Assembly: GCA_964518955.1 (NCBI GenBank)
Contig: CAZFHS010000021.1
Coordinates: 31,058-95,057 of the forward strand
DNA from: an uncultured Gemmatimonadaceae bacterium
GTDB taxonomy: Bacteria > Gemmatimonadota > Gemmatimonadetes > Gemmatimonadales > GWC2-71-9
Direction of reading: 5' to 3'
Length of the DNA stretch: 64,000 bases
This document shows positions 1 through 64,000 of this stretch, piece by piece. The notes beneath the pieces were generated by a model. It worked only from the letters and a program-made list of their open reading frames with translations, ran no database searches and was not told the origin of the DNA. A program made the translations under genes and the position numbers. Each line of letters begins with the position of its first letter. Within the stretch, counting starts at the first letter, position 1.

Positions 1-492
1 GCTATGCCAAACGATGTCGACACCGGGCAGAACATCATTCTGTGCCGAGCGGGCGTCTGCGGACAATTGAAGAGTCGCGGTAAGACTGTTGAAGAGGACA
101 TTCTCCGGCGATGCCACTACGCTGTGTGCAATGCCGCGAAATGTGGCCGTCACAGATACCGGATCACCTGCAAGAGAACCCGACGTTACCGTTGCAGTAA
201 TACTGAAGGTGTCTCGCGCCAGAACCGCTACTTCACCATCCGCCGTGATTTCCGCAACCGTTGGTTGCGAGCTCGTTAGCGTTAGTCGCACGCCCTCGAC
301 AACGTTTCCGTCGGAAAGTACGCGAGCGTCGATCGCAAACACCTCGCCGACCCTCACCAGTGTATCGCCGGTGATTTCGACGGTAAGGTCAGCAGGTAGT
401 TCGGGAGAGAAGAGTTCGTCGAGCACACACGCCGAGAGAGTCACGGCAAGTGCGGCCGAAAGAATCGACAATGTGTTGCGCGGAAGACGCAC
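1..492 (-). CDS. Ig-like (Big_2-type) domain lipoprotein, truncated at the window edge
   Basis: Not in the ORF track (runs off the end); translated by hand from GTG at 492 with GAGG upstream: MRLPRNTLSILSAALAVTLSAC-VLDELF...LTSSQPTVAEITADGEV...VLPGVDIVWHS. Lipobox LSAC and Ig-like SS..VA.I..G.V pattern; frame open to position 1. Confidence 0.75.
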   Translation of the reverse strand, partial: MRLPRNTLSILSAALAVTLSACVLDELFSPELPADLTVEITGDTLVRVGEVFAIDARVLSDGNVVEGVRLTLTSSQPTVAEITADGEVAVLARDTFSITATVTSGSLAGDPVSVTATFRGIAHSVVASPENVLFNSLTATLQLSADARSAQNDVLPGVDIVWHS

Positions 493-717
493 TTCGATAA
501 TACCTCTTGCCGGAGGATGGCGTAATCTGCTGCTCTGGTCGTTCCGTAGCAAGATGTTACGCGCAAGAAGCAGACCTGAACTGTGATTGTTTGCGCGTTT
601 GGGGCAAGGCGTCTACTTGATACCTTTCATCAGAGTCGGCTCGGTGACGGTTCACACCGACCGGCAATCTCTCGGGATGAACAACTCTGATGAAAACGTT
701 TGGAGGCAGGGTTCGAT

Positions 718-1230
718 ATGCTGGATTTCCGTGGCGTGTGGTCTAGTGCAATTTCGTTCGAACGTTTCGTGCAGGAAGCTGAAAAGAATGTCGGACTTTG
801 GGATGGCGTGTACCGCACCACCGACATCCCGGACTGGTCTAAAAAACGGGTGAGAGAACACGGCGACGAACTGAAGCTGCTGATAATCGCCGAGGATTGG
901 TGCGGCGACGCGGCGAACACCGTACCCATACTGGCGAAGCTGGGAGATGAGGCCGAGGGAATCGAATCACGCGTCATCAGGCGCGACGAGAACCCGGAGG
1001 TGATGGACTGCTACCTGACGAATGGTGCGCGATCGATACCCATAGCCATTCTGCTCGATGCCGAGTTCAGGGAGATTGGACACTGGGGCCCGAGACCCAA
1101 GGAACTCCAACAGTGGGTGATGGACAACAAAGACATCATTCCGAAAGAGGAGCGCTACCCTCAGGTGCGGCGATGGTATGCGAAGGACAAGGGAGAGTCG
1201 ACTTTGAGGGAACTGTTGGAGTTGTTATGA
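718..1230 (+). CDS. Thioredoxin-fold protein (Thioredoxin_9-like, WCGD motif)
   Basis: LLIIAEDWCGDA, GARSIP cis-Pro loop, WGPRP; GGAGG at 702-706 supports ATG 718. Confidence 0.85.
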   Translation: MLDFRGVWSSAISFERFVQEAEKNVGLWDGVYRTTDIPDWSKKRVREHGDELKLLIIAEDWCGDAANTVPILAKLGDEAEGIESRVIRRDENPEVMDCYLTNGARSIPIAILLDAEFREIGHWGPRPKELQQWVMDNKDIIPKEERYPQVRRWYAKDKGESTLRELLELL

Positions 1231-1257
1231 CTGGTTGATTACAGATTGCCTTTTTTG

Positions 1258-1302
1258 CGTGCAGCGATCATCGATCAACGGTCTCGATCCGTTGTTCGCT
1301 GC
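1258..1302. repeat. REP-like palindromic element, copy 1
   Basis: CGTGCAGCGA-N8-CAACGGTCTC-gat-CCGTTGTTCGCTGC; nested stems GCAGCGA/TCGCTGC and CAACGG/CCGTTG; near-identical copy at 12561-12614. Confidence 0.75.
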
Positions 1303-1358
1303 CCGCTGCACCCTGCTCGCCGCGTCACCACAAGCCTGCTCTGCGCATTCTACACCCC

Positions 1359-2549
1359 TCAAAATGCCCAATCAGTCATAACCTGCAGCGAAAGTCCATC
1401 CGGCCCGACCGCCAACGTCGTGCCCAGCACCGCAACCCTCCCGAACGACAAGACTGGCCCGCCTCCCACTCCCAAGTGCATCCCATCGAGAGTGAGGCTA
1501 AAATCGTCTTCACCGGGCAGGAAAACTCGGCCGATATCTACAAAGCCGACTAAGCTCGCAGCAACAACATGTCGTTCGCCGACCACCTGGTAACGTGTTT
1601 CCAGGTTGGCGAGTAGCATGTCCTGGCCCAAGAATCGGAATCCGGCCAATCCGCGATTGGTGCCGCGTCCGCCGTATCCCTCGAACGGTTTGTCGCTTGC
1701 CTCGACGAGCAAATAGCTGCCGACCGCGGGTGATCCCGTCATGACCTGAGCTAGCACCCGACCGGCGAGCGTGACCTGTTCGCTTGGAGAGTAGAAGCCG
1801 GAGGCCGCAACAGTGGTGCGTGTATAGCTCAAGGCGCCAGCGACGGTCGAGTCGGCAACGCCGAATATCGCCTCCAACAGTACGCCGCGCATCGGTGCGA
1901 TCTCATCGTTACGCGTGTCGAACACCAAGCCAAAACGCGCGCTCACATCGGCTGTATACGATCCCAGGGGAATGCCCAAACCGGCGTTCGACTGAATACC
2001 GAGCAGGGTGACTCCAGGGATCGTGTCGAACTGCCAGCGTTCAGCGTGGAACCCTGCCAAAACTCGAAGGTTCGACACTACCCGCCGTTGGATCTCGCCG
2101 CGCAGCAAAGTCCGCCTGTGGTCGCTGTGGTAGTAGTGCGGCTGAGCGTCGTTGACGTTATCGCCTTCCCGCTCGGTTCGGTTGCCGATACCGAAGAAGT
2201 CCTGACGTGCCCGCCTTCTGGTTTCCGCCTCCAGGCTGAAGCGCCATCCGGGAACGATGTTCGGCATGCGCGCGTAGAACCCGAGCCTATAGCTGCCCGA
2301 TGTAGATATTTGGCCGTCTATCGCCAGAGATGCTCTATACGGCTGTGGGTCGAACCAGTCGCGATAACCGGGCGGGTGTATCTGCGCGTAATAAAGGCCC
2401 GCTGTGAGCCCGTCTCTGGGAGTGTAAAAGAGCTTAGGGTAGCCGAGGTCGGTCCAGTTCTGGCCGAGCGTGGGCAAATCCGGGATCTGCGCATTGACTG
2501 GCGCGATCGGCAACCCAAACAGCAGCACAACTAGGCAAAGAAACCTCAC
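1359..2549 (-). CDS. BamA/TamA (Omp85) family outer-membrane beta-barrel without obvious POTRA domains
   Basis: Signal peptide; DTRNDEIAPMRG; GGRGTNRGLAGFRF (VRGF-like loop 6); terminal aromatic WAF. Confidence 0.8.
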   Translation of the reverse strand: MRFLCLVVLLFGLPIAPVNAQIPDLPTLGQNWTDLGYPKLFYTPRDGLTAGLYYAQIHPPGYRDWFDPQPYRASLAIDGQISTSGSYRLGFYARMPNIVPGWRFSLEAETRRRARQDFFGIGNRTEREGDNVNDAQPHYYHSDHRRTLLRGEIQRRVVSNLRVLAGFHAERWQFDTIPGVTLLGIQSNAGLGIPLGSYTADVSARFGLVFDTRNDEIAPMRGVLLEAIFGVADSTVAGALSYTRTTVAASGFYSPSEQVTLAGRVLAQVMTGSPAVGSYLLVEASDKPFEGYGGRGTNRGLAGFRFLGQDMLLANLETRYQVVGERHVVAASLVGFVDIGRVFLPGEDDFSLTLDGMHLGVGGGPVLSFGRVAVLGTTLAVGPDGLSLQVMTDWAF

Positions 2550-3589
2550 TCATCCGCCTCGAAGATATACGCCGTGTCATAGTGGGATGCAGTTTCGCCG
2601 TCAAACGCAGCATAACGGTTTGGAGTCATCGTGGCCGCTCCAAATTCACCTTCCTTGTTCAGCGCGTAGAAACTCAGGCCGAAGTTCGGACGCCCACGCT
2701 CATCGAGGAGTCTTGGTTCAGACGTCGCTAGCACCCTTCTCAAAGTCTCGAGTGCTGCATCTGCCGGCTTGAGGCCCCGTCGCATGAACTCGACCGTCAG
2801 AAATGCACCGCAAACCTTGATGTTCGACTCTCCTCGCCCAGTCGACCCGGCTGCACCGACATCATTGTCGGTGTATTGCCCGGCGCCGATCAATGGCGAA
2901 TCTCCGCAGCGTCCAGGAATCTTCCAAGAAAGTCCGCTTGTGGTCGTGACCGAGGAGATGTCTCCATCCCGGTTCACGACATTGCAGTTGATTGTGCCGG
3001 TGGAGCGAGGAAGCATTTGTTCGCCGCCAGGCACATTCAGCCAATCATCCATATCGCTGCGGTTCGCTCTCCACTGGAGCCAGCGTTCGCGGGAGCTCTC
3101 GGTGAGTAGATCCTCTTCTTCAAATCCGTACGACAATGCGAAACGCTTTGCACCTTCTCCCACGAGAAAGACGTGGTCGGTGTAGAGGAGCACGTATTTC
3201 GCAACGACACTCGGAGTCTTTATTCCCTCCAGTGCACCAACCGCACCGGCTCTGCGCGTGGGCCCGTGCATGCAAGAGGCATCCAGCTGTACGACACCCT
3301 CCTCGTTCGGTAAACCACCGTACCCTACCGACGAATCCTCGGGGTCGAGTTCCTGGATCTTCACGCCTTCAATCGCCGCATCGAGGGTATCGACACCCTC
3401 TGCCATGAGTTGGCCTGCCCGTTCGACCGCGCGGAGACCGTTTCCGGATGCAACGGCGACAGGGCGCGCCGGTGGGCGAATATGCACAGCAGGAGCACCG
3501 AAAACCGGCTCATCTCCACCAAGCGCGCTGCCTGCGGCGATGCAGGACGATGCACCCAAAAAATCCCGGCGTGACAGTGAATTTGACAC
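2546..3589 (-). CDS. N(4)-(beta-N-acetylglucosaminyl)-L-asparaginase / Ntn asparaginase-2 family, Tat-exported
   Basis: SRRDFL Tat motif; SVGYGGLPN, LDASCMHG, GTIN nucleophile Thr, TTTSGLSWKIPGRCGDSPLIGAG, GSTGRGE. Confidence 0.9.
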   Translation of the reverse strand: MSNSLSRRDFLGASSCIAAGSALGGDEPVFGAPAVHIRPPARPVAVASGNGLRAVERAGQLMAEGVDTLDAAIEGVKIQELDPEDSSVGYGGLPNEEGVVQLDASCMHGPTRRAGAVGALEGIKTPSVVAKYVLLYTDHVFLVGEGAKRFALSYGFEEEDLLTESSRERWLQWRANRSDMDDWLNVPGGEQMLPRSTGTINCNVVNRDGDISSVTTTSGLSWKIPGRCGDSPLIGAGQYTDNDVGAAGSTGRGESNIKVCGAFLTVEFMRRGLKPADAALETLRRVLATSEPRLLDERGRPNFGLSFYALNKEGEFGAATMTPNRYAAFDGETASHYDTAYIFEADE

Positions 3590-3724
3590 GATAAACCTCC
3601 TTCAACGCTTATACCAAACCTCTAAGCGGACCCGAATTAACCAACGTTCAGGCACGATTGTCAACTTGATTCACCCCTCATGAGGGACTACGTTCCCGCA
3701 CTCTGACCGCCACCGAGTGTTTTC

Positions 3725-4435
3725 ATGATTTCCGTCGTATTTCCGGTGCACAATGAACTGAACAACCTGGCGCCTCTTCTGGCAGAGGTGGAAGATGCGC
3801 TCGGAGGCGTAGCGTTGGAGGTGGTTGCTGTAGATGACAGCTCGACAGATGGTTCGCTGCAGGAGTTGCGGCGCCTCCAAAAAGAACACGATTCCCTAAG
3901 GGTCGTTTCCTTGGCTCGACATTCCGGGCAGTCCGCCGCCTTCGTTGCTGGAATGGATAGGGCGCGTGGTGATTTGCTGGTGCTAATGGACGCGGACGGA
4001 CAAAACGATCCGGCAGATGTGCCGGCGATGCTCGCCATACTCGACCGTGAACCCGACTGTGCAGCCGTCGTCGGATATCGAATCAACCGGGCCGATTCGA
4101 GCTGGAGGCGTTTGCAAAGCCGCATCGCAAATGCGGTCCGAAACTGGCTCACCGGAGATCGGGTTCGGGATACAGGATGTTCGTTGAAGGTCGTTAGGCG
4201 TGCGGCGGCCAGAGATCTGGTATGCTTCGACGGCATGCACCGGTTCTTTCCCACGCTCATTCGGAGATCTGGCGGGAAGGTGATTGAAACGCCTGTCTCT
4301 CACCGCCCTCGGCTGAGAAGCAGGAGCAAGTACGGAATGTGGAACAGAGGCTTGGTGGCGCTAAGGGATGCGCTCGGCGTGCGTTGGCTGAGAATCAGGC
4401 GTCTCGACTACGAATCGAGAGAGGAAACTGGATGA
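3725..4435 (+). CDS. Glycosyltransferase family 2 (DPM1/ArnC-like polyprenol-phosphate glycosyltransferase)
   Basis: VVFPVHNE, VDDSSTDGS, MDADGQNDP, DTGCSLK, GMHRFFP, HRPR..SKYG. Confidence 0.9.
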   Translation: MISVVFPVHNELNNLAPLLAEVEDALGGVALEVVAVDDSSTDGSLQELRRLQKEHDSLRVVSLARHSGQSAAFVAGMDRARGDLLVLMDADGQNDPADVPAMLAILDREPDCAAVVGYRINRADSSWRRLQSRIANAVRNWLTGDRVRDTGCSLKVVRRAAARDLVCFDGMHRFFPTLIRRSGGKVIETPVSHRPRLRSRSKYGMWNRGLVALRDALGVRWLRIRRLDYESREETG

Positions 4436-5553
4436 ATCATGGTGAGTCGGGTGCTCCTGCTTTCGGACGGTTTTTCATGCCGGGTCTGAGCGAAGTACAC
4501 CCATCGGTTCTCGACGCCATGTCCAAGCCGACGATTCCGCATCGTGGTCGAGAAATGGTGGAGCTGCTGAAGCGCATCGAATTGAGGCTCAAACAACTGT
4601 TTCGGACCAAGCGTCACGTACTCGTCGGAACCTGTTCCGCTACGGCGTTCATGGAAATGGCTGTCAGATCCGGAGTAAGGGGGCGCGCCCTTTGCCTGAT
4701 TGGGGGAGCGTACGGAGAGCGTTTTGCAGGCATCACCGAGGCGGTAGGGAAAGACGTCGTACGATTGAACGTTCCATTGGGACGCACCGTCGAGCCCGAT
4801 ATGCTTGCAGATGCGCTGAAACGATCCGCCGTCGATGCGGTGACGATCGTACACTCTGAGTCGTCGACCGGGGCGCTGGCTCCGCTGCAGGAACTGGCTG
4901 AGGTGGTGAGCGAATTCGACGACGTGCTCCTGCTCGTCGATGGAGTGACATCAGTAGGCGCCTCCCCCGTGGAAACCGATCTGTGGGGCCTCGACTACGT
5001 GTTCACTGGCTCACACGGAGCCCTCGCGCTTCCACCCGGACTCGCAATGGCCGTCGCTTCGGAGCGTATGACCGAACGAGCGGCAGCCATTCCGGAGCGT
5101 GGCGCTTTCCTCGATATCATAGCCTACCAGGAAGCGGCGGAAACGTATCAACCGACGTTCACTCCAGCGATGACGCTCCTCTTCGGCCTGGAACAACAGT
5201 TGATGAGGATTCAAGATTCGGGTGGAATTGAGGCTCGCTGGGACCGCCACGACGCTATGCGGAAGACGGTCGAGTGGTGGGCGGAAGAGGAGGGGCAGAA
5301 CAACTGCGTCGGGTTCTTGCCGCCGGATGGGCGTCGGTCATGGGCGGTGTCGTGCCTCAGAACCCTCGGTGGGAAAAATGCGCGCGTCCTCGCCAAGTCG
5401 CTCGAGTTGGAAGGTTTTCGTGTTGGCTCGGGTTACGGCAAGCTCAAGCGGGAGACCCTCCGCATTGGGCATATGGGGGACCACTCAGTCGAGGAGCTGA
5501 AAGAGTTACTCGGCGCGCTCGGCGCGCTCGTCTCCGGGGCTGAGTCTGAATGA
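4432..5553 (+). CDS. Class V aminotransferase homolog (AGXT/SPT-like) lacking the PLP-binding lysine
   Basis: [35 protein letters not shown]; canonical GSQK reads GSHG. ATG overlaps the GT2 stop (ATGA). Confidence 0.85.
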
Positions 5554-7623
5554 GCCAACCGCCGAGGTGAGGTTCAGGGCGGCATCGGCTAACAGGGTAG
5601 CGGATCGGGCGATATCGTCGGTTGTCTCCGTTTGCTCTTGGGCCGCTGTCGCTATTTCGCGTGATGCCGCAACCACGGCTTCGGTACCGGCCGCGATCGT
5701 CTGAAGGCGACGCGTGATATCTTCCACGAGCTTTTTTACGTCTCCTGCGGCACTCGAGATTTCATCGCTCCACGCGCTCGACTCTGCCGTTGCACCGGCG
5801 ACCTCCTTGAGGGCAGCGGCGGCTGATTCGGCAATCTGTCGCACGTCAGAACTTGCTTCTGCCAGCCTCGTGAGCCGGTCGCGCGTCTCCTGAACCGTCG
5901 CCAACACGCTACCTACCACATCGGCTGTGGTCGTGGCTGACCTGGATGCTTGCGTTGCGAGTTTCCTCACCTCGTCAGCTACTACTTCGAATCCACGTCC
6001 CTCACCCCCACCCGCTCGAGACGCCTCGATAGCAGCGTTGAGCGCGAGCATGTTCGTTTGCGAGGCGATCGCCTGCGCTTGAGTCACGAACTGTTGAATC
6101 TCTTTCGAGAGGTCGGCAAGTGTCTTAGCCTCGGCGGCGCCCAGTTCGAGGTCGCTAGCGAGATCTGCAAGCTGCTCACTGCCCGCTATCAGGTGCCTTT
6201 CGTGTTCGCGGGCGGTTTCGCTGAGTGACGAACTCCGTTCTGCAGCCACGTTTGCACCGTCAGCGAGGTTCGACGATATGCCAAGAATCCTGCTCGCGTC
6301 GTTGGCTGCCTGCCTGGCGAGTTCGGCCTGCTCGTTAGCTTGGCTCGTGAGGTCCCGGCAGGTATCGGCCATCTGCTGGATTGACGTGGTCATTTGCTCA
6401 GTGCTGGTGGATATCAGCTCGGCCATGGCCGCCGATTCATGTGAGGACGATCGTATCTCACCGACCAGCTTGCGCAGGGCGTCGACCATGGTGCGAACAG
6501 CCTCCAAGAGGCCGGTGACTTCCTCCGCACCTTTTGGGTTGGATACTACGGCTACAGAGAGGTCCCCGTCTGCAACGCGGGCCGCGATCGAACCTGCTAC
6601 ACGCACAGGCCTGGTTACGCGACGGTGGAGCCATTCGGTGAACCAGATCAACAGCACGATTGCTGCGACCAAAGCAACGCCGGCCGCAAGGTAAACCGCG
6701 TCGCGAATAGACCTCGCCGCAGTGTACGCCACAGCCTGGGGTTGTCTGTGCACGATCCACCATCGGCCGGAGTTGGTGGGCGCTGTCGCGACTAGCTCTC
6801 CGTCGCCAGCCCCCCCTACTGCGGGCAACGAGTTCGTCGTCGACGAAGCAGTGCTCGATATGAGTTCTGACACGTCGCTCACCGCAAGCAACCTGCTGGG
6901 ATCACGTGACATTATCACACGCCCGGCCGAATCCACGGCTTCGATCGTTGCTTCCATCGACTCACTGCCGAGCGACAGTAGTCGAGTCAACCTCGAAAGT
7001 TCGACCACTGCTTTCAACACTCCCAGAGGTTCGCCCGAGTAGGAGTCGTCTATTCGGACGGCCAGTTCGAGGCCTACGGTACCAGCCGACTCGTCAAAAA
7101 GCGGCTCGCCCTGATATGTGCCGATCTCGAACGCCTCTTCCCACCATTCCTCATCGGATTGAACGAAGTCAGACGTTGTACTGCTTGCGAGGACCACCAG
7201 GCCGTGTACCTCGGTGAAGAAGACTTCCACGAAATCGGATGAATCTCTTACGATTTGCAGGAATCGCCGGATAGTCTCGTCTTCACTGAGCGCGCGCGTC
7301 TCCTCGTAACGCCTCTCCAGCTCAGCGGTCGATAGTCGGTCGAGCCCCCTTCGCGCGGCCACGATCCCAGCTGACCGAGTTGCGGCGACAATGCTCGGTG
7401 TGTTCGCGAGTATTCGAACGTCAATCGCTCGTTCGTCCAGGTATTGGGTCACCTGCTCCGCAACGCGTTCGGCTACCGCTCGAAGCTGTACACCGGCAGT
7501 TCGCTCGAACTCTCGTGCCACGCTCCGGCTGGCTACGTATGCACTGAATGCAATCGCCGCGATTGCCACCGGCGTGCCGGCGACTATGATGCGACGTCGC
7601 AATTCCCGTGTTCTACTCGCCAT
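5506..7623 (-). CDS. Methyl-accepting chemotaxis protein (TM-dCache-TM-HAMP-MA)
   Basis: [32 protein letters not shown] signalling hairpin; two TM helices flanking a Cache-like region; start re-called to ATG 7623. Confidence 0.92.
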
Positions 7624-7669
7624 ACGTGAGCCTTCCTGGGGAAGCAAGCAGTGCTAGATTAACCCTACC

Positions 7670-10120
7670 ATGACAGATACACGTAGCCAAGACAGAATAT
7701 ACGATCCCGCTCTCGTCGAAGCCCGCTGGCGTGAACGCTGGCAAGAACGACGCACGAACAGTGTCGATACTGAAGCCGCGCGCCGGCCCTATTTCAACCT
7801 GATGATGTTCCCATACCCCTCAGCAGAGGGGCTGCACGTGGGCAACGTTTTCGCCTTTGTCGGTTGCGACATTCACGGGCGGTTTCGCCGGCTGCAGGGT
7901 TGGGATGTGTTCGAGCCCCTCGGCTTCGACGCGTTCGGAATCCACTCCGAAAATTTTGCGATGAAGGTGAACACTCACCCAGCAAAGCTGATTCCGGCGA
8001 ACATCGAACGTTTCCGCGAACAGCTGAGGCGAGTGGGGTTGATGGTCGACTGGGATCATGAGGTATCTACCACCGACCCAACCTACTACAAGTGGACCCA
8101 GTGGATTTTCTTGAAGCTGTACGAGGCGGGTTGTGTCGTGAAAAAACAGGCGCCCGTCAACTGGTGCCCTGAGTGCAAGACCGTTCTAGCCAACGAGCAG
8201 GTCGAGGACGGCTATTGTGAGCGGCACCCGGGAGTCAGAGTACATCAGAAATCCCTCTCCCAGTGGTTCTTCAAGATCACCGACCATGCAGAGCGGCTGC
8301 TCCGTAACCTGACTGACCTGGACTGGTCGGACTCGACCAGAACAATGCAGGCTAATTGGATTGGGCGCTCGGATGGCGCCGAGCTGATTTTCAAGACTCC
8401 AGCCGATTCTCCCATCCCCGTTTACACCACTCGACCCGACACCGTGTTCGGCGCCACCTACCTGGTCCTTGCCCCGGAACATCCGCTGGTCGATGAGGTC
8501 ACAGGGCATGAGTGCAAGAAGGAAGTTGGCAACTACCGTCGACAGGCTCTCCAAAAGGATTTGGTGACCCGGAAGGTGGGCGACCGAGAGAAGACGGGTG
8601 TGTTCACAGGTACCTATGCTCGCAATCCAGCCACAGGCGAAACGGTTCCAATTTGGATTGCCGACTATGTACTGATGGAATACGGGACCGGCGCTATCAT
8701 GGCCGTGCCCGCGCACGACGAACGCGACTTCGAGTTTGCGACTGAGTTCGGGCTCGAAATCCGGCAGGTAATCGAGCCGTCGAACGAGGAAGATCAGGCG
8801 CCGATTATCACTTGGGACGGCAAAGCCACCAACTCGGGCCAGTTCGATGGGTTGCCATGCAAGGATGCGGTTACCGCAATCACAGCGTGGCTGGAAGAAC
8901 GAGGGCTCGGCAAGAAGCAGGTCCAATACCGGTTGCACGATTGGTGCATTTCGCGGCAGCGATACTGGGGCCCGCCGATACCGATCATATACTGTGACAA
9001 CTGTGAAACCGTCCCGGTGCCTGAAGAGGATCTTCCTGTGCTGTTGCCGGAGATCGAAGACTTCAAACCCGACGAGAGCGGCGTTTCTCCTTTGGCGCGA
9101 CACGAAGAGTGGTACAGAGTGCCGTGTCCGGAGTGCGGCAAACTAGCCAGGCGCGAGACCGATGTGTCAGACACATTCCTCGATTCCGCCTGGTACTTCC
9201 TGCGCTATCCGTCGACCGGCTATCACGATCGGGCCTTTGACCCGGGCCTGACCGCAAAGTGGCTGCCCGTAAAATCGTACATCGGCGGGAACGAGCACGC
9301 GGTGCTTCACCTCATGTATGCCAGATACATCAACATGGTGTTGCATGACGCCGGTCTGGTGGGATTCGAGGAGCCGTTCAGCAGGTTCCGCGCACACGGG
9401 ACGATTGTGAAAGACGGCGCCAAGATGTCGAAGTCACGGGGCAACGTTGTGGTTCCGGATGACTACATCGGGAGGTGGGGAGCCGACACCTTTCGCATGT
9501 ACCTGATGTTCCTGGGGCCGTACCTCGAAGGTGGCGATTTCCGCGATGAAGGTATCTCCGGCATTCGTAGATTCCTGGACAAGGTCTGGGGTTTGATTAG
9601 AGACACCGATGAGAGGGCAGGAGAACCGGACCGATCGGCACTTCGGTCACTTCACCAGACGATCCACAAGGTATCGGACGACATCGAAGGGCTGCGCTAC
9701 AACACCGCAATCTCGGCACTCATGGAATACCTGAATATCCTGCGCGCCCTGGATGGGCAGGGAGACGAGGATCTGCCGCGGCTTCAGACCGAACTGCTGG
9801 AGCCACTCGTGGTGATGCTTGCGCCTTTCGCACCTCACATTGTCGAGGAGTGTTGGGAAAGACTCGGACACGAGGAATCCAGCGTGTTCGATGCATCCTG
9901 GCCCGCATACGACGCCAAACTTGCTAGTGAGGATGAGATCGAGCTTGTGGTTCAAGTAAATGGCAAGGTACGCGGCCGGCTTCGAGTCAGCCCAGGCATC
10001 TCGGAACCGGACGCCGTGGAGCTGGCGCTAGCTGAACCCGGAGTCAGACGGCACATTGAAGGAAAGAGCATACGCAAGGCCATCTATGTTCAAGACAAAC
10101 TAGTGAGCCTCGTGGTGTAG
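7670..10120 (+). CDS. leuS: Leucine--tRNA ligase
   Basis: MFPYPSAEGLHVGN (HIGH), KMSKS, TTRPDT, GTGAIMAVPAHD, DWCISRQRYWG, VVQVNGKVR. Confidence 0.98.
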   Translation: MTDTRSQDRIYDPALVEARWRERWQERRTNSVDTEAARRPYFNLMMFPYPSAEGLHVGNVFAFVGCDIHGRFRRLQGWDVFEPLGFDAFGIHSENFAMKVNTHPAKLIPANIERFREQLRRVGLMVDWDHEVSTTDPTYYKWTQWIFLKLYEAGCVVKKQAPVNWCPECKTVLANEQVEDGYCERHPGVRVHQKSLSQWFFKITDHAERLLRNLTDLDWSDSTRTMQANWIGRSDGAELIFKTPADSPIPVYTTRPDTVFGATYLVLAPEHPLVDEVTGHECKKEVGNYRRQALQKDLVTRKVGDREKTGVFTGTYARNPATGETVPIWIADYVLMEYGTGAIMAVPAHDERDFEFATEFGLEIRQVIEPSNEEDQAPIITWDGKATNSGQFDGLPCKDAVTAITAWLEERGLGKKQVQYRLHDWCISRQRYWGPPIPIIYCDNCETVPVPEEDLPVLLPEIEDFKPDESGVSPLARHEEWYRVPCPECGKLARRETDVSDTFLDSAWYFLRYPSTGYHDRAFDPGLTAKWLPVKSYIGGNEHAVLHLMYARYINMVLHDAGLVGFEEPFSRFRAHGTIVKDGAKMSKSRGNVVVPDDYIGRWGADTFRMYLMFLGPYLEGGDFRDEGISGIRRFLDKVWGLIRDTDERAGEPDRSALRSLHQTIHKVSDDIEGLRYNTAISALMEYLNILRALDGQGDEDLPRLQTELLEPLVVMLAPFAPHIVEECWERLGHEESSVFDASWPAYDAKLASEDEIELVVQVNGKVRGRLRVSPGISEPDAVELALAEPGVRRHIEGKSIRKAIYVQDKLVSLVV

Positions 10121-10143
10121 GTAGGCTCAAAGGTCTGCATTGC

Positions 10144-10189
10144 GCGGGAAGTGCTCGGCTCACTGGCGGGTGCTTCCCGCACTCTTTTT
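10144..10189 (+). terminator. Intrinsic terminator after leuS
   Basis: GCGGGAAGTGC...GTGCTTCCCGC stem (with G.U pairs) followed by ACTCTTTTT. Confidence 0.65.
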
Positions 10190-10286
10190 GGCCAACTCTC
10201 TGGTAATCAATAGTTTACGAGAGTCTGTTACCCAAAACCAAGACGCTGCGACGATCATAGGCAGCAGAGCATCTATTCTAGTGAGC

Positions 10287-10838
10287 ATGCATGAGATGAG
10301 CCTGGTTGCAATTGACGACGTCGCCATACAGCGGGCCAAAGCGGGAGATCTATCCGCGCTGGAGAGGGTGTACCGCGCATACGAGGGGCTGGTGTACTCG
10401 CTGGCGCGACGAATCTGCCGAACGGCAGAAGATGCGGAGGACGTGCTGCAGGAGACGTTTTTTGAGGTCTGCCGCAGCATGAAAGGGTTTCGAGGCACAG
10501 GTCCGGGGAGCATGACAGCCTGGATCAAGCGAGTAGCGGCGAGCAAGGCACTGATGAAGATCCGCTACGAGAAGTACCGGACGACTGATGAGTTGCGGGA
10601 GGATGCGGCCTGGGTAGGTGGACGAGATGGGGATGCGGGCCTGCGTGTCGATTTGGAGACCGCTATGACGAGGCTTTCGGATACGGCGCGAGCAGTTGTC
10701 TGGCTACACGATGTTGAGGGCTACAAGCACGAGGAGATAGCCGAGCTGATGGACAGAACCGTGAGTTTCTCAAAATCCCAGTTGTCGCGTGCACATATGC
10801 GGCTGAGGGACATGCTCGGCGAGGAGGCGCAATGTTGA
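10287..10838 (+). CDS. ECF-type RNA polymerase sigma-70 factor
   Basis: DAEDVLQETFFEV, AWIKRVA (region 2); VVWLHDVEGYKHEEIAELM...SKSQLSRA (region 4); start re-called. Confidence 0.92.
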   Translation: MHEMSLVAIDDVAIQRAKAGDLSALERVYRAYEGLVYSLARRICRTAEDAEDVLQETFFEVCRSMKGFRGTGPGSMTAWIKRVAASKALMKIRYEKYRTTDELREDAAWVGGRDGDAGLRVDLETAMTRLSDTARAVVWLHDVEGYKHEEIAELMDRTVSFSKSQLSRAHMRLRDMLGEEAQC

Positions 10839-11419
10839 GACATTGCTCGATTGAAGAGTTGTTGGAAGTACGAAACGGCGAAGGGTCGGTCGGCACGAAG
10901 ATCCATGTTGACGAGTGTGAGGAATGTCGGGACGAGCTCGACCGTCTGCACCAGCGCGTCGCATCGCTGAAAGCACTGCCGAGCCTGAACGCTCCAAGAG
11001 ACCGCTGGCCGCTCGTGCGGGAACAAATAGTAGCAGGGCGACAGCGCGTCTGGTGGACGAGGATGGGCTGGGCCGCCGCCGCAGCGATCGCGCTGGCTCT
11101 GGGAGCCAACGGCTTGGTACCCTGGCCCGCGGCCGAACCTGAGCCTGAGGTCGAGCTTCGGACGCTCGTGGCTCAGTCGGCGCATCTAGACAGCATGCTC
11201 AAGTCTATTGAAAAAAGGTCACGAGTAGTAAACGGGCTAACAGCAGTTGCGATCGCGGACCTCGAAGACAGGATCATCATTCTCGACTCGCGACTTTCGT
11301 CGGCTCGGCGATTCACGATATCGGAAGCGGAACTACGGGAAATGCTGGAACAACGGGTGTTGCTCATGGATGCTCTGGTAAACACACACCGAAAAAGAAC
11401 GGTAAACGTGGGATTCTGA
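10832..11419 (+). CDS. Zinc-binding (ZAS) transmembrane anti-sigma factor
   Basis: HVDECEEC = H-x3-C-x2-C, one TM helix, overlaps the sigma stop. Confidence 0.75.
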   Translation: MLRHCSIEELLEVRNGEGSVGTKIHVDECEECRDELDRLHQRVASLKALPSLNAPRDRWPLVREQIVAGRQRVWWTRMGWAAAAAIALALGANGLVPWPAAEPEPEVELRTLVAQSAHLDSMLKSIEKRSRVVNGLTAVAIADLEDRIIILDSRLSSARRFTISEAELREMLEQRVLLMDALVNTHRKRTVNVGF

Positions 11420-11459
11420 TATACAGCCGCTAACGGCTGGTTACTGAAGGGATAGGAAC

Positions 11460-12527
11460 ATGAAATGGACTAACAGACGGGTTTTGATCGCGGTGTGTTT
11501 TCTCGCCGCAGGCGGAGTGAGTTTTGCCGGGGCGCAGAATAGGGAGGAGCGGGCACGACAACGGATGCAGCAAGCCGAAGCGAGAGCTCAAGCAGCACAG
11601 CGGGAACTCGAGCACGCCCTGCAGCTGCTTGCCGAGGCTGAGAACGACGAGGAGGCTCGCGAACGGCTCGACGATGCGATGCGGGAACTGCAGAGGGCAA
11701 GGTCCCGACTGGGCAACGATCGAGGCATCGTCATGGGGCTCTCTTCCCCGGACAACTTGTACTTCAGCTCAGGTTCATCGCGCCGCGGCGGTCCGCAAAT
11801 GGGCGTATATCTCAACACCGAGCGGAGGCCAGCCACCGATTCTATAGGTGTCGTGCTCAACAGCGTGACCGACGACGGTCCGGCCCACGAAGCGGGGTTG
11901 AGGGATGGCGACATAATAACCGTGGCAAACGGTGAATCTCTCTCGCGCACCGGACGAGGTGGGACATCTCCCGCCAATAAGCTGATCCGCATCAAGGATG
12001 ACTTGGATGAGGGTGACACTCTCAGCGTGGAGTACAGGCGTGGGGCGACTACGCACTCGGCCGACATTGAGCTGCGTTACCTCGACAACTTCGCTTTCGC
12101 GCTCGGCAACTACGGCAGAGCTGTTGAACTAGCGGTGCCGGAAGTAACCGTCTTCGACGAGGATCGCCGTGGATTCAGTTTGGCAACCACGTTTTCGGGG
12201 CAACTATCGCTCCTGGGCATGCTCGACGTCGAGTTGATCGAGCTGGACCCCGAGCTTGGCTGGTATTTCGGTGTCGACGAGGGGTTGCTCGTGGTGCGTG
12301 CGCCCGATGACGATAGCGATCTGGACTTGCGCAGCGGTGATGTGATCGTGAGCGTCGACGGCCGTCAGCCTGCGAGTCAATCGCAGTTGATGCGCATATT
12401 GCGGTCGTATGAGGAAGGTGAGACCATGCAATTCTCGATCATGCGGCAGCGAGAATCGATGACGATTGAGGTGACCGTTCCCGAGCGTGATTCCAACGTG
12501 TTTTGGCGCAGGAACGGGAGATTTTAG
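11460..12527 (+). CDS. Exported tandem-PDZ protein with coiled coil and no protease domain
   Basis: Signal peptide; GPAHEAGLRDGDIITVANG and DLRSGDVIVSVDGR PDZ motifs. Confidence 0.85.
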   Translation: MKWTNRRVLIAVCFLAAGGVSFAGAQNREERARQRMQQAEARAQAAQRELEHALQLLAEAENDEEARERLDDAMRELQRARSRLGNDRGIVMGLSSPDNLYFSSGSSRRGGPQMGVYLNTERRPATDSIGVVLNSVTDDGPAHEAGLRDGDIITVANGESLSRTGRGGTSPANKLIRIKDDLDEGDTLSVEYRRGATTHSADIELRYLDNFAFALGNYGRAVELAVPEVTVFDEDRRGFSLATTFSGQLSLLGMLDVELIELDPELGWYFGVDEGLLVVRAPDDDSDLDLRSGDVIVSVDGRQPASQSQLMRILRSYEEGETMQFSIMRQRESMTIEVTVPERDSNVFWRRNGRF

Positions 12528-12560
12528 ACGGGGAGTGGAGAGTGCATGACGTCATGGTGA

Positions 12561-12614
12561 CGTGCAGCGACTAACGAGCAACGGTCTCTCATTTAGGAGG
12601 CCGTTGTTCGCTGC
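12561..12614. repeat. REP-like palindromic element, copy 2
   Basis: CGTGCAGCGA-N8-CAACGGTCTC-tcatttaggagg-CCGTTGTTCGCTGC; matches 1258-1302; lies between convergent genes. Confidence 0.75.
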
Positions 12615-12665
12615 TCGTTGTTTCCTGCTCGCCGCATCACCGCGATTCTTTGCTCTCCATTCATC

Positions 12666-15416
12666 TCACCGCCCCGGCCCAAACAGGATCGCGTTGGTGA
12701 GCAACCGTGCCGGTCCTCTCCAGAACCCTCTAAACAAGATGTCGTCAGCAAACATCACCACGTTGCCTCTGCCCTGACGCTCGGCTGCCGCCCATACTGC
12801 GCCATTCAACAGGCGCTCGGTGTTGTCGGGCCATGCGAATCCAGCGAGCAGGGTTTCGTCGCCCACGAAAGAGACCGGGTTGTCACCTCGCTCCGACGGT
12901 TTGAGCATTGTGCCGCCGCGCATCATCACTGCTAGCGATGGACTCTCGTAACCCATGGTCAACCAGTGGCTGAGGTCCAGCGTTGCCTTGAAAATCGAGC
13001 CAGGTAGGCGTTCGGGTCCGTCTCCACCGGCCGTAGGAGAAACCAGGGGAGGGGTGAGGCTGGGGTCGCTTTCTAGTGAGTCGTTCGCCTCGCCGCCTTC
13101 ATCTTCATTGTCACCCAAGGCAGCAACCGAGCTCAGGCCAACATCGTCGTGGCCGGGAAAGAGTGCGGCGCTACCGTACGTAATCAACGCCCCGCCATCG
13201 CGCACCCACTGGGTGAGACGATCGATCCCGCCACTTCCCAACGCACGCCGAATTGAACCGGAACTTCCGCTGGGGATGATCAAGACGTTGTAGTCGTTCA
13301 GGGTTGCCATTCCGCCCAGCGACGTGAGCGATACCGGGACGAACGGATGCCTGAGTTCCGTATCGAGGAAATGCCACAGAGCTCCGTAGCTCGTCACACT
13401 CACCTCGTTGCCAGCCGCAACAAGAACTCGGGGCTCGAATACAGGACGTACTCGGCCAGAGCCGGTACCGATGCGCCCCACCGATGGAAACGCCGAATTC
13501 GCTGCATCGACCTGGATGCCGATCTCAGCTGCCAGAGCAGGAAGTCTATCGTGAAGCGACTCTGGGCTGCGCGACGTGCGTATTACGAAGGTGCCGCGAG
13601 GGTAGTCTACTCCGTCAGCGCTGAGTGGCTCGGTCGCCACATTCACCACATACCCTTCGCGCAACAGAACCATCGCCAACTCTGCGGCGGCTTGGCGATC
13701 GTTGCGGAACAGGTATGCCGAGCGGGCACGGCCAGATACCGCTCCAGCTGATGCTAGGGCGCGCACCGGATCTCTGTCGCTCTCGAGAGTCAGTAGGTCG
13801 CCACCTACTGGCGCGAGGTCTTCTGTCCAATAGGCATCAACCCCCATCGTGTATGGCAGCGACCACGCTGTCACGTCGTAGAATTCGTACCGGTCGCCCG
13901 AAGCATTGTCACCGCGACGCTTGTTGCGCTCGAACTTCTCGAGTTGTCGCTGTACGAACTCCGGATCCATCTCCGCATTCGGCTCGAGCAACGCCCTGGC
14001 GGCTCGCGCTTGCGGTTGGTTGAGATCGACCACAAATGCACCTGGCGCGAATGTTTGCCGGGACGCTGCTGCGTTCGGGCCGTCCATGTAGTCGTGCGCT
14101 GCGTTAGATCTGTACGGTTCGGTCAGTTGTCTGATTTCGATGTCATGACGTAAGAGGATACTTGCAAGGCGCGCTGCGTTTGTATGATCTCGGCCTGGCC
14201 GAATGACCACACGCTTCATCTGCGCTGACTCGCCTTCGGCCGCGCCGCTCACGCGAAAATCGTAGTAGTCGAGAAGCCGTTCCTCGCGATTCGCTGCAGC
14301 GGTCTCGACCGTGGCAAGAGATGCGACGAAGTGGTGGGCTATGCCGTCGGCAAACGTGATGACCGTACCGTCGCCACGCCGCCGCATGAGGTCTGGTCCG
14401 CCGTCGGTCTCGTAGGTCATTCCAGTGGCGCCGTGTAACGAAGGGGCGACATCGAAGTACCCGGCGTAGAACAGATCGAATGTCTCACGTGTGAAGTACT
14501 GCCAGCCGTAGCGGTCGAATGCCGCGGCGTTGCCTTCGCCGATAGTCTCATACCAACGAGCCGTGCGCTCGGGGATGTTCATGTTCACCGGCTGCGCTGG
14601 TGGGGCAAAGAAGTACTGTTCGGTTGTGCTGTGAAGGTCGACGTATATCTGTGGGCGCCACCGTACCACCGCGCCGAGTATTGCGCGAGTGGGAGCTTGT
14701 GACACCGCTATCAGGTCACGATTCATGTCGAATCTGTAGTGACCGTATCGCCCCGCAATACTCCATGGCGCCCTCGAGTCGAACGAATAGGGCTCGTCTG
14801 TTCCCACCGACACCGAGTTGTACCACGCCGCAAATCGCTCGTGGCCGTCGGGGTTCGCCGATGGTACCATCACGATCACCGCGTTGCGCAGCATGTCGAG
14901 TGTCGCTGGTTCGTCCGAAGCCAGGAACTGATAGGCTACCCACATAGACGCTTCCAGGCCGGCCGACTCATTGCCGTGGACCGAGTAGGAGAGCATCACC
15001 ACTAGGGGAGAACGCTCTGCTATCTCCGCTGCATCGGCGTCGCTCGTTACACGAGGATCGGCGAGAGAGTTGACGTCGGATCTGATCTCATCTAGTCGCG
15101 CGATGTTCTCAGGTGCGGAAAAGATCAGAGTGCGCATCAAACGGCCCTCTTCTGTGGTGCCGATAACATCGGTGCGTACTCGGTCCGGAGCCGCGGCCAT
15201 CATGCGGTCAAACACGTCTTGAAGCTCGGCGTATTGGGTTTGCCGCTCCCCAGCCGAATAACCGAGTATATCGTCAGGGCGAGGCACACCGTCGTGATAC
15301 GGCCCTCGGTCGAAGAAGCTGAAACTCTCCTGAGCGAGTACAGCGGGCGTTGCCAAACCGGTGAGCAATGCCAACAGCGCCAGGGATCTGCCTATTGAAC
15401 TTCTCATGGTGATCAT
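12666..15416 (-). CDS. Secreted M14 family zinc carboxypeptidase with C-terminal GATase-like domain
   Basis: SVHGNE, NPDG, DMNRD, VDLH motifs; signal peptide; start re-called to 15416 (or 15407). Confidence 0.9.
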   Translation of the reverse strand: MITMRSSIGRSLALLALLTGLATPAVLAQESFSFFDRGPYHDGVPRPDDILGYSAGERQTQYAELQDVFDRMMAAAPDRVRTDVIGTTEEGRLMRTLIFSAPENIARLDEIRSDVNSLADPRVTSDADAAEIAERSPLVVMLSYSVHGNESAGLEASMWVAYQFLASDEPATLDMLRNAVIVMVPSANPDGHERFAAWYNSVSVGTDEPYSFDSRAPWSIAGRYGHYRFDMNRDLIAVSQAPTRAILGAVVRWRPQIYVDLHSTTEQYFFAPPAQPVNMNIPERTARWYETIGEGNAAAFDRYGWQYFTRETFDLFYAGYFDVAPSLHGATGMTYETDGGPDLMRRRGDGTVITFADGIAHHFVASLATVETAAANREERLLDYYDFRVSGAAEGESAQMKRVVIRPGRDHTNAARLASILLRHDIEIRQLTEPYRSNAAHDYMDGPNAAASRQTFAPGAFVVDLNQPQARAARALLEPNAEMDPEFVQRQLEKFERNKRRGDNASGDRYEFYDVTAWSLPYTMGVDAYWTEDLAPVGGDLLTLESDRDPVRALASAGAVSGRARSAYLFRNDRQAAAELAMVLLREGYVVNVATEPLSADGVDYPRGTFVIRTSRSPESLHDRLPALAAEIGIQVDAANSAFPSVGRIGTGSGRVRPVFEPRVLVAAGNEVSVTSYGALWHFLDTELRHPFVPVSLTSLGGMATLNDYNVLIIPSGSSGSIRRALGSGGIDRLTQWVRDGGALITYGSAALFPGHDDVGLSSVAALGDNEDEGGEANDSLESDPSLTPPLVSPTAGGDGPERLPGSIFKATLDLSHWLTMGYESPSLAVMMRGGTMLKPSERGDNPVSFVGDETLLAGFAWPDNTERLLNGAVWAAAERQGRGNVVMFADDILFRGFWRGPARLLTNAILFGPGR

Positions 15417-15664
15417 CGTTGTCTTCCCGTTGAGTGCGCCACGAAGGTAAGTGACGGTGCACCTTTTTGGCAGGATCTTCTTTTCGATGATCTTCATCGC
15501 AAGCGGAGTCGGGCACCTAGTGCAACTCGAGGCCACTGTAGCATACGCACAGAGTAAGGAGCTTCCGGCGCCAGGTTGATGGTGGCCGTGGAGCCTCGGA
15601 GGCTGACGGGCGGGTAGAGCGTCTCGGCACAATCATCAGACAGTAGGACGATTGACTGCTAACC

Positions 15665-15700
15665 CACGATATGTTACGATATATCGTACGTAATATCGTG
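15665..15700. promoter_or_regulatory. Nested palindromic operator upstream of padR
   Basis: Perfect 14-bp palindrome TACGATATATCGTA (15675-15688) flanked by CACGATAT...ATATCGTG. Confidence 0.65.
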
Positions 15701-15743
15701 ACATGTCGTAGTTGGCGTTGTTTTCGGCTTGCAGGAGGTTCAA

Positions 15744-16289
15744 ATGGGACGTCGAGATTGGGATTTCGATGGTGCACCCTGGGATTGGTGGATGGGGGGG
15801 AGAGGACGCCATCGCCGCAGTCGCCGAGGCAGGTGGTTTGGATCTGGTGATATGAAGTACGTGATCCTGAAGCTGCTCAGAGACAATCCCATGCACGGCT
15901 ACGAGGTGATGAAAGCGCTGGAGGATCACACTCATGGCTGCTACAAGCCTTCTCCAGGCACAGTCTACCCGACCCTCCAGTGGCTCGAGGACGAGGGTTT
16001 GGTGAGCAGTGAAGAAGTGGACGGCAAGAAAGTGTATTCGATCACGGAGGACGGCGAGAGCTTTTTGAAGGACAACAAAACCACGGTAGACGAAATATTC
16101 GACAGGGTTGAGGAGACTATCGACGGTTTTCTGGATGATCCGATGCCTGACGTAACACGGCTTGTCGGAAAACTCGTGAGTCAGGCGTACCGTACTACTT
16201 GGAAGGTCCGCGGGGATTCGAAGAAGATGGAGAATGTCGTCGATATTCTGAGTCGCGCGACTGATGAGCTCAGAGAAATGAGATCCTAA
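15744..16289 (+). CDS. PadR family transcriptional regulator
   Basis: ILKLL...PMHGYEVMK...PSPGTVYPTLQWLEDEGLV...KKVYSITEDG; GGAGG RBS. Confidence 0.93.
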   Translation: MGRRDWDFDGAPWDWWMGGRGRHRRSRRGRWFGSGDMKYVILKLLRDNPMHGYEVMKALEDHTHGCYKPSPGTVYPTLQWLEDEGLVSSEEVDGKKVYSITEDGESFLKDNKTTVDEIFDRVEETIDGFLDDPMPDVTRLVGKLVSQAYRTTWKVRGDSKKMENVVDILSRATDELREMRS

Positions 16290-16303
16290 CGGAGGTCACG
16301 AAC

Positions 16304-16618
16304 TCAGGAGTACTCGATGAATTCGATCGGTGCTCCGTTGTCCACGATGAATGCAACCATCACGCCCTCCGAGGGGCTGTTGGGCTCAATGAGCACTTCC
16401 TTGTTCTGGAGTGCAGCGTCGAGGTCGTCCACCCGAAACGCCACGTGCGGCACCGTCCTTACGAGCTCAGGCAGCGGGCTGTCGGGTTCGAACCGCAGCC
16501 ATTCGACTCCGTAAGGGTTCGTGTCGTATGGTGTGACAAACATTCCGAAGGCTTCCAGATAGTACTCACCTTCGTGGCTCGTTTCGGTCGGAATGCCTAC
16601 GTGGTGGTATTCAAGCAA
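16304..16618 (-). CDS. Small VOC/glyoxalase-like protein
   Basis: YHHVGIP, HVAFRVDDLD, VAFI...IEFIE metal-ligand pattern. Confidence 0.7.
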   Translation of the reverse strand: MLEYHHVGIPTETSHEGEYYLEAFGMFVTPYDTNPYGVEWLRFEPDSPLPELVRTVPHVAFRVDDLDAALQNKEVLIEPNSPSEGVMVAFIVDNGAPIEFIEYS

Positions 16619-16833
16619 CGGTACGTCCTCTCGTAATCAGGCTGTTCTCTGCAGTCCAACGTTCAAATGTAGAGCCACACGCCCCAGCACCGCTGCCCCT
16701 CTGCGCTATCTCGGCCGCAATACTGCGGCTGCAGTCTTGCGGACGCAGTCTTGCGATTGGGGGGGTCCCTCGCGAGCTTTCGCGAGCGAAGAGGAGAAGT
16801 AATCGCTCGATTTGTTCACTAGGAGGGAGTCCG

Positions 16834-17292
16834 ATGCGCGTTGCAGTGTTATTGACCGCTATGGTGTTCGTGGCATGCGCCGCCCCGGTTGTAGAAGAAG
16901 ACGAACGCGAAGAGAAAGAAGTAATTCAGATGCCGGGTTCGCTCGAGGGCCTGCCCTTTTCCTCTGCCGTTCGCGTGGACGACATACTCTTTCTATCCGG
17001 ACAGATTGGGACGCTCCCTGGCACGCGCGACCTAGCGCCCGGCGGAGTGACCGCGGAAGCTCGGCAAACGCTCGAGAACATCAAAGCCGTGCTGGAGTAT
17101 TCGGGCAGTTCGATGGAACGAGTGGTGAAATGCACGGTGTTCCTACTGGACATCAATGACTACGCAGCGGTGAACGAAGTGTACGCAACGTACTTCACGG
17201 AGAATCCACCTGCCCGGTCGGCGTTGGCTGCTACCGGCCTCGCCCTCGGTTCGCAAGTCGAGATCGAGTGTATTGCTCTGGCAGGCCGATGA
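16834..17292 (+). CDS. RidA/YjgF family protein with predicted lipoprotein signal
   Basis: PFSSAV, LFLSGQIG, VVKCTVFL, NEVYATYF..PPARS, VEIECIA; N-terminal hydrophobic stretch ending FVAC. Confidence 0.9.
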   Translation: MRVAVLLTAMVFVACAAPVVEEDEREEKEVIQMPGSLEGLPFSSAVRVDDILFLSGQIGTLPGTRDLAPGGVTAEARQTLENIKAVLEYSGSSMERVVKCTVFLLDINDYAAVNEVYATYFTENPPARSALAATGLALGSQVEIECIALAGR

Positions 17293-17798
17293 AAGTCACA
17301 CGTCAGCTGGAGAGCCTCGAGTCGACTGTATTAGATCCGTTGGTCGATATCAGCGCTTCGGAGTGGACCGTTGCTCGCGAAGGCAAATGGAGCATCGCCC
17401 AGATTGTCGAGCATCTGGCCATCGTGTTCGACATAGTTGCAACCGGGTTTGCGGCGCTTCCCGAGGAGGAGCCGAAAGAGCGGGAAGCGACGCCGGCGCA
17501 GGCGGTATTGCGCCATACGCTGCTTGGTAGTGGAGAGCTACCGAAGGGTATGAGGGCTCCCGACATTTCCCATCCGAGCGATGATCCAGATCCCGAATTG
17601 GTGGTTGCGCGGTTCAGGATGGGCATCGAACAGACGCGAACCCTAGTCGAGGACTGGGCCGAAGAACGGCAGCTGTCGACCTTCTTGCGGCACCCGGTGT
17701 TGGGCGACCTGAATCTCCCGGAGTGGGTGCGGTTTCACTTCGTCCATTGCACGCTACACGCGCGGCAAATAGAAAAGCGGTTGGCTGATCTGCACTAA
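17289..17798 (+). CDS. DinB family protein
   Basis: GKWSIAQIVEHL, HPVLGDLN..EWVRFHFVHCTLHARQI. Confidence 0.85.
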   Translation: MKVTRQLESLESTVLDPLVDISASEWTVAREGKWSIAQIVEHLAIVFDIVATGFAALPEEEPKEREATPAQAVLRHTLLGSGELPKGMRAPDISHPSDDPDPELVVARFRMGIEQTRTLVEDWAEERQLSTFLRHPVLGDLNLPEWVRFHFVHCTLHARQIEKRLADLH

Positions 17799-17800
17799 GG

Positions 17801-17824
17801 GGCGGCAAGGCGGACAGGCGGTAG
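17801..17824 (+). repeat. GGCGGnnn octamer array
   Basis: GGCGGCAA-GGCGGACA-GGCGGTAG between convergent dinB and thrB; same units as at 29154-29264. Confidence 0.55.
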
Positions 17825-17856
17825 GACGAAGAGTGCGATGGCGCCGCGTGCTTCCT

Positions 17857-18729
17857 CTATGCCAATACTTCCAGCCCCGTTTCGACCACATCAGGGCTCT
17901 TGGACTCAGCTGGGTTCCCCATCGAAGTCAGCGTTTGCGCGATGGCTTCGGCGACTAGCGCCGCGCTTTCTTTAGCACAGATCGCAACTAGCGTCGATCC
18001 CGCTCCCGATATTGTCACGCCGTAAGCTCCGGCGTCGATCCCGGCCTGCACCGCTTCGTCATAACCAACAATCAGCGACTTCCTCACGGGTACGGCGATG
18101 TGGTCGGTCATGCCGTGGCCGATGAGGTCTCCGTCGCCTGTGGTGAGTCCAAGGAGCAATGCCGCAGAGCTCGAGGCCTGCCCTATGGAATCCCTGCGCG
18201 GTAATTGGGCTGGAATGAGGCTCCGAGCTTGATGTGTGCTAATCTCCTGATCCGGGATCGCCAATGCGACACCCAGACTCTGGTGGAACTCGAGTCGTTT
18301 GGGGATTCCCGCGTGGAGGAACAGGCCGCCATAGACGGCCGGCCCCGCATTGTCCGGGTGGCCCTCCAGCTTGGCTGCTCGGTCGAACACCCTCTCCCTG
18401 TCGAGATCTCCCGTTGTCAAAAGGCGGGCGAGCGCGAACCCCGCGACGATTGCCGCAGCCGACGATCCGAGGCCGCGACTCAGCGGGATTCCCGAGGTGA
18501 CCTCTAGGTGATACCCGGCCGACATGGACTCGCCGAGCGCATGGGTGGTGAAGTCTTCCGTAGGATCGAAACCGGTGAGGGTCCCAGCGTATTCTGGTGG
18601 TCCCTCACCCTCTACTATCCGCGCACCTAGCCAAATGTCGAGGGCCAGCCCAAGGCAATCGAACCCTGCACCGAGGTTTGAAGTCGAAGACGGCACGCGA
18701 ACGTCTGGGAGAATCTCTGAATTGTTCAC
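17857..18729 (-). CDS. thrB: Homoserine kinase
   Basis: VRVPSSTSNLGAGFDCLGLAL, IPLSRGLGSSAAA, EGHPDN, ISGAGST. Confidence 0.92.
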   Translation of the reverse strand: MNNSEILPDVRVPSSTSNLGAGFDCLGLALDIWLGARIVEGEGPPEYAGTLTGFDPTEDFTTHALGESMSAGYHLEVTSGIPLSRGLGSSAAAIVAGFALARLLTTGDLDRERVFDRAAKLEGHPDNAGPAVYGGLFLHAGIPKRLEFHQSLGVALAIPDQEISTHQARSLIPAQLPRRDSIGQASSSAALLLGLTTGDGDLIGHGMTDHIAVPVRKSLIVGYDEAVQAGIDAGAYGVTISGAGSTLVAICAKESAALVAEAIAQTLTSMGNPAESKSPDVVETGLEVLA

Positions 18730-18761
18730 AGCCGAAATCTGTCACCACATCTTGGAACAGC

Positions 18762-18785
18762 AAAGCCCCGCATTGGCGGGGCTTT
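18762..18785. terminator. Intrinsic terminator-like hairpin
   Basis: AAAGCCCCGC-attg-GCGGGGCTTT, perfect 10-bp stem between the secreted-protein gene and thrB. Confidence 0.75.
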
Positions 18786-18839
18786 GTTAGATGCGCAATG
18801 GTCGTCATCTCTCGACCACTGCGCTCGAGTGGGTGTCCG

Positions 18840-19223
18840 CTAGCTTTCGACCCGCTTCATCGTGAACTCACGTTCGCCTCGGGGGGTCGACATAGTGCCT
18901 GTGATGGTGTCGCCCTCGAGGGTACCGGTGTAGGTCAATTCCATTGAGCGGTTGCCCTGGCCCCTGACCATCGTGAACGTGACAACGTTGCCCTCGACGG
19001 ACCCCGAGCTGATTGGGATTTCACCACCCCTCTGCCCCTCGCTGGTGCCGGTTAGGGTGTTACCATCCTGCTCGAACGTGAATATCGTCGTCATTGTGCC
19101 GCGTGGAGTCTCGTTGGTCATCTCCCACTTTCCGGCGACGTTGGCTGCCTCTTGCGCCTGCAGCGGCAGAGAGACCGCCAACAATGCAAGAACACTCACT
19201 GCAACGCGTGCGATTGCCTTCAT
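18840..19223 (-). CDS. Secreted small beta-strand-rich hypothetical protein
   Basis: Signal peptide; VAGKWEM..., LTGT, GSVEGNVVTF, YTGTLEGDTITGT. Confidence 0.7.
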   Translation of the reverse strand: MKAIARVAVSVLALLAVSLPLQAQEAANVAGKWEMTNETPRGTMTTIFTFEQDGNTLTGTSEGQRGGEIPISSGSVEGNVVTFTMVRGQGNRSMELTYTGTLEGDTITGTMSTPRGEREFTMKRVES

Positions 19224-19236
19224 TCCAACACCTCCT

Positions 19237-20451
19237 TTACTCGTATCTCAAAGCTTCGATCGGGTCCAGCAATGACGCGCGCCGTGCAGGCCAGAGACCG
19301 AAGAAGATTCCGACCATTGCGCTGAACGCAACCGCCACCAATACGGACTGCGGTGAAACGAACGTATTCCAATTGGCCAATCTCGAAAGCGCCACAGCCC
19401 CACTAGCACCAGCTGCTACTCCGATGAGCCCGCCCAATAGGCACAGAACCAACGCTTCCACCAGGAACTGCAGCATAATGTTCTTTCTGGTCGCGCCGAG
19501 TGCCTTTCGGACCCCGATCTCACGCGTTCGCTCGGTAACCGAGACCAACATGATATTCATGATCCCGATGCCACCAACCAACAGGCTCACGGCGGCGATG
19601 CCGCCCAATAGAAACGTGAACGTGCGTGTGGTCTCTTCGAACGTCTCCAAGAACTCAGACCGATCCATGATGTTGAAGTCGTTGTCCCTTCCCGGAGCGA
19701 TGCCGTGCTCGCGCCTCAACACCCGTTCGATTTCGATCATTGCAATCGTCATCGAATCGGGGTGTGCAACCTGCACGTTTATCGAGCTTACTCTATCGCT
19801 GCCAAAGATGCGGTATTGTGCGGTCTGGATCGGAACGAGGATCTGTTCGTCGGGATTGTTCCAGCCGCTCGACGACCCCTTCTCCTCCAGCAATCCAACC
19901 ACTTCGAATGGTATGCCCCGAATAACGATCTGCTGACCTATCATTGCCGGACCGTTCGCATCCAAGTTCGCCGGTACTTGGCTGCCAAGCACTGCAACAC
20001 GTTTGCGCGAGATGCCGTCACCGGCTGTGAACATCCGGCCGGCCGCAACATCGTAATTATTCACGCCGATGTATTCAGGCACCGTGCCGTTCACGTTCAC
20101 GTTGATGTTGCTGTTCGCGAATTCGACCTGCTGGTTTCGTCTTATCTCAGGTACGACCGCAGAGAGACCTCCTGCGTCGCTTGCCAGCGCAGTGGCATCG
20201 TCAATCGTCAGGCTCACCCGATCAGCGCTAGCGACACCTCGATGAAAAGACTGTCCGGCCTGAACGGACAGGAGGTTTGTGCCCAAGGCTTGGATGCGCT
20301 CCTGCACGTCCTGCTGCGCCCCGCTTCCCAGGGCCACCATTGTGATGACCGCACCCACACCAATGACAATGCCGAGCATTGTGAGAAACGAGCGCAGTTT
20401 GTTCGCCCGTATGGCGCCGAGTGCAACGTTGAAAATTTCTCCAAAGAGCAT
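19237..20451 (-). CDS. MacB/FtsX-like ABC permease
   Basis: RANKLRSFLTMLGIVIGVGAVI; GGIGIMNIMLVSVTERTREIGVRKALGA; PIEALRYE. Confidence 0.95.
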   Translation of the reverse strand: MLFGEIFNVALGAIRANKLRSFLTMLGIVIGVGAVITMVALGSGAQQDVQERIQALGTNLLSVQAGQSFHRGVASADRVSLTIDDATALASDAGGLSAVVPEIRRNQQVEFANSNINVNVNGTVPEYIGVNNYDVAAGRMFTAGDGISRKRVAVLGSQVPANLDANGPAMIGQQIVIRGIPFEVVGLLEEKGSSSGWNNPDEQILVPIQTAQYRIFGSDRVSSINVQVAHPDSMTIAMIEIERVLRREHGIAPGRDNDFNIMDRSEFLETFEETTRTFTFLLGGIAAVSLLVGGIGIMNIMLVSVTERTREIGVRKALGATRKNIMLQFLVEALVLCLLGGLIGVAAGASGAVALSRLANWNTFVSPQSVLVAVAFSAMVGIFFGLWPARRASLLDPIEALRYE

Positions 20452-20464
20452 TTGACAAACTCCT

Positions 20465-21970
20465 CTACCTGCGCGAGACGCCCGGGAGCCCACCAGCACG
20501 GCGACTCATGAATTCCTGCATTCTCTGTTGGCTCGCGAGCAGGCTGGAGCTAGGTAATACGAGCACCGTATCGCCGACCTCGAGTCCCGACACAACCTCT
20601 GAATAGTCGAGATCGGTGAGTCCGGTTCGTACCGAAATCGGTACCGGCAGTCCATCGCGCATCACGAACACCGTGTAGTTGCCTCCCATGAGCGCAGCGT
20701 CGGTGGCACTCTGACTCTCGCCCGGACGGCCACCACCTCCACCGCCTCCCTGGCCCCTACCCATGAGTTGCCGCATGATGTTGCGGTCGGCGTCACTCAG
20801 AGATCCCATCATCGAGCGCATGTCAGATGCGCCCTGCAATCTCTGTGCAAGTGCCTGGACTGCCTCCAGGTCCATGTCCTCAGGGACGGGTACCGACCGT
20901 CCCATGAGCGTGACGGTTCGCGACTCAGCCGTTGGATCCGCCGCATTTGTCTCGTTTCCGTCACCCTGTTCTCCCGCTCGCGCGGCAGCAATCTGCTGCG
21001 TCACGGCTTCCGGATCGAATCCCAATACCTGCGCGGCGGCGGTCACATCAGGACCATCGGTTCGAAGAGCTGCGTTTGGAACCGCGGCCACACCGTACTT
21101 CGACCCAACGTGCATTTCCACCTCGGCGTTCATGCCTGGCCGAAGCAAACCGTCCTGGTTGGGGATCCGAATCAGAACAGGAAACATTGTAACGTTCTGT
21201 GCGACAGTGGCCTGGGGCTCGATCCGCAGCACCTTTCCTTCGAACGGGCGGTTGGGGTATGCATCAACCAGGATCGTTACGTCGAGCCCCTCGCTGATCT
21301 TCCCGATGTCGGTTTCGTCAACAAGAGATCGAACCTGCACGGTGTCGAGGTTTGCCATCTGCAACAGAATGGTTCCGCCGCCCACCTCACGCGTAGCTGA
21401 GGAGATCACAGTGCCAACTTCAACGTTCTTCTGAATGATGACGCCATCGCCAGGTGCTCTGACGTCAGTGTCCTCGGCGGCAATCTCTGCATCCGAAAGT
21501 GAACGTTGAGCCCGCACGAGCTGTGCGTTTGCGCTGGCCACCGATAGCCTCGTGTTGTCGTACTCTTCCTCGGTGATCGACTGCGTCTCGAACAACCCTA
21601 CTGCTCGCCGCAATTGCGCCTGGGCATTCTCGAGCTGCGCCTCGGCCAGTTCCAGGTCGGCTTGTGCCTGTCGTAGCGTCGCCTGCGGGACGCGCGGGTC
21701 GACGCGTACCAGCAACTGCCCCGGACGCACGACGTCACCTGTCTCGACGTGCAATTCGAAGATCTCTCCCGACGCCTTCGACTTGACCTCTATGGTTCTG
21801 ATCGGCTCGACTGTACCCGCGGCGCTTGCAGCTACGATGATATCACGGTTCTCCACGGTCAGTAGCTGGTACATCTGTTGTGTTTCTTCCTCGTCTGACG
21901 ATCGGAAGAACCTCGTGGCGGCGATGACGCTCACCGCCACCACCGCAATTATGATCACATTCCTTATCAT
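20465..21970 (-). CDS. MacA-like membrane fusion protein with Gly/Met-rich insertion
   Basis: [46 protein letters not shown]. Confidence 0.9.
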
Positions 21971-22710
21971 GCTGTTTTCTCTACAATCATGTCCTGTTCT
22001 ACTCGGCCGTCCCGCAAGCGTATTTGGCGAGCGGCGTGATTAGCGATGTCTTGCTCGTGGGTGATCAAGACTATCGTTTGACCGGCTGCATGTAATCCCT
22101 CCATTACTCCCATGATCTCGGCGCTTGTGGCGCTGTCCAAATTCCCTGTGGGCTCGTCCGCGAGCAGAATGCTCGGTTCGTTCACCAATGCCCGCGCACA
22201 CGCAACGCGTTGACGTTCTCCGCCCGACAACTCGGCTGGGCGATGTTCTACGCGGTCTCCGAGCCCGACCCGCTCCAACGCCGTGCGGGCGCGCTCGCGC
22301 CGCACTTTTGCCGGAACTCCTGCGTAAATGAGTGGCAACTCGACGTTGTGCAGCGCTGTGGCTCTAGGCAGGAGATTGAATGTCTGGAACACGAACCCGA
22401 TTTCTTTGTTACGTATACGAGCGAGTTCGTCGTCTTCCAGCTCACTCACCTTTTGGGAATTGAGCCAATACTCGCCTGCAGTTGGCGTATCGAGACACCC
22501 CAGCAGGTTCATGAGCGTCGACTTGCCCGATCCAGATGGTCCCATGATGGCTACGAACTCGTTGCGGCGGATCTGCAGATTCGCGGATCGCAATGCGTGA
22601 ACGACTTCGGCGCCAAGCTCGTAGTCTCGTGTCAGCTTGTACGTGAGAATGACGACATCCGCCGTCGGCATATCACCGGTCTGGAATTCCTGATGGACGA
22701 TGCCGCTCAT
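21967..22710 (-). CDS. MacB/LolD-type ABC ATP-binding protein
   Basis: [29 protein letters not shown]. Confidence 0.95.
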
Positions 22711-23984
22711 AGCTCTCTCCCCACTAAGGCCTCTACCTGGGCCTTGGCGACCAGGTAGTCGAATCGCGCTTGCACGATGTCGACTTCTGCCTGATCGAGG
22801 TTTACCTGCGATGCCAACACGTCGACGATAGTTGCCGCGCCCAAGCGGTAGCGCTCGCGCTGCACACGTAGATCTTCTTCCGACGCTGCGCGACTTGCCT
22901 CAGCGATCTCGAGCCGCGTGCGCGCCGATGCAAGTGAAGCCAGATACACCGTTAGATCGGCATTGACCTGGCGCCTGGCATCCTCGGCTTGCGCTCGCGC
23001 GGTCTCCAAAGCCCACGAGGAGCGGGTGCGGTTCATCTCTCGAGTGAAGCCGTTGAACAAGGTCCAAGAGAAACTCAGCCGGGCAGACCAGCTTGGGTTC
23101 AGATCGAGCCACTGGTTTGCAGACCACGATTTAGACGCCGATGCCGTCGCTCTCGGCAGGTACTGCGATGTGGTAGCTGAGTACTGTGCCGCAGCGGAGC
23201 GTTCCCCTGCGTCCGTTTCTTGGATCAACGGCGAACGCGCCAGAGCTTCGGTGCGAAGTGACGTGGTGTCCAGATCGGAAATGACCAGGAGGTCGTCATC
23301 AGTCGCTGCGGAAACAGATCCGTCCAACCCGACAAGCCTCGCAAGATCCGCTTCCGCGGTTGATAGTTGAGTTTCGGCCTGCAGGCGCTGCAATTCCGCG
23401 TTAGCTACCTCGACATGCGACCGCAGCGTGTCGGACCGCGTAGCTGTTCCGGCATTCAGCTTCTCGATCGAGATATTCAGCTGCTCCTGGGCTCTCTCGA
23501 TCCGAGTGTCAGAAATGCGCACCAACTCTTCTGCGGACAGTGCGTTGAAAAACGCCTGCTTGACCTGAAGAATCGTTTGGAACCGCGAACTGACAAAGGA
23601 AGCATCAGCGCTGGCCAGCTCGGCATCGGCAATGCGATGGTCGGCGAGCCGAGCGAATCCATCGAATAGAGTCATGTTCGCCGAAAGGCCGGCGGAGTAC
23701 GACGATGACGATCCGGAGATTGTCGTCTGAGTCCGTTCGTCCCAGCGCGTAGAAGAGTTCACGCTACTACTTGCACTCGAAGAGAGTGAGGGAAGCCAAC
23801 TGCCCCAGGTTTGCAGTTTGGTGGCGTTGGCGTTCTCTATTGCGCCGCGAGCCTGAACCATCGACGGGAGCGTTTCCATGGCCCGTTCGATTGCTTCACC
23901 TAGCGTGATGGACTGACCCTGAGCATTCGCTGTGCCAACCGTCAGACAGCTAGCCACTGCCCACAGCCAAACTGTTCTAGTCAT
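22707..23984 (-). CDS. TolC family outer-membrane efflux protein
   Basis: Signal peptide; two OEP repeats; [16 protein letters not shown]. Confidence 0.9.
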
Positions 23985-24408
23985 GATATCTGTTTTCTCT
24001 TGACTCACGTTCCCTATCTCCCCTGCGTCTACTTCGCTCTATCATTTCACTGTATTTCGTCTGTTGTTCGGCGTCCAGCAGTTGCATGATCTCGGCAGCA
24101 ACCTCCTGGCGCAGGGTATCGATCCTCGCCCGCAGGTCTCGCCAAGCTATGCGCATATCTGCCTGACTCACCGCCAAGATCGAGTCAACAGCGGCGTGCT
24201 GATCCACCGTCAGGTTGAGGTCCTCTTGTAGGTGCTCAGAATAGCTCTTGCGCTCGCGGTCCCGTGAATCAGACGAACCGCTGCGTCTACTGCGATCGTC
24301 ATGGCCGTCGTCGCCGAGTGTACTCCACACCGGACCGGCGACCGCGACGCCGGCCGCGAAGACGGCAATCAGCAGTGTAGCTGCCCAGAGCTTAGATCGG
24401 TTGAGCAT
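23977..24408 (-). CDS. Membrane-anchored periplasmic helical protein (Spy/CpxP/CnrX-like)
   Basis: N-terminal TM; LNLTVDQ..VDSIL and LLDAEQQTKY (LTxxQ-like repeats). Confidence 0.65.
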   Translation of the reverse strand: MLNRSKLWAATLLIAVFAAGVAVAGPVWSTLGDDGHDDRSRRSGSSDSRDRERKSYSEHLQEDLNLTVDQHAAVDSILAVSQADMRIAWRDLRARIDTLRQEVAAEIMQLLDAEQQTKYSEMIERSRRRGDRERESRENRYHD

Positions 24409-24492
24409 ACCGGCCTCTTACTCCAGTCCCGTTGTACGTTGAATCTCGGCATCACTCATGTTGACAGCCGAGGGCTTCAGTTCGTTTCCCAT

Positions 24493-24864
24493 TCAGTTCC
24501 CCATCTCCAGTGCGAGCACCTCATTGAGGTCCGGTGCTTGACTCGCCAGGAAAGCGGCTGGTATTTCGACCGCCGCTTGAAGCGGGTCATCGAGAGCCGT
24601 CGACACGTTGGATTGCGCCCCTGTACCGCTCCACCAAAGAGCCGCCGCCGCAAGCATTCCGATCACAGCAGCAGCCAGGCCCGGTCTCGCCCAAGCGTTC
24701 AGGATTTCCCACCATTCTCCGTCATCGAGCTGCCGCAGGTGAATCTCCGCGGCAGAATCAACCACGCGCCTGACGAATGCGGTCTCGTCTCGCCCGGAGA
24801 GTGCAGCCCTCAGGGCATCGCCGAGTTCTCGATCTTGGCGATGATCAAATGGAGATACTCTCAT
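24493..24864 (-). CDS. Putative single-TM anti-sigma factor
   Basis: ATG overlaps the sigma stop (ATGA); one TM (GLAAAVIGMLAAAALWW). Confidence 0.6.
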   Translation of the reverse strand: MRVSPFDHRQDRELGDALRAALSGRDETAFVRRVVDSAAEIHLRQLDDGEWWEILNAWARPGLAAAVIGMLAAAALWWSGTGAQSNVSTALDDPLQAAVEIPAAFLASQAPDLNEVLALEMGN

Positions 24865-25505
24865 CGCATATCCTCCTTCAACTGCTCCCATCCTGCCAGG
24901 GCCTTTCGCAGAGCGCGGCGGGCATGGAAGACGTCAGACCTTGCCGTCCCGACAGGTATCTTCAGAGTTGCTGCTACCTCGTCGTGCGAATACCCCTCAA
25001 CGTCGAATAGCACCACCGCTATTCTCCTTCTCTCCGGCAATGTCGCCAACGCCCCCTCCAGAGCAGCATGGAACTCCCTCCTGACAGCAAGGCCGTCGGG
25101 CCCCGGCCCGGAATCTCGGGTGTCATGCGGGACTTCTTCCGTTGCCCTGACCTTGCGCCTTCGACGCCTGTCGGTCGCCGCGTTCGAAACGACCCGCATG
25201 AGCCATGGGCCGAACGGACGGCTTGGGTCGTATCGGCCCAAGTTGCGCAATGCGGCCAGGAACCCGTCCTGCGCCGCATCGTCTGCGTCAGCCTCGTTGC
25301 CAAGCACCGCGCGCGCCACCCGTCGTGCCTGCCCCGCATACCGTTGGACCAGTTCACCAAAGGCCTCTCGATCTCCGGAGTGAGCGCGAACCGCAAGCTC
25401 CTCGTCGCCCGAAAGCTTTGGGTCGTCCTCAACCCTACTATCAGTACGCGCGGCAGGGTCTTCGTGTTGACCCGCGGAACCGTCAGTTCCGTTCTTGCGC
25501 TTCAC
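24861..25505 (-). CDS. ECF-type RNA polymerase sigma-70 factor
   Basis: ADDAAQDGFLAA, FGPWLMRVVSN, VVLFDVEGYSHDEVAATL.IPVGTARSDVFHAR. Confidence 0.92.
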   Translation of the reverse strand: MKRKNGTDGSAGQHEDPAARTDSRVEDDPKLSGDEELAVRAHSGDREAFGELVQRYAGQARRVARAVLGNEADADDAAQDGFLAALRNLGRYDPSRPFGPWLMRVVSNAATDRRRRRKVRATEEVPHDTRDSGPGPDGLAVRREFHAALEGALATLPERRRIAVVLFDVEGYSHDEVAATLKIPVGTARSDVFHARRALRKALAGWEQLKEDMR

Positions 25506-26077
25506 GCGTCTCCAAGACCGAGTGTCTTTTCGACGGGTCTAAGGGCCTCAATCACGAACTGAACGTGTTCGTCGAATGCCAGGCCGGCTTCCTCTGCACC
25601 TTGCCGTATTTCATCCCGGTTGACCGCACGAGCGAATCCCTTGTCTTTGAGTTTTTTCTTCACGCTCTTGACCTTGAGGTCCAGAAGGCTCCTCGACGGG
25701 CGCACCAACGCGCACGCATTCAGAAAGCCGCACAGCTCATCAACCGCATAGAGCATCTTTGCCATGAGGCTGACCCGCGGCACTCCAGTGTGCTCGCCGT
25801 GCCCGAGAATGGCCTCACACACGTCGTCGGGGTAGCCGCGCTCACGGAGGATTTTTACCCCCGTTGAGGGATGCTCTTCCGTCGGAGAGCGATCGTGATT
25901 GGGATAACGCTCGTAGTCGAAGTCATGAAGGAGACCCACGATGCCCCACCGCTCCTCGTCCTCTCCGTATTCCTTTGCGTATGCACGCATGGCTGCTTCG
26001 ACGGCGTACATATGTTTGCGCAGTGCATCGGATTCAGTGTATTCGTGCATCAAGTCGAGAGCTTCTTGGTAATTCAT
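25502..26077 (-). CDS. HD/HDIG domain metal-dependent phosphohydrolase
   Basis: LRKHMYAVE, GLLHDFDYE, AILGH, LYAVDEL; start re-called to ATG 26077 overlapping the asnB stop. Confidence 0.88.
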   Translation of the reverse strand: MNYQEALDLMHEYTESDALRKHMYAVEAAMRAYAKEYGEDEERWGIVGLLHDFDYERYPNHDRSPTEEHPSTGVKILRERGYPDDVCEAILGHGEHTGVPRVSLMAKMLYAVDELCGFLNACALVRPSRSLLDLKVKSVKKKLKDKGFARAVNRDEIRQGAEEAGLAFDEHVQFVIEALRPVEKTLGLGDA

Positions 26078-27936
26078 AGGTTCCTCTCCGGTACCCATCG
26101 TTCGATCCAGTATTGGAGCATCAACAGCGCCCACAGGGCCCGCCCGTGGTTGGCTACACGGTTCTGATGTTCTTTGAGAAGTTGGCGAACATTGTCGGGA
26201 TGCAACAGGCCCTGGCGCTCCATCCGCCCGTGATCCAGCAGCCTGTCGACGTCCGTTCTCAGTCCTTTGTTCAGCCAGGTAGCCACAGGCACGCTCAGTC
26301 CACGCTTCTTTCTGAATACCAGATTCCGCGGGAGCCATCGCAATGCGACCCGCTTGAGCAACCACTTAGTGGTAGTGCGCCTCACCTTGAACCTCGGGTC
26401 GAGCTTCAGTGCGAACTCCGTCAGGTCCGTATCCAGGAACGGAGCTCTTGCTTCAATCGAGGCGAGCATCGTTGCTCGATCGACCTTTGTCAGCAGGTTG
26501 TCGCGCAAATACGTGCAGTAGTCGAAAAGACATGCGCCGGATATGGGGTCGCTCGATTTTGGGAATTCTGGAGGATCGTAGGCCTGATTGGCCAGGTCTG
26601 GATTGAGAATTTCAACTCCAACGCCAGTGCCAAACCAAGACATATGTCGGTCCGGCAACGGCAACGCCACAGCCGAGAAGAAGCGCTTCAACAAGAACTC
26701 AACGGACACCTTGCTTTCCAGGGAAGCTGGTGCCAACCCTGAAAGACGACTCAATGTCTGCTGAACAACGCTTGGTAGATTATCGAAACATGGAGCCGCT
26801 CGATGGCCGAGGTATGTTGGGTACCCCCCAAACAATTCGTCGGCTCCTTCGCCTCCGAGCACCACCTTCACGTGATCTCGCGCCTCTGCGGCGAGCAGGT
26901 AGGTGGGAAGTATCGCCGGGTCCGCGCTGGGTTCGGCCAGCGTCCCCACTATCTTGCCAACTGCCCCGTACATAGCAGCATGATCCACGACGATGGATCG
27001 ATGGCTGGTGCCGAGGTGCGAAGCGATTTCCTGGGCGTACTGCCTCTCGTCGAAGTCCGGTTCGGTGAAGCCCACGCTAAACGTGCTCACTGCACTGGGA
27101 TCTCTGTGGCGACATGCTTGAGCCGCTATCAGAGATGAATCCACGCCACCACTCGTGAAGATGCCCACCGGCACATCCGCAGTAAGCTGTTTCTCGACTG
27201 CCCGGGACAAGAGCGATTCCAGCTCTACAGTTGCGTCTCCGGTGCTCTTTGGTTTCCCGGGCTCCATGTTCGGGTCCCAATAGCGGTTTTCTTTCCGGCT
27301 CCCTGAGGAGAACTTCACAGTCGTCCCGGCACCGACCTTTCTGACATCTTCGAACATCGTCCTCGGTTCGGCGATGTAGCCGAGAGTCACGAAGTCGCGG
27401 AGCGCAACGACATCGAGGTTCCTTGCCAGGTTCTGCAAACTCAGGAGCGCCTGCACTTCGGAGGCGAACCAGACTTCACCGTTTTGGCAGCAGTAAAACA
27501 GCGGCTTTTCACCGGCTCGATCTCTCGCAAGTGTCAGCTCGTGACCTTTGGCGTCGTAGACCGCGATCGCAAACATGCCATCGAGTTCGGACACGCAAGC
27601 TGCGCCCAAATCCAAGAAGAGAGGCACTACAACCTCTGCATCTGCGCGTGATTTGAAGGGGTATTCTGCATAGCGTTCGCGCAGCGCAGGTGCGTTGTAG
27701 ATAGCCCCGTTCACCACCGCCCAAACCCGCTCTGCAGGATCGACGAACGGCTGATCGCCGGCGGGAGTCGGATCGTAGATTCGAAGCCTCTCCGCACCGA
27801 ATGCCGCACGAGGTTCTACACGAATTCCGTGCGCGTCGGGCCCCCTGTAGCGAAGTCGGTGCCCCATCTCTTCCAGAACTTCAGTGTGCCGGAGCGGCTC
27901 CTCGCCGGTAGCAACGGCTCCATAGATTCCGCACAC
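26074..27936 (-). CDS. asnB: Asparagine synthase (glutamine-hydrolysing) family amidotransferase
   Basis: N-terminal (M)CGI at GTG 27936, YRGPD, RDRAGEKPL, SGGVDSS, GEGADELFGGY, EARAPFLD. Confidence 0.92.
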   Translation of the reverse strand: MCGIYGAVATGEEPLRHTEVLEEMGHRLRYRGPDAHGIRVEPRAAFGAERLRIYDPTPAGDQPFVDPAERVWAVVNGAIYNAPALRERYAEYPFKSRADAEVVVPLFLDLGAACVSELDGMFAIAVYDAKGHELTLARDRAGEKPLFYCCQNGEVWFASEVQALLSLQNLARNLDVVALRDFVTLGYIAEPRTMFEDVRKVGAGTTVKFSSGSRKENRYWDPNMEPGKPKSTGDATVELESLLSRAVEKQLTADVPVGIFTSGGVDSSLIAAQACRHRDPSAVSTFSVGFTEPDFDERQYAQEIASHLGTSHRSIVVDHAAMYGAVGKIVGTLAEPSADPAILPTYLLAAEARDHVKVVLGGEGADELFGGYPTYLGHRAAPCFDNLPSVVQQTLSRLSGLAPASLESKVSVEFLLKRFFSAVALPLPDRHMSWFGTGVGVEILNPDLANQAYDPPEFPKSSDPISGACLFDYCTYLRDNLLTKVDRATMLASIEARAPFLDTDLTEFALKLDPRFKVRRTTTKWLLKRVALRWLPRNLVFRKKRGLSVPVATWLNKGLRTDVDRLLDHGRMERQGLLHPDNVRQLLKEHQNRVANHGRALWALLMLQYWIERWVPERNL

Positions 27937-27938
27937 GA

Positions 27939-29753
27939 CTACTGCCCCATTCGAGCCAGAGTTTCCATTCCACAGGGGCCGTATGCGACATACTTGTCGG
28001 TCGTCACGATGAGGTTGAGATGACTCAATGCCTCCCTCGAGCCTGTGTCTTCCGTCGAAGCGACGAAAACCGTTGGTTCCGAGCAGGTGAGAAGAGCTTC
28101 CTGCCACCAGTCTGCTCGTCGCAAAGGGGATCCAAACCCGCGGTACTCTCGAATGTGGCGCGTGAGGTAGTTGCTGGTCATCTCTTGCCCGTCAGCTGTT
28201 GCGACGACCATCGTGTGGCGTAGGTAGAACGGCAGCGACGGTGGGTAGACGCCGACTCCGACGACTCTTGTGCCGTCGCCGCCTGCATCTGTAATCGCCT
28301 TTGCGATCAATGCTGCCGAACGATCGTCTGCGATTGCTTGCATGAGGGCATGACTCGAGATCGGAATCGCCGCAACGGGTAATGAGAGGGCAAATAGCAC
28401 GAGCCCCAGACGACGTCGAGCGAACCATGCCAGCAGGCCACCGCAGAGGCATGCCGACCCCAGGAACATGGCTGTGCCAGGGATTGCGGAGGCAACCTCA
28501 GGATTGGCCGGCACAAACCCCCGTATCGTTTGGCTGGCGCCTATGAAAAACAGGCCCAGCATTGCCAGGCTGACCGCGCCCCAGCGGCTCCCAATCAATT
28601 CCGAAAACCTGCCTTGCCAGGCTCCGGCGATCAACAACGCCACGGCTGGAACCAATGGAAGCACGTACTGTGGACGCTTGGATTGTGACAGCGTGAAAAA
28701 AATCAGCGGGAGGAAAACCCATAACATCAAGTACACAATCCGTCGATCCAGCTGACCCGCAGCATTTCTCTTTTGAAAACAGCTCTTTGCGGCACCTGCC
28801 AACACCGCGGACCACGGCAGCGCCGCCGCCGGCAAAATCGCGAGGAAGTACCATATCGGCCCGGTCCGCCCCAGTTCGGTAGTCGAGAATCGACCCGCCG
28901 TCTCCGTCAGCAAGGCGTACTCGAGAAAGTCCGGTATCCGCAATGAAACGGCAATCACCCAGGGAGCGACAATCGCAAGGAACAGAAGAATCGCAATCGG
29001 ATCGGTTACCGAACGCCACGCTCGGTAGCGAATTGCGAAAGGAAGGGCAACTAGGAGTGGTAACACTATGGCGATCGGACCTTTGGTCAGCACGCCAAAG
29101 GCTATGGCTACCCAGGCGACTGCGGACCAGCCCTCCCCCTTCCCTACCACCCCGGCGGTAGGGCGGTAGGGCGGTAGGGCGGTACCCTCCACACCACGTA
29201 CCCCCGAGGCGGACGGGTCATTCGATGCATCCTGTCCGCCTGTCCGCCTGTCCGCCTGTCCGCCTTCTATCCGCTCCTCAATCGCCAGATAGAAGCTCAC
29301 AAGTGCCAGGACCACGAATAACGTCAGTGCACTGTCGAATATCACAATGCGTGCGTACGCCAACGTAAACGGAGTCGCCGCAGTGGCGATTGCGGCGGTC
29401 ATTGCCGCACCACGACCAAAGATCCTGTTTGCAAACCAGCCAACGAGTCCGATCGTGGCGAGAGAAAAGAGCAGCGAAGGAAGCCTAGCGGCGAATTCCG
29501 TTGGGCCCAGTGCCTTCATGGAAATGGCCCCAACTGCAAAGTACAGAATCGGTTTGTCGAGGTAGGGGAGGCCGTTCAGATGAGGGAGAACGAAGTCACC
29601 TGTCGCCATCATTTCCCTCGAGACCTCAGCGTTGCGTCCCTCGTCAGGATCGAAGAGCGCGTAACCACTCATGTTGTGTGTGAGACCCACGAAGCACAGG
29701 ACGATGCAGGCCATCATCCAAATATTCGACGCGGTGGGCTTTGGTATTTGCAC
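27939..29753 (-). CDS. ArnT/PMT-like GT39 glycosyltransferase
   Basis: DPDEGRN.E.SREM, YLDKP, FAARLPS, VLTKGP, SKRPQYVLP; many TM helices. Confidence 0.88.
   Translation of the reverse strand: MQIPKPTASNIWMMACIVLCFVGLTHNMSGYALFDPDEGRNAEVSREMMATGDFVLPHLNGLPYLDKPILYFAVGAISMKALGPTEFAARLPSLLFSLATIGLVGWFANRIFGRGAAMTAAIATAATPFTLAYARIVIFDSALTLFVVLALVSFYLAIEERIEGGQADRRTGGQDASNDPSASGVRGVEGTALPPYRPTAGVVGKGEGWSAVAWVAIAFGVLTKGPIAIVLPLLVALPFAIRYRAWRSVTDPIAILLFLAIVAPWVIAVSLRIPDFLEYALLTETAGRFSTTELGRTGPIWYFLAILPAAALPWSAVLAGAAKSCFQKRNAAGQLDRRIVYLMLWVFLPLIFFTLSQSKRPQYVLPLVPAVALLIAGAWQGRFSELIGSRWGAVSLAMLGLFFIGASQTIRGFVPANPEVASAIPGTAMFLGSACLCGGLLAWFARRRLGLVLFALSLPVAAIPISSHALMQAIADDRSAALIAKAITDAGGDGTRVVGVGVYPPSLPFYLRHTMVVATADGQEMTSNYLTRHIREYRGFGSPLRRADWWQEALLTCSEPTVFVASTEDTGSREALSHLNLIVTTDKYVAYGPCGMETLARMGQ
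29154..29264. repeat. 111-bp octamer-built imperfect inverted repeat, in frame within the GT39 gene
   Basis: About 4x GGCGGTAG (29154-29184) and 4x CCTGTCCG+CC (29231-29264); GGCGG/CCGCC cores are complementary; 111 bp = 37 codons. Confidence 0.8.
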
Positions 29754-29765
29754 CAGAGCGGGCGG

Positions 29766-30206
29766 CTACGCGTTCTCAGGCGGTCGATGCTGATCCGGCA
29801 ATGTCTGGGCGGGGCTCGGACCCTGGGAGACTGCTATGGGCACAATAGTCTGGGCCTCGGAGTCGATGTCGATCTCAAATCTGTACAGCCCCGGTTTCTG
29901 GAACGGCACGTCGAACGCAAGTACGGCTCCAGCCTCTACCTCGAGCACTCCGGCGGGTGGTTCCGGGAGGTTCACCTTCCCATCGCCACTGATGATCTCC
30001 TGGTCTTCTTCGTCCATCAAACGGATACGCACACCGTGTTGCCCCACCTCGGTGCGAGATCCCTTGATTCGAATCACCAGGTGTAGTCGTGGATGAATGG
30101 TTGGGAATTTCTGGACCCAGATATGTTGGAACAATCCGATAACGGATAGCTTGCCGAATTGGTCCACGAGTGCGTAATCACACACGACCGCGAAATCTAT
30201 TTTCAT
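29766..30206 (-). CDS. Conserved hypothetical protein (DUF6941-like)
   Basis: VVCDYA....GKLSVIGLF..I....FP, F..PGLYRFEI. Confidence 0.65.
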   Translation of the reverse strand: MKIDFAVVCDYALVDQFGKLSVIGLFQHIWVQKFPTIHPRLHLVIRIKGSRTEVGQHGVRIRLMDEEDQEIISGDGKVNLPEPPAGVLEVEAGAVLAFDVPFQKPGLYRFEIDIDSEAQTIVPIAVSQGPSPAQTLPDQHRPPENA

Positions 30207-30252
30207 ATGGTTTTGCTCCAAGCCCGATCCATGGGGTAGCTCGGACCGTGGC

Positions 30253-30889
30253 TCATATGAGACTACTTGGACAAAGGTCGATTAGTGAGCACTCATCACA
30301 CTTGGGAGTTCTTGCCACACATACCGCGCGCCCGTGGTGAATCAGGTAGGTGGGGCCACAAGGTCCAGTCTTTTTTCGGTACGAGCTTCATGAGATCCAG
30401 TTCGATCTTCTCGGGATCTTGGCTCCGAGTGAGTTTAAGACGATTGGAAATTCGCTTGACGTGAGTGTCGACTACGATTCCCTCGTCAACACCAAATGCA
30501 TTTCCGAGTACGACGTTGGCAGTCTTCCGCCCCACGCCGGGAAGTTTCACCAGTTCGTCCATAGAATTGGGAACCTCCCCGCCGGAACGATCGACGAGGG
30601 CCTGCGCCATGTTGATTATGGACTTGGTCTTGTTGCGGAAGAATCCGGTCGACCTAATTTGCTCCTCGAAAACCTCCGGATCTGCTGCGGCGTAGTCCTC
30701 GGCACTCTCGTACTCACGGAACAAAGTCTTCGTGACCTCGTTTACGCGCTTGTCTGTGCATTGCGCACTGAGAATCGTAGCCACGAGCAGTTCCAGGGGG
30801 TCTGCGTGCCGTAGCGAACAGCCAGCCTCGGGAAATGATTTCTTCAGTTTGCGCAACAAAGGCTTGATGCGTTTTTTCGCCGTCTTCAT
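30253..30889 (-). pseudogene. nth: Endonuclease III with a 1-bp frameshift near 30346
   Basis: LLVATILSAQCTD, LPGVGRKTANVVL, VDTHV; skipping one C at about 30346 restores [28 protein letters not shown] (C-x6-C-x2-C-x5-C) with stop at 30253. Confidence 0.85.
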
Positions 30890-30902
30890 GAATCGTTGGT
30901 CC

Positions 30903-31775
30903 TCATGCCTCGGTAAGAAAGCTCTCCGCCACCTTGGTGAATCGCTCGTGTTCTTCGAAAAACGGCATATGCCCCGACTCCTCGAATATCTCGATTTCAG
31001 CATCCAGCAACGCCGCAGTTCGTTGGGATGATGTTAGTGGAATTGGATCGTGCCGACCGTGAATCACGAGCGCCGGAATCGTGAGTTTGGAGATCTCATC
31101 CGCAAAATCGTAGTTGCCCAGACTCCGCCACACAGCCTCTCGAACCCGGTGCGAAATTTGATATGGAGCAATAGGGGGAATCCGTTCCGGATCCTTCATG
31201 TACGGCGCTAGCGACAACTCGAACACCCGTCGCCTGAAAGCCTGCGGATCGCTACTCCTCAGGTCCGTTTTGAGCAACTCCTTTTGTTGCCTCAGAATGC
31301 CTAGGTCGGTCATGCGGCGCCCCAACCGATCCAGATACTCGCTTCGCCCCTCCGCCGTTATCGACGCGGGTGTGACGAGGAGCATGCGTGAGACCCTGTC
31401 AGGCTTCTCGATAGCGAGGAGAAGGGCGAGCAACGCACCCCACGAATGCCCTACCAGCGTTGCCTCATCGATATTCCAATAATCAAGCAACCCTCGTAGG
31501 TCGCTCACATGATTCTGCCAGTCGAGAGAGACCCGAGGCGAAACGGGAGATGCGCCACAACCCCGCTGGTCGTAGTAACGGAGTCTCCTGCCGCTAGCGA
31601 GGTCATCGAAGGCTGGCAGCAACGAAGCATGGCTGGCACTGGGCCCGCCATGAATGACAACGGCCTCTCGAGGTCCATCACCGACGGACCGGGTGAACAA
31701 GTCAACTCCGTCAACCGAAACCTGTTCACTCCCGACTGTCGATGAGATCTGTCTCCTTACGGCCGTATCAGTCAA
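30903..31775 (-). CDS. Alpha/beta hydrolase (proline iminopeptidase-like)
   Basis: IHGGP, YDQRGCGAS, GHSWG, HGRHD, SGHMP. Confidence 0.88.
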   Translation of the reverse strand: MTDTAVRRQISSTVGSEQVSVDGVDLFTRSVGDGPREAVVIHGGPSASHASLLPAFDDLASGRRLRYYDQRGCGASPVSPRVSLDWQNHVSDLRGLLDYWNIDEATLVGHSWGALLALLLAIEKPDRVSRMLLVTPASITAEGRSEYLDRLGRRMTDLGILRQQKELLKTDLRSSDPQAFRRRVFELSLAPYMKDPERIPPIAPYQISHRVREAVWRSLGNYDFADEISKLTIPALVIHGRHDPIPLTSSQRTAALLDAEIEIFEESGHMPFFEEHERFTKVAESFLTEA

Positions 31776-31852
31776 AGAAACCTCTATTACAAAGTTGACC
31801 GAGCGGCCAATTTGACCACTCGGTCAGGATGTTTTTGCGTCGATCCGGTTAT

Positions 31853-33316
31853 TCAGGTCCCTTTCGCCAGATCGGCCAAAACCGCCGAGAGCAGCCTGTA
31901 AAACTGGGCAACGGTGTCAATCTTGACCCGTTCGTCAGGAGAGTGCGGAAACTCGATCTGAGGTCCCATCGAGATCATGTCCATTCCATCGAGCTTCTCT
32001 CCAATTATCCCGCATTCCAGGCCTGCGTGAATGGCCTTTATCTCCGGATCGGTGCCGAGCTCGCGCTTGTGGATCTCTTTGACGAGCTTCAGCAACGGGG
32101 AAGCTAAATTGGGTTTCCAGCCTGGATAGCTGTCTCCTTCGGCCACGTCGGCACCAACGAGTTCCGCGGTCGAGCGAATCCGTACGCGCAGCGCCTCCAG
32201 CGCTGATTCCACCGATGACCTACTGCTCAATCCGATTTCAATGGAGCCGTTCTTGGGGGTTGCTGTCGCGAGATTTGTGCTTGTCTCGACCAAGTCCGGG
32301 ATGTCGTAGCTCATCGCCATTGTGCCGTGCGGCAGGGCTGTGATGAGTCGCAGCACAGTTCCTGTGGTGGCATCGTCCCACACTTTGTCCGGAGTCGGTA
32401 CATCCTTCTGTTCCGATTTCATGTCGGGCTCTGCCGGTCGGAATTCGTCGGCGATAGTGGAGAGGGCACTCTCGAATGCACTCTTGAACGAAGTGACGTC
32501 TGCCGCGGGCACTACGACGGTTGCGAACGCCTCACGCGGAATGGCGTTGTGGGCGCTTCCTCCCTGCAATGACGCGATGTTCACAACAGAGCCCTGAAGA
32601 GTGCATGTTTGCAGCGCTCTCACGAGGAGTTTGATGGCGTTGCCGCGCTGCAAGTGGATGTCGCAACCCGAGTGACCTCCCTTGAGGCCTCGAAGCGTAA
32701 TCTCGACTCCGGCGCTGGACGGAGATGTAGCGGCTTCCTGGATATTCACGGTGATTGCGCTGTCTCCGCCGCCCGCGCAGCCCACGTAAAGAATGCCCTC
32801 CTCTTCCGAATCCAGGTTGAGGAGAATACGGGCTCGTATCATGTCGGCATCCAGGCCGGCAGCACCGGTGAGCCCGGTCTCTTCATCAACCGTGAAGAGT
32901 GCCTCGATGGGCCCATGGACGAGGTCCTTGGATTCGAGTACTGCCAGTGCCGCGGCAATACCGATCCCATTGTCCGAGCCGAGCGTGGTTCCTACCGCAG
33001 TGAGATAGTCGCCGTCGCGTTCGGGCTTGATGGAGTCTTTCTCGAAATCGTGCTCAACGTCGGAGTTCTTCTCATTGACCATATCCATGTGGTTTTGAAG
33101 AACGACCGTTGGCGCCGATTCGTGACCTGCCGAGCCGGGCTTCCGCACCACGAGGTTGCCCATCCCGTCGACCTGGTATTCGAGCCCGTTTCGTTCCGCG
33201 ATGCCTATGATGTGCTCGCGGAAAGCTGCTTCGTTACCTGACCCACGTGGGATCGTGAGTATCGTGTCGAAATGCGACCAAAGAGCCTGTGGCTCGAGAG
33301 TTTCTACGAATGTCAT
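31853..33316 (-). CDS. pepD: Aminoacyl-histidine dipeptidase (M20C)
   Basis: IPRGSGNE, HMDMV, TTLGSDNGIG, TVDEETG, NLDSEE, GGHSG, IHAGLECG, HSPDE. Confidence 0.93.
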   Translation of the reverse strand: MTFVETLEPQALWSHFDTILTIPRGSGNEAAFREHIIGIAERNGLEYQVDGMGNLVVRKPGSAGHESAPTVVLQNHMDMVNEKNSDVEHDFEKDSIKPERDGDYLTAVGTTLGSDNGIGIAAALAVLESKDLVHGPIEALFTVDEETGLTGAAGLDADMIRARILLNLDSEEEGILYVGCAGGGDSAITVNIQEAATSPSSAGVEITLRGLKGGHSGCDIHLQRGNAIKLLVRALQTCTLQGSVVNIASLQGGSAHNAIPREAFATVVVPAADVTSFKSAFESALSTIADEFRPAEPDMKSEQKDVPTPDKVWDDATTGTVLRLITALPHGTMAMSYDIPDLVETSTNLATATPKNGSIEIGLSSRSSVESALEALRVRIRSTAELVGADVAEGDSYPGWKPNLASPLLKLVKEIHKRELGTDPEIKAIHAGLECGIIGEKLDGMDMISMGPQIEFPHSPDERVKIDTVAQFYRLLSAVLADLAKGT

Positions 33317-33408
33317 TTCTGCCTCCTGTTCGCAGTCGAATTGTAAACCTTGTGACGCCGCTACACGAGAGGTGGGTCTGGCGAAAGCCCTGCGGACGAG
33401 AATCCGAT

Positions 33409-33438
33409 TTGACAGAGCTTTGTAATAGCGGCTAGAAT
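33409..33438 (+). promoter_or_regulatory. Sigma70-type promoter for the OPT gene
   Basis: TTGACA-N18-TAGAAT, 37 bp upstream of ATG 33476, in the region divergent from pepD. Confidence 0.65.
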
Positions 33439-33475
33439 TTGCGGGTTCTATCCACTCTGCTCTGGGAAGGCCGCT

Positions 33476-35437
33476 ATGGAGAACAAACCGTTCGTACCCT
33501 TTGTTCCGGCATCGAAGGACCTGCCCGAACTCACAATGAAGGCAGTGTTGCTCGGCGCAATCATGGCCGTGACACTCGGCGCCGCAAACGCCTACGTTGG
33601 GATGACCGCGGGTCTCACTGTTGCTGCGACATTCCCTGCAGCAGTGGTTGCCATGGCGGCCCTCCGAGGATTAGGCGGCTCGATCCTCGAGGAAAACATC
33701 GCCAGGACTACAGCGTCTGTAGGTGAAGCGCTCGTAGCCGGGGCAATCTTCACCATACCGGCTTTCCTAATCAGTGGCGCATGGGACGAACTCCGTTATC
33801 TGGAGAGCACCGCCATCATGTTGATTGGTGGTTTTCTAGGCGTGCTTTTCGTGATCGTGCTGCGACGCACATTGGTGGTAGAGGCCGACCTGCCGTTCCC
33901 TGAGGCGGTAGCCGCAGCAGAAATCGTGAAGGCCGGTCAGGGTGGGCAGACCGGTGCGTCTCATCTGTTCATGGCGATGGGAATCGCAGCTTTTTGGGAG
34001 TTGCTGAAGAACAGCAATGGCGTGCAATACGTGCAGGCGAGCACCCAGCGGTTCTTCGCCTTTGGCCGATCGACAATCGACATACTACAGGAACGCCTGG
34101 AGTACGTGGGAGGAATGCTGGTCGCGACACCGGCAGCCTCACCGATGCTCATGGGCGTTGGGTTCATCGTCGGCACAAAGATCTCAGCCGTGTTGTTCGC
34201 CGGAGCGGTCATGGGTTGGCTGCTCATGGTGCCGCTTGCGCTATTCTTGAATCCTGGTCTGAGCGCAACTCTCGGCCCTGACGCGGGGATGCTCGATCTG
34301 GCCAACGCGGTTTGGGCGAACCAGGTAAGACCGCTTGCGGTCGGTACGATGATCGTTGCGGCGTTCTATACGCTGTGGAATCTGAGGACTTCGCTGATTG
34401 CCGGAATCTCGAAAGCGGTGCTGAACATTGGCGCCTCTGGAGAAGCTGGTAGCGCTGATCGTACAGAAATCGACCTCGATCTCAAGAAGGTGCTAATCGG
34501 AATAGCGGTTGCTTCGGTAGCCGTATTCTTCCTTTACCTCCACTTCTCGCATTCAGTAATCGGCGCGCTGACACTCACAGTAGTGATGGTCATCATCGGC
34601 TTCCTTTTTGCGGCTGTTGCCGGCTACTTGGTTGCGCTGATCGGCAGCTCGAACAATCCCATATCGGGCCTCACGCTCAGTGCTTTGATCATTGCAGCTG
34701 TGCTGATGGTCATTCTCGGCCTGACTGATGTGCGCGGTGTGGCGGCTGTCCTCGCGGTAGCCGGCATCGTTTGCTGTGCTGCCGGCATCGCAGGCGATAT
34801 GATGCAGGACCTGAAGGTCGGTCACATCCTGGGTGGTACTCCGTACAAGATGCAGATTGGCGAAATCATCGGTGTGATCTTCGCCGCTCTGGTTCTCACT
34901 TTCCCACTCATGGCGCTGCACCGGGCATATGAAATCGGTTCGGCCGCGCTGCCCGCCCCGCAAGCTGGTCTCATGGCGCTGATGGCCCAGGGCATCGTAG
35001 CGGGGGAGATGGCCTGGCCCTTGGTTATTGCCGGTATGTTCTTGGCCGTCGGACTCATTCTGATCAATGCTCCTGCGCCAATGCTGGTGGCGGTGGGCAT
35101 GTACCTGCCGTTCGAATCCACCTCCGCGATTTTCGTTGGTGGATTGATCAAGTGGCTTTTCGATCTGCGCTTGAAGGCTTCGGGTGCCACGGAAGAGGAA
35201 TCGACTCGAGCCAACAATACCGGAATCCTGCTATCGTCGGGGTTCATTGCTGGTGAGTCGTTGATGGCGGTGGTGCTTGCGCTGCTTGTAATCGGTGGCG
35301 ACTTCATGCCTTCGTTGCTGAGCTTCCAGAGTCTGACGTTCGGCTTCGAACCAAGCCTCCTTTTGAGTGTGATCGCGTATCCGGCGGTGGCGTTCTTGTT
35401 GGCGTGGTTCACGATCAGCAAGATGCGGGAGCACTAG
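33476..35437 (+). CDS. OPT family oligopeptide transporter
   Basis: ELT.KAV.LG, ANAY.G, ENNI-like EENIART, FPEAVA, SNNPISG, DMMQDLKVG, APQAGLM. Confidence 0.95.
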   Translation: MENKPFVPFVPASKDLPELTMKAVLLGAIMAVTLGAANAYVGMTAGLTVAATFPAAVVAMAALRGLGGSILEENIARTTASVGEALVAGAIFTIPAFLISGAWDELRYLESTAIMLIGGFLGVLFVIVLRRTLVVEADLPFPEAVAAAEIVKAGQGGQTGASHLFMAMGIAAFWELLKNSNGVQYVQASTQRFFAFGRSTIDILQERLEYVGGMLVATPAASPMLMGVGFIVGTKISAVLFAGAVMGWLLMVPLALFLNPGLSATLGPDAGMLDLANAVWANQVRPLAVGTMIVAAFYTLWNLRTSLIAGISKAVLNIGASGEAGSADRTEIDLDLKKVLIGIAVASVAVFFLYLHFSHSVIGALTLTVVMVIIGFLFAAVAGYLVALIGSSNNPISGLTLSALIIAAVLMVILGLTDVRGVAAVLAVAGIVCCAAGIAGDMMQDLKVGHILGGTPYKMQIGEIIGVIFAALVLTFPLMALHRAYEIGSAALPAPQAGLMALMAQGIVAGEMAWPLVIAGMFLAVGLILINAPAPMLVAVGMYLPFESTSAIFVGGLIKWLFDLRLKASGATEEESTRANNTGILLSSGFIAGESLMAVVLALLVIGGDFMPSLLSFQSLTFGFEPSLLLSVIAYPAVAFLLAWFTISKMREH

Positions 35438-35462
35438 CAGGCATCACATACGTTGTTTCAAC

Positions 35463-35498
35463 ACGAGAGCCGCCCAACGAAAGAAGGGTGGCTCTCGT
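35463..35498. terminator. 13-bp hairpin between OPT and pqqD-like genes
   Basis: ACGAGAGCCGCCC...GGGTGGCTCTCGT with a weak T-tail. Confidence 0.45.
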
Positions 35499-35525
35499 TC
35501 GCTTTGATCTGCATCTTGGAGGCAA

Positions 35526-35918
35526 ATGGCATTCTTGCGGCGCAAGCGTCCGGATGAACTCGAGTCAGTCAATCTCCTGGAGTTAATCCCAGTGAGGATC
35601 GCCGAATGGGAAGAACGCGCGGAGCGCGTCGTGGTGATTCGTCCGACATCGTCACGAAAAGGCCTCGTGGGTCTGATCGACCGGTTTCTGTATCTGCTGT
35701 CGGCCAGGCGCATTCGACTCGACCCCATAGGAACGTTTGCTTGGGTGAATCTGGATGGAGAGCGAACCGTCGGGGAGGTTTCAGAACTGCTGCGGGCAAA
35801 GTTTGGAGAAACGGTTCATCCTGCCGAGGAGCGGCTCGGGCATCTAGTCAGAGTGTTCCGCCGCGAGGGGCTGATTGGCTATCGGGAGTGGGATGATGAG
35901 GTGATCGACTCCGTCTGA
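35526..35918 (+). CDS. Stand-alone PqqD/RRE-like protein
   Basis: RIRLDPIGTFAW..LDGERTVGEV...L...F....EERL..L......GLI winged-helix pattern. Confidence 0.8.
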   Translation: MAFLRRKRPDELESVNLLELIPVRIAEWEERAERVVVIRPTSSRKGLVGLIDRFLYLLSARRIRLDPIGTFAWVNLDGERTVGEVSELLRAKFGETVHPAEERLGHLVRVFRREGLIGYREWDDEVIDSV

Positions 35919-35921
35919 GCC

Positions 35922-36986
35922 TCAATACATCGCCCAGTTGTCGATCCACGCGTTGTTTATTGGGACGAACCCGGTCAGCGAATTCAGGGCGTTCTCAATC
36001 TCACACGCATAGTACAGATAGTCTTGGAACCACCCTCCTCCAATCGTTCCCGTCGGCGGGCTCATGCCCAACTGCTCGTTTAAACCGGTCACCGTAGTAC
36101 CACGAATGGTAGTGAACATCGTGTTCGTTATGAGTCTGCCTCCGATGAGCACGACTCCTCGCCACGAAAAGAAGAAACCGTTCACTATGAGATCACCGGT
36201 CACTACCAACAATCCGTAGCCACCGCCATCGTTGACCGTTAGATCTCCCGTGATGACCATCGAAGGATAAGAAGCGTCCCATGCACGGAAGGAATCGTAC
36301 TCGGCATCGAATTGCCCGCCGACGATGGACGGCCAGCCGATCATTGTCTCATTCGCGACTGACGAGCCTCCACCGCCGAGGTTGAGCGCGGGTACGCCCG
36401 TTATTACGTCGAAGTCCCCCGCATTGATGGGGCTCGCCCCTGTTGTGCGGACGCCAGTCTCGGCGGGAGCCGGTGACGCGCATTGATCGAAACCTCTCAC
36501 CCGCAGCGTACCTGAAGTGTTCACCGATAACCCGTTGGCCGCCGTGAACGCTCCAGTAATGGTCATTGCAGCACTCTGCCATTGAGCGAATTGAGCAACT
36601 GTACGCTGTGCTTGCGGATCGGAACCGCGCGTTGGCTCGATTAGAAAACCGGTAGATCGCACGATGTACAATTCATGTTCCATCGTGTCGGCCGGGCTCA
36701 TGACCTTGAAAGCGCGGACGTCCGCGAAACCGTGCGGTACGTTGATGCGCACGGAGTCGCCGTCGGGGGGGCGTACCTTCGGTGTTACACTGTCGTAGTA
36801 GGCCAGGTAACGGTTCAACCCACTCTGGGCTACCGCAAATGCGTCAACGGTTGCGCCACTGCTCTCAGCGATAATGCGATCCGCACGAACGCGCACGTGA
36901 GCAGAGGCTATCAACATGGTCATCACGGTGACCACTAATATCGTGAGCGGTAGAGCGAAGCCTCGTTCGTCGCGCATTGAGGGCAT
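35922..36986 (-). CDS. PilX-like minor pilin
   Basis: ERG|FALPL prepilin site without Glu5; AFAVAQSGL; VRSTG. Confidence 0.75.
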   Translation of the reverse strand: MPSMRDERGFALPLTILVVTVMTMLIASAHVRVRADRIIAESSGATVDAFAVAQSGLNRYLAYYDSVTPKVRPPDGDSVRINVPHGFADVRAFKVMSPADTMEHELYIVRSTGFLIEPTRGSDPQAQRTVAQFAQWQSAAMTITGAFTAANGLSVNTSGTLRVRGFDQCASPAPAETGVRTTGASPINAGDFDVITGVPALNLGGGGSSVANETMIGWPSIVGGQFDAEYDSFRAWDASYPSMVITGDLTVNDGGGYGLLVVTGDLIVNGFFFSWRGVVLIGGRLITNTMFTTIRGTTVTGLNEQLGMSPPTGTIGGGWFQDYLYYACEIENALNSLTGFVPINNAWIDNWAMY

Positions 36987-36988
36987 CT

Positions 36989-37804
36989 TCAATTCGCCCT
37001 ATTCAGAAACACTATCTGAATTGGCAAATCGAAGTCCGTATATGTCGATTTGCCTTGAGGGATTTCGTAACTCTCGGCTACCAGGTTCAGTTCGAGGCCA
37101 GCGACCGTGGACAGATCCGCAGGCGCCACATCGACAGGCTGAGGGTTCGAACCGACCAGAAACCGAAATCGCGTCGTTGAATCGAAGGGTGCTACGAGTT
37201 CTTCATATGCCCCGTTGTTCACGCGTCGCCAAAGTCCAATTCGCCCAGGTAGATCGGTCGAAGCGCTGAATCTGAATGTCACAGACTGGTACAGGTAGAA
37301 CATATATCCGTTTGGAGCCACGCTTGGCGGCGCAATGCCGACCCAAGTTCCATTTGGCACCCTACGGATGTTCTCGGCAACACAGGTGCCGGTGTCCGTG
37401 GTAGCCGTTACGGCAATGCCTTCCCGCACCGTGTAGTTACCCCCGGGCAGGCGGCGAGCGACGCCGAGTGGAGTTGCGGAGAAATACATTAGCGAGTCCG
37501 TCGGCATGAGAGAGGCAATCCTCCTGCCTCCAGAGACACCGCACGCGATTCCGAACGCGTAAGGCACACGCACGATCACGCTGTCGGGTGATGCCGCAAT
37601 CAGTCCGCCGTCCGATACCATGCGTAGCTCGACGCTCGTGACATTCTGTGCCGCCCGCGCTGTATTGCGTGCGGCCATCATGGAATCCTGCTGACTCACG
37701 AACCGTGCATCGCTCAGTAGGATACGGGTGAGTGCGGTCGCCACAATCGCCGTCAGCGTCATGGCTAGCAGCAATTCGATCAGAGTGAAACCGCGCGCGT
37801 TCAT
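36989..37804 (-). CDS. PilW-like minor pilin
   Basis: ARG|FTLIELLLAM class III signal; start re-called to ATG 37804. Confidence 0.8.
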   Translation of the reverse strand: MNARGFTLIELLLAMTLTAIVATALTRILLSDARFVSQQDSMMAARNTARAAQNVTSVELRMVSDGGLIAASPDSVIVRVPYAFGIACGVSGGRRIASLMPTDSLMYFSATPLGVARRLPGGNYTVREGIAVTATTDTGTCVAENIRRVPNGTWVGIAPPSVAPNGYMFYLYQSVTFRFSASTDLPGRIGLWRRVNNGAYEELVAPFDSTTRFRFLVGSNPQPVDVAPADLSTVAGLELNLVAESYEIPQGKSTYTDFDLPIQIVFLNRAN

Positions 37805-38217
37805 TCGAACCCGAAAGGGGACTCGGACCGCGTTCGCGTCCGCTCCACGGTGATGGTGTCGGGCCTCACGGTCGGCTGCAGGGCTCCTGTCGGCGATATG
37901 GTAATGCGCGCCAGGCGATATCGCGGGGTGTTCGTAACGAGGTCGACGCACCGCGTGTACTCTAACAGACCGGTGGCGAGGCTGTCGGTGCACCCCACAG
38001 ACGACGGTATGCTGTCCCACGGTAATCCGTGCAGCCAGGACGCCGCCGACTCGGATGCGGCACTTCGATACGCGACGCCTGCGGACGCACGCGTATGTCC
38101 TGCAATCTGGAACATCAGGACTCCGAGGGCGAGCACCACGACGCTCAGGATGGTGATCGCAACCACCACCTCGAGGAGCGAGAGGCCCTTCTCGTCCGAA
38201 GAATCGTTATGGGACAC
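37801..38217 (-). CDS. PilV-like minor pilin
   Basis: EKG|LSLLEVVVAITIL class III signal; start re-called to GTG 38217. Confidence 0.78.
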   Translation of the reverse strand: MSHNDSSDEKGLSLLEVVVAITILSVVVLALGVLMFQIAGHTRASAGVAYRSAASESAASWLHGLPWDSIPSSVGCTDSLATGLLEYTRCVDLVTNTPRYRLARITISPTGALQPTVRPDTITVERTRTRSESPFGFE

Positions 38218-38662
38218 TGGTAATTCGTACCTGGCCCGCACGAGTGATTCGCACGTTGCGTTGTACTGTGTTCACTCTCACTGTGTAGTCGCCGGCACTC
38301 CTGACGACTCCGTTGGGAAAGATCTCGAGCGTCGTGGGGTTCGCTTGTAGTTGATCCAAATTGAATTCGGTGTCGTTGCCCATGTACGCTTCGCGATACA
38401 CAGTCGTAGAGGCGGCGTCGCGGATCATGTATCCACGCAATGCTTCGCTAGCAATGAAAACCACAGGTCGGCGCTGGCGAGCTGCAATCATCTGTGCGTA
38501 TTGCAGGTCCGAGGCAATCATGGTCGCTGAACGCCGCACTCGCGCACGCTCAAGCGTTGGCGCCAACCTCAGTATCGCGAACGATGCCAGGATCGACGTC
38601 ACCACTAGCACCAACACTAGTTCGATGATCGTGAAGCCCCGCCGGCTGTGAAACAGTCCCAT
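38207..38662 (-). CDS. FimT/GspH-like minor pilin
   Basis: RRG|FTIIELVLVL, ASDLQYAQ..A, IFPNG, ITRAGQV. Confidence 0.82.
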   Translation of the reverse strand: MGLFHSRRGFTIIELVLVLVVTSILASFAILRLAPTLERARVRRSATMIASDLQYAQMIAARQRRPVVFIASEALRGYMIRDAASTTVYREAYMGNDTEFNLDQLQANPTTLEIFPNGVVRSAGDYTVRVNTVQRNVRITRAGQVRITSVP

Positions 38663-38720
38663 TTTAGCTCGGTTTCAGTGGTTCTTCGCCGCCTACCTCA
38701 GCCCGAACCAATCTTCTCAC

Positions 38721-38735
38721 GCAAGGGTCGGGCCA
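38721..38735 (-). promoter_or_regulatory. Sigma54 -24/-12 promoter of the pilin cluster
   Basis: Minus strand TGGCCC-GACCC-TTGC, 59 bp upstream of ATG 38662. Confidence 0.6.
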
Positions 38736-38798
38736 ATTGGCTTCAGAACCATTGGTAACAAGGATCTCAATGTCAAGCGGTGCCGTCACAGCCCCGAC

Positions 38799-40184
38799 TC
38801 AGGGCTTCACAGCATCCTCGCGACGAGCTGCATTCTTGGGGCCTTCTACCGGTAGACGCAGCCGAGCCCTGCACCCAGATCTGTCGTCACGGTTCTCGAG
38901 CGTAATCGTTCCGCCGTGCCCTTCTGCGATCTGAAGGCACAGCGCTAGGCCGATACCCGACCCCTTTGTCTTGGTGGTATAAAAGGGTACGAAGAGATTC
39001 GAACTGTCAGGAATTCCGTGTCCTTCGTCCTCAACGACTATTTCCACCGCTCCGTTGTCCGTGCGCCAGTGCACTGCAACGCAACCGCCGGTTTCTTCTG
39101 CAGCGTCGACAGCGTTATCAACGAGATTGATCAACAACTGGTCGAGCTGGTCACCATCCGCGAGAATGCGGATGGCCGTACCTTCCGTCACCTCTATGTT
39201 CATCCGCGTCTCGAGCGCCGTTATCCGTTTGATCCAAGTGCCCACGTCCAGGTCCGCCAAAACCGGGGGCGGCAATCGCGCCAAACGAGCGTATGACGCC
39301 ATGAAACGGCTCAGAGCATCGGACCGTGAGGCGATGATCGAGAGGCCTTGCTGCAAGTCTTCGCTGTTCTCGGAACCAAGAGTTTCACGTTTCACGATGG
39401 TTTGGAGACTGTCTGCTATGGAACGAATTGGGGCGAGCGAGTTGTTTATTTCGTGACTCAGAACGCGGATCAACCGTTTCCACGACTGACGTTCTTCCTC
39501 TCGTAGTAGGCGACTCAGGTCTGTGAGCACGAGAAGCTGGTGCGGACGCCCGCCCTGTCGGAACGTGCTAGTTCTCACTTCCCACCGCCCGGACGCGCCC
39601 GGAAATGCTCTTTCCAGGAGACGTGGTGCGTCACCGTGCAAGCAGTCTTCGACGCCAAGGTCCGCCACGGAGCGCCCGATGAGGCTGAGCGCGGATTTGC
39701 CGAACAGCCGCTCACCTCCACGATTCACCAACCTGAGAGTGAGTGCATCGTCGAATGCGAGGACGGCGACGTCGATCTCCTCCATGACTTTGCGGAGCAA
39801 GGCAGTCGCCTCGAGTGCGCCGAGGCGCTGTTGGTGGAGTGTCTCGCCGAGGGTATTCGCCTCCAGCAGGGCCAACCCCAACGAATCGTTGCTGCTTCCG
39901 AGTCCGCGGGCTCTCATCGAGTAATCGCCTTTGTGCAACGCCGCCAGCATGTTCGAGAGAGTTTGAAGGGAGCGTACGACGCGTTCGCGGAGAACCACTG
40001 CAAAGCCAAACCAGCCGATCCCTATGAATGTGGTAAGGGTCCACTGCAATCTGGCGCTGTATTCTCCTAGCCAGAGCAGTATCAAGGCTATTGAGCTGCC
40101 TGGGAGGCCGGCCAGAAGAGCCAATCCGAGGATGAGGAGGTCGTACGAAATCCCAGACCTCCTCTCCCCCCGCCCGTCAGTCAT
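38799..40184 (-). CDS. Membrane sensor histidine kinase (HAMP-PAS-HisKA-HATPase)
   Basis: VLSHEINNSLAPI, LINLVDNA, DEGHGI, FVPFYTTK..GSGIGL. Confidence 0.95.
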   Translation of the reverse strand: MTDGRGERRSGISYDLLILGLALLAGLPGSSIALILLWLGEYSARLQWTLTTFIGIGWFGFAVVLRERVVRSLQTLSNMLAALHKGDYSMRARGLGSSNDSLGLALLEANTLGETLHQQRLGALEATALLRKVMEEIDVAVLAFDDALTLRLVNRGGERLFGKSALSLIGRSVADLGVEDCLHGDAPRLLERAFPGASGRWEVRTSTFRQGGRPHQLLVLTDLSRLLREEERQSWKRLIRVLSHEINNSLAPIRSIADSLQTIVKRETLGSENSEDLQQGLSIIASRSDALSRFMASYARLARLPPPVLADLDVGTWIKRITALETRMNIEVTEGTAIRILADGDQLDQLLINLVDNAVDAAEETGGCVAVHWRTDNGAVEIVVEDEGHGIPDSSNLFVPFYTTKTKGSGIGLALCLQIAEGHGGTITLENRDDRSGCRARLRLPVEGPKNAARREDAVKP

Positions 40185-41545
40185 AATCCGTATCGCTGGA
40201 GGCGCCTGTACAGTGCGCTACGACTCAATCCGAGCGCGTCGGCTGCCTGGCTCACGTTCCCCTCGTGACGCTGGAGTGCCTTTTCGATGAGAATCTTCTC
40301 GACCTCGTCCAGCGTCAAATCGTCTATGTGGCCGCTGCCCTCCGACGGTGCTACGAGCCCGAGGTCGTGTGCACGAACGTGGTCGTCCATGGCTAGGAGC
40401 ACCGCTCGTTCGACGGCGTGCCTGAGCTCGCGAATATTACCTGGCCAAGGGTGGTCCAGCAGTGCCTGCGAGGCGTCTTCCGAAAAGCCCGCTTTGGGTT
40501 TTCTGTAGCGCTTCGCCTGACGCTCTAGGAAATGTTGCGCCAGCAACGGTATGTCCTCTCGACGCTCGCGGAGCGGCGGAAGGTGTATTTCGACAGTGTT
40601 GAGCCGATAGAGCAGGTCTTCCCGGAATCGACCAGCCGCAACTTCTGCCTGTGGATCAGCATTGGTGGCCGAGATCACACGCACGTCGACCTGTCTGGTC
40701 TTCGACGACCCCACTCTTTGGACTTCGCCTGTCTCCAGCGCCCGCAGCAGTGTAGCCTGCTGTTTCATCGGTACGTTTGCGATTTCGTCGAGGAACAGAG
40801 TCCCGTCGTTTGCCAACTCGAAGCGGCCGACCCTATCTGCCTTGGCGTCGGTGAACGCTCCCTTCACGTGCCCGAACAACTCGCTTTCGAACACACCCTC
40901 CGGTAGACCCCCGACATTCACTGCAACCAGGGCTTTTGATGCTCGATTGGATGAAGCGTGCAGCCAGTGGGCAACTACTTCCTTTCCTGTGCCGTGCTCT
41001 CCGGTGACCAGCACGTTTGCGTCGGAGGGGCCGATCCTCTCGATGACCTGGAGAACGGGTCGCATAGCGCGCGATTCTGAGATGAACTCGGGTAACCCCT
41101 CTTTTCTCAAGAGCCGGTTCTCACCTTCGAGTCGGTGAGCCTTCCGCAGAGCTCGGCCCAACTCGACCTGGGTTCTGAGCGTCGCAACCAGACGCGCGTT
41201 GTCCCAGGGCTTCTCTACGTAGTCCTTGGCGCCTCGCCGCATGGCTTCCACCGCTCCGTCGACGCTTCCCCAAGCTGTCATGACGACCACTGGCAGATGT
41301 GAGTCCATGGTTTGAAGGCGGGAAATCAGGTCCATCCCCTCTAGGCCCGAGGTTGTGTCACGAGTGTAGTTCATGTCCATCAAGACCGCATCTACATCCT
41401 TGCTCTCGACAACGCGCAGGACTCCCCCCGGAGAAGTTGCGGTCTCAGTCGTGAAACCCTCGCCCTTGAGCAGCAAACGTAGGGCCTCCAGCACGTCTCG
41501 CTGGTCGTCGGCAATCAGAATCCGTGGGGACGATGAAGTGGTCAT
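40181..41545 (-). CDS. NtrC-family sigma54-dependent response regulator (GAFTDA variant)
   Basis: REC domain; GEHGTGKE, ESELFGH.KGAFTDA, LFLDEI, WPGNIREL, Fis HTH. Confidence 0.95.
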   Translation of the reverse strand: MTTSSSPRILIADDQRDVLEALRLLLKGEGFTTETATSPGGVLRVVESKDVDAVLMDMNYTRDTTSGLEGMDLISRLQTMDSHLPVVVMTAWGSVDGAVEAMRRGAKDYVEKPWDNARLVATLRTQVELGRALRKAHRLEGENRLLRKEGLPEFISESRAMRPVLQVIERIGPSDANVLVTGEHGTGKEVVAHWLHASSNRASKALVAVNVGGLPEGVFESELFGHVKGAFTDAKADRVGRFELANDGTLFLDEIANVPMKQQATLLRALETGEVQRVGSSKTRQVDVRVISATNADPQAEVAAGRFREDLLYRLNTVEIHLPPLRERREDIPLLAQHFLERQAKRYRKPKAGFSEDASQALLDHPWPGNIRELRHAVERAVLLAMDDHVRAHDLGLVAPSEGSGHIDDLTLDEVEKILIEKALQRHEGNVSQAADALGLSRSALYRRLQRYGL

Positions 41546-41559
41546 TTCGCGCTCCGGCG

Positions 41560-42225
41560 TCAGCTATCGACGATCCATCCGTCGTGGAGCTGGATGATCC
41601 TATTGCCGTACTTGGCGTAATCCTCGTTGTGAGTGACCTGAATGATCGTGGTTCCCTCTTGGTTCAGGCTCTTGAGCAGGTCCATGATCATCACGCCTTG
41701 CGAGGAGTGAAGGCTGCCGGTTGGCTCGTCTGCGAGTATCAGCTTGGGGCTCGAAACCATCGCCCTGGCTACCGCCACCAGCTGCTGTTGCCCGCCTGAG
41801 AGCTGAGTCGGATAGAGATCCTTCTTTCCAACGATTTGGAACTTGTCGAGCATGTCGGCTACGATGGCCTGTCGCTCAGATCTGCGAACGTTCCTGTACG
41901 AGAGAGGAATGTCGAGATTCTCGTACACCGTGAGGTTGTCGAGCAGATGGTATTGCTGGAAAACGAACCCGATGTACTGCTTGTGTAGTTCATTCCTCTT
42001 CTTGGTCTTGAGCTCATGCACAGCGTTGTCCACAAAATAGAATTCTCCAGCCCAGGCTCCGTCGAGCATGCCCAGAATGCCCAGCAGCGTGGATTTGCCG
42101 GCGCCGGATGGGCCCATTACGGTGACGAACTCGCCCTGGTGGATGTCTAGCGTGATCTGACGAAGTACAAACTGTTTGGTGGCTCCGAGTGGGTAGAATT
42201 TCTCTACGTTTCGCAGTGATATCAT
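41560..42225 (-). CDS. ABC ATP-binding protein (LolD/MacB-type)
   Basis: GPSGAGKST, LSGGQQQ, ADEPTG. Confidence 0.93.
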   Translation of the reverse strand: MISLRNVEKFYPLGATKQFVLRQITLDIHQGEFVTVMGPSGAGKSTLLGILGMLDGAWAGEFYFVDNAVHELKTKKRNELHKQYIGFVFQQYHLLDNLTVYENLDIPLSYRNVRRSERQAIVADMLDKFQIVGKKDLYPTQLSGGQQQLVAVARAMVSSPKLILADEPTGSLHSSQGVMIMDLLKSLNQEGTTIIQVTHNEDYAKYGNRIIQLHDGWIVDS

Positions 42226-42325
42226 GCGTCAAACCCTGAATATTGAGTTATGTGGAATCTTAGCTGCCGGGTCGGGATTTGCCACATCCCACTCCAGAAG
42301 ACGATGCCCCTGGAATATCTATAGA

Positions 42326-42340
42326 GCAATATCGATGCCC
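42326..42340 (-). promoter_or_regulatory. Probable sigma54 -24/-12 promoter for ATPase-RR-HK
   Basis: Minus strand GGGCAT-CGATA-TTGC(T), about 100 bp upstream of ATG 42225, followed upstream by an AT-rich tract. Confidence 0.5.
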
Positions 42341-42436
42341 GGTAGCTGGTCGGCATTAACTTATTATACAACAACATGTTACAGAGGCTGCCCTTGTCCG
42401 GAGATTACGTCTCCTGTTCAATCATGGAAAGTGAAA

Positions 42437-42453
42437 ATCCCAAAATCGAACAC
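42437..42453 (-). promoter_or_regulatory. Putative enhancer (UAS), copy A
   Basis: Minus strand GTGTTCGATTTTGGGAT; 15/17 identical to 44800-44816. Confidence 0.5.
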
Positions 42454-42503
42454 TTTGCCGTCCAGGCCAAAAAATTGAAAAAGGGTTCGTGTCGAAAAAC
42501 AAC

Positions 42504-42616
42504 GAGCAGCCATAGTGGTGAGGCAGTGCTCCCCACCAGTATAGCTGCTCTATGAAAGATCGTGTGAGCCAGTGACCCGCGACCGCCGTCTACGGGTCAC
42601 CATGAACGCGGCTCAC
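42504..42616. other. Two adjacent long hairpins downstream of the first ATPase
   Basis: GAGCAGC..TGGTG/CACCA..GCTGCTC (42504-42550) and nested GTGAGCC[GTGACCCG/CGGGTCAC]GGCTCAC (42564-42616). Confidence 0.5.
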
Positions 42617-42622
42617 CACAAA

Positions 42623-43372
42623 TCATGTCATCTCGAAACCGCTCTCCTCGAGCTTCGTCTCGTGTTCCTTCGCGGCCTCGCCTGACTCGTCTTCGACTAC
42701 CCTGCCGTCAAACAGATGGATTGCCCTGTCGGCATGCGCGGCGTAGCGAGGGTCGTGAGTGACCATGCAGATCGTCGCTCCCTCACGGTGGAGGTCACGC
42801 AGCAATTCCATCACCGCTTCGCCGTTCGTCGAATCGAGGTTTCCTGTCGGCTCGTCGGCCAGTAGAATCGCCGGATCGCCAGCCACCGATCGTGCAACCG
42901 CAACGCGCTGCTGCTGACCACCCGATAGCTGAGAGGGATAATGCTTCATGCGGTGAGACATGCCGACTCTCTCGAGGGCCTCTTGCACGCGCTTCTTGCG
43001 CTCGGCCGAGGGCATGTCACGATACGTGAGGGGCAACTCGACATTCTCGAATACCGTTAGATCGCCGATCAGGTTGAATGCCTGGAAGATGAAGCCGATC
43101 TGGCGGTTCCTGATTCGAGCCCGCTGCGACGCCGATATGTTGGCGACCGGCGTGCCGGCAAGCGTGTAGGCCCCGTCGGTCGGCGTGTCAAGCAAACCGA
43201 GGATCGATAGCAGGGTTGTCTTGCCGCACCCTGAAGGCCCCGCGATGCAGACATACTCACCCTCTTTGATCTCGAGGTGAATGCCGGCCAGCGCATGTGT
43301 CTCCACCTCTTCGGTGAAGAACACCTTCTTCACGCCTTCGAGCTTGATCAACGTTTCGGTTTGTTCTACCAT
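42623..43372 (-). CDS. ABC ATP-binding protein (LolD/MacB-type)
   Basis: [31 protein letters not shown]. Confidence 0.95.
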   Translation of the reverse strand: MVEQTETLIKLEGVKKVFFTEEVETHALAGIHLEIKEGEYVCIAGPSGCGKTTLLSILGLLDTPTDGAYTLAGTPVANISASQRARIRNRQIGFIFQAFNLIGDLTVFENVELPLTYRDMPSAERKKRVQEALERVGMSHRMKHYPSQLSGGQQQRVAVARSVAGDPAILLADEPTGNLDSTNGEAVMELLRDLHREGATICMVTHDPRYAAHADRAIHLFDGRVVEDESGEAAKEHETKLEESGFEMT

Positions 43373-43391
43373 GGAGTCTTTCCTCTCGATG

Positions 43392-44648
43392 TTACCGGAT
43401 CCTCACCCGGTCATATGCATCCCACTGCGACATATCAACGAGGATCACAACGTCTCCGATCCGGAGACCCTCCTCGATTTCAATTGTGTTGACAGAACTT
43501 CGACCTAAGCGAACGTTCACGCGCTCGGCGTACCCGCCGCCATCGACCAGTTTGAAGAGTCCGACCGTGGAGTGTGCCTGGCCGTATGCCGGCCTACCGA
43601 CAAACAACACATCCTCCAAACGTTCGAGCTCGATGATACCCTCGACTGCCAGTCCGGGGCGAGCGCTCCGAGGCAGCTCCGGTGGCAGCGCCACGTCGAC
43701 AACCACGACACCATCCTGCGCCGCCGGGTCGATACGGATGACCTGGCCCATAATCGTGTCAGTGCGTGTGTCTACCAACGCGTCCTGGCCTAGTGCGACA
43801 TCTCTAGCTTGGGTTTGTGGAATCCTGAGTTCGGCCTTTAGCCGTTCGGGCACCACCACCCGAGCCAGCGTCTGACCGTTCATCACCCATTGTCCCTCTT
43901 CAAGATCCATCTCCTGGAGGACACCGTTGATGCCGGCTCGGACCTGCATGGATGCAATCCGCTCCTGTTGGAACGCGACGATACCTGTGAGGCGCTCAAT
44001 CTGTTCCTGTTGCACGATGAGCTGTGGCTCCTCGGACTGCTGCATGATCTCGAGCCGCCGCCTCTCTAGGCCCAAGCGAGTTTCGAGCTCGACCCCCTGT
44101 TCGAGTGCGTTTTGCAGCTCCACCTCCGAGACGTAGCCCTCTCCCTTCGTCGAAAGTTCCGCGAGAGCCTCGGCGTTGCGCTGAGCAGCCAGGTACTGCG
44201 CATTCACCGTTGCGATAAGGCTTTCCTGGTTGAGGCGTTGCGTCTGAAGATTGGATCGGAGCATCACTAGCTGCTGGTGAGCAGCAGACAATTGGCGCTG
44301 TGATTCGAGCAGCTGAAGTTGAACGTCCGGATTGCTCAGTTCGACCAGGATCGTATTGGATGTTACGGTGTTGCCGGGCTGCACATACTTCCGTTCAACC
44401 CGTCCCTGCACCTGCGCAGGAATCCAGCGGATCTGCTCAGGTACCAGGTTCCCAGGCCCACGCACACGGATCAGCATCAGCCCTTGTTCGACCGTGTCCA
44501 TCCAAATGGTGGCTCGATCTACTGTAGGAGCTGCCGGTTTCAGACGGGACAACCCGATAGTCGTGAGAACGATCGCAACAAGGGCGATTCCCCACGGTAT
44601 GTATTTCTTGCGTTTTGGTGGTGGCTCTCTTGCTATATCCACGGCCAC
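43392..44648 (-). CDS. HlyD/MacA-like membrane fusion protein
   Basis: TM anchor; VRGPGNLVP, VRAGINGVL, VIRIDPAA, VEGIIELE, VRLGRSS..IEI.EGL. Confidence 0.9.
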   Translation of the reverse strand: MAVDIAREPPPKRKKYIPWGIALVAIVLTTIGLSRLKPAAPTVDRATIWMDTVEQGLMLIRVRGPGNLVPEQIRWIPAQVQGRVERKYVQPGNTVTSNTILVELSNPDVQLQLLESQRQLSAAHQQLVMLRSNLQTQRLNQESLIATVNAQYLAAQRNAEALAELSTKGEGYVSEVELQNALEQGVELETRLGLERRRLEIMQQSEEPQLIVQQEQIERLTGIVAFQQERIASMQVRAGINGVLQEMDLEEGQWVMNGQTLARVVVPERLKAELRIPQTQARDVALGQDALVDTRTDTIMGQVIRIDPAAQDGVVVVDVALPPELPRSARPGLAVEGIIELERLEDVLFVGRPAYGQAHSTVGLFKLVDGGGYAERVNVRLGRSSVNTIEIEEGLRIGDVVILVDMSQWDAYDRVRIR

Positions 44649-44710
44649 GTTCCCCCTTTGGGCCTACCAACATTGTAATTGACGAGCAGTAACCGCTACG
44701 GGTTTCATTG

Positions 44711-44725
44711 GCAACGCGCATGCCA
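44711..44725 (-). promoter_or_regulatory. Sigma54 -24/-12 promoter of the MFP-ATPase unit
   Basis: Minus strand TGGCAT-GCGCG-TTGC, 63 bp upstream of the start at 44648. Confidence 0.75.
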
Positions 44726-44799
44726 AATGGTGGAACGTGTGTAACTGGTTGTGATTAAAGCGTTTACGGGTGTGGGTGTGGGTGCTGTGGATAGGTGCT

Positions 44800-44816
44800 G
44801 TGTTCGGTTGTGGGAT
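44800..44816 (+). promoter_or_regulatory. Putative enhancer (UAS), copy B
   Basis: GTGTTCGGTTGTGGGAT, 75-91 bp upstream of the -24 box. Confidence 0.5.
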
Positions 44817-44855
44817 CTATCATCCCATGACCGAACAGTGCGGCTTCGGGAACCG

Positions 44856-45176
44856 CTAACCGTCGTACGCTTCGACGAGGCGCGCCATTGCGGGACGCCG
44901 TTTCTGCGTTTTCAGAGGTAGCGGAACGTTCTTGCCTGCCCTGAGGTAACGGAGGCGCTGACGGTCTCGTATGAGCTTCCGCGCTTCCTCCGAATGCGTT
45001 TCGCACCGACCGGATATGCGATTGGGCCTACAGCGGCCGGGTGCTTCAGCGCACAACATTGCTGTGATCGTTCGCGTTTCGGTTAGAGTCTCGTGGGAGT
45101 GCAATGCACGCAGCGAGTGGAACAACCGGTCGCATTCTAAGCATCGTAGCTCTTGGCGATCTTCTTTCATTTCCAT
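44856..45176 (-). CDS. Small basic Cys/His-rich zinc-finger-like protein
   Basis: CLECDRLFHSLRALHSH (C-x2-C-x3-F-x5-L-x2-H) and CAEAPGRCRPNRISGRCETH; has its own promoter and an upstream terminator. Confidence 0.6.
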   Translation of the reverse strand: MEMKEDRQELRCLECDRLFHSLRALHSHETLTETRTITAMLCAEAPGRCRPNRISGRCETHSEEARKLIRDRQRLRYLRAGKNVPLPLKTQKRRPAMARLVEAYDG

Positions 45177-45252
45177 CGGACCATCCGATATCCGAGATTG
45201 CTTGCCATCGCAGTGCCCTCAGCAGGTGGATGACGGGCTAAGGCCTTTTATG

Positions 45253-45292
45253 ATAGTACTATAAAGTACTTTGTATTGCAAAGTCAAGTACC
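45253..45292 (-). promoter_or_regulatory. Near-consensus sigma70 promoter overlapped by tandem AGTACT palindromes
   Basis: Minus strand TTGACT(45287-45282)-N18-TATAGT(45263-45258); ATAGTACTAT (45253-62) and AAAGTACTTT (45263-72). Confidence 0.65.
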
Positions 45293-45310
45293 GAAAACAA
45301 GGGGAAAGAG

Positions 45311-45348
45311 AAGAACGCCACGCTGTAGGGAAACAACGTGGCGTTCTT
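45311..45348 (-). terminator. Intrinsic terminator after the S41 protease gene
   Basis: AAGAACGCCACG...CGTGGCGTTCTT 12-bp perfect stem, then CTCTTT on the minus strand. Confidence 0.75.
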
Positions 45349-45370
45349 GCCGATTCGCTCCTAGGGTTCA

Positions 45371-46957
45371 CTACTGCTGGCGAGATGCCTCGAATAAGGC
45401 TGCTTGTGTCGAAGCTTGCTGGAGCAGTTCGATTGCGGCGGCCACCTGCAAATCGGCTCGAACGCGGCGCAAGAGTTCAGCTGGGCGTCCGAACACGTAT
45501 CGGGCTATCTCGAAACCGAGTTGACCGCCGACCAAGTGGCTTGCGCCGGCCCAAATTGAATCCGGCATCGTTACGTCTCTCGCCCTGATTCTGGTGAGCA
45601 TCTCGTTGAGCATCGCTTGCGAAACCGTGAAGTCTTCGTTCGAAATGATCCCCTGGCCCTTTATGTCGAGCGCGTAACGAGCGATTACATCGGTGTACTT
45701 GGGTATGTCGCCGCCCAACGCGCGGACAAATGCCTGCTCGCCGTCGGTGAGGGTATCGGGATGTTCGATATCGGGGCGAATGCCGCCGCCGCCCTCGAGG
45801 CGTCTACCTGCATCGGAGTAAAACACCAACGAATCCGAATCCGCGGAATCAGGCTCGGTGCCGGCCCGTGCAACGGCACCGCCACGTTCAAATCGGAATT
45901 GTGGCCTGTCGATGGAGCGGCCGTTTGGCGTGAACCAACGTGATGTGGTAACGGTGACAGCTTCGGTCTCCGATAGCTGGAATACCCTGTAGGCGACTCC
46001 TTTGCCGAAACTGCGTGTTCCGAGCAATAGGGCACGGTCGTGATCTTGAAGGGCTCCGGCCAATATCTCGGCTGAACTCGCCGTTCCGCGGTTGATCAAT
46101 ACCACCAGGGGCAGGTCGGGCCAGCGTTCGGGGCGGCTTGTGCCGAGAATGTGCGACTCGCCGGGAGCCCGACCGCGCATATCGACTACAACTTCGCCGG
46201 GGTCTAGGAAGAGATCTGCGAGAGCGACACCCTGTTGCACGATTCCACCCGCATTCCCGCGCAGGTCTAGGATGAGCGATCTGGCTCCCTGAGCGCGCAG
46301 ATCTTCGATTGCCTCGCTGAGCTCTTGCGCGGCGGTCTGGCTGACCGACGTGAGGCTCAGGTAACCTATTCCTGGAGCGACGTTGATTTTGCCTTCCACG
46401 TAGTTCACGTGGATTCGTGCTCTCGTTATGACGAAGTCGAGTGGCTCGGGGATGCCGGCTCGCGCGATCTTCAGACGCACGTCGGTACCCGGAGGCCCTC
46501 GCATGAGGTCCGCGGCTTGTTGAGTTTGCCAGTCCTTCGTCGACTTGCCTTCGATTTCGACGATGAGGTCTCCAGAAACGATACCGGCACGATCCCCGGG
46601 CGTGTCGGGCAACGGTCCTACGACTGTGATCCATCCGTCGCGTGATTCGATTCGGACTCCTACTCCGCCATAGTTGCCTGTGGTGCTGAGGTTAAGCTGT
46701 TCGTATCCCTCGCGCCGCAAGTAGGAAGTGTATGGATCGAGGCGCTCGAGCATTCCCTCGATCGCCAATTCGTAGAGGTCACCCGTGTCGAGGGTGTCAA
46801 CGTAGTACTGCGATACGTATGCGACTATCTCCTCGAAGAGTCGCTCTTTGTCGGCCTTGTCAGAGTATTGTGCTCCGGGCCTTTGCAGCAGCCACCCGCC
46901 CGAAAAGAACGCAACAAAGATTACTGTAATACCGATGGCCAATCGCCGTTGTTTCAT
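45371..46957 (-). CDS. ctpA: S41A carboxyl-terminal processing protease (CtpA/Prc-like)
   Basis: LDPYT, PDZ, ILDLRGNAGG, TASSAEILAGALQD, SFGKG, GGGIRPD. Confidence 0.92.
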   Translation of the reverse strand: MKQRRLAIGITVIFVAFFSGGWLLQRPGAQYSDKADKERLFEEIVAYVSQYYVDTLDTGDLYELAIEGMLERLDPYTSYLRREGYEQLNLSTTGNYGGVGVRIESRDGWITVVGPLPDTPGDRAGIVSGDLIVEIEGKSTKDWQTQQAADLMRGPPGTDVRLKIARAGIPEPLDFVITRARIHVNYVEGKINVAPGIGYLSLTSVSQTAAQELSEAIEDLRAQGARSLILDLRGNAGGIVQQGVALADLFLDPGEVVVDMRGRAPGESHILGTSRPERWPDLPLVVLINRGTASSAEILAGALQDHDRALLLGTRSFGKGVAYRVFQLSETEAVTVTTSRWFTPNGRSIDRPQFRFERGGAVARAGTEPDSADSDSLVFYSDAGRRLEGGGGIRPDIEHPDTLTDGEQAFVRALGGDIPKYTDVIARYALDIKGQGIISNEDFTVSQAMLNEMLTRIRARDVTMPDSIWAGASHLVGGQLGFEIARYVFGRPAELLRRVRADLQVAAAIELLQQASTQAALFEASRQQ

Positions 46958-47163
46958 GTACTTCCTCCACCTGACCGTTTCCGATGTTCACCCAGTGGAA
47001 CCCCGGGGTACCCAGAACGGTTCCTTCGAGCCCTACGAATGGTACCTGTCGTTAGTGCCGGGAAATCCCGAACAACTACAATAGCCGTAATCCGGAGCAT
47101 TGCGCAAATGGGTTTCGGGGAGATTCTCTGTGATTTCCTTCGCGAATCAGAACTCAGGTTGAT

Positions 47164-50100
47164 TCAGGGAGATTTTGGGTCATACGCGAGGTTGGGGGCC
47201 AGCCAGCGTTCTACCTCGGCAATTTCCATTTCTTTGCGGTCCGCGTAATCCTCGATTTGATCGCGCGCGATCCGGCCCAGGCCAAAGTACTTGGATTTCG
47301 GATGCGCGAAGTACCAGCCACTCACGGACGAGGCAGGGTACATGGCACAGGATTCCGTCAGCGATATGTCAATGCTGCCTGTCGCCCCTAGGAGATCGAA
47401 TAGCATGATCTTCTCGCTGTGATCCGGACAAGCTGGGTAACCCGGTGCAGGGCGAATTCCGAGATATTCTTCTCTGATTAGTTCCTCATTGGTGAACGTC
47501 TCTTCGGCAGCGAACCCCCAATGCTCTTTTCTAATTTTCTCGTGCAGTCTCTCGGCAAAGGCCTCTGCGAGCCGGTCTGCCAGAGCTTTGCTCAACACGC
47601 TCATGTAGTCGTCCATATCCGCTTCGAACTCGGCGCAGAGTTCTTCAATCCCTATACCGGCAGTCACTGCGAATGCGCCAACGTAATCGTGAACCCCGGT
47701 GGACTTCGGTGCGACGAAGTCGGCTAGGCACCAGTTCGGTCTGCCTTTCGGCTTGGCTATCTGCTGTCGCAAGTGATGGGCAACGGCAAGCACCTCGGCC
47801 CTGTCAGCATCCGCATATATCTCGACATCGTCCCCACCTACGCTGTTGGCCGGGAAAAGCCCGAATGTACCCTTCGCGGATAGGAGTTTCTCACTGGCTA
47901 TGCGATCCACCAACGCTTGAGCGTCTTCATAGAGCTTCCTAGCGATTTCTCCGGTCGTAGGGTCATCGAGGTTGCCTGGGAACCGGCCCTTCATCCCCCA
48001 TGCCTTCAAGAGCGGTCCCCAGTCGATGTAATCGACTAGCTCTCTAATGGGGTAGTCGTCGAACACCTCCACACCGAGTTTCTCAGGACGGGGGGGAGCG
48101 TAGCCGTCCCACTCGATCCGCACCGCATTGTCCCGCGCGGCAGTCAGAGGGATAGTCGCCTTTCCGCTCATGCGCGCCATTCGTGAGATCCGCAACTTGT
48201 CGTATTCACGGCGGACGTCCTTCACGAAACCGTCTCTGACTTGTGGGGTCAGCAAGCTCCGGACAATGCCGACACTCTGTGATGCATCAACTACGTGCAC
48301 AGTCGGGCCACTGTACTGAGGCTCGATTCTCGTTGCTGTATGGGCTTGGGAGGTCGTAGCACCGCCGATCAGCAGCGGTATGTCGAGGCCTGCGTATTCT
48401 AGCTCTTGCGCCACGTGAGCCATCTCGTCGAGTGAGGGAGTAATGAGTCCGCTCAACCCGACTGCATCTGCGAACTCCCTTCGGGCGGTCTCTATGATCT
48501 TCTCGGCCGTCACCATGACGCCGAGGTCGATGATTTCGTAGTTATTGCACCCCAGAACAACGCCGACGATGTTTTTGCCGATATCGTGCACGTCACCCTT
48601 GACGGTTGCGAGCACCAGTTTGCCCTCGAACTTGTGCACAGACCCGTCGCGGTCGCGCTCTTTTTCAATGAAAGGGGTGAGGTAGCCCACGGCCTTCTTC
48701 ATCACGCGCGCGGACTTGAGAACCTGGGGCAGGAACATCTTCCCACTGCCGAACAGGTCGCCAACCCTGTTCATGCCCTTCATCAGAGGGCCCTCGATTA
48801 CATCCAGAGGGCGCTCGGCAGCCTTCCGTGCTTCTTCCACGTCTGCTTCGATGTGATCGAGGATTCCTTCAGTGAGGGCATGCGACAGCCTCTTCTCGAC
48901 TGGAAGCGATCGCCACTCCGGATCTTCTCTCGCTTCGCCCTGCTTTTCCTTCAGCGTGTTGGCTAACTGAACCAAACGATCTGTCGCGTCTGGCCTGCGG
49001 TCGAATAGAACGTCCTCCACTGCAATGAGGAGGTCTTCAGGAATGTCATCGTAAACCGCGAGTTGCCCCGCGTTCACGATGCCCATGTCCATGCCCGCGT
49101 TTGTTGCGTGATACAGGAATGAAGCGTGCATCGCTTCGCGAACTGTGTTGTTGCCACGGAAAGAAAACGAAACGTTGCTGAGACCACCGCTAACCAACGC
49201 TCGCGGCAACGTATCTTTGATCGTTCTGCATGCTTCGATGTATGCGATCGCATACTGGTTGTGCTCTTCAATTCCCGTCGCAACGGCAAAGATGTTCGGG
49301 TCGAGGATTATGTCTTCTGGCGGAAACCCGACTTTTTCGGTGAGGATCCGATATGCCCTCGTGCAGATTTCGATTTTGCGTTCGAGTGTATCGGCTTGTC
49401 CGGTTTCGTCAAATGCCATGACGATCACAGCGGCGCCATATCTTCTGATCTCGGTGGCTTGGTGTACGAAGGTTTCCTCTCCCTCTTTGAGGCTGATCGA
49501 GTTCACAACTCCTTTTCCTTGGAGGCACTTCAGACCCGCCTCGATGACAGACCATTTTGACGAATCGATCATAACCGGTACCCTGCTGATGTCGGGTTCG
49601 GATGCGATCAGATTTAGAAACGTCGTCATAGCGGTCTCTGAATCGAGCATCGCCTCATCCATATTCACATCGATCATCTGAGCGCCGTTCATCACTTGTT
49701 GACGACCGACGTCGAGGGCGGTCTCGTAATCTCCCTCCTTTATGAGACGCTTGAACTTGGCGGATCCGGCGACGTTGGTGCGTTCGCCGATGTTCGTGAA
49801 AAGGCTGTCGGGGCCGAGAGTGAGGGGCTCCAGCCCGGAGAGGCGTGTATGCGGATCTATCGCAGGCACCTCCCTCGGAGGGATTCCGGAAACCGCATCA
49901 ACGACTGCAGCAATGTGATCAGGTGTCGTACCGCAACATCCGCCTACGATGTTCAGAAAGCCGCTCCGGGCGAATTCGCCTAGTATGTCTGCGGTCTCTG
50001 CCGGAGTCTGGTCGTATCCGCCCAATTCGTTGGGCAGGCCGGCGTTTGGATGGCTGCTGGTGAGTGTGTCGCAGATGACCGAGAGCTCGTCGATGTGCGG

Positions 50101-50877
50101 TCTCAGCTCTTTGGCTCCGAGAGCGCAGTTCAACCCCACGCAAAACGGATTGGCGTGCCGAATGGAATGCCAGAATGCTTGGACCGTTTGCCCCGACAAT
50201 GTGCGGCCGCTTGCATCCGTAATGGTCCCGGAAATCCAGATTGGTATCTGGATGCCTCGTTCGTCCAATAGCTTCGTTGTGGCAAAGAGTGCTGCCTTGC
50301 AGTTCAGCGTGTCGAAGATCGTCTCGATCAACAGTAGATCGGCGCCGCCCTCGATCAGGCCCTCGGCTTGTTCGGCGTATGCCTCAACCAGCTGGTCGAA
50401 TGTGATATTCCTGCAACCTGGGTCGTTCACGTCCGGTGAAATGGAAGCAGTGCGGTTTGTCGGCCCAATGCTGCCGGCCACGAACCTCGGCTTGGAAGGA
50501 TCCATTTCGGTAAAGCGGTCAGCAGCGTCGCGTGCAACCTTCGCGGCGGCGTAGTTGATTGCCTTCGAGGATCCTTCTGTACCGTAATCCGACTGCGAAA
50601 CTGCGGATCCACCGAAACTGTTCGTGCCGATTATGTCGGCTCCAGCTTCGAGATACGCGGTGTGAATGGCTTCAATGACATCGGGACGGGTTATGGAAAG
50701 CAAGTCGTTGTTGCCGACAAGTGGCTGCGGGTGGTCGCCGTAGCCGCCGCCGCGAAAATCGTCCTCAGAGAGACTGTACTCCTGTATCATCGTGCCCATT
50801 GCGCCGTCGAGCACCAGAATGCGATTTGCCGCTGCCTCTGCCAGCAAATCGGCACGTGAACCGGTTGTCCTGGCCAT
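47164..50877 (-). CDS. metH: Cobalamin-dependent methionine synthase
   Basis: [52 protein letters not shown]. Confidence 0.98.
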
Positions 50878-50899
50878 TGTCCGCTTCCCTCCTACTCAT

Positions 50900-50940
50900 A
50901 AAAAAAGCCCCGTCGCCAGTGACTCCGGAGGAGGCTTTTT
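50900..50940 (-). terminator. Riboswitch expression-platform terminator
   Basis: Minus strand AAAAAGCCTC...GGGGCTTTTTTT, just upstream of the metH RBS (AGGAGG). Confidence 0.65.
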
Positions 50941-50985
50941 AGCGACTTGTTTAACGTGGCTGCAATATGCCGCAACTCACCACGT
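50936..50985 (-). ncRNA. SAM-II (SAM_alpha-like) riboswitch aptamer
   Basis: Minus strand CGTGGTGAGTTGCGGCATATTGCAGCCACGTTAAACAAGTCGCTAAAAAG: P1 CGTGG/CCACG, TTGC, GAGTTG/CAAGTC pseudoknot, GCTAAA tail; in the metH leader. Confidence 0.8.
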
Positions 50986-51020
50986 GATACGGTTGTACGC
51001 GAAATGTACGACGTGTCGGT

Positions 51021-51287
51021 TCAAATTCCCAGAGCGGTCTTCAACCTCCCTGGCTCCACTCCGTCGATCTTGATGTGTTTCCTACGTCCCGTCGCACCGC
51101 TGGCAATTTCTACCGCATTGCGTGGGACACCGACTACCTTGGACAGAAACCGTATCAACTCCTCGTTCGCCGCACCATCTACAGGCGGGGCCTTGAGCCT
51201 GATTTTGACTGCATCACCATGCCAACCAACGACCTCGGTCTTGCCGGAGCGCGGCTGAACCTGGACCCAAACCGATGCTGCCGGCAT
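51021..51287 (-). CDS. yggU: DUF167/UPF0235 protein
   Basis: VQVQPRS, KIRLKAPPVDGAANEELIRFL, SGATGRRK; TGATG overlap with yggT. Confidence 0.88.
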   Translation of the reverse strand: MPAASVWVQVQPRSGKTEVVGWHGDAVKIRLKAPPVDGAANEELIRFLSKVVGVPRNAVEIASGATGRRKHIKIDGVEPGRLKTALGI

Positions 51288-51853
51288 CAGATGAATCCCA
51301 TTATGAGTCTCAGTGCGATCATGATCAGAAACCACGCCACCAGCGGCGTGATATCGATCCTCCCAATCGGAGGGACAATCTTCCTCAAGGGCTCGACAAT
51401 CCAATCAGTGAGCACATATGCCGGTCGCATCCAGCGATTGAAGCGGCCAACCCCAAACCAGGAACCAATGACTCTGGCGAACAGGGCAAACATCAAAATC
51501 CTGCCGGCGAAATCGATCGACAGGCGCAAGACGCCGCGAGGGCCGGCGCGACCGGCCATGGAAATTCTCGCCGCCTGAATCACAGCCCATTCGCTGAGCG
51601 TGATGACCACTATCCCGCCCACGATGCTGGCGCCGAGAATCCACCATCCCGCATTTCGAGGATTTCCACCGCGCCGCCGCAGCCAATGTTCAACCGGTTC
51701 CAGAACAGGGTCGGTGAGTCTGCGGATCGTCTGGCCCAGTTTGCTGAACGGGTTGATGCGGCGCGTCATCACGGCCCAAGATCCAAATGCTACGAGCCCG
51801 CAGATCACGAAGATCCCGAAGACCAATCCGCGTATCAGATCGAGTATCAACAT
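51287..51853 (-). CDS. yggT: YggT family membrane protein (two repeats)
   Basis: INPF...IRRLTDPVLEP and LTDWIVEPLRKIVPPIGRIDITPLV. Confidence 0.88.
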   Translation of the reverse strand: MLILDLIRGLVFGIFVICGLVAFGSWAVMTRRINPFSKLGQTIRRLTDPVLEPVEHWLRRRGGNPRNAGWWILGASIVGGIVVITLSEWAVIQAARISMAGRAGPRGVLRLSIDFAGRILMFALFARVIGSWFGVGRFNRWMRPAYVLTDWIVEPLRKIVPPIGRIDITPLVAWFLIMIALRLIMGFI

Positions 51854-51932
51854 GTAACCAAGCGTTTCCCCATGAATTGTTCAGAAACACACATCCAACA
51901 ATCATAACGCGTATTGGCACTAGATTGTTTTC

Positions 51933-53741
51933 ATGGGCATGCTCCGGAGGGTAGGGCGCCGTGCGTTCAGGAGAACGCGTCGGTTACTCGGCGCACCGCG
52001 CACGAGCTTCGTGTACCATCCGGCATACGAGTATGTGCTGCCGGGCGTGCCGTTCGATCCGCTGCGCGCGCAGCGCACATTGGCCTATCTGTATGACGAA
52101 GGTCTGATTGACGCGTCCGAACTCGTGCGTCCCATTCCAGCCTCGCTAAAGCAGATATCTCGTGTGCATTCTGCGGAATACTTGGAGGACATCGACTTGC
52201 CCGAGACGATGGAATCTGTCCTCGGCTATCGTACAGACGCGGACACGTGGCAGGAGTTTGTAGACGCGCAGCGTACCACTGCCGGTGGGACTATCGAAGC
52301 GACACGGTTGGTTCTCCGAACCGGAGGTTTGGCAGTCAACCTCTGTGGTGGATTCCATCATGCCCTTCCTGACAGGGGATTGGGCTTTTGTGTTCTCAAC
52401 GACGTTGCCATCGCCGTGGCATGGGCGAGGTCGAAAGGTTTCGACGAACCGATTTTGATTGTCGATCTCGACCTGCATGACGGCAACGGAACACGTGCAG
52501 CATTTGCAGCGGATTCGTCTGTGCACACCTTTTCCATACACAACGATACTTGGGATTCTCGCACAGCGGTTGCGGACACACAGATAGCTCTGGGGCCTGA
52601 TGTCACGGACGACCAGTACCTGGCAGTTCTGCTGCAAGAGTTGCCTCCCGTGGTCGAATCGCATGCTCCCGGGTTCGTGGTCTTCATTGCTGGGTGCGAT
52701 GTAGCCGCGGAAGATCGGCTGGGTAACTGGCAGGTATCCGCCGCCGGTTTGCTTCAACGCGACAAGTATGTCATCAATACCCTCAGGGCGGCCCGGCGGC
52801 CCACACCGACTGCAATTCTATTGGGGGGAGGTTACGGAGATGTTGCGTGGCGCCATTCCGCCCGTTCACTCGCTTGGATGTTGTCAGGTCGCGATTTCGA
52901 TCCCACCGAAGACGTGGATGCGATTGTCAGGCGATTCCGACGGATCGAAAGCGAAGCTCCCACGAAGTCACGGTCCGTTCAAGGTCTATCCGGAATCGCT
53001 GATTGGAGTCTGAGCGAAGAAGATCTGCAACTCATGGTGCCTCCGGAAAACCGGGATACGAAAATCCTGGGAGAGTATACTCGGCACGGCATCGAGTTGA
53101 CGCTGGAGCGATTGAGTATTCTCAATCAGGTGCGCGCTAAAGGGTTCACGCATCCCTCAGTCACAGTCCAGCTAGCATCGTCGTTGGGTCACACACTACG
53201 CATGTATGGCGACGCCGATCGGCAGGATCTTCTCATGGAACTCAGGGTGCGGCGCGATAAAACCACCCTGAGTGGAATGGAGTTCTTATACGCTGAGTGG
53301 CTGTTGCTCCAGAATCCACGCAACCGGTTCAGCGAGGACCGCCCGCGCCTACCTGGGCAGGAACATCCGGGGTTGGGATTGTTGCCGGAGATAGTTGCCT
53401 TGATGGTGGTGATGTGCGAACGAATTGGGTTGGACGGAATAATGTTCGTGCCCGCTCACTACTACATGGCAGCACTGGGCCGTCGCCATCTCGTGTTCGT
53501 CCGCCCAGAAGATGCCAGATCCTTCGCAGCAATGCGCAGTGCCGTATCAGGGCTAGCGCTTGCTGAAGCGACGATGGCCATCGAAGAGGGTAGAGTCGTA
53601 GACCAGGCCACTCGGGAAGCCGTTGCCTGGCACACGCCCCTGATGGTACTACCGGTCAACGAAGAATTGCGGGATAGCCTTGCCGCAGTGGAACAGGAAT
53701 TGAACGCCCTGCCGAAGTACGAATTGGTGGATGGTCGGTGA
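51933..53741 (+). CDS. Zn-dependent histone-deacetylase family protein with a C-terminal GNAT-like domain
   Basis: GGFHHA, GFCVLND, DLDLHDGNG, SIH, GCD, GGGY; extra ~280 aa containing EWLLLQNP...LPGQEHPGLGLL...GLDGIMF. Confidence 0.88.
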   Translation: MGMLRRVGRRAFRRTRRLLGAPRTSFVYHPAYEYVLPGVPFDPLRAQRTLAYLYDEGLIDASELVRPIPASLKQISRVHSAEYLEDIDLPETMESVLGYRTDADTWQEFVDAQRTTAGGTIEATRLVLRTGGLAVNLCGGFHHALPDRGLGFCVLNDVAIAVAWARSKGFDEPILIVDLDLHDGNGTRAAFAADSSVHTFSIHNDTWDSRTAVADTQIALGPDVTDDQYLAVLLQELPPVVESHAPGFVVFIAGCDVAAEDRLGNWQVSAAGLLQRDKYVINTLRAARRPTPTAILLGGGYGDVAWRHSARSLAWMLSGRDFDPTEDVDAIVRRFRRIESEAPTKSRSVQGLSGIADWSLSEEDLQLMVPPENRDTKILGEYTRHGIELTLERLSILNQVRAKGFTHPSVTVQLASSLGHTLRMYGDADRQDLLMELRVRRDKTTLSGMEFLYAEWLLLQNPRNRFSEDRPRLPGQEHPGLGLLPEIVALMVVMCERIGLDGIMFVPAHYYMAALGRRHLVFVRPEDARSFAAMRSAVSGLALAEATMAIEEGRVVDQATREAVAWHTPLMVLPVNEELRDSLAAVEQELNALPKYELVDGR

Positions 53742-53744
53742 CGC

Positions 53745-54695
53745 CTATCGACAGAAAGTGACGAGGGCCGACATCACTTCGCGTTCGGTCGTTCCTCCCG
53801 TCGGCCGGTTCAAGAGCGAACCATCAACGACCAACGTCGACGAACCGCCCCCGTCCAGATTCATCGCATCTACCGCGCCGACATCTCTCATCATGGCTGC
53901 CAACTCCTCGAGGTAAACACCTCTACTAACGTCCTGCCTTCCGTCGACGACCATGATGATGAGAGCGCCCTCAGCAGTTCTGCCCGCCGCTGAGCGGGGA
54001 TGCACATTCGGTATTGAAGATCCGAAGAAGACCTCCTCGTCTGCGGTGATGTGCACCCGACCGCCCATTATCAGTGCAGGACCAGCCGACAAAGCGTCAC
54101 GCACTGCCCATTCGGATGCGTTCAGGTATTCGATTGAATCTGCGGGCTGACCGGGTCGGTGGGCTGGTGGTTCGGGCCACTGATAGACGATGCGATCCAG
54201 GGTTGTCACCCAGGCGATCATTACCTCGTCCTCCGCAAAACCGATTGCTGCACGCACTGCCTGATACTGCACGGAATCTCGGGTAACTGTCCTCGTAGCC
54301 GGCTCTATGAGGATGCCGTCGGTTTGCAGCAGTCCACCGTGTCTCGCCGGGGTCGCACTCATGTTGAAGTAGCCGCCGTTCACGGCAACGCACGCGCCCA
54401 AGTCGCGAGCAAAGCTGGAGACAGTCTCGCGGTTGTCAGTATCGTCGTCCGACATCACCACCTGGGTGGTGATTGCCGGATCGGACTCGTCAATGTGAAC
54501 GTACCAAGCTCTCAGCGGCAGTGCGTCGTTGACGCCCGAATAGGCTTGCACACCCGATGGCAGGTTTTGGTTTATTGACGTCAAGGGCTGCCAGTCTATC
54601 TGAACGTGGGAGACCGGCAACGGCGGCGCATCGCATGCTGATACGGACAGGAGCAGGGTCGTTCCTAAGAACAACCGCCTACAATGAAGGCCCAT
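53745..54695 (-). CDS. Phosphodiester glycosidase (NAGPA-like) lipoprotein
   Basis: Lipobox VSAC; AVNGGYF, HPRSAAG, VDGRQ..SRG, AMNLDGGGSST; start re-called to ATG 54695. Confidence 0.88.
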   Translation of the reverse strand: MGLHCRRLFLGTTLLLSVSACDAPPLPVSHVQIDWQPLTSINQNLPSGVQAYSGVNDALPLRAWYVHIDESDPAITTQVVMSDDDTDNRETVSSFARDLGACVAVNGGYFNMSATPARHGGLLQTDGILIEPATRTVTRDSVQYQAVRAAIGFAEDEVMIAWVTTLDRIVYQWPEPPAHRPGQPADSIEYLNASEWAVRDALSAGPALIMGGRVHITADEEVFFGSSIPNVHPRSAAGRTAEGALIIMVVDGRQDVSRGVYLEELAAMMRDVGAVDAMNLDGGGSSTLVVDGSLLNRPTGGTTEREVMSALVTFCR

Positions 54696-57019
54696 CACCG
54701 GGCTCCGCTCACTTCCAATCCCGAGAGCCTTATGGCGACCACCGAATGCGCTGGCAGGTGCAGTTGGATAGAGCCGTCGGCTCTCAGCGATTGCTGTTCC
54801 AAGTACCGCTCTAGAAAATCGACGGTCTCTGCGTTTCTGAAGCTCAGAACTCCCGGCCCAACAGAAACTGTGCGCGAAACGCCGAGTGTCTCCTGGACGT
54901 ATGCGATAGCGCCATAACCATCCGACGCGGGCTGCACACCGAGGACGGCAACTCCGACCTGCTCGATCGTGAACAAAGCGCCGTATCTTGGCATTACGTT
55001 CCTGCCGTTGGGTTCTACTCGGGCGATCGCCATCGGTTCGGAATCCCATCCGAAGATCCAGGGCATATCCTGACTGGAGTACCTAGGCAGTGGAGCCAAT
55101 CGGTAGCGTGAAATTCCGCGCGGCGCCAGGCTGGTGAGCGTCGCATCGACATCGACCGAGACAAGTGGAGCATCGTATCCGCGAAACATCATCGTTCCGT
55201 CACTGCCCGCGAGGCTCACCCACCGAATGTGCTCCAATATTGATATCGGCAATGGCGCCGTGTCGCGTCCTGCGGGTACCTCCCACACAACTTCCGGCTC
55301 CTCAACTGCAAAGTGAAAATGGTAAGATGTTTCCCGCTGACCGGCCGGGTCTGACTCGTTGCTCAAACAGATCCGAGGAAGTTCATCGTACAGAGTTATG
55401 GTGCTCGTGAACGCCCCGATGCTCGGTGCTCTTCGCGAGATCACGAGCCTGGTTGCTACTCCGGCCAGGCGCTGGGTCGACACACGAAGCAATCGAGCAT
55501 CCCGCACAGCGTTCAATCCCTCCGAGTCCGGCCGCACCCACTCCTTGCCTTCGTTCAACTGCACCAACGACGAAATCGCGCCGGAAGTCCTGTCTACCGT
55601 TACACGAAGCTGCTCCCCTGCCGCCGAATACGTGGATACAACGGATTCCCAGGCATTCGTGTCACCTGTGATAGCTTGATCGGGGAAGAACGCATACCCT
55701 AAGCCCGGCACATTTGTCGCCAACCGCTCTGAGCCATCACTCATGCGCACCAGGTCTGAGTGCTGGTAGGGAGACGGGTTCAATACGATTGTACCGGCCA
55801 CCGCCGTCGAAACGAATGGAGCTACTGCGTCGAGTTCGGTCAGCTCTTGGCCGACAGCATTTGCGAGCACTTTCCCCAGATTCTCGGTTCTCTGTCGCGC
55901 ATGGTTCGTGCGCGCATTCTTCATCCTCCCGCGGTCGATTTCCAGTGCTGACTGCGGCGGCTGAATCGATACGGGTTCGGACACCGATGTGCTTGTCGTG
56001 CGTTCTTCGATGTCGTCGAAGAGAACCTGATGATTGCCTACGACAACCCGGGGGTACGCAAACCTGGAGTTCCAGGTGGACACCGCTGCGAGAGTTGCGG
56101 GCAGCGCATCGTCAGCGTTGGAATTCAAGACCACTGCGGTACCGGAATCATCATCAGGAGAAAACCGGAGCGCTGTAGATTTCAGCCATTCTTCAACGCG
56201 CCCGGTCATGTCGTTCTGATTCAGGTCAAAACCCAGAGCCGCTGGTGTACTCCCCTGGGGTACCGAAACAACGAGAATCCGCGACCCGCCTGGCACTTTC
56301 CACCACCGGTAGGGCTCACCGTCCACCTGCTCCCTCAGCAGAACGCTGACACCCGCCCCTGCCAGGGCAAGAGCACCTGTGTTGGGAAGATGTGTCCCGG
56401 GTGGAAGGTACGCGGCGGCACCTACCGGAATCGCAAAGTCTCGTTCTACTGTGAGTGCTCGTTCCGCCATTCTGAGGAATGGAATGTGTTCCTTGGTGGA
56501 ATGGCCGGAACTTCGAATCGGATTCAGAGTAACCGCCGAATCTCGGTAAAGTGCGGTTTGGACGGCTCTATGAACGGTGCGAAGGCCCGACAGCGTACCA
56601 GCGATTGAGTCAGGATCCGCAACGGTCATGAGGTGAATGGTCCACCGGCGCCCTGGTGCGAGTCTGTGCGTTGTACGAAACGGTCCGCGCAAACCCGGTG
56701 CCTCCAATTCGGACACAGCACGAGTAGCACCCTCGAGTTGCATCCAGAGTTCACCGTAGAGATTGTCGCCCGTACGCAGTAGCCCGGCGGTACCCAGCAG
56801 CTGGCGGCTTCGGTCGAAAACGCGGAGACGAGCAGCCGGCGCATCGATGCCACTCACCACGAACCGCACGAGGTTTCTCGCGCCGTCAGGATGTGCAAAG
56901 AACACGGTCGGGTTGGCATCAACGCTCAAGGAGTTGCTGGGTTCACCCGGCCAATTTGGCCGAGCGAGCCATACACCTGCAGCCGAGAGTGTTGTGATGA
57001 ATCGTCTACGGTCAGTCAC
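54695..57019 (-). CDS. Tat-exported GH38 (alpha-mannosidase)-like protein lacking the catalytic motif
   Basis: DRRRFIT Tat motif; RRWTIHL, WWKVPGGSRILV, WNSRFAYPRV, VLNPSP..SDLV, VDRTSGAISSL; no H-x-D Zn motif after WTIHL. Confidence 0.7.
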   Translation of the reverse strand: MTDRRRFITTLSAAGVWLARPNWPGEPSNSLSVDANPTVFFAHPDGARNLVRFVVSGIDAPAARLRVFDRSRQLLGTAGLLRTGDNLYGELWMQLEGATRAVSELEAPGLRGPFRTTHRLAPGRRWTIHLMTVADPDSIAGTLSGLRTVHRAVQTALYRDSAVTLNPIRSSGHSTKEHIPFLRMAERALTVERDFAIPVGAAAYLPPGTHLPNTGALALAGAGVSVLLREQVDGEPYRWWKVPGGSRILVVSVPQGSTPAALGFDLNQNDMTGRVEEWLKSTALRFSPDDDSGTAVVLNSNADDALPATLAAVSTWNSRFAYPRVVVGNHQVLFDDIEERTTSTSVSEPVSIQPPQSALEIDRGRMKNARTNHARQRTENLGKVLANAVGQELTELDAVAPFVSTAVAGTIVLNPSPYQHSDLVRMSDGSERLATNVPGLGYAFFPDQAITGDTNAWESVVSTYSAAGEQLRVTVDRTSGAISSLVQLNEGKEWVRPDSEGLNAVRDARLLRVSTQRLAGVATRLVISRRAPSIGAFTSTITLYDELPRICLSNESDPAGQRETSYHFHFAVEEPEVVWEVPAGRDTAPLPISILEHIRWVSLAGSDGTMMFRGYDAPLVSVDVDATLTSLAPRGISRYRLAPLPRYSSQDMPWIFGWDSEPMAIARVEPNGRNVMPRYGALFTIEQVGVAVLGVQPASDGYGAIAYVQETLGVSRTVSVGPGVLSFRNAETVDFLERYLEQQSLRADGSIQLHLPAHSVVAIRLSGLEVSGAR

Positions 57020-57091
57020 GGTGCATTAATCTATGCAGGAAACAGGTCCGCTGGGCCCAACACTTGGCCTCGCACCTCGGTATCTTCGATC

Positions 57092-57793
57092 ATGATCGAT
57101 ACTGTTCTGCTCGACGGCGACGACACCCTTTGGCACAACGAGCCGTTGTTTGCCGAGATGACGACCCGATTTTTAACCTTGCTCGCTCCCTATCACTCGA
57201 CCGAGTGGATACAGGAACGTCTTTACGATACGGAAGTCCGCAACCTTCGCTATTACGGTTACGGGATCAAGAGTTTCGTGCTGTCGATGATCGAAACCGC
57301 CATCGAGCTCACCGAAGGCCGGATAGGCGGGGCGGAAATCGCTGTCGTGCTGGAGTTTGGCAAGGAGATGCTCGAAGCACCCGTCAGTTTGTTGGACCAT
57401 GTCGAGGATGTGGTCGCCAGCATGGCAAACGGGCACCGGCTGATTCTGGTTACCAAGGGTGACCTCTTCGACCAAGAATCGAAGCTCGCCCGATCGGGGC
57501 TCGCGGAGCTCTTCGATGCCATAGAGATTGTGGCCGAAAAGTCAGTTACGACTTACCGGGCTATCGCTTCTAGGCACGACATCGACATCGCCACAGCCGT
57601 GATGGTAGGGGACTCTCTGAAATCAGACATCCTTCCCATAGCGGAGATTGGTGGCAACGCTATTCACGTTCCCTACGGCACCACCTGGGAACACGAAACC
57701 GTTCCCGACGAGGTGCTCAGCGCGTACAAGTACCGAACGGCCATCGACATCCGTGAGGTACCTGCTATAATCGGCGAAATGGACGATGCCTGA
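57092..57793 (+). CDS. HAD superfamily hydrolase
   Basis: DGDDTLWHNE, VTKGD, EK, MVGDSLKSDI; start re-called. Confidence 0.9.
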   Translation: MIDTVLLDGDDTLWHNEPLFAEMTTRFLTLLAPYHSTEWIQERLYDTEVRNLRYYGYGIKSFVLSMIETAIELTEGRIGGAEIAVVLEFGKEMLEAPVSLLDHVEDVVASMANGHRLILVTKGDLFDQESKLARSGLAELFDAIEIVAEKSVTTYRAIASRHDIDIATAVMVGDSLKSDILPIAEIGGNAIHVPYGTTWEHETVPDEVLSAYKYRTAIDIREVPAIIGEMDDA

Positions 57794-57795
57794 AC

Positions 57796-58101
57796 TTACC
57801 CTTCCAGCTCCTTCATCAGTCGGGAAAACTGTTTGTATGGAATGGCGGTCCAGCTCTCCGCGCGGGAGGCCCCGCAGGATTGTGTTATCAAAGACACCTT
57901 GGCGGCGGCTTCCTCGTTAGGTGCCTCGAATACGTCCAGATAATCCCATGGACTTAGAATGGTGTAGTGGCTGATGAACTTGACCTCGGGGCACTTCTGC
58001 TTGACGAGGTCGAACCAAGAGTGCCCTTCCTCTTCGTAGTGGTGGAATTTTTTTGTGGTTGCCTCGGGTGAAAGCCGTGTTGCGAGGATGTAGGTTGGCA
58101 T
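57796..58101 (-). CDS. GYD domain protein
   Basis: MPTYIL..R, PWDYLDVFEAP.EEAAAK, ESWTAIP. Confidence 0.8.
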   Translation of the reverse strand: MPTYILATRLSPEATTKKFHHYEEEGHSWFDLVKQKCPEVKFISHYTILSPWDYLDVFEAPNEEAAAKVSLITQSCGASRAESWTAIPYKQFSRLMKELEG

Positions 58102-58185
58102 CGTGAGCCCCCTCCTGTTGATGGAATCAGCAGCATGCTGTTCAACAACACCGCCAACCTTCCCATCCCCGTTGATGCGCTAACG

Positions 58186-59433
58186 CTATCCTATACCCAG
58201 CCCAGGCGGTGGAAAGTCTTTGCAGAACTCGGCGATTTCTGCCGCGGTGTTTGCCATGAATCCTTCGTCATCGATGCGGTCGACCACCTGGTTCATCCAG
58301 ATCGCGACTTGCTGCATCTCAGGTTCTTTCATACCCCTCGACGTAATCGATGGTGTACCAATACGAATGCCAGAGGGGTCGAAAGGCTTGCGCGGGTCGT
58401 ACGGCACAGTGTTGCTGTTGCATACGATTCCCGCCCTGTTGAGAGCTTGTGACACGACTTTGCCCGGCTGTCCCTTGTTGGTCATGTCGATCAGTATCAG
58501 GTGGTTGTCTGTTCCGCCCGATACCAGATCAAATCCGTGGTCGAGCAATGCGGCGGCCAGTGCTTTTGCGTTCGACACAACCTGTTCGGCATATGTTGTG
58601 AACTCGGGTGTCGCAGCCTCCTTGAGGGCAACAGCGATTGCTGCAGTCGTATGGTTGTGCGGTCCGCCTTGAAGTCCCGGGAAAACCGCCCTGTCGATGG
58701 CTTTTTGATGTTCGGCCTTGCACATGAGCATCGCCCCACGGGGGCCGCGCAACATCTTGTGCGTTGTGGTGCTCACCACGTCAGCGTGCGGTACTGGACT
58801 CGGGTGTACTCCTGCAGCTACCAGTCCCGAGATGTGAGCGATGTCTGCGACAAATATCGCACCCGCTTCACGGGCAATCTCACCGAACTTTTCAAAGTCG
58901 AGTATGCGCGGGTACGCTGTGGCTCCAGCATAGATTAGTCTGGGCTTCTCAGCCAACGCCTGATCCCTGACCTTGTCGTAGTCGATTAGGGCTGTTCCCC
59001 TCTCGACCGGGTACTGGACCGCACGATAGTACTTGCCGGTGATGCTGACATTCCACCCGTGGGTCAGATGGCCGCCGTGTGGCAAACTCATGCCCATTAC
59101 CGTGTCGCCCGGTTGGCAGAACGCGAAATACACGGCCATGTTGGCCGGTGAGCCGGAGTATGGCTGCACGTTTGCATGATCTGCGCCAAAGAGCTTCTTG
59201 GCCCTTTCGATGGCCAGTATCTCGACCGCGTCGATGTACTCCTGGCCCTCGTAGTAACGCTTGCCCGCGTAGCCTTCCGAGTACTTGTTCGTGAGAACAG
59301 ACCCCGTTGCCTCCAGGACAGCGTTTGAGACATAGTTCTCAGACGGTATCAACCGAATCTTATCTCTCTGTCTATTCTCTTCACGTTGTACCAGATCAAA
59401 GATCTCAGGGTCTGTAGTGTTCAGATGAGCCAT
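58186..59433 (-). CDS. glyA: Serine hydroxymethyltransferase
   Basis: LIPSENY, NKYSEGY..KRYY, GGHLTHG, TTTHKMLRGPRG, FPGLQGGP, SGIRIGT. Confidence 0.97.
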   Translation of the reverse strand: MAHLNTTDPEIFDLVQREENRQRDKIRLIPSENYVSNAVLEATGSVLTNKYSEGYAGKRYYEGQEYIDAVEILAIERAKKLFGADHANVQPYSGSPANMAVYFAFCQPGDTVMGMSLPHGGHLTHGWNVSITGKYYRAVQYPVERGTALIDYDKVRDQALAEKPRLIYAGATAYPRILDFEKFGEIAREAGAIFVADIAHISGLVAAGVHPSPVPHADVVSTTTHKMLRGPRGAMLMCKAEHQKAIDRAVFPGLQGGPHNHTTAAIAVALKEAATPEFTTYAEQVVSNAKALAAALLDHGFDLVSGGTDNHLILIDMTNKGQPGKVVSQALNRAGIVCNSNTVPYDPRKPFDPSGIRIGTPSITSRGMKEPEMQQVAIWMNQVVDRIDDEGFMANTAAEIAEFCKDFPPPGLGIG

Positions 59434-59477
59434 TCAGTAATCTCGCGTTTTCTGGTGCTGCAGAGCACCTGGTGGCT

Positions 59478-59735
59478 TCAGGGTCCCAACTGGTCCCTTG
59501 CGTTTTGGCGGGTCAGCATGCGTTCGGTGAAATCGAGTCGCTCTTCCATGTCAGCGAGTCGCTCGGCAGTTTCTGCCAATCGCTGTTCGGTCTCTTCCAG
59601 GCGGTGATCGGTGTTCTCCAGGGTCGCGCGCAGCCGACCACCTCCGGCATCGGGCTGGTTGGAGATCCGGCTCGCAATCGCCTTTGCGATTGGCGCACCA
59701 ACAGCGATGATGGCTATGAAGGTGAATAGGTCCAA
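59478..59735 (-). CDS. Small TM plus coiled-coil hypothetical protein
   Basis: TTG start with GAGGAG RBS; one TM then ..LADMEERLDFTERML. Confidence 0.7.
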   Translation of the reverse strand: MDLFTFIAIIAVGAPIAKAIASRISNQPDAGGGRLRATLENTDHRLEETEQRLAETAERLADMEERLDFTERMLTRQNARDQLGP

Positions 59736-59838
59736 AACGACTCTCCTCGTACTCTCTATAGACACAGTGAGCGTTGATCTTAGCGATGTCAACTGAATGT
59801 CAGGCTGGCATGTCTCCTTTTTTCCACCAACCCGAGAT

Positions 59839-60828
59839 TCACCGAGACCGCATGAACCAGTCAATCGATCGCGGAACTGCGTCCAACGGTGCTGTCGTCG
59901 GTTGCCAGTTGAGCTCTCTCAGTGCCCTCTCTGAAGTATACGGATTTGCGTTGGATAGGAACCTGACCGCAGAGGCACCGAATCCAGGGTACTTCTTGGG
60001 CGCGAATACCCTGCGAAGCGTGTGCCTGGCGGCGGCAAAGGCGTATGCCGCCGGGAGTGGTACGCGTACGAGACGCACTTTCCTTCCCATCGCCGAGCCG
60101 ACGGCCGAGAGGAATTCTCGCTGAGTGACATCGCCGTCGTTCGTCACGTTGATGGGTCCTGTTACTTCAGGGTGGTCCAGCGCTGCCAGGACAGCGTCTG
60201 CAACGTTCCCCGCATACACAACTGCCAATGGGTTTGCTCCATGGCCGATAACCGGACCGTATCCGCGTGAGAGGATACGGACTACGTGGGGAAGGAACGT
60301 CCGGTCTCGCTCCCCGTAGATCACGCATGGACGGAGACTCACCGTAGACAGCCCTGTTTCTCGAACCACGGCGGCAATCGCTCTTTCGGCCTGGCGCTTC
60401 GACCTGGCATAGAAATCTGTCGGCGACAATTCGGCGAACTGTGTGTCTTCGTCGATTTTCCTCGCAGCTGATCCTAATCCTCGCCCATATACTGCCACTG
60501 ACGAGATATGGACTAGCCTGATTCCGAGCTTTGCGGCCGTGACGGCGGCGTATTGCGCACCGTCGATGTTGAACGAGTGGAAGGTGTTCCAGTGCCGCCG
60601 TTTCGCAATGATCGCGGCGGAGTGCACGATTGCATCTGTGCCCTCTGCGTGCGACCACGTGTCAGCGTCCTCCACCGAGCCAAATACCGAAGATGCGCCC
60701 ATTCCTTCGATCAGTTTTTTGCCCTCGGCGTCCCGCACCAATGCTCGTACGGTGTGACCGTCGTGGCATAACTTCTCGATCACATGGCTACCGACGAGAC
60801 CTGTTCCTCCAGTTACGAACACTTTCAT
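59839..60828 (-). CDS. NAD-dependent epimerase/dehydratase (extended SDR)
   Basis: VTGGTGLVG, HISSVAVYG, YARSK, LRPCVIYG. Confidence 0.9.
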   Translation of the reverse strand: MKVFVTGGTGLVGSHVIEKLCHDGHTVRALVRDAEGKKLIEGMGASSVFGSVEDADTWSHAEGTDAIVHSAAIIAKRRHWNTFHSFNIDGAQYAAVTAAKLGIRLVHISSVAVYGRGLGSAARKIDEDTQFAELSPTDFYARSKRQAERAIAAVVRETGLSTVSLRPCVIYGERDRTFLPHVVRILSRGYGPVIGHGANPLAVVYAGNVADAVLAALDHPEVTGPINVTNDGDVTQREFLSAVGSAMGRKVRLVRVPLPAAYAFAAARHTLRRVFAPKKYPGFGASAVRFLSNANPYTSERALRELNWQPTTAPLDAVPRSIDWFMRSR

Positions 60829-60849
60829 TTGGGATAGCAAGCTCGGCTC

Positions 60850-62040
60850 CTACAACGCAAGAACGATTGCGCGTACGCCCAGGATTATGCAAAGGAGTAC
60901 CACCGCACCACCGATGAGATTCCCCCGCCAGCCGTTCACGTTGTCGCCGAGTCGCGTGCGGTCGTTCATTGCGACGAGCAGAACGATTGCAACGATCGGT
61001 AGCACCAAACCATTTACTAGTTGGGCGAAGACGATCAAAGGCACCGGTCGGAACCCGATCAGAGCCGTACCTGCTCCTATCAACAAGCAACCCGCCCACA
61101 CCGATCTTGCCAATGGTGTCGTCACATCTCGTTTGTGCCCGAGCGCGTCGAGCAACGTGTAAGCCGCGGCGAGCGGTGCAGTCACAGCTGACGTGACACC
61201 GGCTGCCGCGTATCCAACTGCGAATGCGTGGCCGGCCCATGGTCCGAGCAGCGGTCTCAGTTGTTCTGCCATGTCGCCGGCCGAACGCACCTCGGCTCCT
61301 CCAAGCGCCGCCGACGCTGTCACAACCACCGCTGACGAAACGATACCTCCTAGTCCTATGGCGAGAATCAAATCCCATCGAACTGCGGGTAGATCTTCCA
61401 CGCTGGACCAACGTTCACGGACTACGGCGGCGTGGAGGAAGAGGTTGTACGGTACGATTGTGGTACCTATCAGAGCGAGTGCGGTGAGTTCCGCACCCTG
61501 CGGTAGCCGGGGCACGAACATTCCGCGCATGATGTCCGTAAGATGCGGCACTACGAGCAGAGCGGTCGCGAGAAACACAACGCCCATTATTGCCACGCAT
61601 GCAGCCAAGACCCGTTCCACGAGTTTGTACTTGCCGGTCCACAACAATGCACCCGCAAAGATCGCTCCAATCGCCACCCATATTCGGAGCGGAACTCCAG
61701 TTGCAGACGCCAACCCCAATCCCGCACCGGTGAGGTTTCCGGCCTGGTAAGCTGCGGCACCTCCAACTACAGCTACCGCGGCCAGAGAAGCCAGGGTAAT
61801 GCCGAGCCACGGCGAGCCGCTCACCGACCTCAGTGCTTGTCCCAAGCCACTTCCAGTGGCGAGGCCAAGCCGTGCGCTCATTTCTTGGAGCACGATGGTT
61901 GCGAGTGTCGCAAACACCAACGCCCACAGCAATGTCGTTCCAAAGCGAGCGCCAGCTAAGGTGGCTGTCGTCACCGTGCCCGGCCCGATGAAAGCGGCCG
62001 CGATTATGACTCCAGGCCCGATCCCCGCCCATCGTTTCAT
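60850..62040 (-). CDS. Nramp-related transporter (YcsG-like; no DPGN)
   Basis: AAAFIGPGTVTT..GARFG, LQEMSARLG, GTTIVPYNLFLH. Confidence 0.82.
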   Translation of the reverse strand: MKRWAGIGPGVIIAAAFIGPGTVTTATLAGARFGTTLLWALVFATLATIVLQEMSARLGLATGSGLGQALRSVSGSPWLGITLASLAAVAVVGGAAAYQAGNLTGAGLGLASATGVPLRIWVAIGAIFAGALLWTGKYKLVERVLAACVAIMGVVFLATALLVVPHLTDIMRGMFVPRLPQGAELTALALIGTTIVPYNLFLHAAVVRERWSSVEDLPAVRWDLILAIGLGGIVSSAVVVTASAALGGAEVRSAGDMAEQLRPLLGPWAGHAFAVGYAAAGVTSAVTAPLAAAYTLLDALGHKRDVTTPLARSVWAGCLLIGAGTALIGFRPVPLIVFAQLVNGLVLPIVAIVLLVAMNDRTRLGDNVNGWRGNLIGGAVVLLCIILGVRAIVLAL

Positions 62041-62071
62041 GGGTGAAGCTCCAAGAAGGTCTTGGTGGCGC

Positions 62072-63340
62072 TCAATTGTAGTATCCAGCGCGAGCGTACG
62101 ATCGGTCGAGGATCTCGATCGGGTGAACGACCGAAATATTTGATCTTGCGGCCGCGATTCCCGCCCCTATCTGCATGATGCAACCGGGGTTGCCTGTGGC
62201 AACGATATCCGGCGCAGCCTCGAGGATGGATTTCACCTTCCGATCCAGCACCTCGCGAGACAAATCGGACTGTGTGAATGAGTAGCTGCCCGCGCTGCCG
62301 CAGCACATCTCCGCGTCTGCGTGAGCTACCCGTTCGAGGCCAGGTACGGCGTTCAGTAGAGCAAGCGGTGCGTCGGAGATGCCCTGAGCGTGCATTAGAT
62401 GGCATGGCGGGTCGTATGCGACGCGAAGCTTCACTGGCTTGCCCCGCCGGGGGCCTCTTTCCTCTAACAACTCTGATACGTCCCGCACCCTACTGGCTAA
62501 GGCGACTGCTTCCTCCTCCCGATCATCTCCTGCGAGCAGCTTTCCGTACTCTTTGAGCATCGCCCCGCATCCTGCGCTGTTTACAGCCACGATCGAGTCT
62601 GGGTTCTCGGCGAATGCTGCGACGTTCTTTCGTGCTAGGGCCATTGCGTGTTCTCTCTGACCTGCGTGCGAATGAAGCGCGCCGCAGCAGGCCTGCCCCG
62701 CCAACGGTAGAATCTCAAATCCGTTTGCTTTTAGTGTCCGCTCGGTCGCCGCATGTACGTGCGACAAGAGGCCTGACATCACACACCCTTCGAACAGGAC
62801 AACCTTGGTTCCCTGCTTCTTCGGGGTGCCAGGATCGGCGTAGGGAATCGTTTCCAGGTTGGTGCCGAGGTTGTCTGCATGATTGGGCGACCAAGGACGT
62901 GTTGCAGAGATCATCCCAAATAGATATCCCAACTGCGAATTTCCGGATAGCAGCGGGGCGAAAGGTCGAATGGCACGCGCTGCAAGAAGAATCGGCTTTC
63001 GCAGCAGCGGTTCCGCCATAGTTGCGTTCAACACACGCGCCGCCAAAGGAATCGGGCGGACCTCTGAGAGTTGGCAGCGAAGCGCTGTCAGCGCTTCGGC
63101 GTATTGCACACCCGAGGGACACACTGGCTCGCACGCCTGGCACCCAAGGCAGCGGTCCAGGTGGGCCGCAAATTCTGGCTCGGTTATGTCCAGAGTCCCG
63201 CGCGCCACGCTCCGCATAAGGAGTATGCGACCTCGTGGGCTGTCTCCCTCGACCTGAGTTTCCCTGTAGGTTGGGCAGTTCTGCAGACAGAAACCGCAGT
63301 GCACGCAAGATTCGAGACCACTAAAGGTTCCGCCGGTCAT
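62072..63340 (-). CDS. glcF: Glycolate oxidase iron-sulfur subunit
   Basis: CVHCGFCLQNCP, SPRGRI, CLGCQACEPVCP, two CCG domains (CCGALH, CCGSAG), NPGC. Confidence 0.9.
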   Translation of the reverse strand: MTGGTFSGLESCVHCGFCLQNCPTYRETQVEGDSPRGRILLMRSVARGTLDITEPEFAAHLDRCLGCQACEPVCPSGVQYAEALTALRCQLSEVRPIPLAARVLNATMAEPLLRKPILLAARAIRPFAPLLSGNSQLGYLFGMISATRPWSPNHADNLGTNLETIPYADPGTPKKQGTKVVLFEGCVMSGLLSHVHAATERTLKANGFEILPLAGQACCGALHSHAGQREHAMALARKNVAAFAENPDSIVAVNSAGCGAMLKEYGKLLAGDDREEEAVALASRVRDVSELLEERGPRRGKPVKLRVAYDPPCHLMHAQGISDAPLALLNAVPGLERVAHADAEMCCGSAGSYSFTQSDLSREVLDRKVKSILEAAPDIVATGNPGCIMQIGAGIAAARSNISVVHPIEILDRSYARAGYYN

Positions 63341-64000
63341 TCTGCGGGTCCCAGTGGAACTGTGAGGATTCCGCGATCGTCGAACACGCCCCGAAGCGAC
63401 CCCACGATTCTTTCTACACCGTCCCGGTACGCCCCGTAGTGACCCACATTGTTGCGGACTTCCCAGGGTGCGCGTTCCAGAGTGACGGGCCAGCCTCGGT
63501 CGGTGGCTCGAGTTCGCAAATTCCGAATCCGTTCTGCCGATGTGTTGCAGCTCCAGCGAATGACCCCGCCGAGCACACTTGTGGAGACTACGGCCCCGGT
63601 TTCCCCATCCAATTCGGCTTTGAGCGAGTCCAGGGCTGGCCCAATGTCAGACTGCAGCGAGCCCAAGCGAATGGTGGTCGATTTGTCCGTGGCTGCGTTG
63701 AGCGTAGACTGCCAGAAACGTGAGGCAGAAGCGTCATCAAGTTCTTCGAATGCGAATTGCGGCACGGCGTCGACCACGTCTTTGTGATCCGCCGCTACTG
63801 CGGCTTCGGAGCCGGTCACTCGAACCGATAACGCCCACCCGTCGCGCTCATGCGTGTCCGGTGCGACTAGTTCCATCGCTGCTGGTGTCACCCCAGCCGA
63901 AAGTATGATGCGCGCGCAATCCAGCAGAGTATCACGGTCCGCGCGTGCCACCGAGGTGATATCGGCGGCGGGCACTGCGTTCAGCCGAATGTGGGCTGAT
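63337..64000 (-). CDS. glcE: Glycolate oxidase FAD subunit (GlcE-like), 5' part outside the window
   Basis: Frame open to the window end (..HIRLNAVP..); C-terminal LRGVFDDRGIL; overlaps the glcF start (ATGA). Confidence 0.75.
   Translation of the reverse strand, partial: SAHIRLNAVPAADITSVARADRDTLLDCARIILSAGVTPAAMELVAPDTHERDGWALSVRVTGSEAAVAADHKDVVDAVPQFAFEELDDASASRFWQSTLNAATDKSTTIRLGSLQSDIGPALDSLKAELDGETGAVVSTSVLGGVIRWSCNTSAERIRNLRTRATDRGWPVTLERAPWEVRNNVGHYGAYRDGVERIVGSLRGVFDDRGILTVPLGPAE

Follow-up and report, generated by a model that had tools for sequence, protein, structure and literature searches.

The gene at positions 4432–5553 (+) of the window, by which we mean the whole stretch of 64,000 nucleotides of Gemmatimonadaceae DNA that was analysed, encodes a class V aminotransferase homologue, formerly a phosphoserine aminotransferase by probable descent, in which the Schiff-base lysine has been replaced by glycine. 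The substitution is conserved throughout a clade of soil bacteria, the serA gene that accompanies the Lys-bearing orthologues is gone from the locus, the gene is under purifying selection and the fold of its product is intact. The reading that seems to account best for these observations, and to which we would give a probability of roughly 0.4 on the sequence comparisons available, is that of a selected pseudoenzyme, which would bind a ligand or a cofactor and would no longer be an ordinary transaminase.

The open reading frame, whose start at ATG 4432 is backed by the N-termini of the orthologues, is translated without stops into a 373-residue homologue of the class V AGXT/PSAT-like proteins. 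PF00266 is the sole Pfam family matched by this protein at E ≤ 0.01 (45.5 bits against a cut-off of 21.5), and the closest solved structure is that of P. horikoshii PH1308 (2dr1, E 1e-56), with AGXT-type enzymes coming next. In the HMMER alignments with four solved class V enzymes (2dr1, 2yri, 1vjo and 1iug), the GSHGAL stretch falls on S-Q-K in all four cases, so that Gly196 (codon GGA, 5017–5019) occupies the position of the Schiff-base Lys and His195 that of the conserved Gln, the two codons (CAC GGA, 5014–5019, +) replacing an otherwise invariant Gln-Lys pair. The preliminary description of the gene had reported both replacements, at the correct coordinates, together with the retention of the HSESSTG loop and of the Asp of DGVTS, and on each of these points it is borne out, the loop being found at residues 141–147 and the Asp at position 170. 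The catalytic Lys of the S-Q-K motif, by which a competent PLP-dependent aminotransferase would be recognized, is absent. The AlphaFold model of the protein (pLDDT 96, pTM 0.93) is superposed by Foldseek on 2dr1 with a TM score of 0.92 and an rmsd of 1.8 Å, and exhibits the two-domain architecture of fold type I.

A sequencing error, or an artefact of a single genome, is ruled out by the finding that seven genomes and about 15 metagenome proteins lack the Lys, in agreement with the earlier judgement that a base error was unlikely. None of the five genomes of the genus of the window (G000–G004), one per species, encodes the residue, and neither do two species of a sister genus, namely G178 (QG at positions 195–196) and G247 (QE), whereas QK is kept in all 62 other genome orthologues checked, which represent the remaining genera examined in the family and the order. 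Among the 120 best database homologues (from NCBI, JGI, ENA and Logan, those with a name being from Gemmatimonadota/Gemmatimonadales), 100 have QK and 20 lack the Lys, with HG, QG, NG, YG, QH or QA in its place. The codon for Gly196 varies synonymously between the species of the genus (GGA, GGT, GGC), and the open reading frames of the seven genomes and of the metagenome proteins are intact and full length, at 62–80% identity. The alignment of orthologues that had been suggested in the preliminary description thus reveals a loss that is clade-wide and heritable. Each Lys-less genome carries a single copy of the gene, and a close Lys-bearing copy was found in none of them; the next paralogues in the window genome, three Lys-bearing AGXT-like proteins encoded at unlinked loci, are only 29–33% identical, which rules out a Lys-less paralogue kept beside an active copy. 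In Gemmatimonadota a serC-like gene is normally found ahead of serA, and it is of this gene that the present one is the orthologue, not a paralogue. In the databases the Lys-less proteins are labelled as ‘alanine--glyoxylate aminotransferase family’ or as ‘predicted phosphoserine aminotransferase’. One genus (G020) contains two Lys-bearing copies (L035 and L103), one of which adjoins serA, the other being fast-evolving and abutting the gene of a methyl-accepting chemotaxis protein (MCP) without serA.

The gene neighbourhood is informative on the ancestry of the protein. By counting one locus per genome, and only those loci with enough downstream sequence, serA was found directly downstream of the aminotransferase gene in 54 of the 62 Lys-bearing loci and a convergent MCP gene in three, while in the seven Lys-less loci serA is directly downstream in none and the convergent MCP gene in all seven (one Lys-bearing locus, L022, is from the unpublished genome G018, and dropping it changes nothing). 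The linkage to serA that would mark a phosphoserine aminotransferase is, thus, missing from the Lys-less loci (0/7). In the window, the MCP gene (5506–7647, −) sits where the Lys-bearing relatives have serA and shares 48 bp with the aminotransferase gene at the 3′ ends (5506–5553). The downstream gene of the Lys-bearing orthologues encodes a D-3-phosphoglycerate dehydrogenase, as indicated by PF02826, PF00389, the PGDH intervening domain (PF19304) and an ACT domain. The MCP gene is often found beyond serA in the serA-carrying loci, a GT2 glycosyltransferase gene lies upstream of the aminotransferase gene in at least 10 Lys-bearing genomes, and in the closest Lys-bearing genus (G005) the order is asparaginase, GT2, aminotransferase and serA, that is, the layout of the window plus serA. 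From these layouts it follows that the ancestral cluster is GT2–aminotransferase–serA–(convergent MCP) and that the Lys-less lineage has undergone a deletion of serA. Since the Lys-bearing orthologues are mostly found directly upstream of serA, it is very probable that the protein descends from the phosphoserine aminotransferase of Gemmatimonadota, and the H-R and N-T-P motifs point the same way. At the level of profiles, the window protein scores 75 bits against serC_3 (TIGR01366; cut-off, 401) and belongs to neither of the serC equivalog families TIGR01364 and TIGR01366; the Lys-bearing orthologues likewise remain under the NCBIfam serC cut-off (90 bits), so that the assignment of the ancestral function rests on synteny. 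In the Lys-bearing members of the sister genus g49 (L061, L062, L065 and L068), as well as in L091, the adjacent serA is shortened to approximately 320–334 residues and is without the intervening or ACT domain, and one g49 species (G063, locus L063) has lost serA while keeping both Lys and Phe at the positions discussed below, which looks like a stepwise erosion of the cluster.

The gene immediately upstream (3725–4435, +) encodes an ArnC/DPM-like GT2 glycosyltransferase of 236 residues, and its stop overlaps the start of the aminotransferase gene by 4 bp. This ATGA overlap, which bears on the translational coupling to a polyprenol GT2 stated in the preliminary description, is real and recurs in one other species, a third species having a gap of about 35 bp. 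Only the tight overlap is derived, and it is not present in all species of the genus; the GT2 being an ancestral neighbour, its link to the aminotransferase gene carries no functional weight. For the same reason the GT2 was rejected as a clue to an ArnB/ArnC-like amino-sugar route: it is also upstream in the above-mentioned Lys-bearing genomes, where serA follows. The identification of the GT2 as specific for polyprenol phosphate is plausible rather than established, because of the small size of the protein and because its matches to the longer ArnC and PgfS profiles end early, at positions 213 of 316 and 207 of 308, respectively; the best NCBIfam score is 105 bits against a cut-off of 529.

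As to selection, NG86 estimates of dN/dS in the 10 species pairs within the genus are in the 0.04–0.13 range, values that are rough owing to saturation of dS, to be compared with 0.07–0.32 for Lys-bearing pairs at similar identity. In the core clade 216 of the 373 columns are at least 90% conserved, and the divergence from the outgroup is mildly greater for the Lys-less proteins (50–53% identity) than for the Lys-bearing ones (54–62%). Thus, the gene is not decaying, and the whole fold is kept by purifying selection. The absence of a key catalytic residue and the conservation across species under purifying selection, which together characterize pseudoenzymes, are both observed.

The fate of the individual residues of the pocket was followed by comparing, column by column, 100 Lys-bearing homologues with the Lys-less set (18 proteins) or with the genus clade. 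Eleven columns that are invariant in the 100 Lys-bearing proteins are altered in the genus clade, namely P19L, T20S, G72A, F94Y, R107 (Lys or variable), Q195H, K196G, Y226 (variable), N243Y/F, T305A and W329F/Y. Only three changes are common to the Lys-less proteins as a whole: the loss of Lys196 (to Gly, Ala, His or Glu), Phe94 to Tyr (18/18, versus 0/100 in the Lys-bearing proteins) and Ala171 to Gly (17/18, versus 13% of the Lys-bearing proteins, 81% of which have Ala). Judging from the alignments, positions 94, 171 and 196 are first-shell cofactor positions. Tyr94 (TAC, 4711–4713, +) is at the presumed ring-stacking position, where Lys-bearing proteins have Phe, and is aligned with W102 of E. 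coli PSAT, which stacks on the cofactor ring (PMC9309667). Gly171 directly follows Asp170 (4939–4944 for the pair, +), the ligand of the cofactor N1, which is invariant across an alignment of 63 sequences. Also invariant in the Lys-less clade are the HSE(S/T)STG loop; the family-wide His37-Arg38 motif (4540–4545, +), the putative site for the substrate phosphate; the T244-P245 pair; and Arg344 (5461–5463, +), the Arg of the R-I-G-H-M-G motif that would bind the substrate carboxylate. Of the motifs expected of a phosphoserine aminotransferase, H37-R38 and T244-P245 are kept, while the Asn of N-T-P is replaced by Phe or Tyr in the genus clade (Phe243-Thr244 in the window protein, 5158–5163, +); Thr244 corresponds to the PLP-phosphate ligand contributed by the partner subunit, a role taken by T240 in E. 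coli PSAT (PMC9309667). The very pocket residues that are retained here have disappeared from two old Lys-less clades in the wider family, and by this comparison the pocket of the present clade, unlike theirs, is not abandoned.

By taking these data together, the following course of events may be proposed. A class V AGXT-like phosphoserine aminotransferase of Gemmatimonadota would have been the starting point; serA would have been deleted from the cluster in one lineage, comprising the genus of the window and part of the sister genus, and the Schiff-base Lys would have been replaced, mostly by Gly, together with the Phe94 to Tyr and Ala171 to Gly changes around the cofactor ring. The genus clade would then have altered more residues of the pocket, at positions 19, 20, 72, 195, 243, 305 and 329. 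Without Lys196 no internal aldimine could form, and a residue to act as base in the 1,3-proton shift would be missing from the Lys side, so that normal ping-pong transamination is not expected. To judge from the conserved Asp facing the ring nitrogen, the Thr on the phosphate side and the newly fixed Tyr, the protein may continue to bind a B6 vitamer non-covalently, Tyr94 possibly compensating for the lost tether; the retained His-Arg and Arg residues point to continued binding of a phospho- or carboxylate ligand. In the genus clade the binding of PLP may have been weakened or lost because Asn243 and Gly72, which are aligned with PLP-phosphate contacts of E. coli PSAT, and Gln195 are changed. 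No output partner for a role as sensor or regulator was identified. Of the three possibilities raised in the preliminary description (pseudoenzyme, sensor or non-catalytic subunit), a pseudoenzyme, or more generally a cofactor-binding protein that is not a transaminase, is the most plausible class, while the subunit is unsupported, as no close Lys-bearing partner is found.

Catalysis that does without the Lys is nearly as likely as a pseudoenzyme binding a ligand or cofactor, and should be regarded as a possible, if still doubtful, reading. The cofactor, as PMP or free PLP, would be bound non-covalently, Tyr94 and/or His195 would serve in acid/base catalysis, and a new reaction would be carried out, either a PMP-dependent one or one in which a proton is transferred from the other face of the cofactor. 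The constraint equals that on the Lys-bearing orthologues, and constraint of such enzyme-like strength would fit a new catalytic role equally well; moreover, the ligand-binding residues are all retained, and Tyr94 is fixed and recurs independently together with the loss of Lys. In other fold-type-I enzymes the stacking residue is on the ring face opposite Lys, and this geometry, if it holds at position 94, would count against Tyr94 as a substitute for the Lys. His195 is present in 9 of the 12 core-clade proteins but is not conserved, other members having Gln, Asn or Tyr; in P0043 and P0296 a His has taken the place of the Lys itself. New partner genes of a pathway are absent around the locus, both GT2 and MCP belonging to the ancestral cluster. 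A precedent is offered by ColD, E1 and SpnQ, PMP-dependent sugar 3-dehydratases with the aminotransferase fold, homologous to sugar aminotransferases, in which the catalytic Lys is replaced by His (PMC8987622). Like the window protein they are fold-type-I aminotransferase homologues without the Schiff-base Lys, and they show that a Lys-less pocket can stay catalytic. However, they form another subfamily, with His at the Lys position and nucleotide sugars as substrates, whereas the window protein belongs to PF00266, outside the sugar-aminotransferase subfamily, and has Gly at that position and a neighbouring His that is not conserved.

In the trees, the Lys-less sequences and Lys-bearing sequences of two sister genera fall in one starred clade, and both FastTree and IQ-TREE place two changes within Gemmatimonadota. 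When the Lys-less set is constrained to one clade, lnL is above that of the free tree (p-AU 0.60), a result that is compatible with a single origin in this phylum, as favoured by the serA deletion that the Lys-less loci share; on these two grounds a single origin within Gemmatimonadota is preferred to multiple ones. In the wider family, sampled through 150 representatives of 50%-identity clusters, 129 have the Lys and about 20 are without it, the latter in at least four lineages. One of them is in Planctomycetota, where residues 94 and 195–196 are Y/QQ in P0197, Y/QG in P0291 and F/QE in P0292, while their nearest relatives are F/QK and 113 further homologues are all F/K, the loss being, thus, recent and independent; the locus of P0197 has no serA nearby. 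Since the Tyr is present in two of these three proteins, the coupling between the loss of Lys and the change of Phe to Tyr arose at least twice; Tyr occurs together with Lys only once in about 340 Lys-bearing sequences (P0205). A broader, and rather unlikely, proposal is that the two changes define a recurrent selected state, reached independently in Gemmatimonadota and Planctomycetota, of B6-dependent enzymes, or of sensors of a vitamer or a phospho-amino acid, that operate without an internal aldimine; the Tyr may there tether the cofactor or act as a base on its opposite face. In any case, the coupling, having appeared again in an unrelated phylum, provides a simple signature by which such proteins can be searched for in sequence data.

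The remaining explanations appear improbable to varying degrees. The active sites of fold-type-I enzymes are assembled from two subunits, and three Lys-bearing AGXT-like paralogues are encoded in the window genome, so that a non-catalytic subunit of a heterodimer with one of them was taken into account. With paralogues so distant and unlinked, and with no Lys-less genome carrying a close Lys-bearing copy, such an arrangement is considered improbable.

Even less should be expected of a residual phosphoserine aminotransferase activity, in which Lys322, Lys337, Lys339 or a water/Tyr relay would stand in for Lys196. The pocket is kept, including His37-Arg38 and Arg344, and a scan of the columns for a compensating Lys, the possibility that the preliminary description had left to be checked, did reveal a single column where a Lys is universal in, and characteristic of, the Lys-less proteins: Lys322, present in 18/18 of them versus 22% of the Lys-bearing ones. 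This residue, however, is in a helix of the small domain (residues 317–326 of the AlphaFold model); Lys339 is equally conserved in the Lys-bearing enzymes, and Lys337 is not universal. Furthermore, the substrate would be lacking where serA is missing from the genome and not just from the locus. Neither serA (TIGR01327) nor serC (TIGR01364) was found above cut-off in G000, G001, G002, G003 and G247, whose assemblies are 86–94% complete, and the first four make up four of the five genomes of the genus. The fifth, G004, from the most divergent species of the genus, has on another contig a canonical serC_1 and serA pair (G004:C76:5110-7875; L046 and L052), with both genes above the NCBIfam cut-offs; this pair, missing from the other four genomes, may be a replacement cassette acquired by horizontal transfer or a contamination. 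In the Lys-less G178, a separate serC-like gene (87 bits to serC_1) is found beside an ACT-domain serA (G178:C108:151-2243; L086 and L092) and may provide an alternative phosphoserine pathway. With serine hydroxymethyltransferase present (in the window at approximately 58297–59424, −; PF00464, 546 bits), serine can still be obtained from glycine, and this is the likely remaining route to it. SerB (TIGR00338) is absent even from the Lys-bearing relatives and is, therefore, uninformative on the loss of the pathway.

Least probable of all is a decaying relic left without function when its pathway partner serA disappeared, for which the eleven altered columns, some now variable (107 and 226), and the mildly greater divergence from the outgroup could be invoked, but which is at odds with the intact reading frames, the low dN/dS values and the conservation of the core clade.

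Pseudoenzymes and Lys-less enzymes with the aminotransferase fold are already known kinds of protein. In the literature that was searched, neither an orthologue of a serA-linked class V aminotransferase that is Lys-less across a clade and carries a recurrent Tyr signature, nor any account of Lys-less class V aminotransferases in these phyla, was found. From PH1308 and the serA-linked Gemmatimonadota group, with which it shares the fold (34–37% identity to 2dr1), the window protein differs in the Lys to Gly, Gln195 to His, Phe94 to Tyr, Ala171 to Gly and Asn243 to Phe replacements and in having no serA downstream; its identity to the Lys-bearing Gemmatimonadota orthologues is 50–67%, with the Asp, HSE(S/T)STG, T-P, H-R and R-I-G-H-M-G motifs in common. 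Another PLP-fold unit that is kept without its PLP-binding Lys is the N-terminal pseudoenzyme module of C. elegans CBS-1 (PMC3316156). This module is a eukaryotic one of fold type II, duplicated and fused to an active module, unlike the window protein, which is a stand-alone bacterial orthologue with no active twin in the genome.

The case is an unusually clean one, in that an orthologue, rather than a spare paralogue, has lost both the Lys and its pathway partner while remaining under strong selection, which implies a second, Lys-independent role of the fold. It is also of practical relevance: with the annotation as ordinary aminotransferases, metabolic reconstructions would include a phosphoserine route to serine for these Gemmatimonadota although they probably do not have it, given that serA and serC are not detected above cut-off in most genomes of the genus.

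The two older Lys-less clades of the wider family (P0164, P0179, P0204, P0206, P0212, P0222 and P0224; P0171, P0175, P0226, P0235, P0262 and P0266) are well supported and resemble the clade studied here in being class V AGXT-like, Lys-less and annotated as ‘aminotransferase’. In them Phe94, His-Arg and Thr244 are missing as well, and so, often, is Arg344, whereas the present clade keeps His-Arg, Thr244 and Arg344 and has Tyr at position 94. One of the two includes proteins from Gemmatimonadales MAGs, and all of their members are annotated as plain aminotransferases.

Follow-up and report, generated by a model that had tools for sequence, protein, structure and literature searches.

The locus analyzed here, from an uncultured Gemmatimonadaceae bacterium, appears to encode an adaptor and ATPase core common to about 70 ADOP permeases dispersed over the genome, a reading to which we assign a probability of roughly 0.68 from sequence evidence. 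It lies within the window, a stretch of 64,000 nucleotides (GCA_964518955.1, CAZFHS010000021.1:31058-95057). The observations used were the genes present and the positions of the motifs, their conservation and synteny, the phyletic pattern of co-occurrence, and the signs of purifying selection; the idea of a hub appears well supported by the comparison with relatives.

The genes of the locus follow the order MFP, ATPase1 (ATP1), ATPase2 (ATP2), NtrC-type activator (RR) and histidine kinase (HK). Domain assignments were checked by Pfam and NCBIfam and matched the gene content given in the preliminary description. In the list below, regulatory elements were read directly from the DNA and the basis of each gene assignment is given in brackets.

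44800-44838, minus strand: UAS1, palindromic candidate enhancer
44711-44725, minus strand: P1, sigma-54 -24/-12 box TGGCATGCGCGTTGC
43392-44648, minus strand: MFP, HlyD-type periplasmic adaptor, 418 aa (Pfam HlyD_3, HlyD_D23; NCBIfam RND_mfp, DarC-like)
42623-43372, minus strand: ATP1, stand-alone MacB/LolD/DarD-type ABC ATPase, 249 aa, canonical D-loop NLD (Pfam, NCBIfam, motifs, PDB match)
42572-42600, minus strand: inverted repeat GTGACCCG...CGGGTCAC, directly 3' of the ATP1 stop
42414-42453, minus strand: UAS2, palindromic candidate enhancer
42326-42340, minus strand: P2, sigma-54 -24/-12 box GGGCATCGATATTGC
41560-42225, minus strand: ATP2, second stand-alone MacB-type ABC ATPase, 221 aa, D-loop SLH (Pfam, NCBIfam, motifs)
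40181-41545, minus strand: NtrC-family sigma-54 activator, REC + AAA+ + HTH_8, GAFTDA loop (Pfam, NCBIfam)
38799-40184, minus strand: histidine kinase, HAMP-like linker + PAS + HisKA + HATPase_c (Pfam; topology from translation)
38721-38735, minus strand: P3, -24/-12 box TGGCCCGACCCTTGC, upstream of the minor pilin genes
35922-38662, minus strand: four prepilin-type minor pilin genes, the first GspH/FimT-like (Pfam N_methyl, GspH)

As the preliminary description held, the module consists of one MFP and two MacB/LolD-type ATPases with no permease. None was found in the locus or elsewhere on the 97-kb contig, except in one complete pump operon 19 kb off; its FtsX permease is the nearest on the contig and belongs to an unrelated unit with its own ATPase. 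TolC-type ducts are represented by about 10 OEP-family genes in the genome, none of them in the locus. Where relatives carry ADOPs, the window has a 397-bp gap, and in sister species this gap is occupied by a Ser/Thr kinase gene, a difference that shows recent rearrangement. With the assembly at 93.6% completeness, a permease or ATPase gene could be missing from view. A GTG at 44642 may be the true translation start of MFP.

MFP scored 92.9 bits against RND_mfp, just below the cut-off of 94.9, and gave weak matches to MacA, MexJ and EmrA in a PDB search; no close MFP paralogue was found in the genome. ATP1 and ATP2 are 42% identical, and Walker A and B, signature motif and H-loop are all intact in both. 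The D-loop of ATP2 reads SLH where ATP1 has NLD, and the His was present in 60/60 ATP2 orthologues. The best match of ATP1 among solved structures was the Spr0694 ATPase (1.4e-68), and it matched MacB and YbbA with E-values of 1e-59 and 3e-56, respectively. ATP1 orthologues are 73-83% identical across two phyla. When both ATPases were compared with those of sister species G004, whose locus is also permease-less, dN was about 0.03 and dS was saturated, which points to strong purifying selection on both; dN/dS of ATP1 was put at about 0.03.

The ADOP family owes its name to the lack of an associated ATPase. The dispersed orphan FtsX-type permeases postulated in the preliminary description are present in this genome: 67 ADOPs (TIGR03434) scored above the cut-off (700-949 bits against 622), and no ABC ATPase was encoded within 10 kb of any of them, or of any of the 75 ADOP open reading frames. 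Their architecture is MacB_PCD + FtsX, twice, and each half aligns to MacB (PDB 5nik, 5lil). Both coupling-helix motifs, RxEIxxRxALGA, were strongly conserved in 68/68 ADOP paralogues. The genome encodes 11 MacB/LolD-type ATPases; nine adjoin conventional FtsX permeases, and ATP1 and ATP2 alone do not. The coexistence of orphan permeases with only these two orphan ATPases was counted in favor of a shared motor. Our literature search found no paper naming a motor partner of ADOPs.

Fifty-five ADOP genes directly follow a PadR gene, and these regulators are members of one PadR-like cluster; when two of its members were sampled against TIGR03433, one scored above the cut-off and one below. At their N-termini, the dispersed ADOPs bear a HAAS-type prefix that is paired with PadR. 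This HAAS-PadR pair has been interpreted as a signalling dyad, in a study that names no motor (Ravi et al. 2024, PMC11237479), and some ADOPs may therefore be sensors and not pumps, a point against the hub.

All three -24/-12 boxes of the preliminary description were found where it placed them, read on the minus strand with GG-N10-GC spacing. Its 15/17-identical motif was likewise confirmed in two 17-mers, GTGTTCGGTTGTGGGAT (44816-44800, as reverse complement) and GTGTTCGATTTTGGGAT (42453-42437). The motif had been described as a shared enhancer in opposite orientations. Sites were indeed present at both P1 and P2, and the difference in orientation disappeared, since each 17-mer is a single arm of an inverted repeat and only the best arm had been noticed at each promoter. 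The full element is a 37-40-bp palindrome with consensus TGTyCG-N4-yGGGA-N7/8-TCCCr-N4-CGrACA. UAS1 (44838-44800) reads CTGTTCGGTCATGGGAT-gatag-ATCCCACAACCGAACAC, and UAS2 (42453-42414), which departs from the consensus at 2 positions, reads GTGTTCGATTTTGGGAT-tttcact-TTCCATGATTGAACAG. At P1 and P2 alike, the box begins 112 nt downstream of the T in the left TGTTCG.

The palindrome is very rare: when the genome (6 Mb) was scanned with relaxed settings, 20 matches appeared, six with no more than 2 mismatches; UAS1 was the sole perfect one. The palindrome recurred in orthologous loci, upstream of MFP in 48/90, from two phyla (Gemmatimonadota, Acidobacteriota). Of 63 palindromes detected in 1.6 Mb, 48 fell in the roughly 43 kb upstream of MFP genes (binomial p ~4e-62). 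The position of the P1 box is conserved across orthologous loci, and in most of the 23 where a box was found it lay 109-114 nt from the palindrome. Sequence conservation of this extent indicates that the palindrome is a real, deeply conserved site, and the activator would be the protein that binds it. UAS2 and P2 were present in sister species G001-G003 (the P2 box of G001 being GGGCACCGATATTGC) and absent in G004, which restricts P2 to part of the genus; UAS2-equivalent sites were also seen upstream of ATP2 in two orthologous loci, L035 and L070. A genome scan for the enhancer at dispersed permeases had been proposed in the preliminary description. The palindrome scan found none at dispersed ADOP or PadR units, which means that motor and permeases are not co-regulated by this activator.

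The claim of one circuit of three linked promoters did not hold for P3. No UAS-like site was found within 600 bp of P3, and pilin genes adjoin the kinase gene only in this genus (among the loci examined, only in G004). P3 and the pilins are on these grounds probably neighbors outside the circuit. In G004, the GG and TTGC of P3 are kept and the spacer differs. The promoter scan detected no sigma-70-like promoter upstream of any of the three units. The strict box TGGCAY-N5-TTGC was not enriched genome-wide (13 observed against about 24 expected from base composition). RpoN is encoded in the genome (G000:C15:50323-51795; TIGR02395 match of 416 bits, above cut-off). The inverted repeat GTGACCCG...CGGGTCAC forms the same hairpin 3' of ATP1 in G001 and G004. 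It lacks a T-tract, and the terminator scan did not report it; its role may be that of a terminator or of a processing hairpin between two operons.

The activator matched PF00072, PF00158 and PF02954 above their cut-offs, and matched ZraR, AtoC and NtrC at E-values of about 1e-109 while scoring below every NCBIfam cut-off. It resembles these regulators in its REC + AAA+ + HTH_8 architecture and in having a candidate enhancer about 100 bp upstream of a -24/-12 box. Unlike them, it has GAFTDA in place of the canonical GAFTGA loop, a difference that was counted against the preferred reading as a whole. GAFTDA was kept in 33/43 activator orthologues and occurred in 3/16 bEBPs of this genome, and on this comparison it is to be read as a lineage trait and no lesion.

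RR and HK are the constant pair of the locus, at the end of the core in relatives, and the kinase start overlaps the RR stop (ATGA). In translation, the kinase N-terminus has two membrane helices with a loop of about 8 residues between them. BceS-type intramembrane sensors also have a minimal extracellular loop and read a type VII ABC transporter (BceRS-BceAB). The locus kinase resembles BceS in this loop; BceR differs from the locus activator in being OmpR-type and independent of sigma-54.

In relatives belonging to the same taxonomic family and order, the orthologous locus reads MFP-ATP1-(ADOP)0-4-ATP2-(ADOP)0-4-RR-HK, a pattern also seen in the best 80 loci from Gemmatimonadota and Acidobacteriota. 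Most relatives carry 1-9 ADOPs inside the locus. The family trait of having no adjacent ABC ATPase holds in this genome and fails in relatives, where ADOPs flank ATP1 or ATP2; an FtsX/MacB permease stands beside the ATPase in cis there and would be supplied in trans here. Pairing of the ATPases with adjacent permeases in relatives had been named in the preliminary description as evidence against a hub. Such pairing does occur, literally, in many relatives, and the permeases concerned are ADOPs scattered over all major ADOP clades (parsimony changes: 41 with 57 tips, 18 with 22). There is therefore no dedicated partner clade, and the pairing names the partner family without refuting the hub. 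Where ATPases adjoin ADOPs, the pairing could be purely local, and this was counted against the hub; it could be so outside the permease-less genomes, with the dispersed ADOPs then doing something else.

An ATP1 orthologue was found in 27/41 relatives, all 27 with ADOPs, and was missing from 11/11 relatives without ADOPs. Three relatives have ADOPs and no ATP1; their assemblies are fragmented, with completeness of 85-91%. The co-occurrence gave Fisher p = 1e-7, uncorrected for phylogeny, among 41 relatives that are not phylogenetically independent, and presence and absence of ATP1 and ADOPs also co-varied inside a single genus (g23). ATP2 orthologues were found in 23/41 relatives and in no ADOP-less genome. 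ATP1 was single-copy in 26 of the 27 relatives having it, with two copies in G012. It was also single-copy in 6/6 genomes with a permease-less core, each with 30 to >50 ADOPs. Cores without a permease were found repeatedly, in Bryobacteraceae, Acidobacteriaceae and Gemmatimonadota; on a complete 6.8-Mb Bryobacteraceae chromosome, the core is at 0.25 Mb and the ADOPs are spread over 0.4-6.6 Mb.

Several known systems share parts of this arrangement. Like MacAB-TolC (a tripartite type VII ABC mechanotransmission pump; PDB 5nik, 5lil), the locus has a HlyD-type adaptor and MacB/LolD-clade ATPases, candidate TolC-type ducts are encoded elsewhere in the genome, and its inferred partner, the ADOP, consists of MacB_PCD + FtsX units aligning to MacB. 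MacB itself is an ATPase fused to a single dimerizing membrane unit, whereas the locus ATPases are free-standing and ADOP is covalently duplicated; moreover, the locus has two different ATPases, and its single adaptor-ATPase set is matched by some 70 permease genes instead of one. The MacAB-type feature of an FtsX permease with MacB periplasmic core, encoded with or fused to the ATPase, was not found in the locus. In S. pneumoniae Spr0693-0694-0695 (PDB 5xu1), the ATPase is likewise separate from the permease, and Spr0694 is the best structure match of ATP1. DarD and DarC of the darobactin exporter DarBCD ranked among the best NCBIfam hits for ATP1, ATP2 and MFP. Both systems differ from the locus in having one adjacent single-unit permease, with none in the locus here and a duplicated inferred partner. 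Membership in DarBCD was rejected, as ATP1 and ATP2 scored 256.5 and 249.9 bits against DarD (NF038007, cut-off 375) and MFP 35.6 bits against DarC (NF038010, cut-off 450).

The partner of YbbA in E. coli is one long permease with two FtsX-type units, and Group II ECF transporters use a common EcfAA'T module for many S-components, EcfA and EcfA' being two different ATPases. YbbA (YbbA-YbbP, PDB 9ge6-9ge8) is, like ATP1 and ATP2, a free-standing MacB-clade ATPase. YbbAP differs in pairing a single ATPase species with one permease in an operon, without an adaptor, and ADOP gave no match to YbbP when solved structures were searched by sequence. The ECF transporters and shared sugar-importer ATPases such as MsmX/MsmK resemble the proposed hub in having one energizing module at one place for many substrate-specific membrane subunits elsewhere. 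They are importers with unrelated folds, and the likeness is one of working logic, not membership.

ATP1 and ATP2 could also work in two separate pumps, with homodimers of each energizing their own ADOP subset and P1 and P2 acting as independent units with one common regulator. We regard this as possible and on the unlikely side. ATP1 alone suffices in six ADOP-bearing relatives (MFP-ATP1-ADOP without ATP2), each of the two often has an ADOP of its own behind it (MFP-ATP1-ADOP-ATP2-ADOP), and the catalytic motifs of both are complete. However, ADOPs 3' of ATP2 form no separate clade, loci L024, L030 and L031 have two ATPases and a single ADOP, and in contiguous loci ATP2 accompanies ATP1 and the sole MFP and lacks a separate adaptor; where ATP2 was detected without ATP1, in two genomes, the assemblies are fragmented. 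The Asp-to-His change in the D-loop of 60/60 ATP2 sequences is at least equally consistent with an asymmetric dimer. Two pumps would in any case be compatible with the hub reading and differ from it only in subunit composition. As for the heterodimeric ATPase suggested in the preliminary description, an ATP1/ATP2 heterodimer is possible and is not required, because ATP2 is missing from some ADOP-bearing genomes.

It is more doubtful that MFP, ATP1 and ATP2 serve only ADOPs encoded in the core locus. The cognate permease in this genus would then have moved to one specific unlinked site, and the other 65 or so ADOPs would be ATPase-independent HAAS-PadR membrane sensors. Such a pump would agree with the 1-9 in-locus ADOPs kept by most relatives, with the ADOP prefixes being part of the published signalling dyad (PMC11237479), and with the lack of shared regulation between core and dispersed ADOPs. 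Against it, the ADOPs adjacent to ATP1 or ATP2 form no orthologous cognate clade and are drawn from every major clade, permease-less cores in three groups are always accompanied by 30 to >50 dispersed ADOPs, and conservation of RxEIxxRxALGA in all 68 paralogues is unexpected if most never bind an ATPase. A decaying remnant, whose operon lost its permease by deletion in this genus and whose adaptor and ATPase genes are heading for loss as well, is very improbable. The 397-bp gap, where relatives place ADOPs both between the ATPases and behind them, together with the Ser/Thr kinase found there in sister species as a sign of recent rearrangement, would suit decay, but the low dN at saturated dS between two permease-less species, the intact catalytic motifs, promoters and enhancer, and the retention of the permease-less layout in distant lineages argue against it.

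In the preferred reading, that of a shared core, the locus would encode the center of an envelope pump that resembles MacAB (type VII ABC), with one MFP, ATP1 and an accessory ATP2. Its transmembrane partner would be the ADOP family, not a single gene, each member having two fused MacB-type membrane units. Once an ADOP is released by its own PadR, two ATPase subunits would dock on its two cytoplasmic coupling helices and MFP on its periplasmic domains, so that ATP1, ATP2 and MFP would pair physically with dispersed ADOPs and one motor-adaptor set would drive many substrate-specific permeases. The two-component system next to it would control how much of the core is made. With almost no periplasmic loop, its kinase would sense within or at the membrane and then phosphorylate the NtrC-type activator. 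Once bound to the palindrome of 37-40 bp, 112 bp ahead of the -24 box, the activator would promote sigma-54-dependent transcription from P1, which covers MFP-ATP1. Within this genus it would also drive ATP2-RR-HK from P2, and positive autoregulation, as the preliminary description proposed, would be the natural reading of a P2 upstream of these genes. The locus would thereby supply a candidate motor and adaptor for the ADOP family.

Domain matches confirmed the gene identities proposed in the preliminary description: an adaptor, two ATPases, an activator, a kinase and pilins. The genes of the core locus, their candidate sigma-54 promoters and the inverted repeats upstream of two of them are as follows.

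43392-44648, minus strand: HlyD-type adaptor (MFP), from profile matches
42623-43372, minus strand: ATP1, stand-alone ATPase of the MacB/LolD/DarD clade, from profile matches
41560-42225, minus strand: ATP2, stand-alone ATPase of the MacB/LolD/DarD clade, from profile matches
40181-41545, minus strand: NtrC-type REC-AAA+-HTH_8 activator (RR), from profile matches
38799-40184, minus strand: PAS-HisKA-HATPase kinase (HK), its start overlapping the activator stop
after the kinase gene, minus strand: four minor pilin genes
44725-44711, minus strand: P1, -24/-12 box TGGCATGCGCGTTGC
42340-42326, minus strand: P2, -24/-12 box GGGCATCGATATTGC
38735-38721, minus strand: P3, -24/-12 box TGGCCCGACCCTTGC
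44838-44800, minus strand: P1 inverted repeat CTGTTCGGTCATGGGAT-gatag-ATCCCACAACCGAACAC
42453-42414, minus strand: P2 inverted repeat GTGTTCGATTTTGGGAT-tttcact-TTCCATGATTGAACAG

ATP1 and ATP2 are 42% identical. Both have complete catalytic motifs, with canonical Walker A/B, Q-loop, signature motif and H-loop; of these motifs, the D-loop alone differs between the two. The adaptor has no close paralogue in the genome of the Gemmatimonadaceae assembly (G000). Within the order, ATP1 is the most conserved member of the locus (76-84% identity); the kinase reaches 55-60% and the adaptor 47-57% in most loci. The high conservation of ATP1 would fit a subunit obliged to suit many partners. A decaying relic was ruled out: compared with the sister species G004, whose core also lacks a permease, ATP1 and ATP2 show a dN of ~0.03 with saturated dS, and their motifs are intact. 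ATP1 ends in a C-terminal tail of ~20 residues (...EHETKLEESGFEM; window 42623-42690); a few distant orthologues (L024, L041) share this tail, which most others lack. Directly 3' of ATP1, a hairpin without a T-tract (GTGACCCG...CGGGTCAC; window 42572-42600) is kept in G004 and a second sister species, G001, in spacers that have otherwise diverged. The hairpin may be a processing site or the point where the P1 transcript ends.

The three -24/-12 boxes were read at exactly the positions first reported, and a promoter scan found no sigma-70-like promoter upstream of the three units. The strict sigma-54 box shows no genome-wide enrichment in G000, and by itself it is therefore no evidence. The two 17-mers upstream of P1 and P2 are 15/17 identical, as had been claimed. 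Each proved to be one arm of a longer inverted repeat, so the opposite orientations assigned to them are an artefact of spotting just the better arm at each site. At P1 and P2 alike, the left arm starts 112 nt upstream of the box. The palindrome was also found in orthologous loci: its consensus, TGTyCG-N4-yGGGA-N7/8-TCCCr-N4-CGrACA, precedes the adaptor gene at 48 of 90 loci, drawn from Gemmatimonadota and Acidobacteriota alike. Locus sequence totalling 1.6 Mb contained 63 palindromes, of which these 48 are the majority (p about 4e-62); the remaining good ones in core loci lie upstream of ATP2, the RR gene or ADOP genes. The palindrome-to-box distance is 109-114 nt in most of the 23 loci with a detected -24/-12 box.

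RR-HK is a constant member of the orthologous loci, and G000 encodes rpoN. The activator's GAFTDA loop is a family trait that coexists with conserved sigma-54 promoters, because 33 of 43 orthologues have it. P2, which is kept in the sister species G001-G003 and absent in G004, is younger than P1; at two distant loci, sites analogous to its enhancer lie upstream of ATP2. In G001 (L004:393-1403), G002 and G003, a gene for a Ser/Thr protein kinase of ~330 aa stands between ATP2 and P2 with its enhancer, and P2 would there drive transcription of kinase-ATP2-RR-HK. This gene is missing from the window, in which the P2-ATP2 gap is ~100 nt. Of the three-promoter circuit first described, the enhancer shared by P1 and P2 stands and P3 probably falls outside it. 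The GG and TTGC of P3 are kept in G004. P3 is more likely served by another activator, because no palindrome was found near it, the pilin genes adjoin the core locus only in the window's genus, and G000 encodes 16 bEBPs.

Possible permease partners were sought throughout the G000 assembly (5.98 Mb, 94 contigs), in which the window is C21:31058-95057. It contains 67 matches above the curated cut-off to TIGR03434, the ADOP permease family. ADOPs consist of two tandem MacB_PCD + FtsX units (Pfam), and both halves align to solved MacB structures. No ABC ATPase was found within 10 kb of any of 75 ADOP reading frames, and 55 ADOPs are preceded by a gene of one PadR-like cluster. Among 11 MacB/LolD-type ATPases, nine adjoin conventional single-unit FtsX permeases; only ATP1 and ATP2 lack an adjoining permease. 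With ADOPs free of nearby ATPases, ATP1 and ATP2 free of permeases and an adaptor without a paralogue, there are orphans on both sides: in G000, two ATPases and an adaptor on the one, and on the other ~70 permeases from the matching superfamily. The preliminary description of a permease-less adaptor/ATPase locus, with dispersed orphan FtsX-type permeases elsewhere, is thus borne out in G000.

Ordinary linked pumps coexist with this split system. A conventional operon on the minus strand of the window (19237-24008), 19 kb from the core locus, encodes a TolC-type outer-membrane factor, a MacB-type ATPase and an FtsX permease. Five ADOP genes carry a single in-frame stop (TAA, TAG or TGA) and otherwise have full-length scores (contig positions C19:7820-10258, C1:29982-32387, C14:104356-106749, C34:17573-19960 and C10:20158-22581); they may be recent pseudogenes of an expanding family or sequencing errors. 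A 378-aa frame at C22:10275-11411, with two FtsX matches, no ATPase nearby and too little length to include MacB periplasmic domains, may be a reduced ADOP derivative.

The orthologous locus in other genomes of this family and order follows the pattern MFP-ATP1-(ADOP)n-ATP2-(ADOP)n-RR-HK, as in MFP-ATP1-ADOP-ATP2-RR-HK (L024) and MFP-ATP1-ATP2-ADOP-RR-HK (L030, L031). The G004 locus (L034) shares both its permease-less arrangement and its flanking genes with the window. Permeases adjoining the ATPases in relatives had been named as a sign against a shared hub. They were found in many relatives; they are ADOPs from all major clades, which points to the partner family more than it counts against the hub. 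At least 596 loci encoding a relative of ATP1 were found, counting one genome per species. The best 80 of these are 73-83% identical and come from Gemmatimonadaceae, Longimicrobiaceae, Bryobacteraceae, Pyrinomonadaceae, Vicinamibacterales, Terriglobia, Thermoanaerobaculia and others. Their gene orders are variations on the same theme, with the permease-less form in Bryobacteraceae, Acidobacteriaceae and Gemmatimonadota.

Co-occurrence was assessed in 41 genomes (G000 and 40 relatives). ATP1 orthologues (≥76% identity) were present in 27, in single copy save in one genome (G012), and ADOPs in 30. None of the 11 ADOP-less genomes had ATP1 or ATP2, and in the three genomes that have ADOPs but no detected ATP1 the assembly is fragmented (85-91% complete). 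The association gave a Fisher p of 1e-7 without phylogenetic correction; one genus (g23) holds both states, and there ATP1 and ADOP change together. Six genomes with a permease-less core have one ATP1 orthologue and 30 to more than 50 ADOPs each. One of these cores is at 0.25 Mb on a complete Bryobacteraceae chromosome of 6.8 Mb, on which the ADOPs among the matches listed range from 0.4 to 6.6 Mb.

A maximum-likelihood ADOP tree of 266 tips (68 from G000, 198 from core loci), labelled by preceding gene, bears on the choice between a promiscuous motor and one with a dedicated partner. ADOPs directly after ATP1 (57) or ATP2 (22) were spread over all major clades, with 41 parsimony changes for ATP1-followers against a shuffled mean of 50, and 18 for ATP2-followers against 21. 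No ATP1-specific or ATP2-specific clade was recovered among the 266 ADOPs. Because the followers are scattered in this way, there is no cognate clade that could simply have relocated within G000, whose own ADOPs fall in most clades. One clade with support of 0.95 holds 29 of the 68 full-length G000 ADOPs and almost no members from other genomes, and is a recent lineage-specific burst.

The preliminary description had also raised a heterodimeric ATPase. As an obligatory form this was not borne out: six ADOP-bearing relatives with MFP-ATP1-ADOP(-RR-HK) have no ATP2, so ATP1 can evidently work by itself. Where ATP2 was detected and ATP1 was not, in two genomes, the assemblies are fragmented. At contiguous loci, ATP2 sits beside ATP1 and a single adaptor and has no adaptor of its own, and some loci have two ATPases and one ADOP. 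The D-loop, which in ABC transporters sits at the dimer interface, reads NLD in 104/104 ATP1 and N/SLH in 60/60 ATP2 proteins. This fixed difference, together with a permease of unlike halves, would fit an asymmetric dimer. Two kinds of homodimer, one of ATP1 and one of ATP2, are equally allowed; a degenerate ATP site as proof of a heterodimer was sought in vain, since the other catalytic motifs of both ATPases are canonical and the D-loop alone differs between them, and this is not decisive.

The palindrome was searched for throughout G000 as half-site and full site, and no dispersed ADOP or PadR unit has one. Control of the dispersed permeases by the same activator is thereby ruled out, and the preliminary idea of an enhancer upstream of orphan permeases drew a negative result in this genome. 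Two extra candidates (C11:104561 and C47:14029) were found, neither at a pump gene. At C11:104561-105667, a palindrome with 2 mismatches is followed, at a distance of exactly 113 nt, by a -24/-12 box, CGGCACACACGTTGC; the gene behind it encodes a secreted 305-aa protein with two Lumazine_bd_2 (NTF2-like) domains. It may be an extra target of the core activator or of a GAFTDA paralogue. At C47:14029-14637, a near-perfect palindrome lies upstream of a 160-aa Lys/Ala-rich histone-H1-like reading frame, and the sole correctly spaced sigma-54 box points in the opposite direction, into the 3' end of a convergent gene.

ADOPs are among the largest paralogous families of soil Acidobacteriota and Gemmatimonadota, with tens to more than 100 copies per genome. 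Ever since acidobacterial genomes were first sequenced, they have reportedly been listed as "orphans" that lack an ATPase. By fold and parts the core locus belongs to the type VII ABC systems; among solved structures it is closest to the split pneumococcal Spr0693-0695 pump, MacB and YbbA, and its proteins score well below the cut-offs of the nearest named families, DarC and DarD. The sharing logic resembles that of group II ECF importers, which share one module among many partners. ADOPs have been treated as efflux-like orphans (PMC3914696) and as HAAS-PadR signalling fusions (PMC11237479); our literature search, which included both papers, found no ATPase partner named.

On the evidence of comparative genomics, the case for a motor shared among ADOPs is well supported. 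In the likeliest mechanism, an ADOP freed by its own PadR would recruit two ATPase subunits and the adaptor from a common pool. The resulting MacAB-like pump would export a substrate from the periplasm or outer leaflet, and its duct may be one of the ~10 of TolC type encoded in G000. The kinase probably senses at the membrane, because its two membrane helices are joined by ~8 residues. Acting through the activator, the palindrome and sigma-54, it would set the size of the pool, and P2 would give positive feedback on regulator supply.

A fuller reading is a combinatorial, self-metering pump, which we consider improbable as a whole (roughly 15%). An asymmetric ATP1/ATP2 heterodimer, whose D-loops carry Asp in ATP1 and His in ATP2 without exception among the orthologues seen, would sit on the two non-identical halves of any of ~70 interchangeable ADOPs, with one adaptor common to all complexes. 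The loop-less kinase would read the load on the common motor, as BceS reads BceAB, and through the GAFTDA activator and sigma-54 would raise the motor and its own supply to match summed permease demand. If this is true, the modular ECF importers would for the first time have a counterpart among exporters, and one under two layers of control: PadR for specificity and sigma-54 for capacity.

Because the adaptor-ATPase core is single, highly conserved and accompanied by a sigma-54 two-component switch of its own, the ADOP question becomes experimentally tractable. Loss of ATP1 or MFP alone should disable the entire ADOP family, and one tagged protein should capture the active permeases. The 37-40-bp palindrome and GAFTDA activator also provide a clean natural system for a non-canonical sigma-54 contact loop. 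Sharing, if real, would be a new principle in the organisation of ABC exporters, in which many permeases draw on one motor and adaptor, and would be relevant to the way abundant soil bacteria handle a wide variety of antibiotics, peptides and metabolites of plant or microbial origin.
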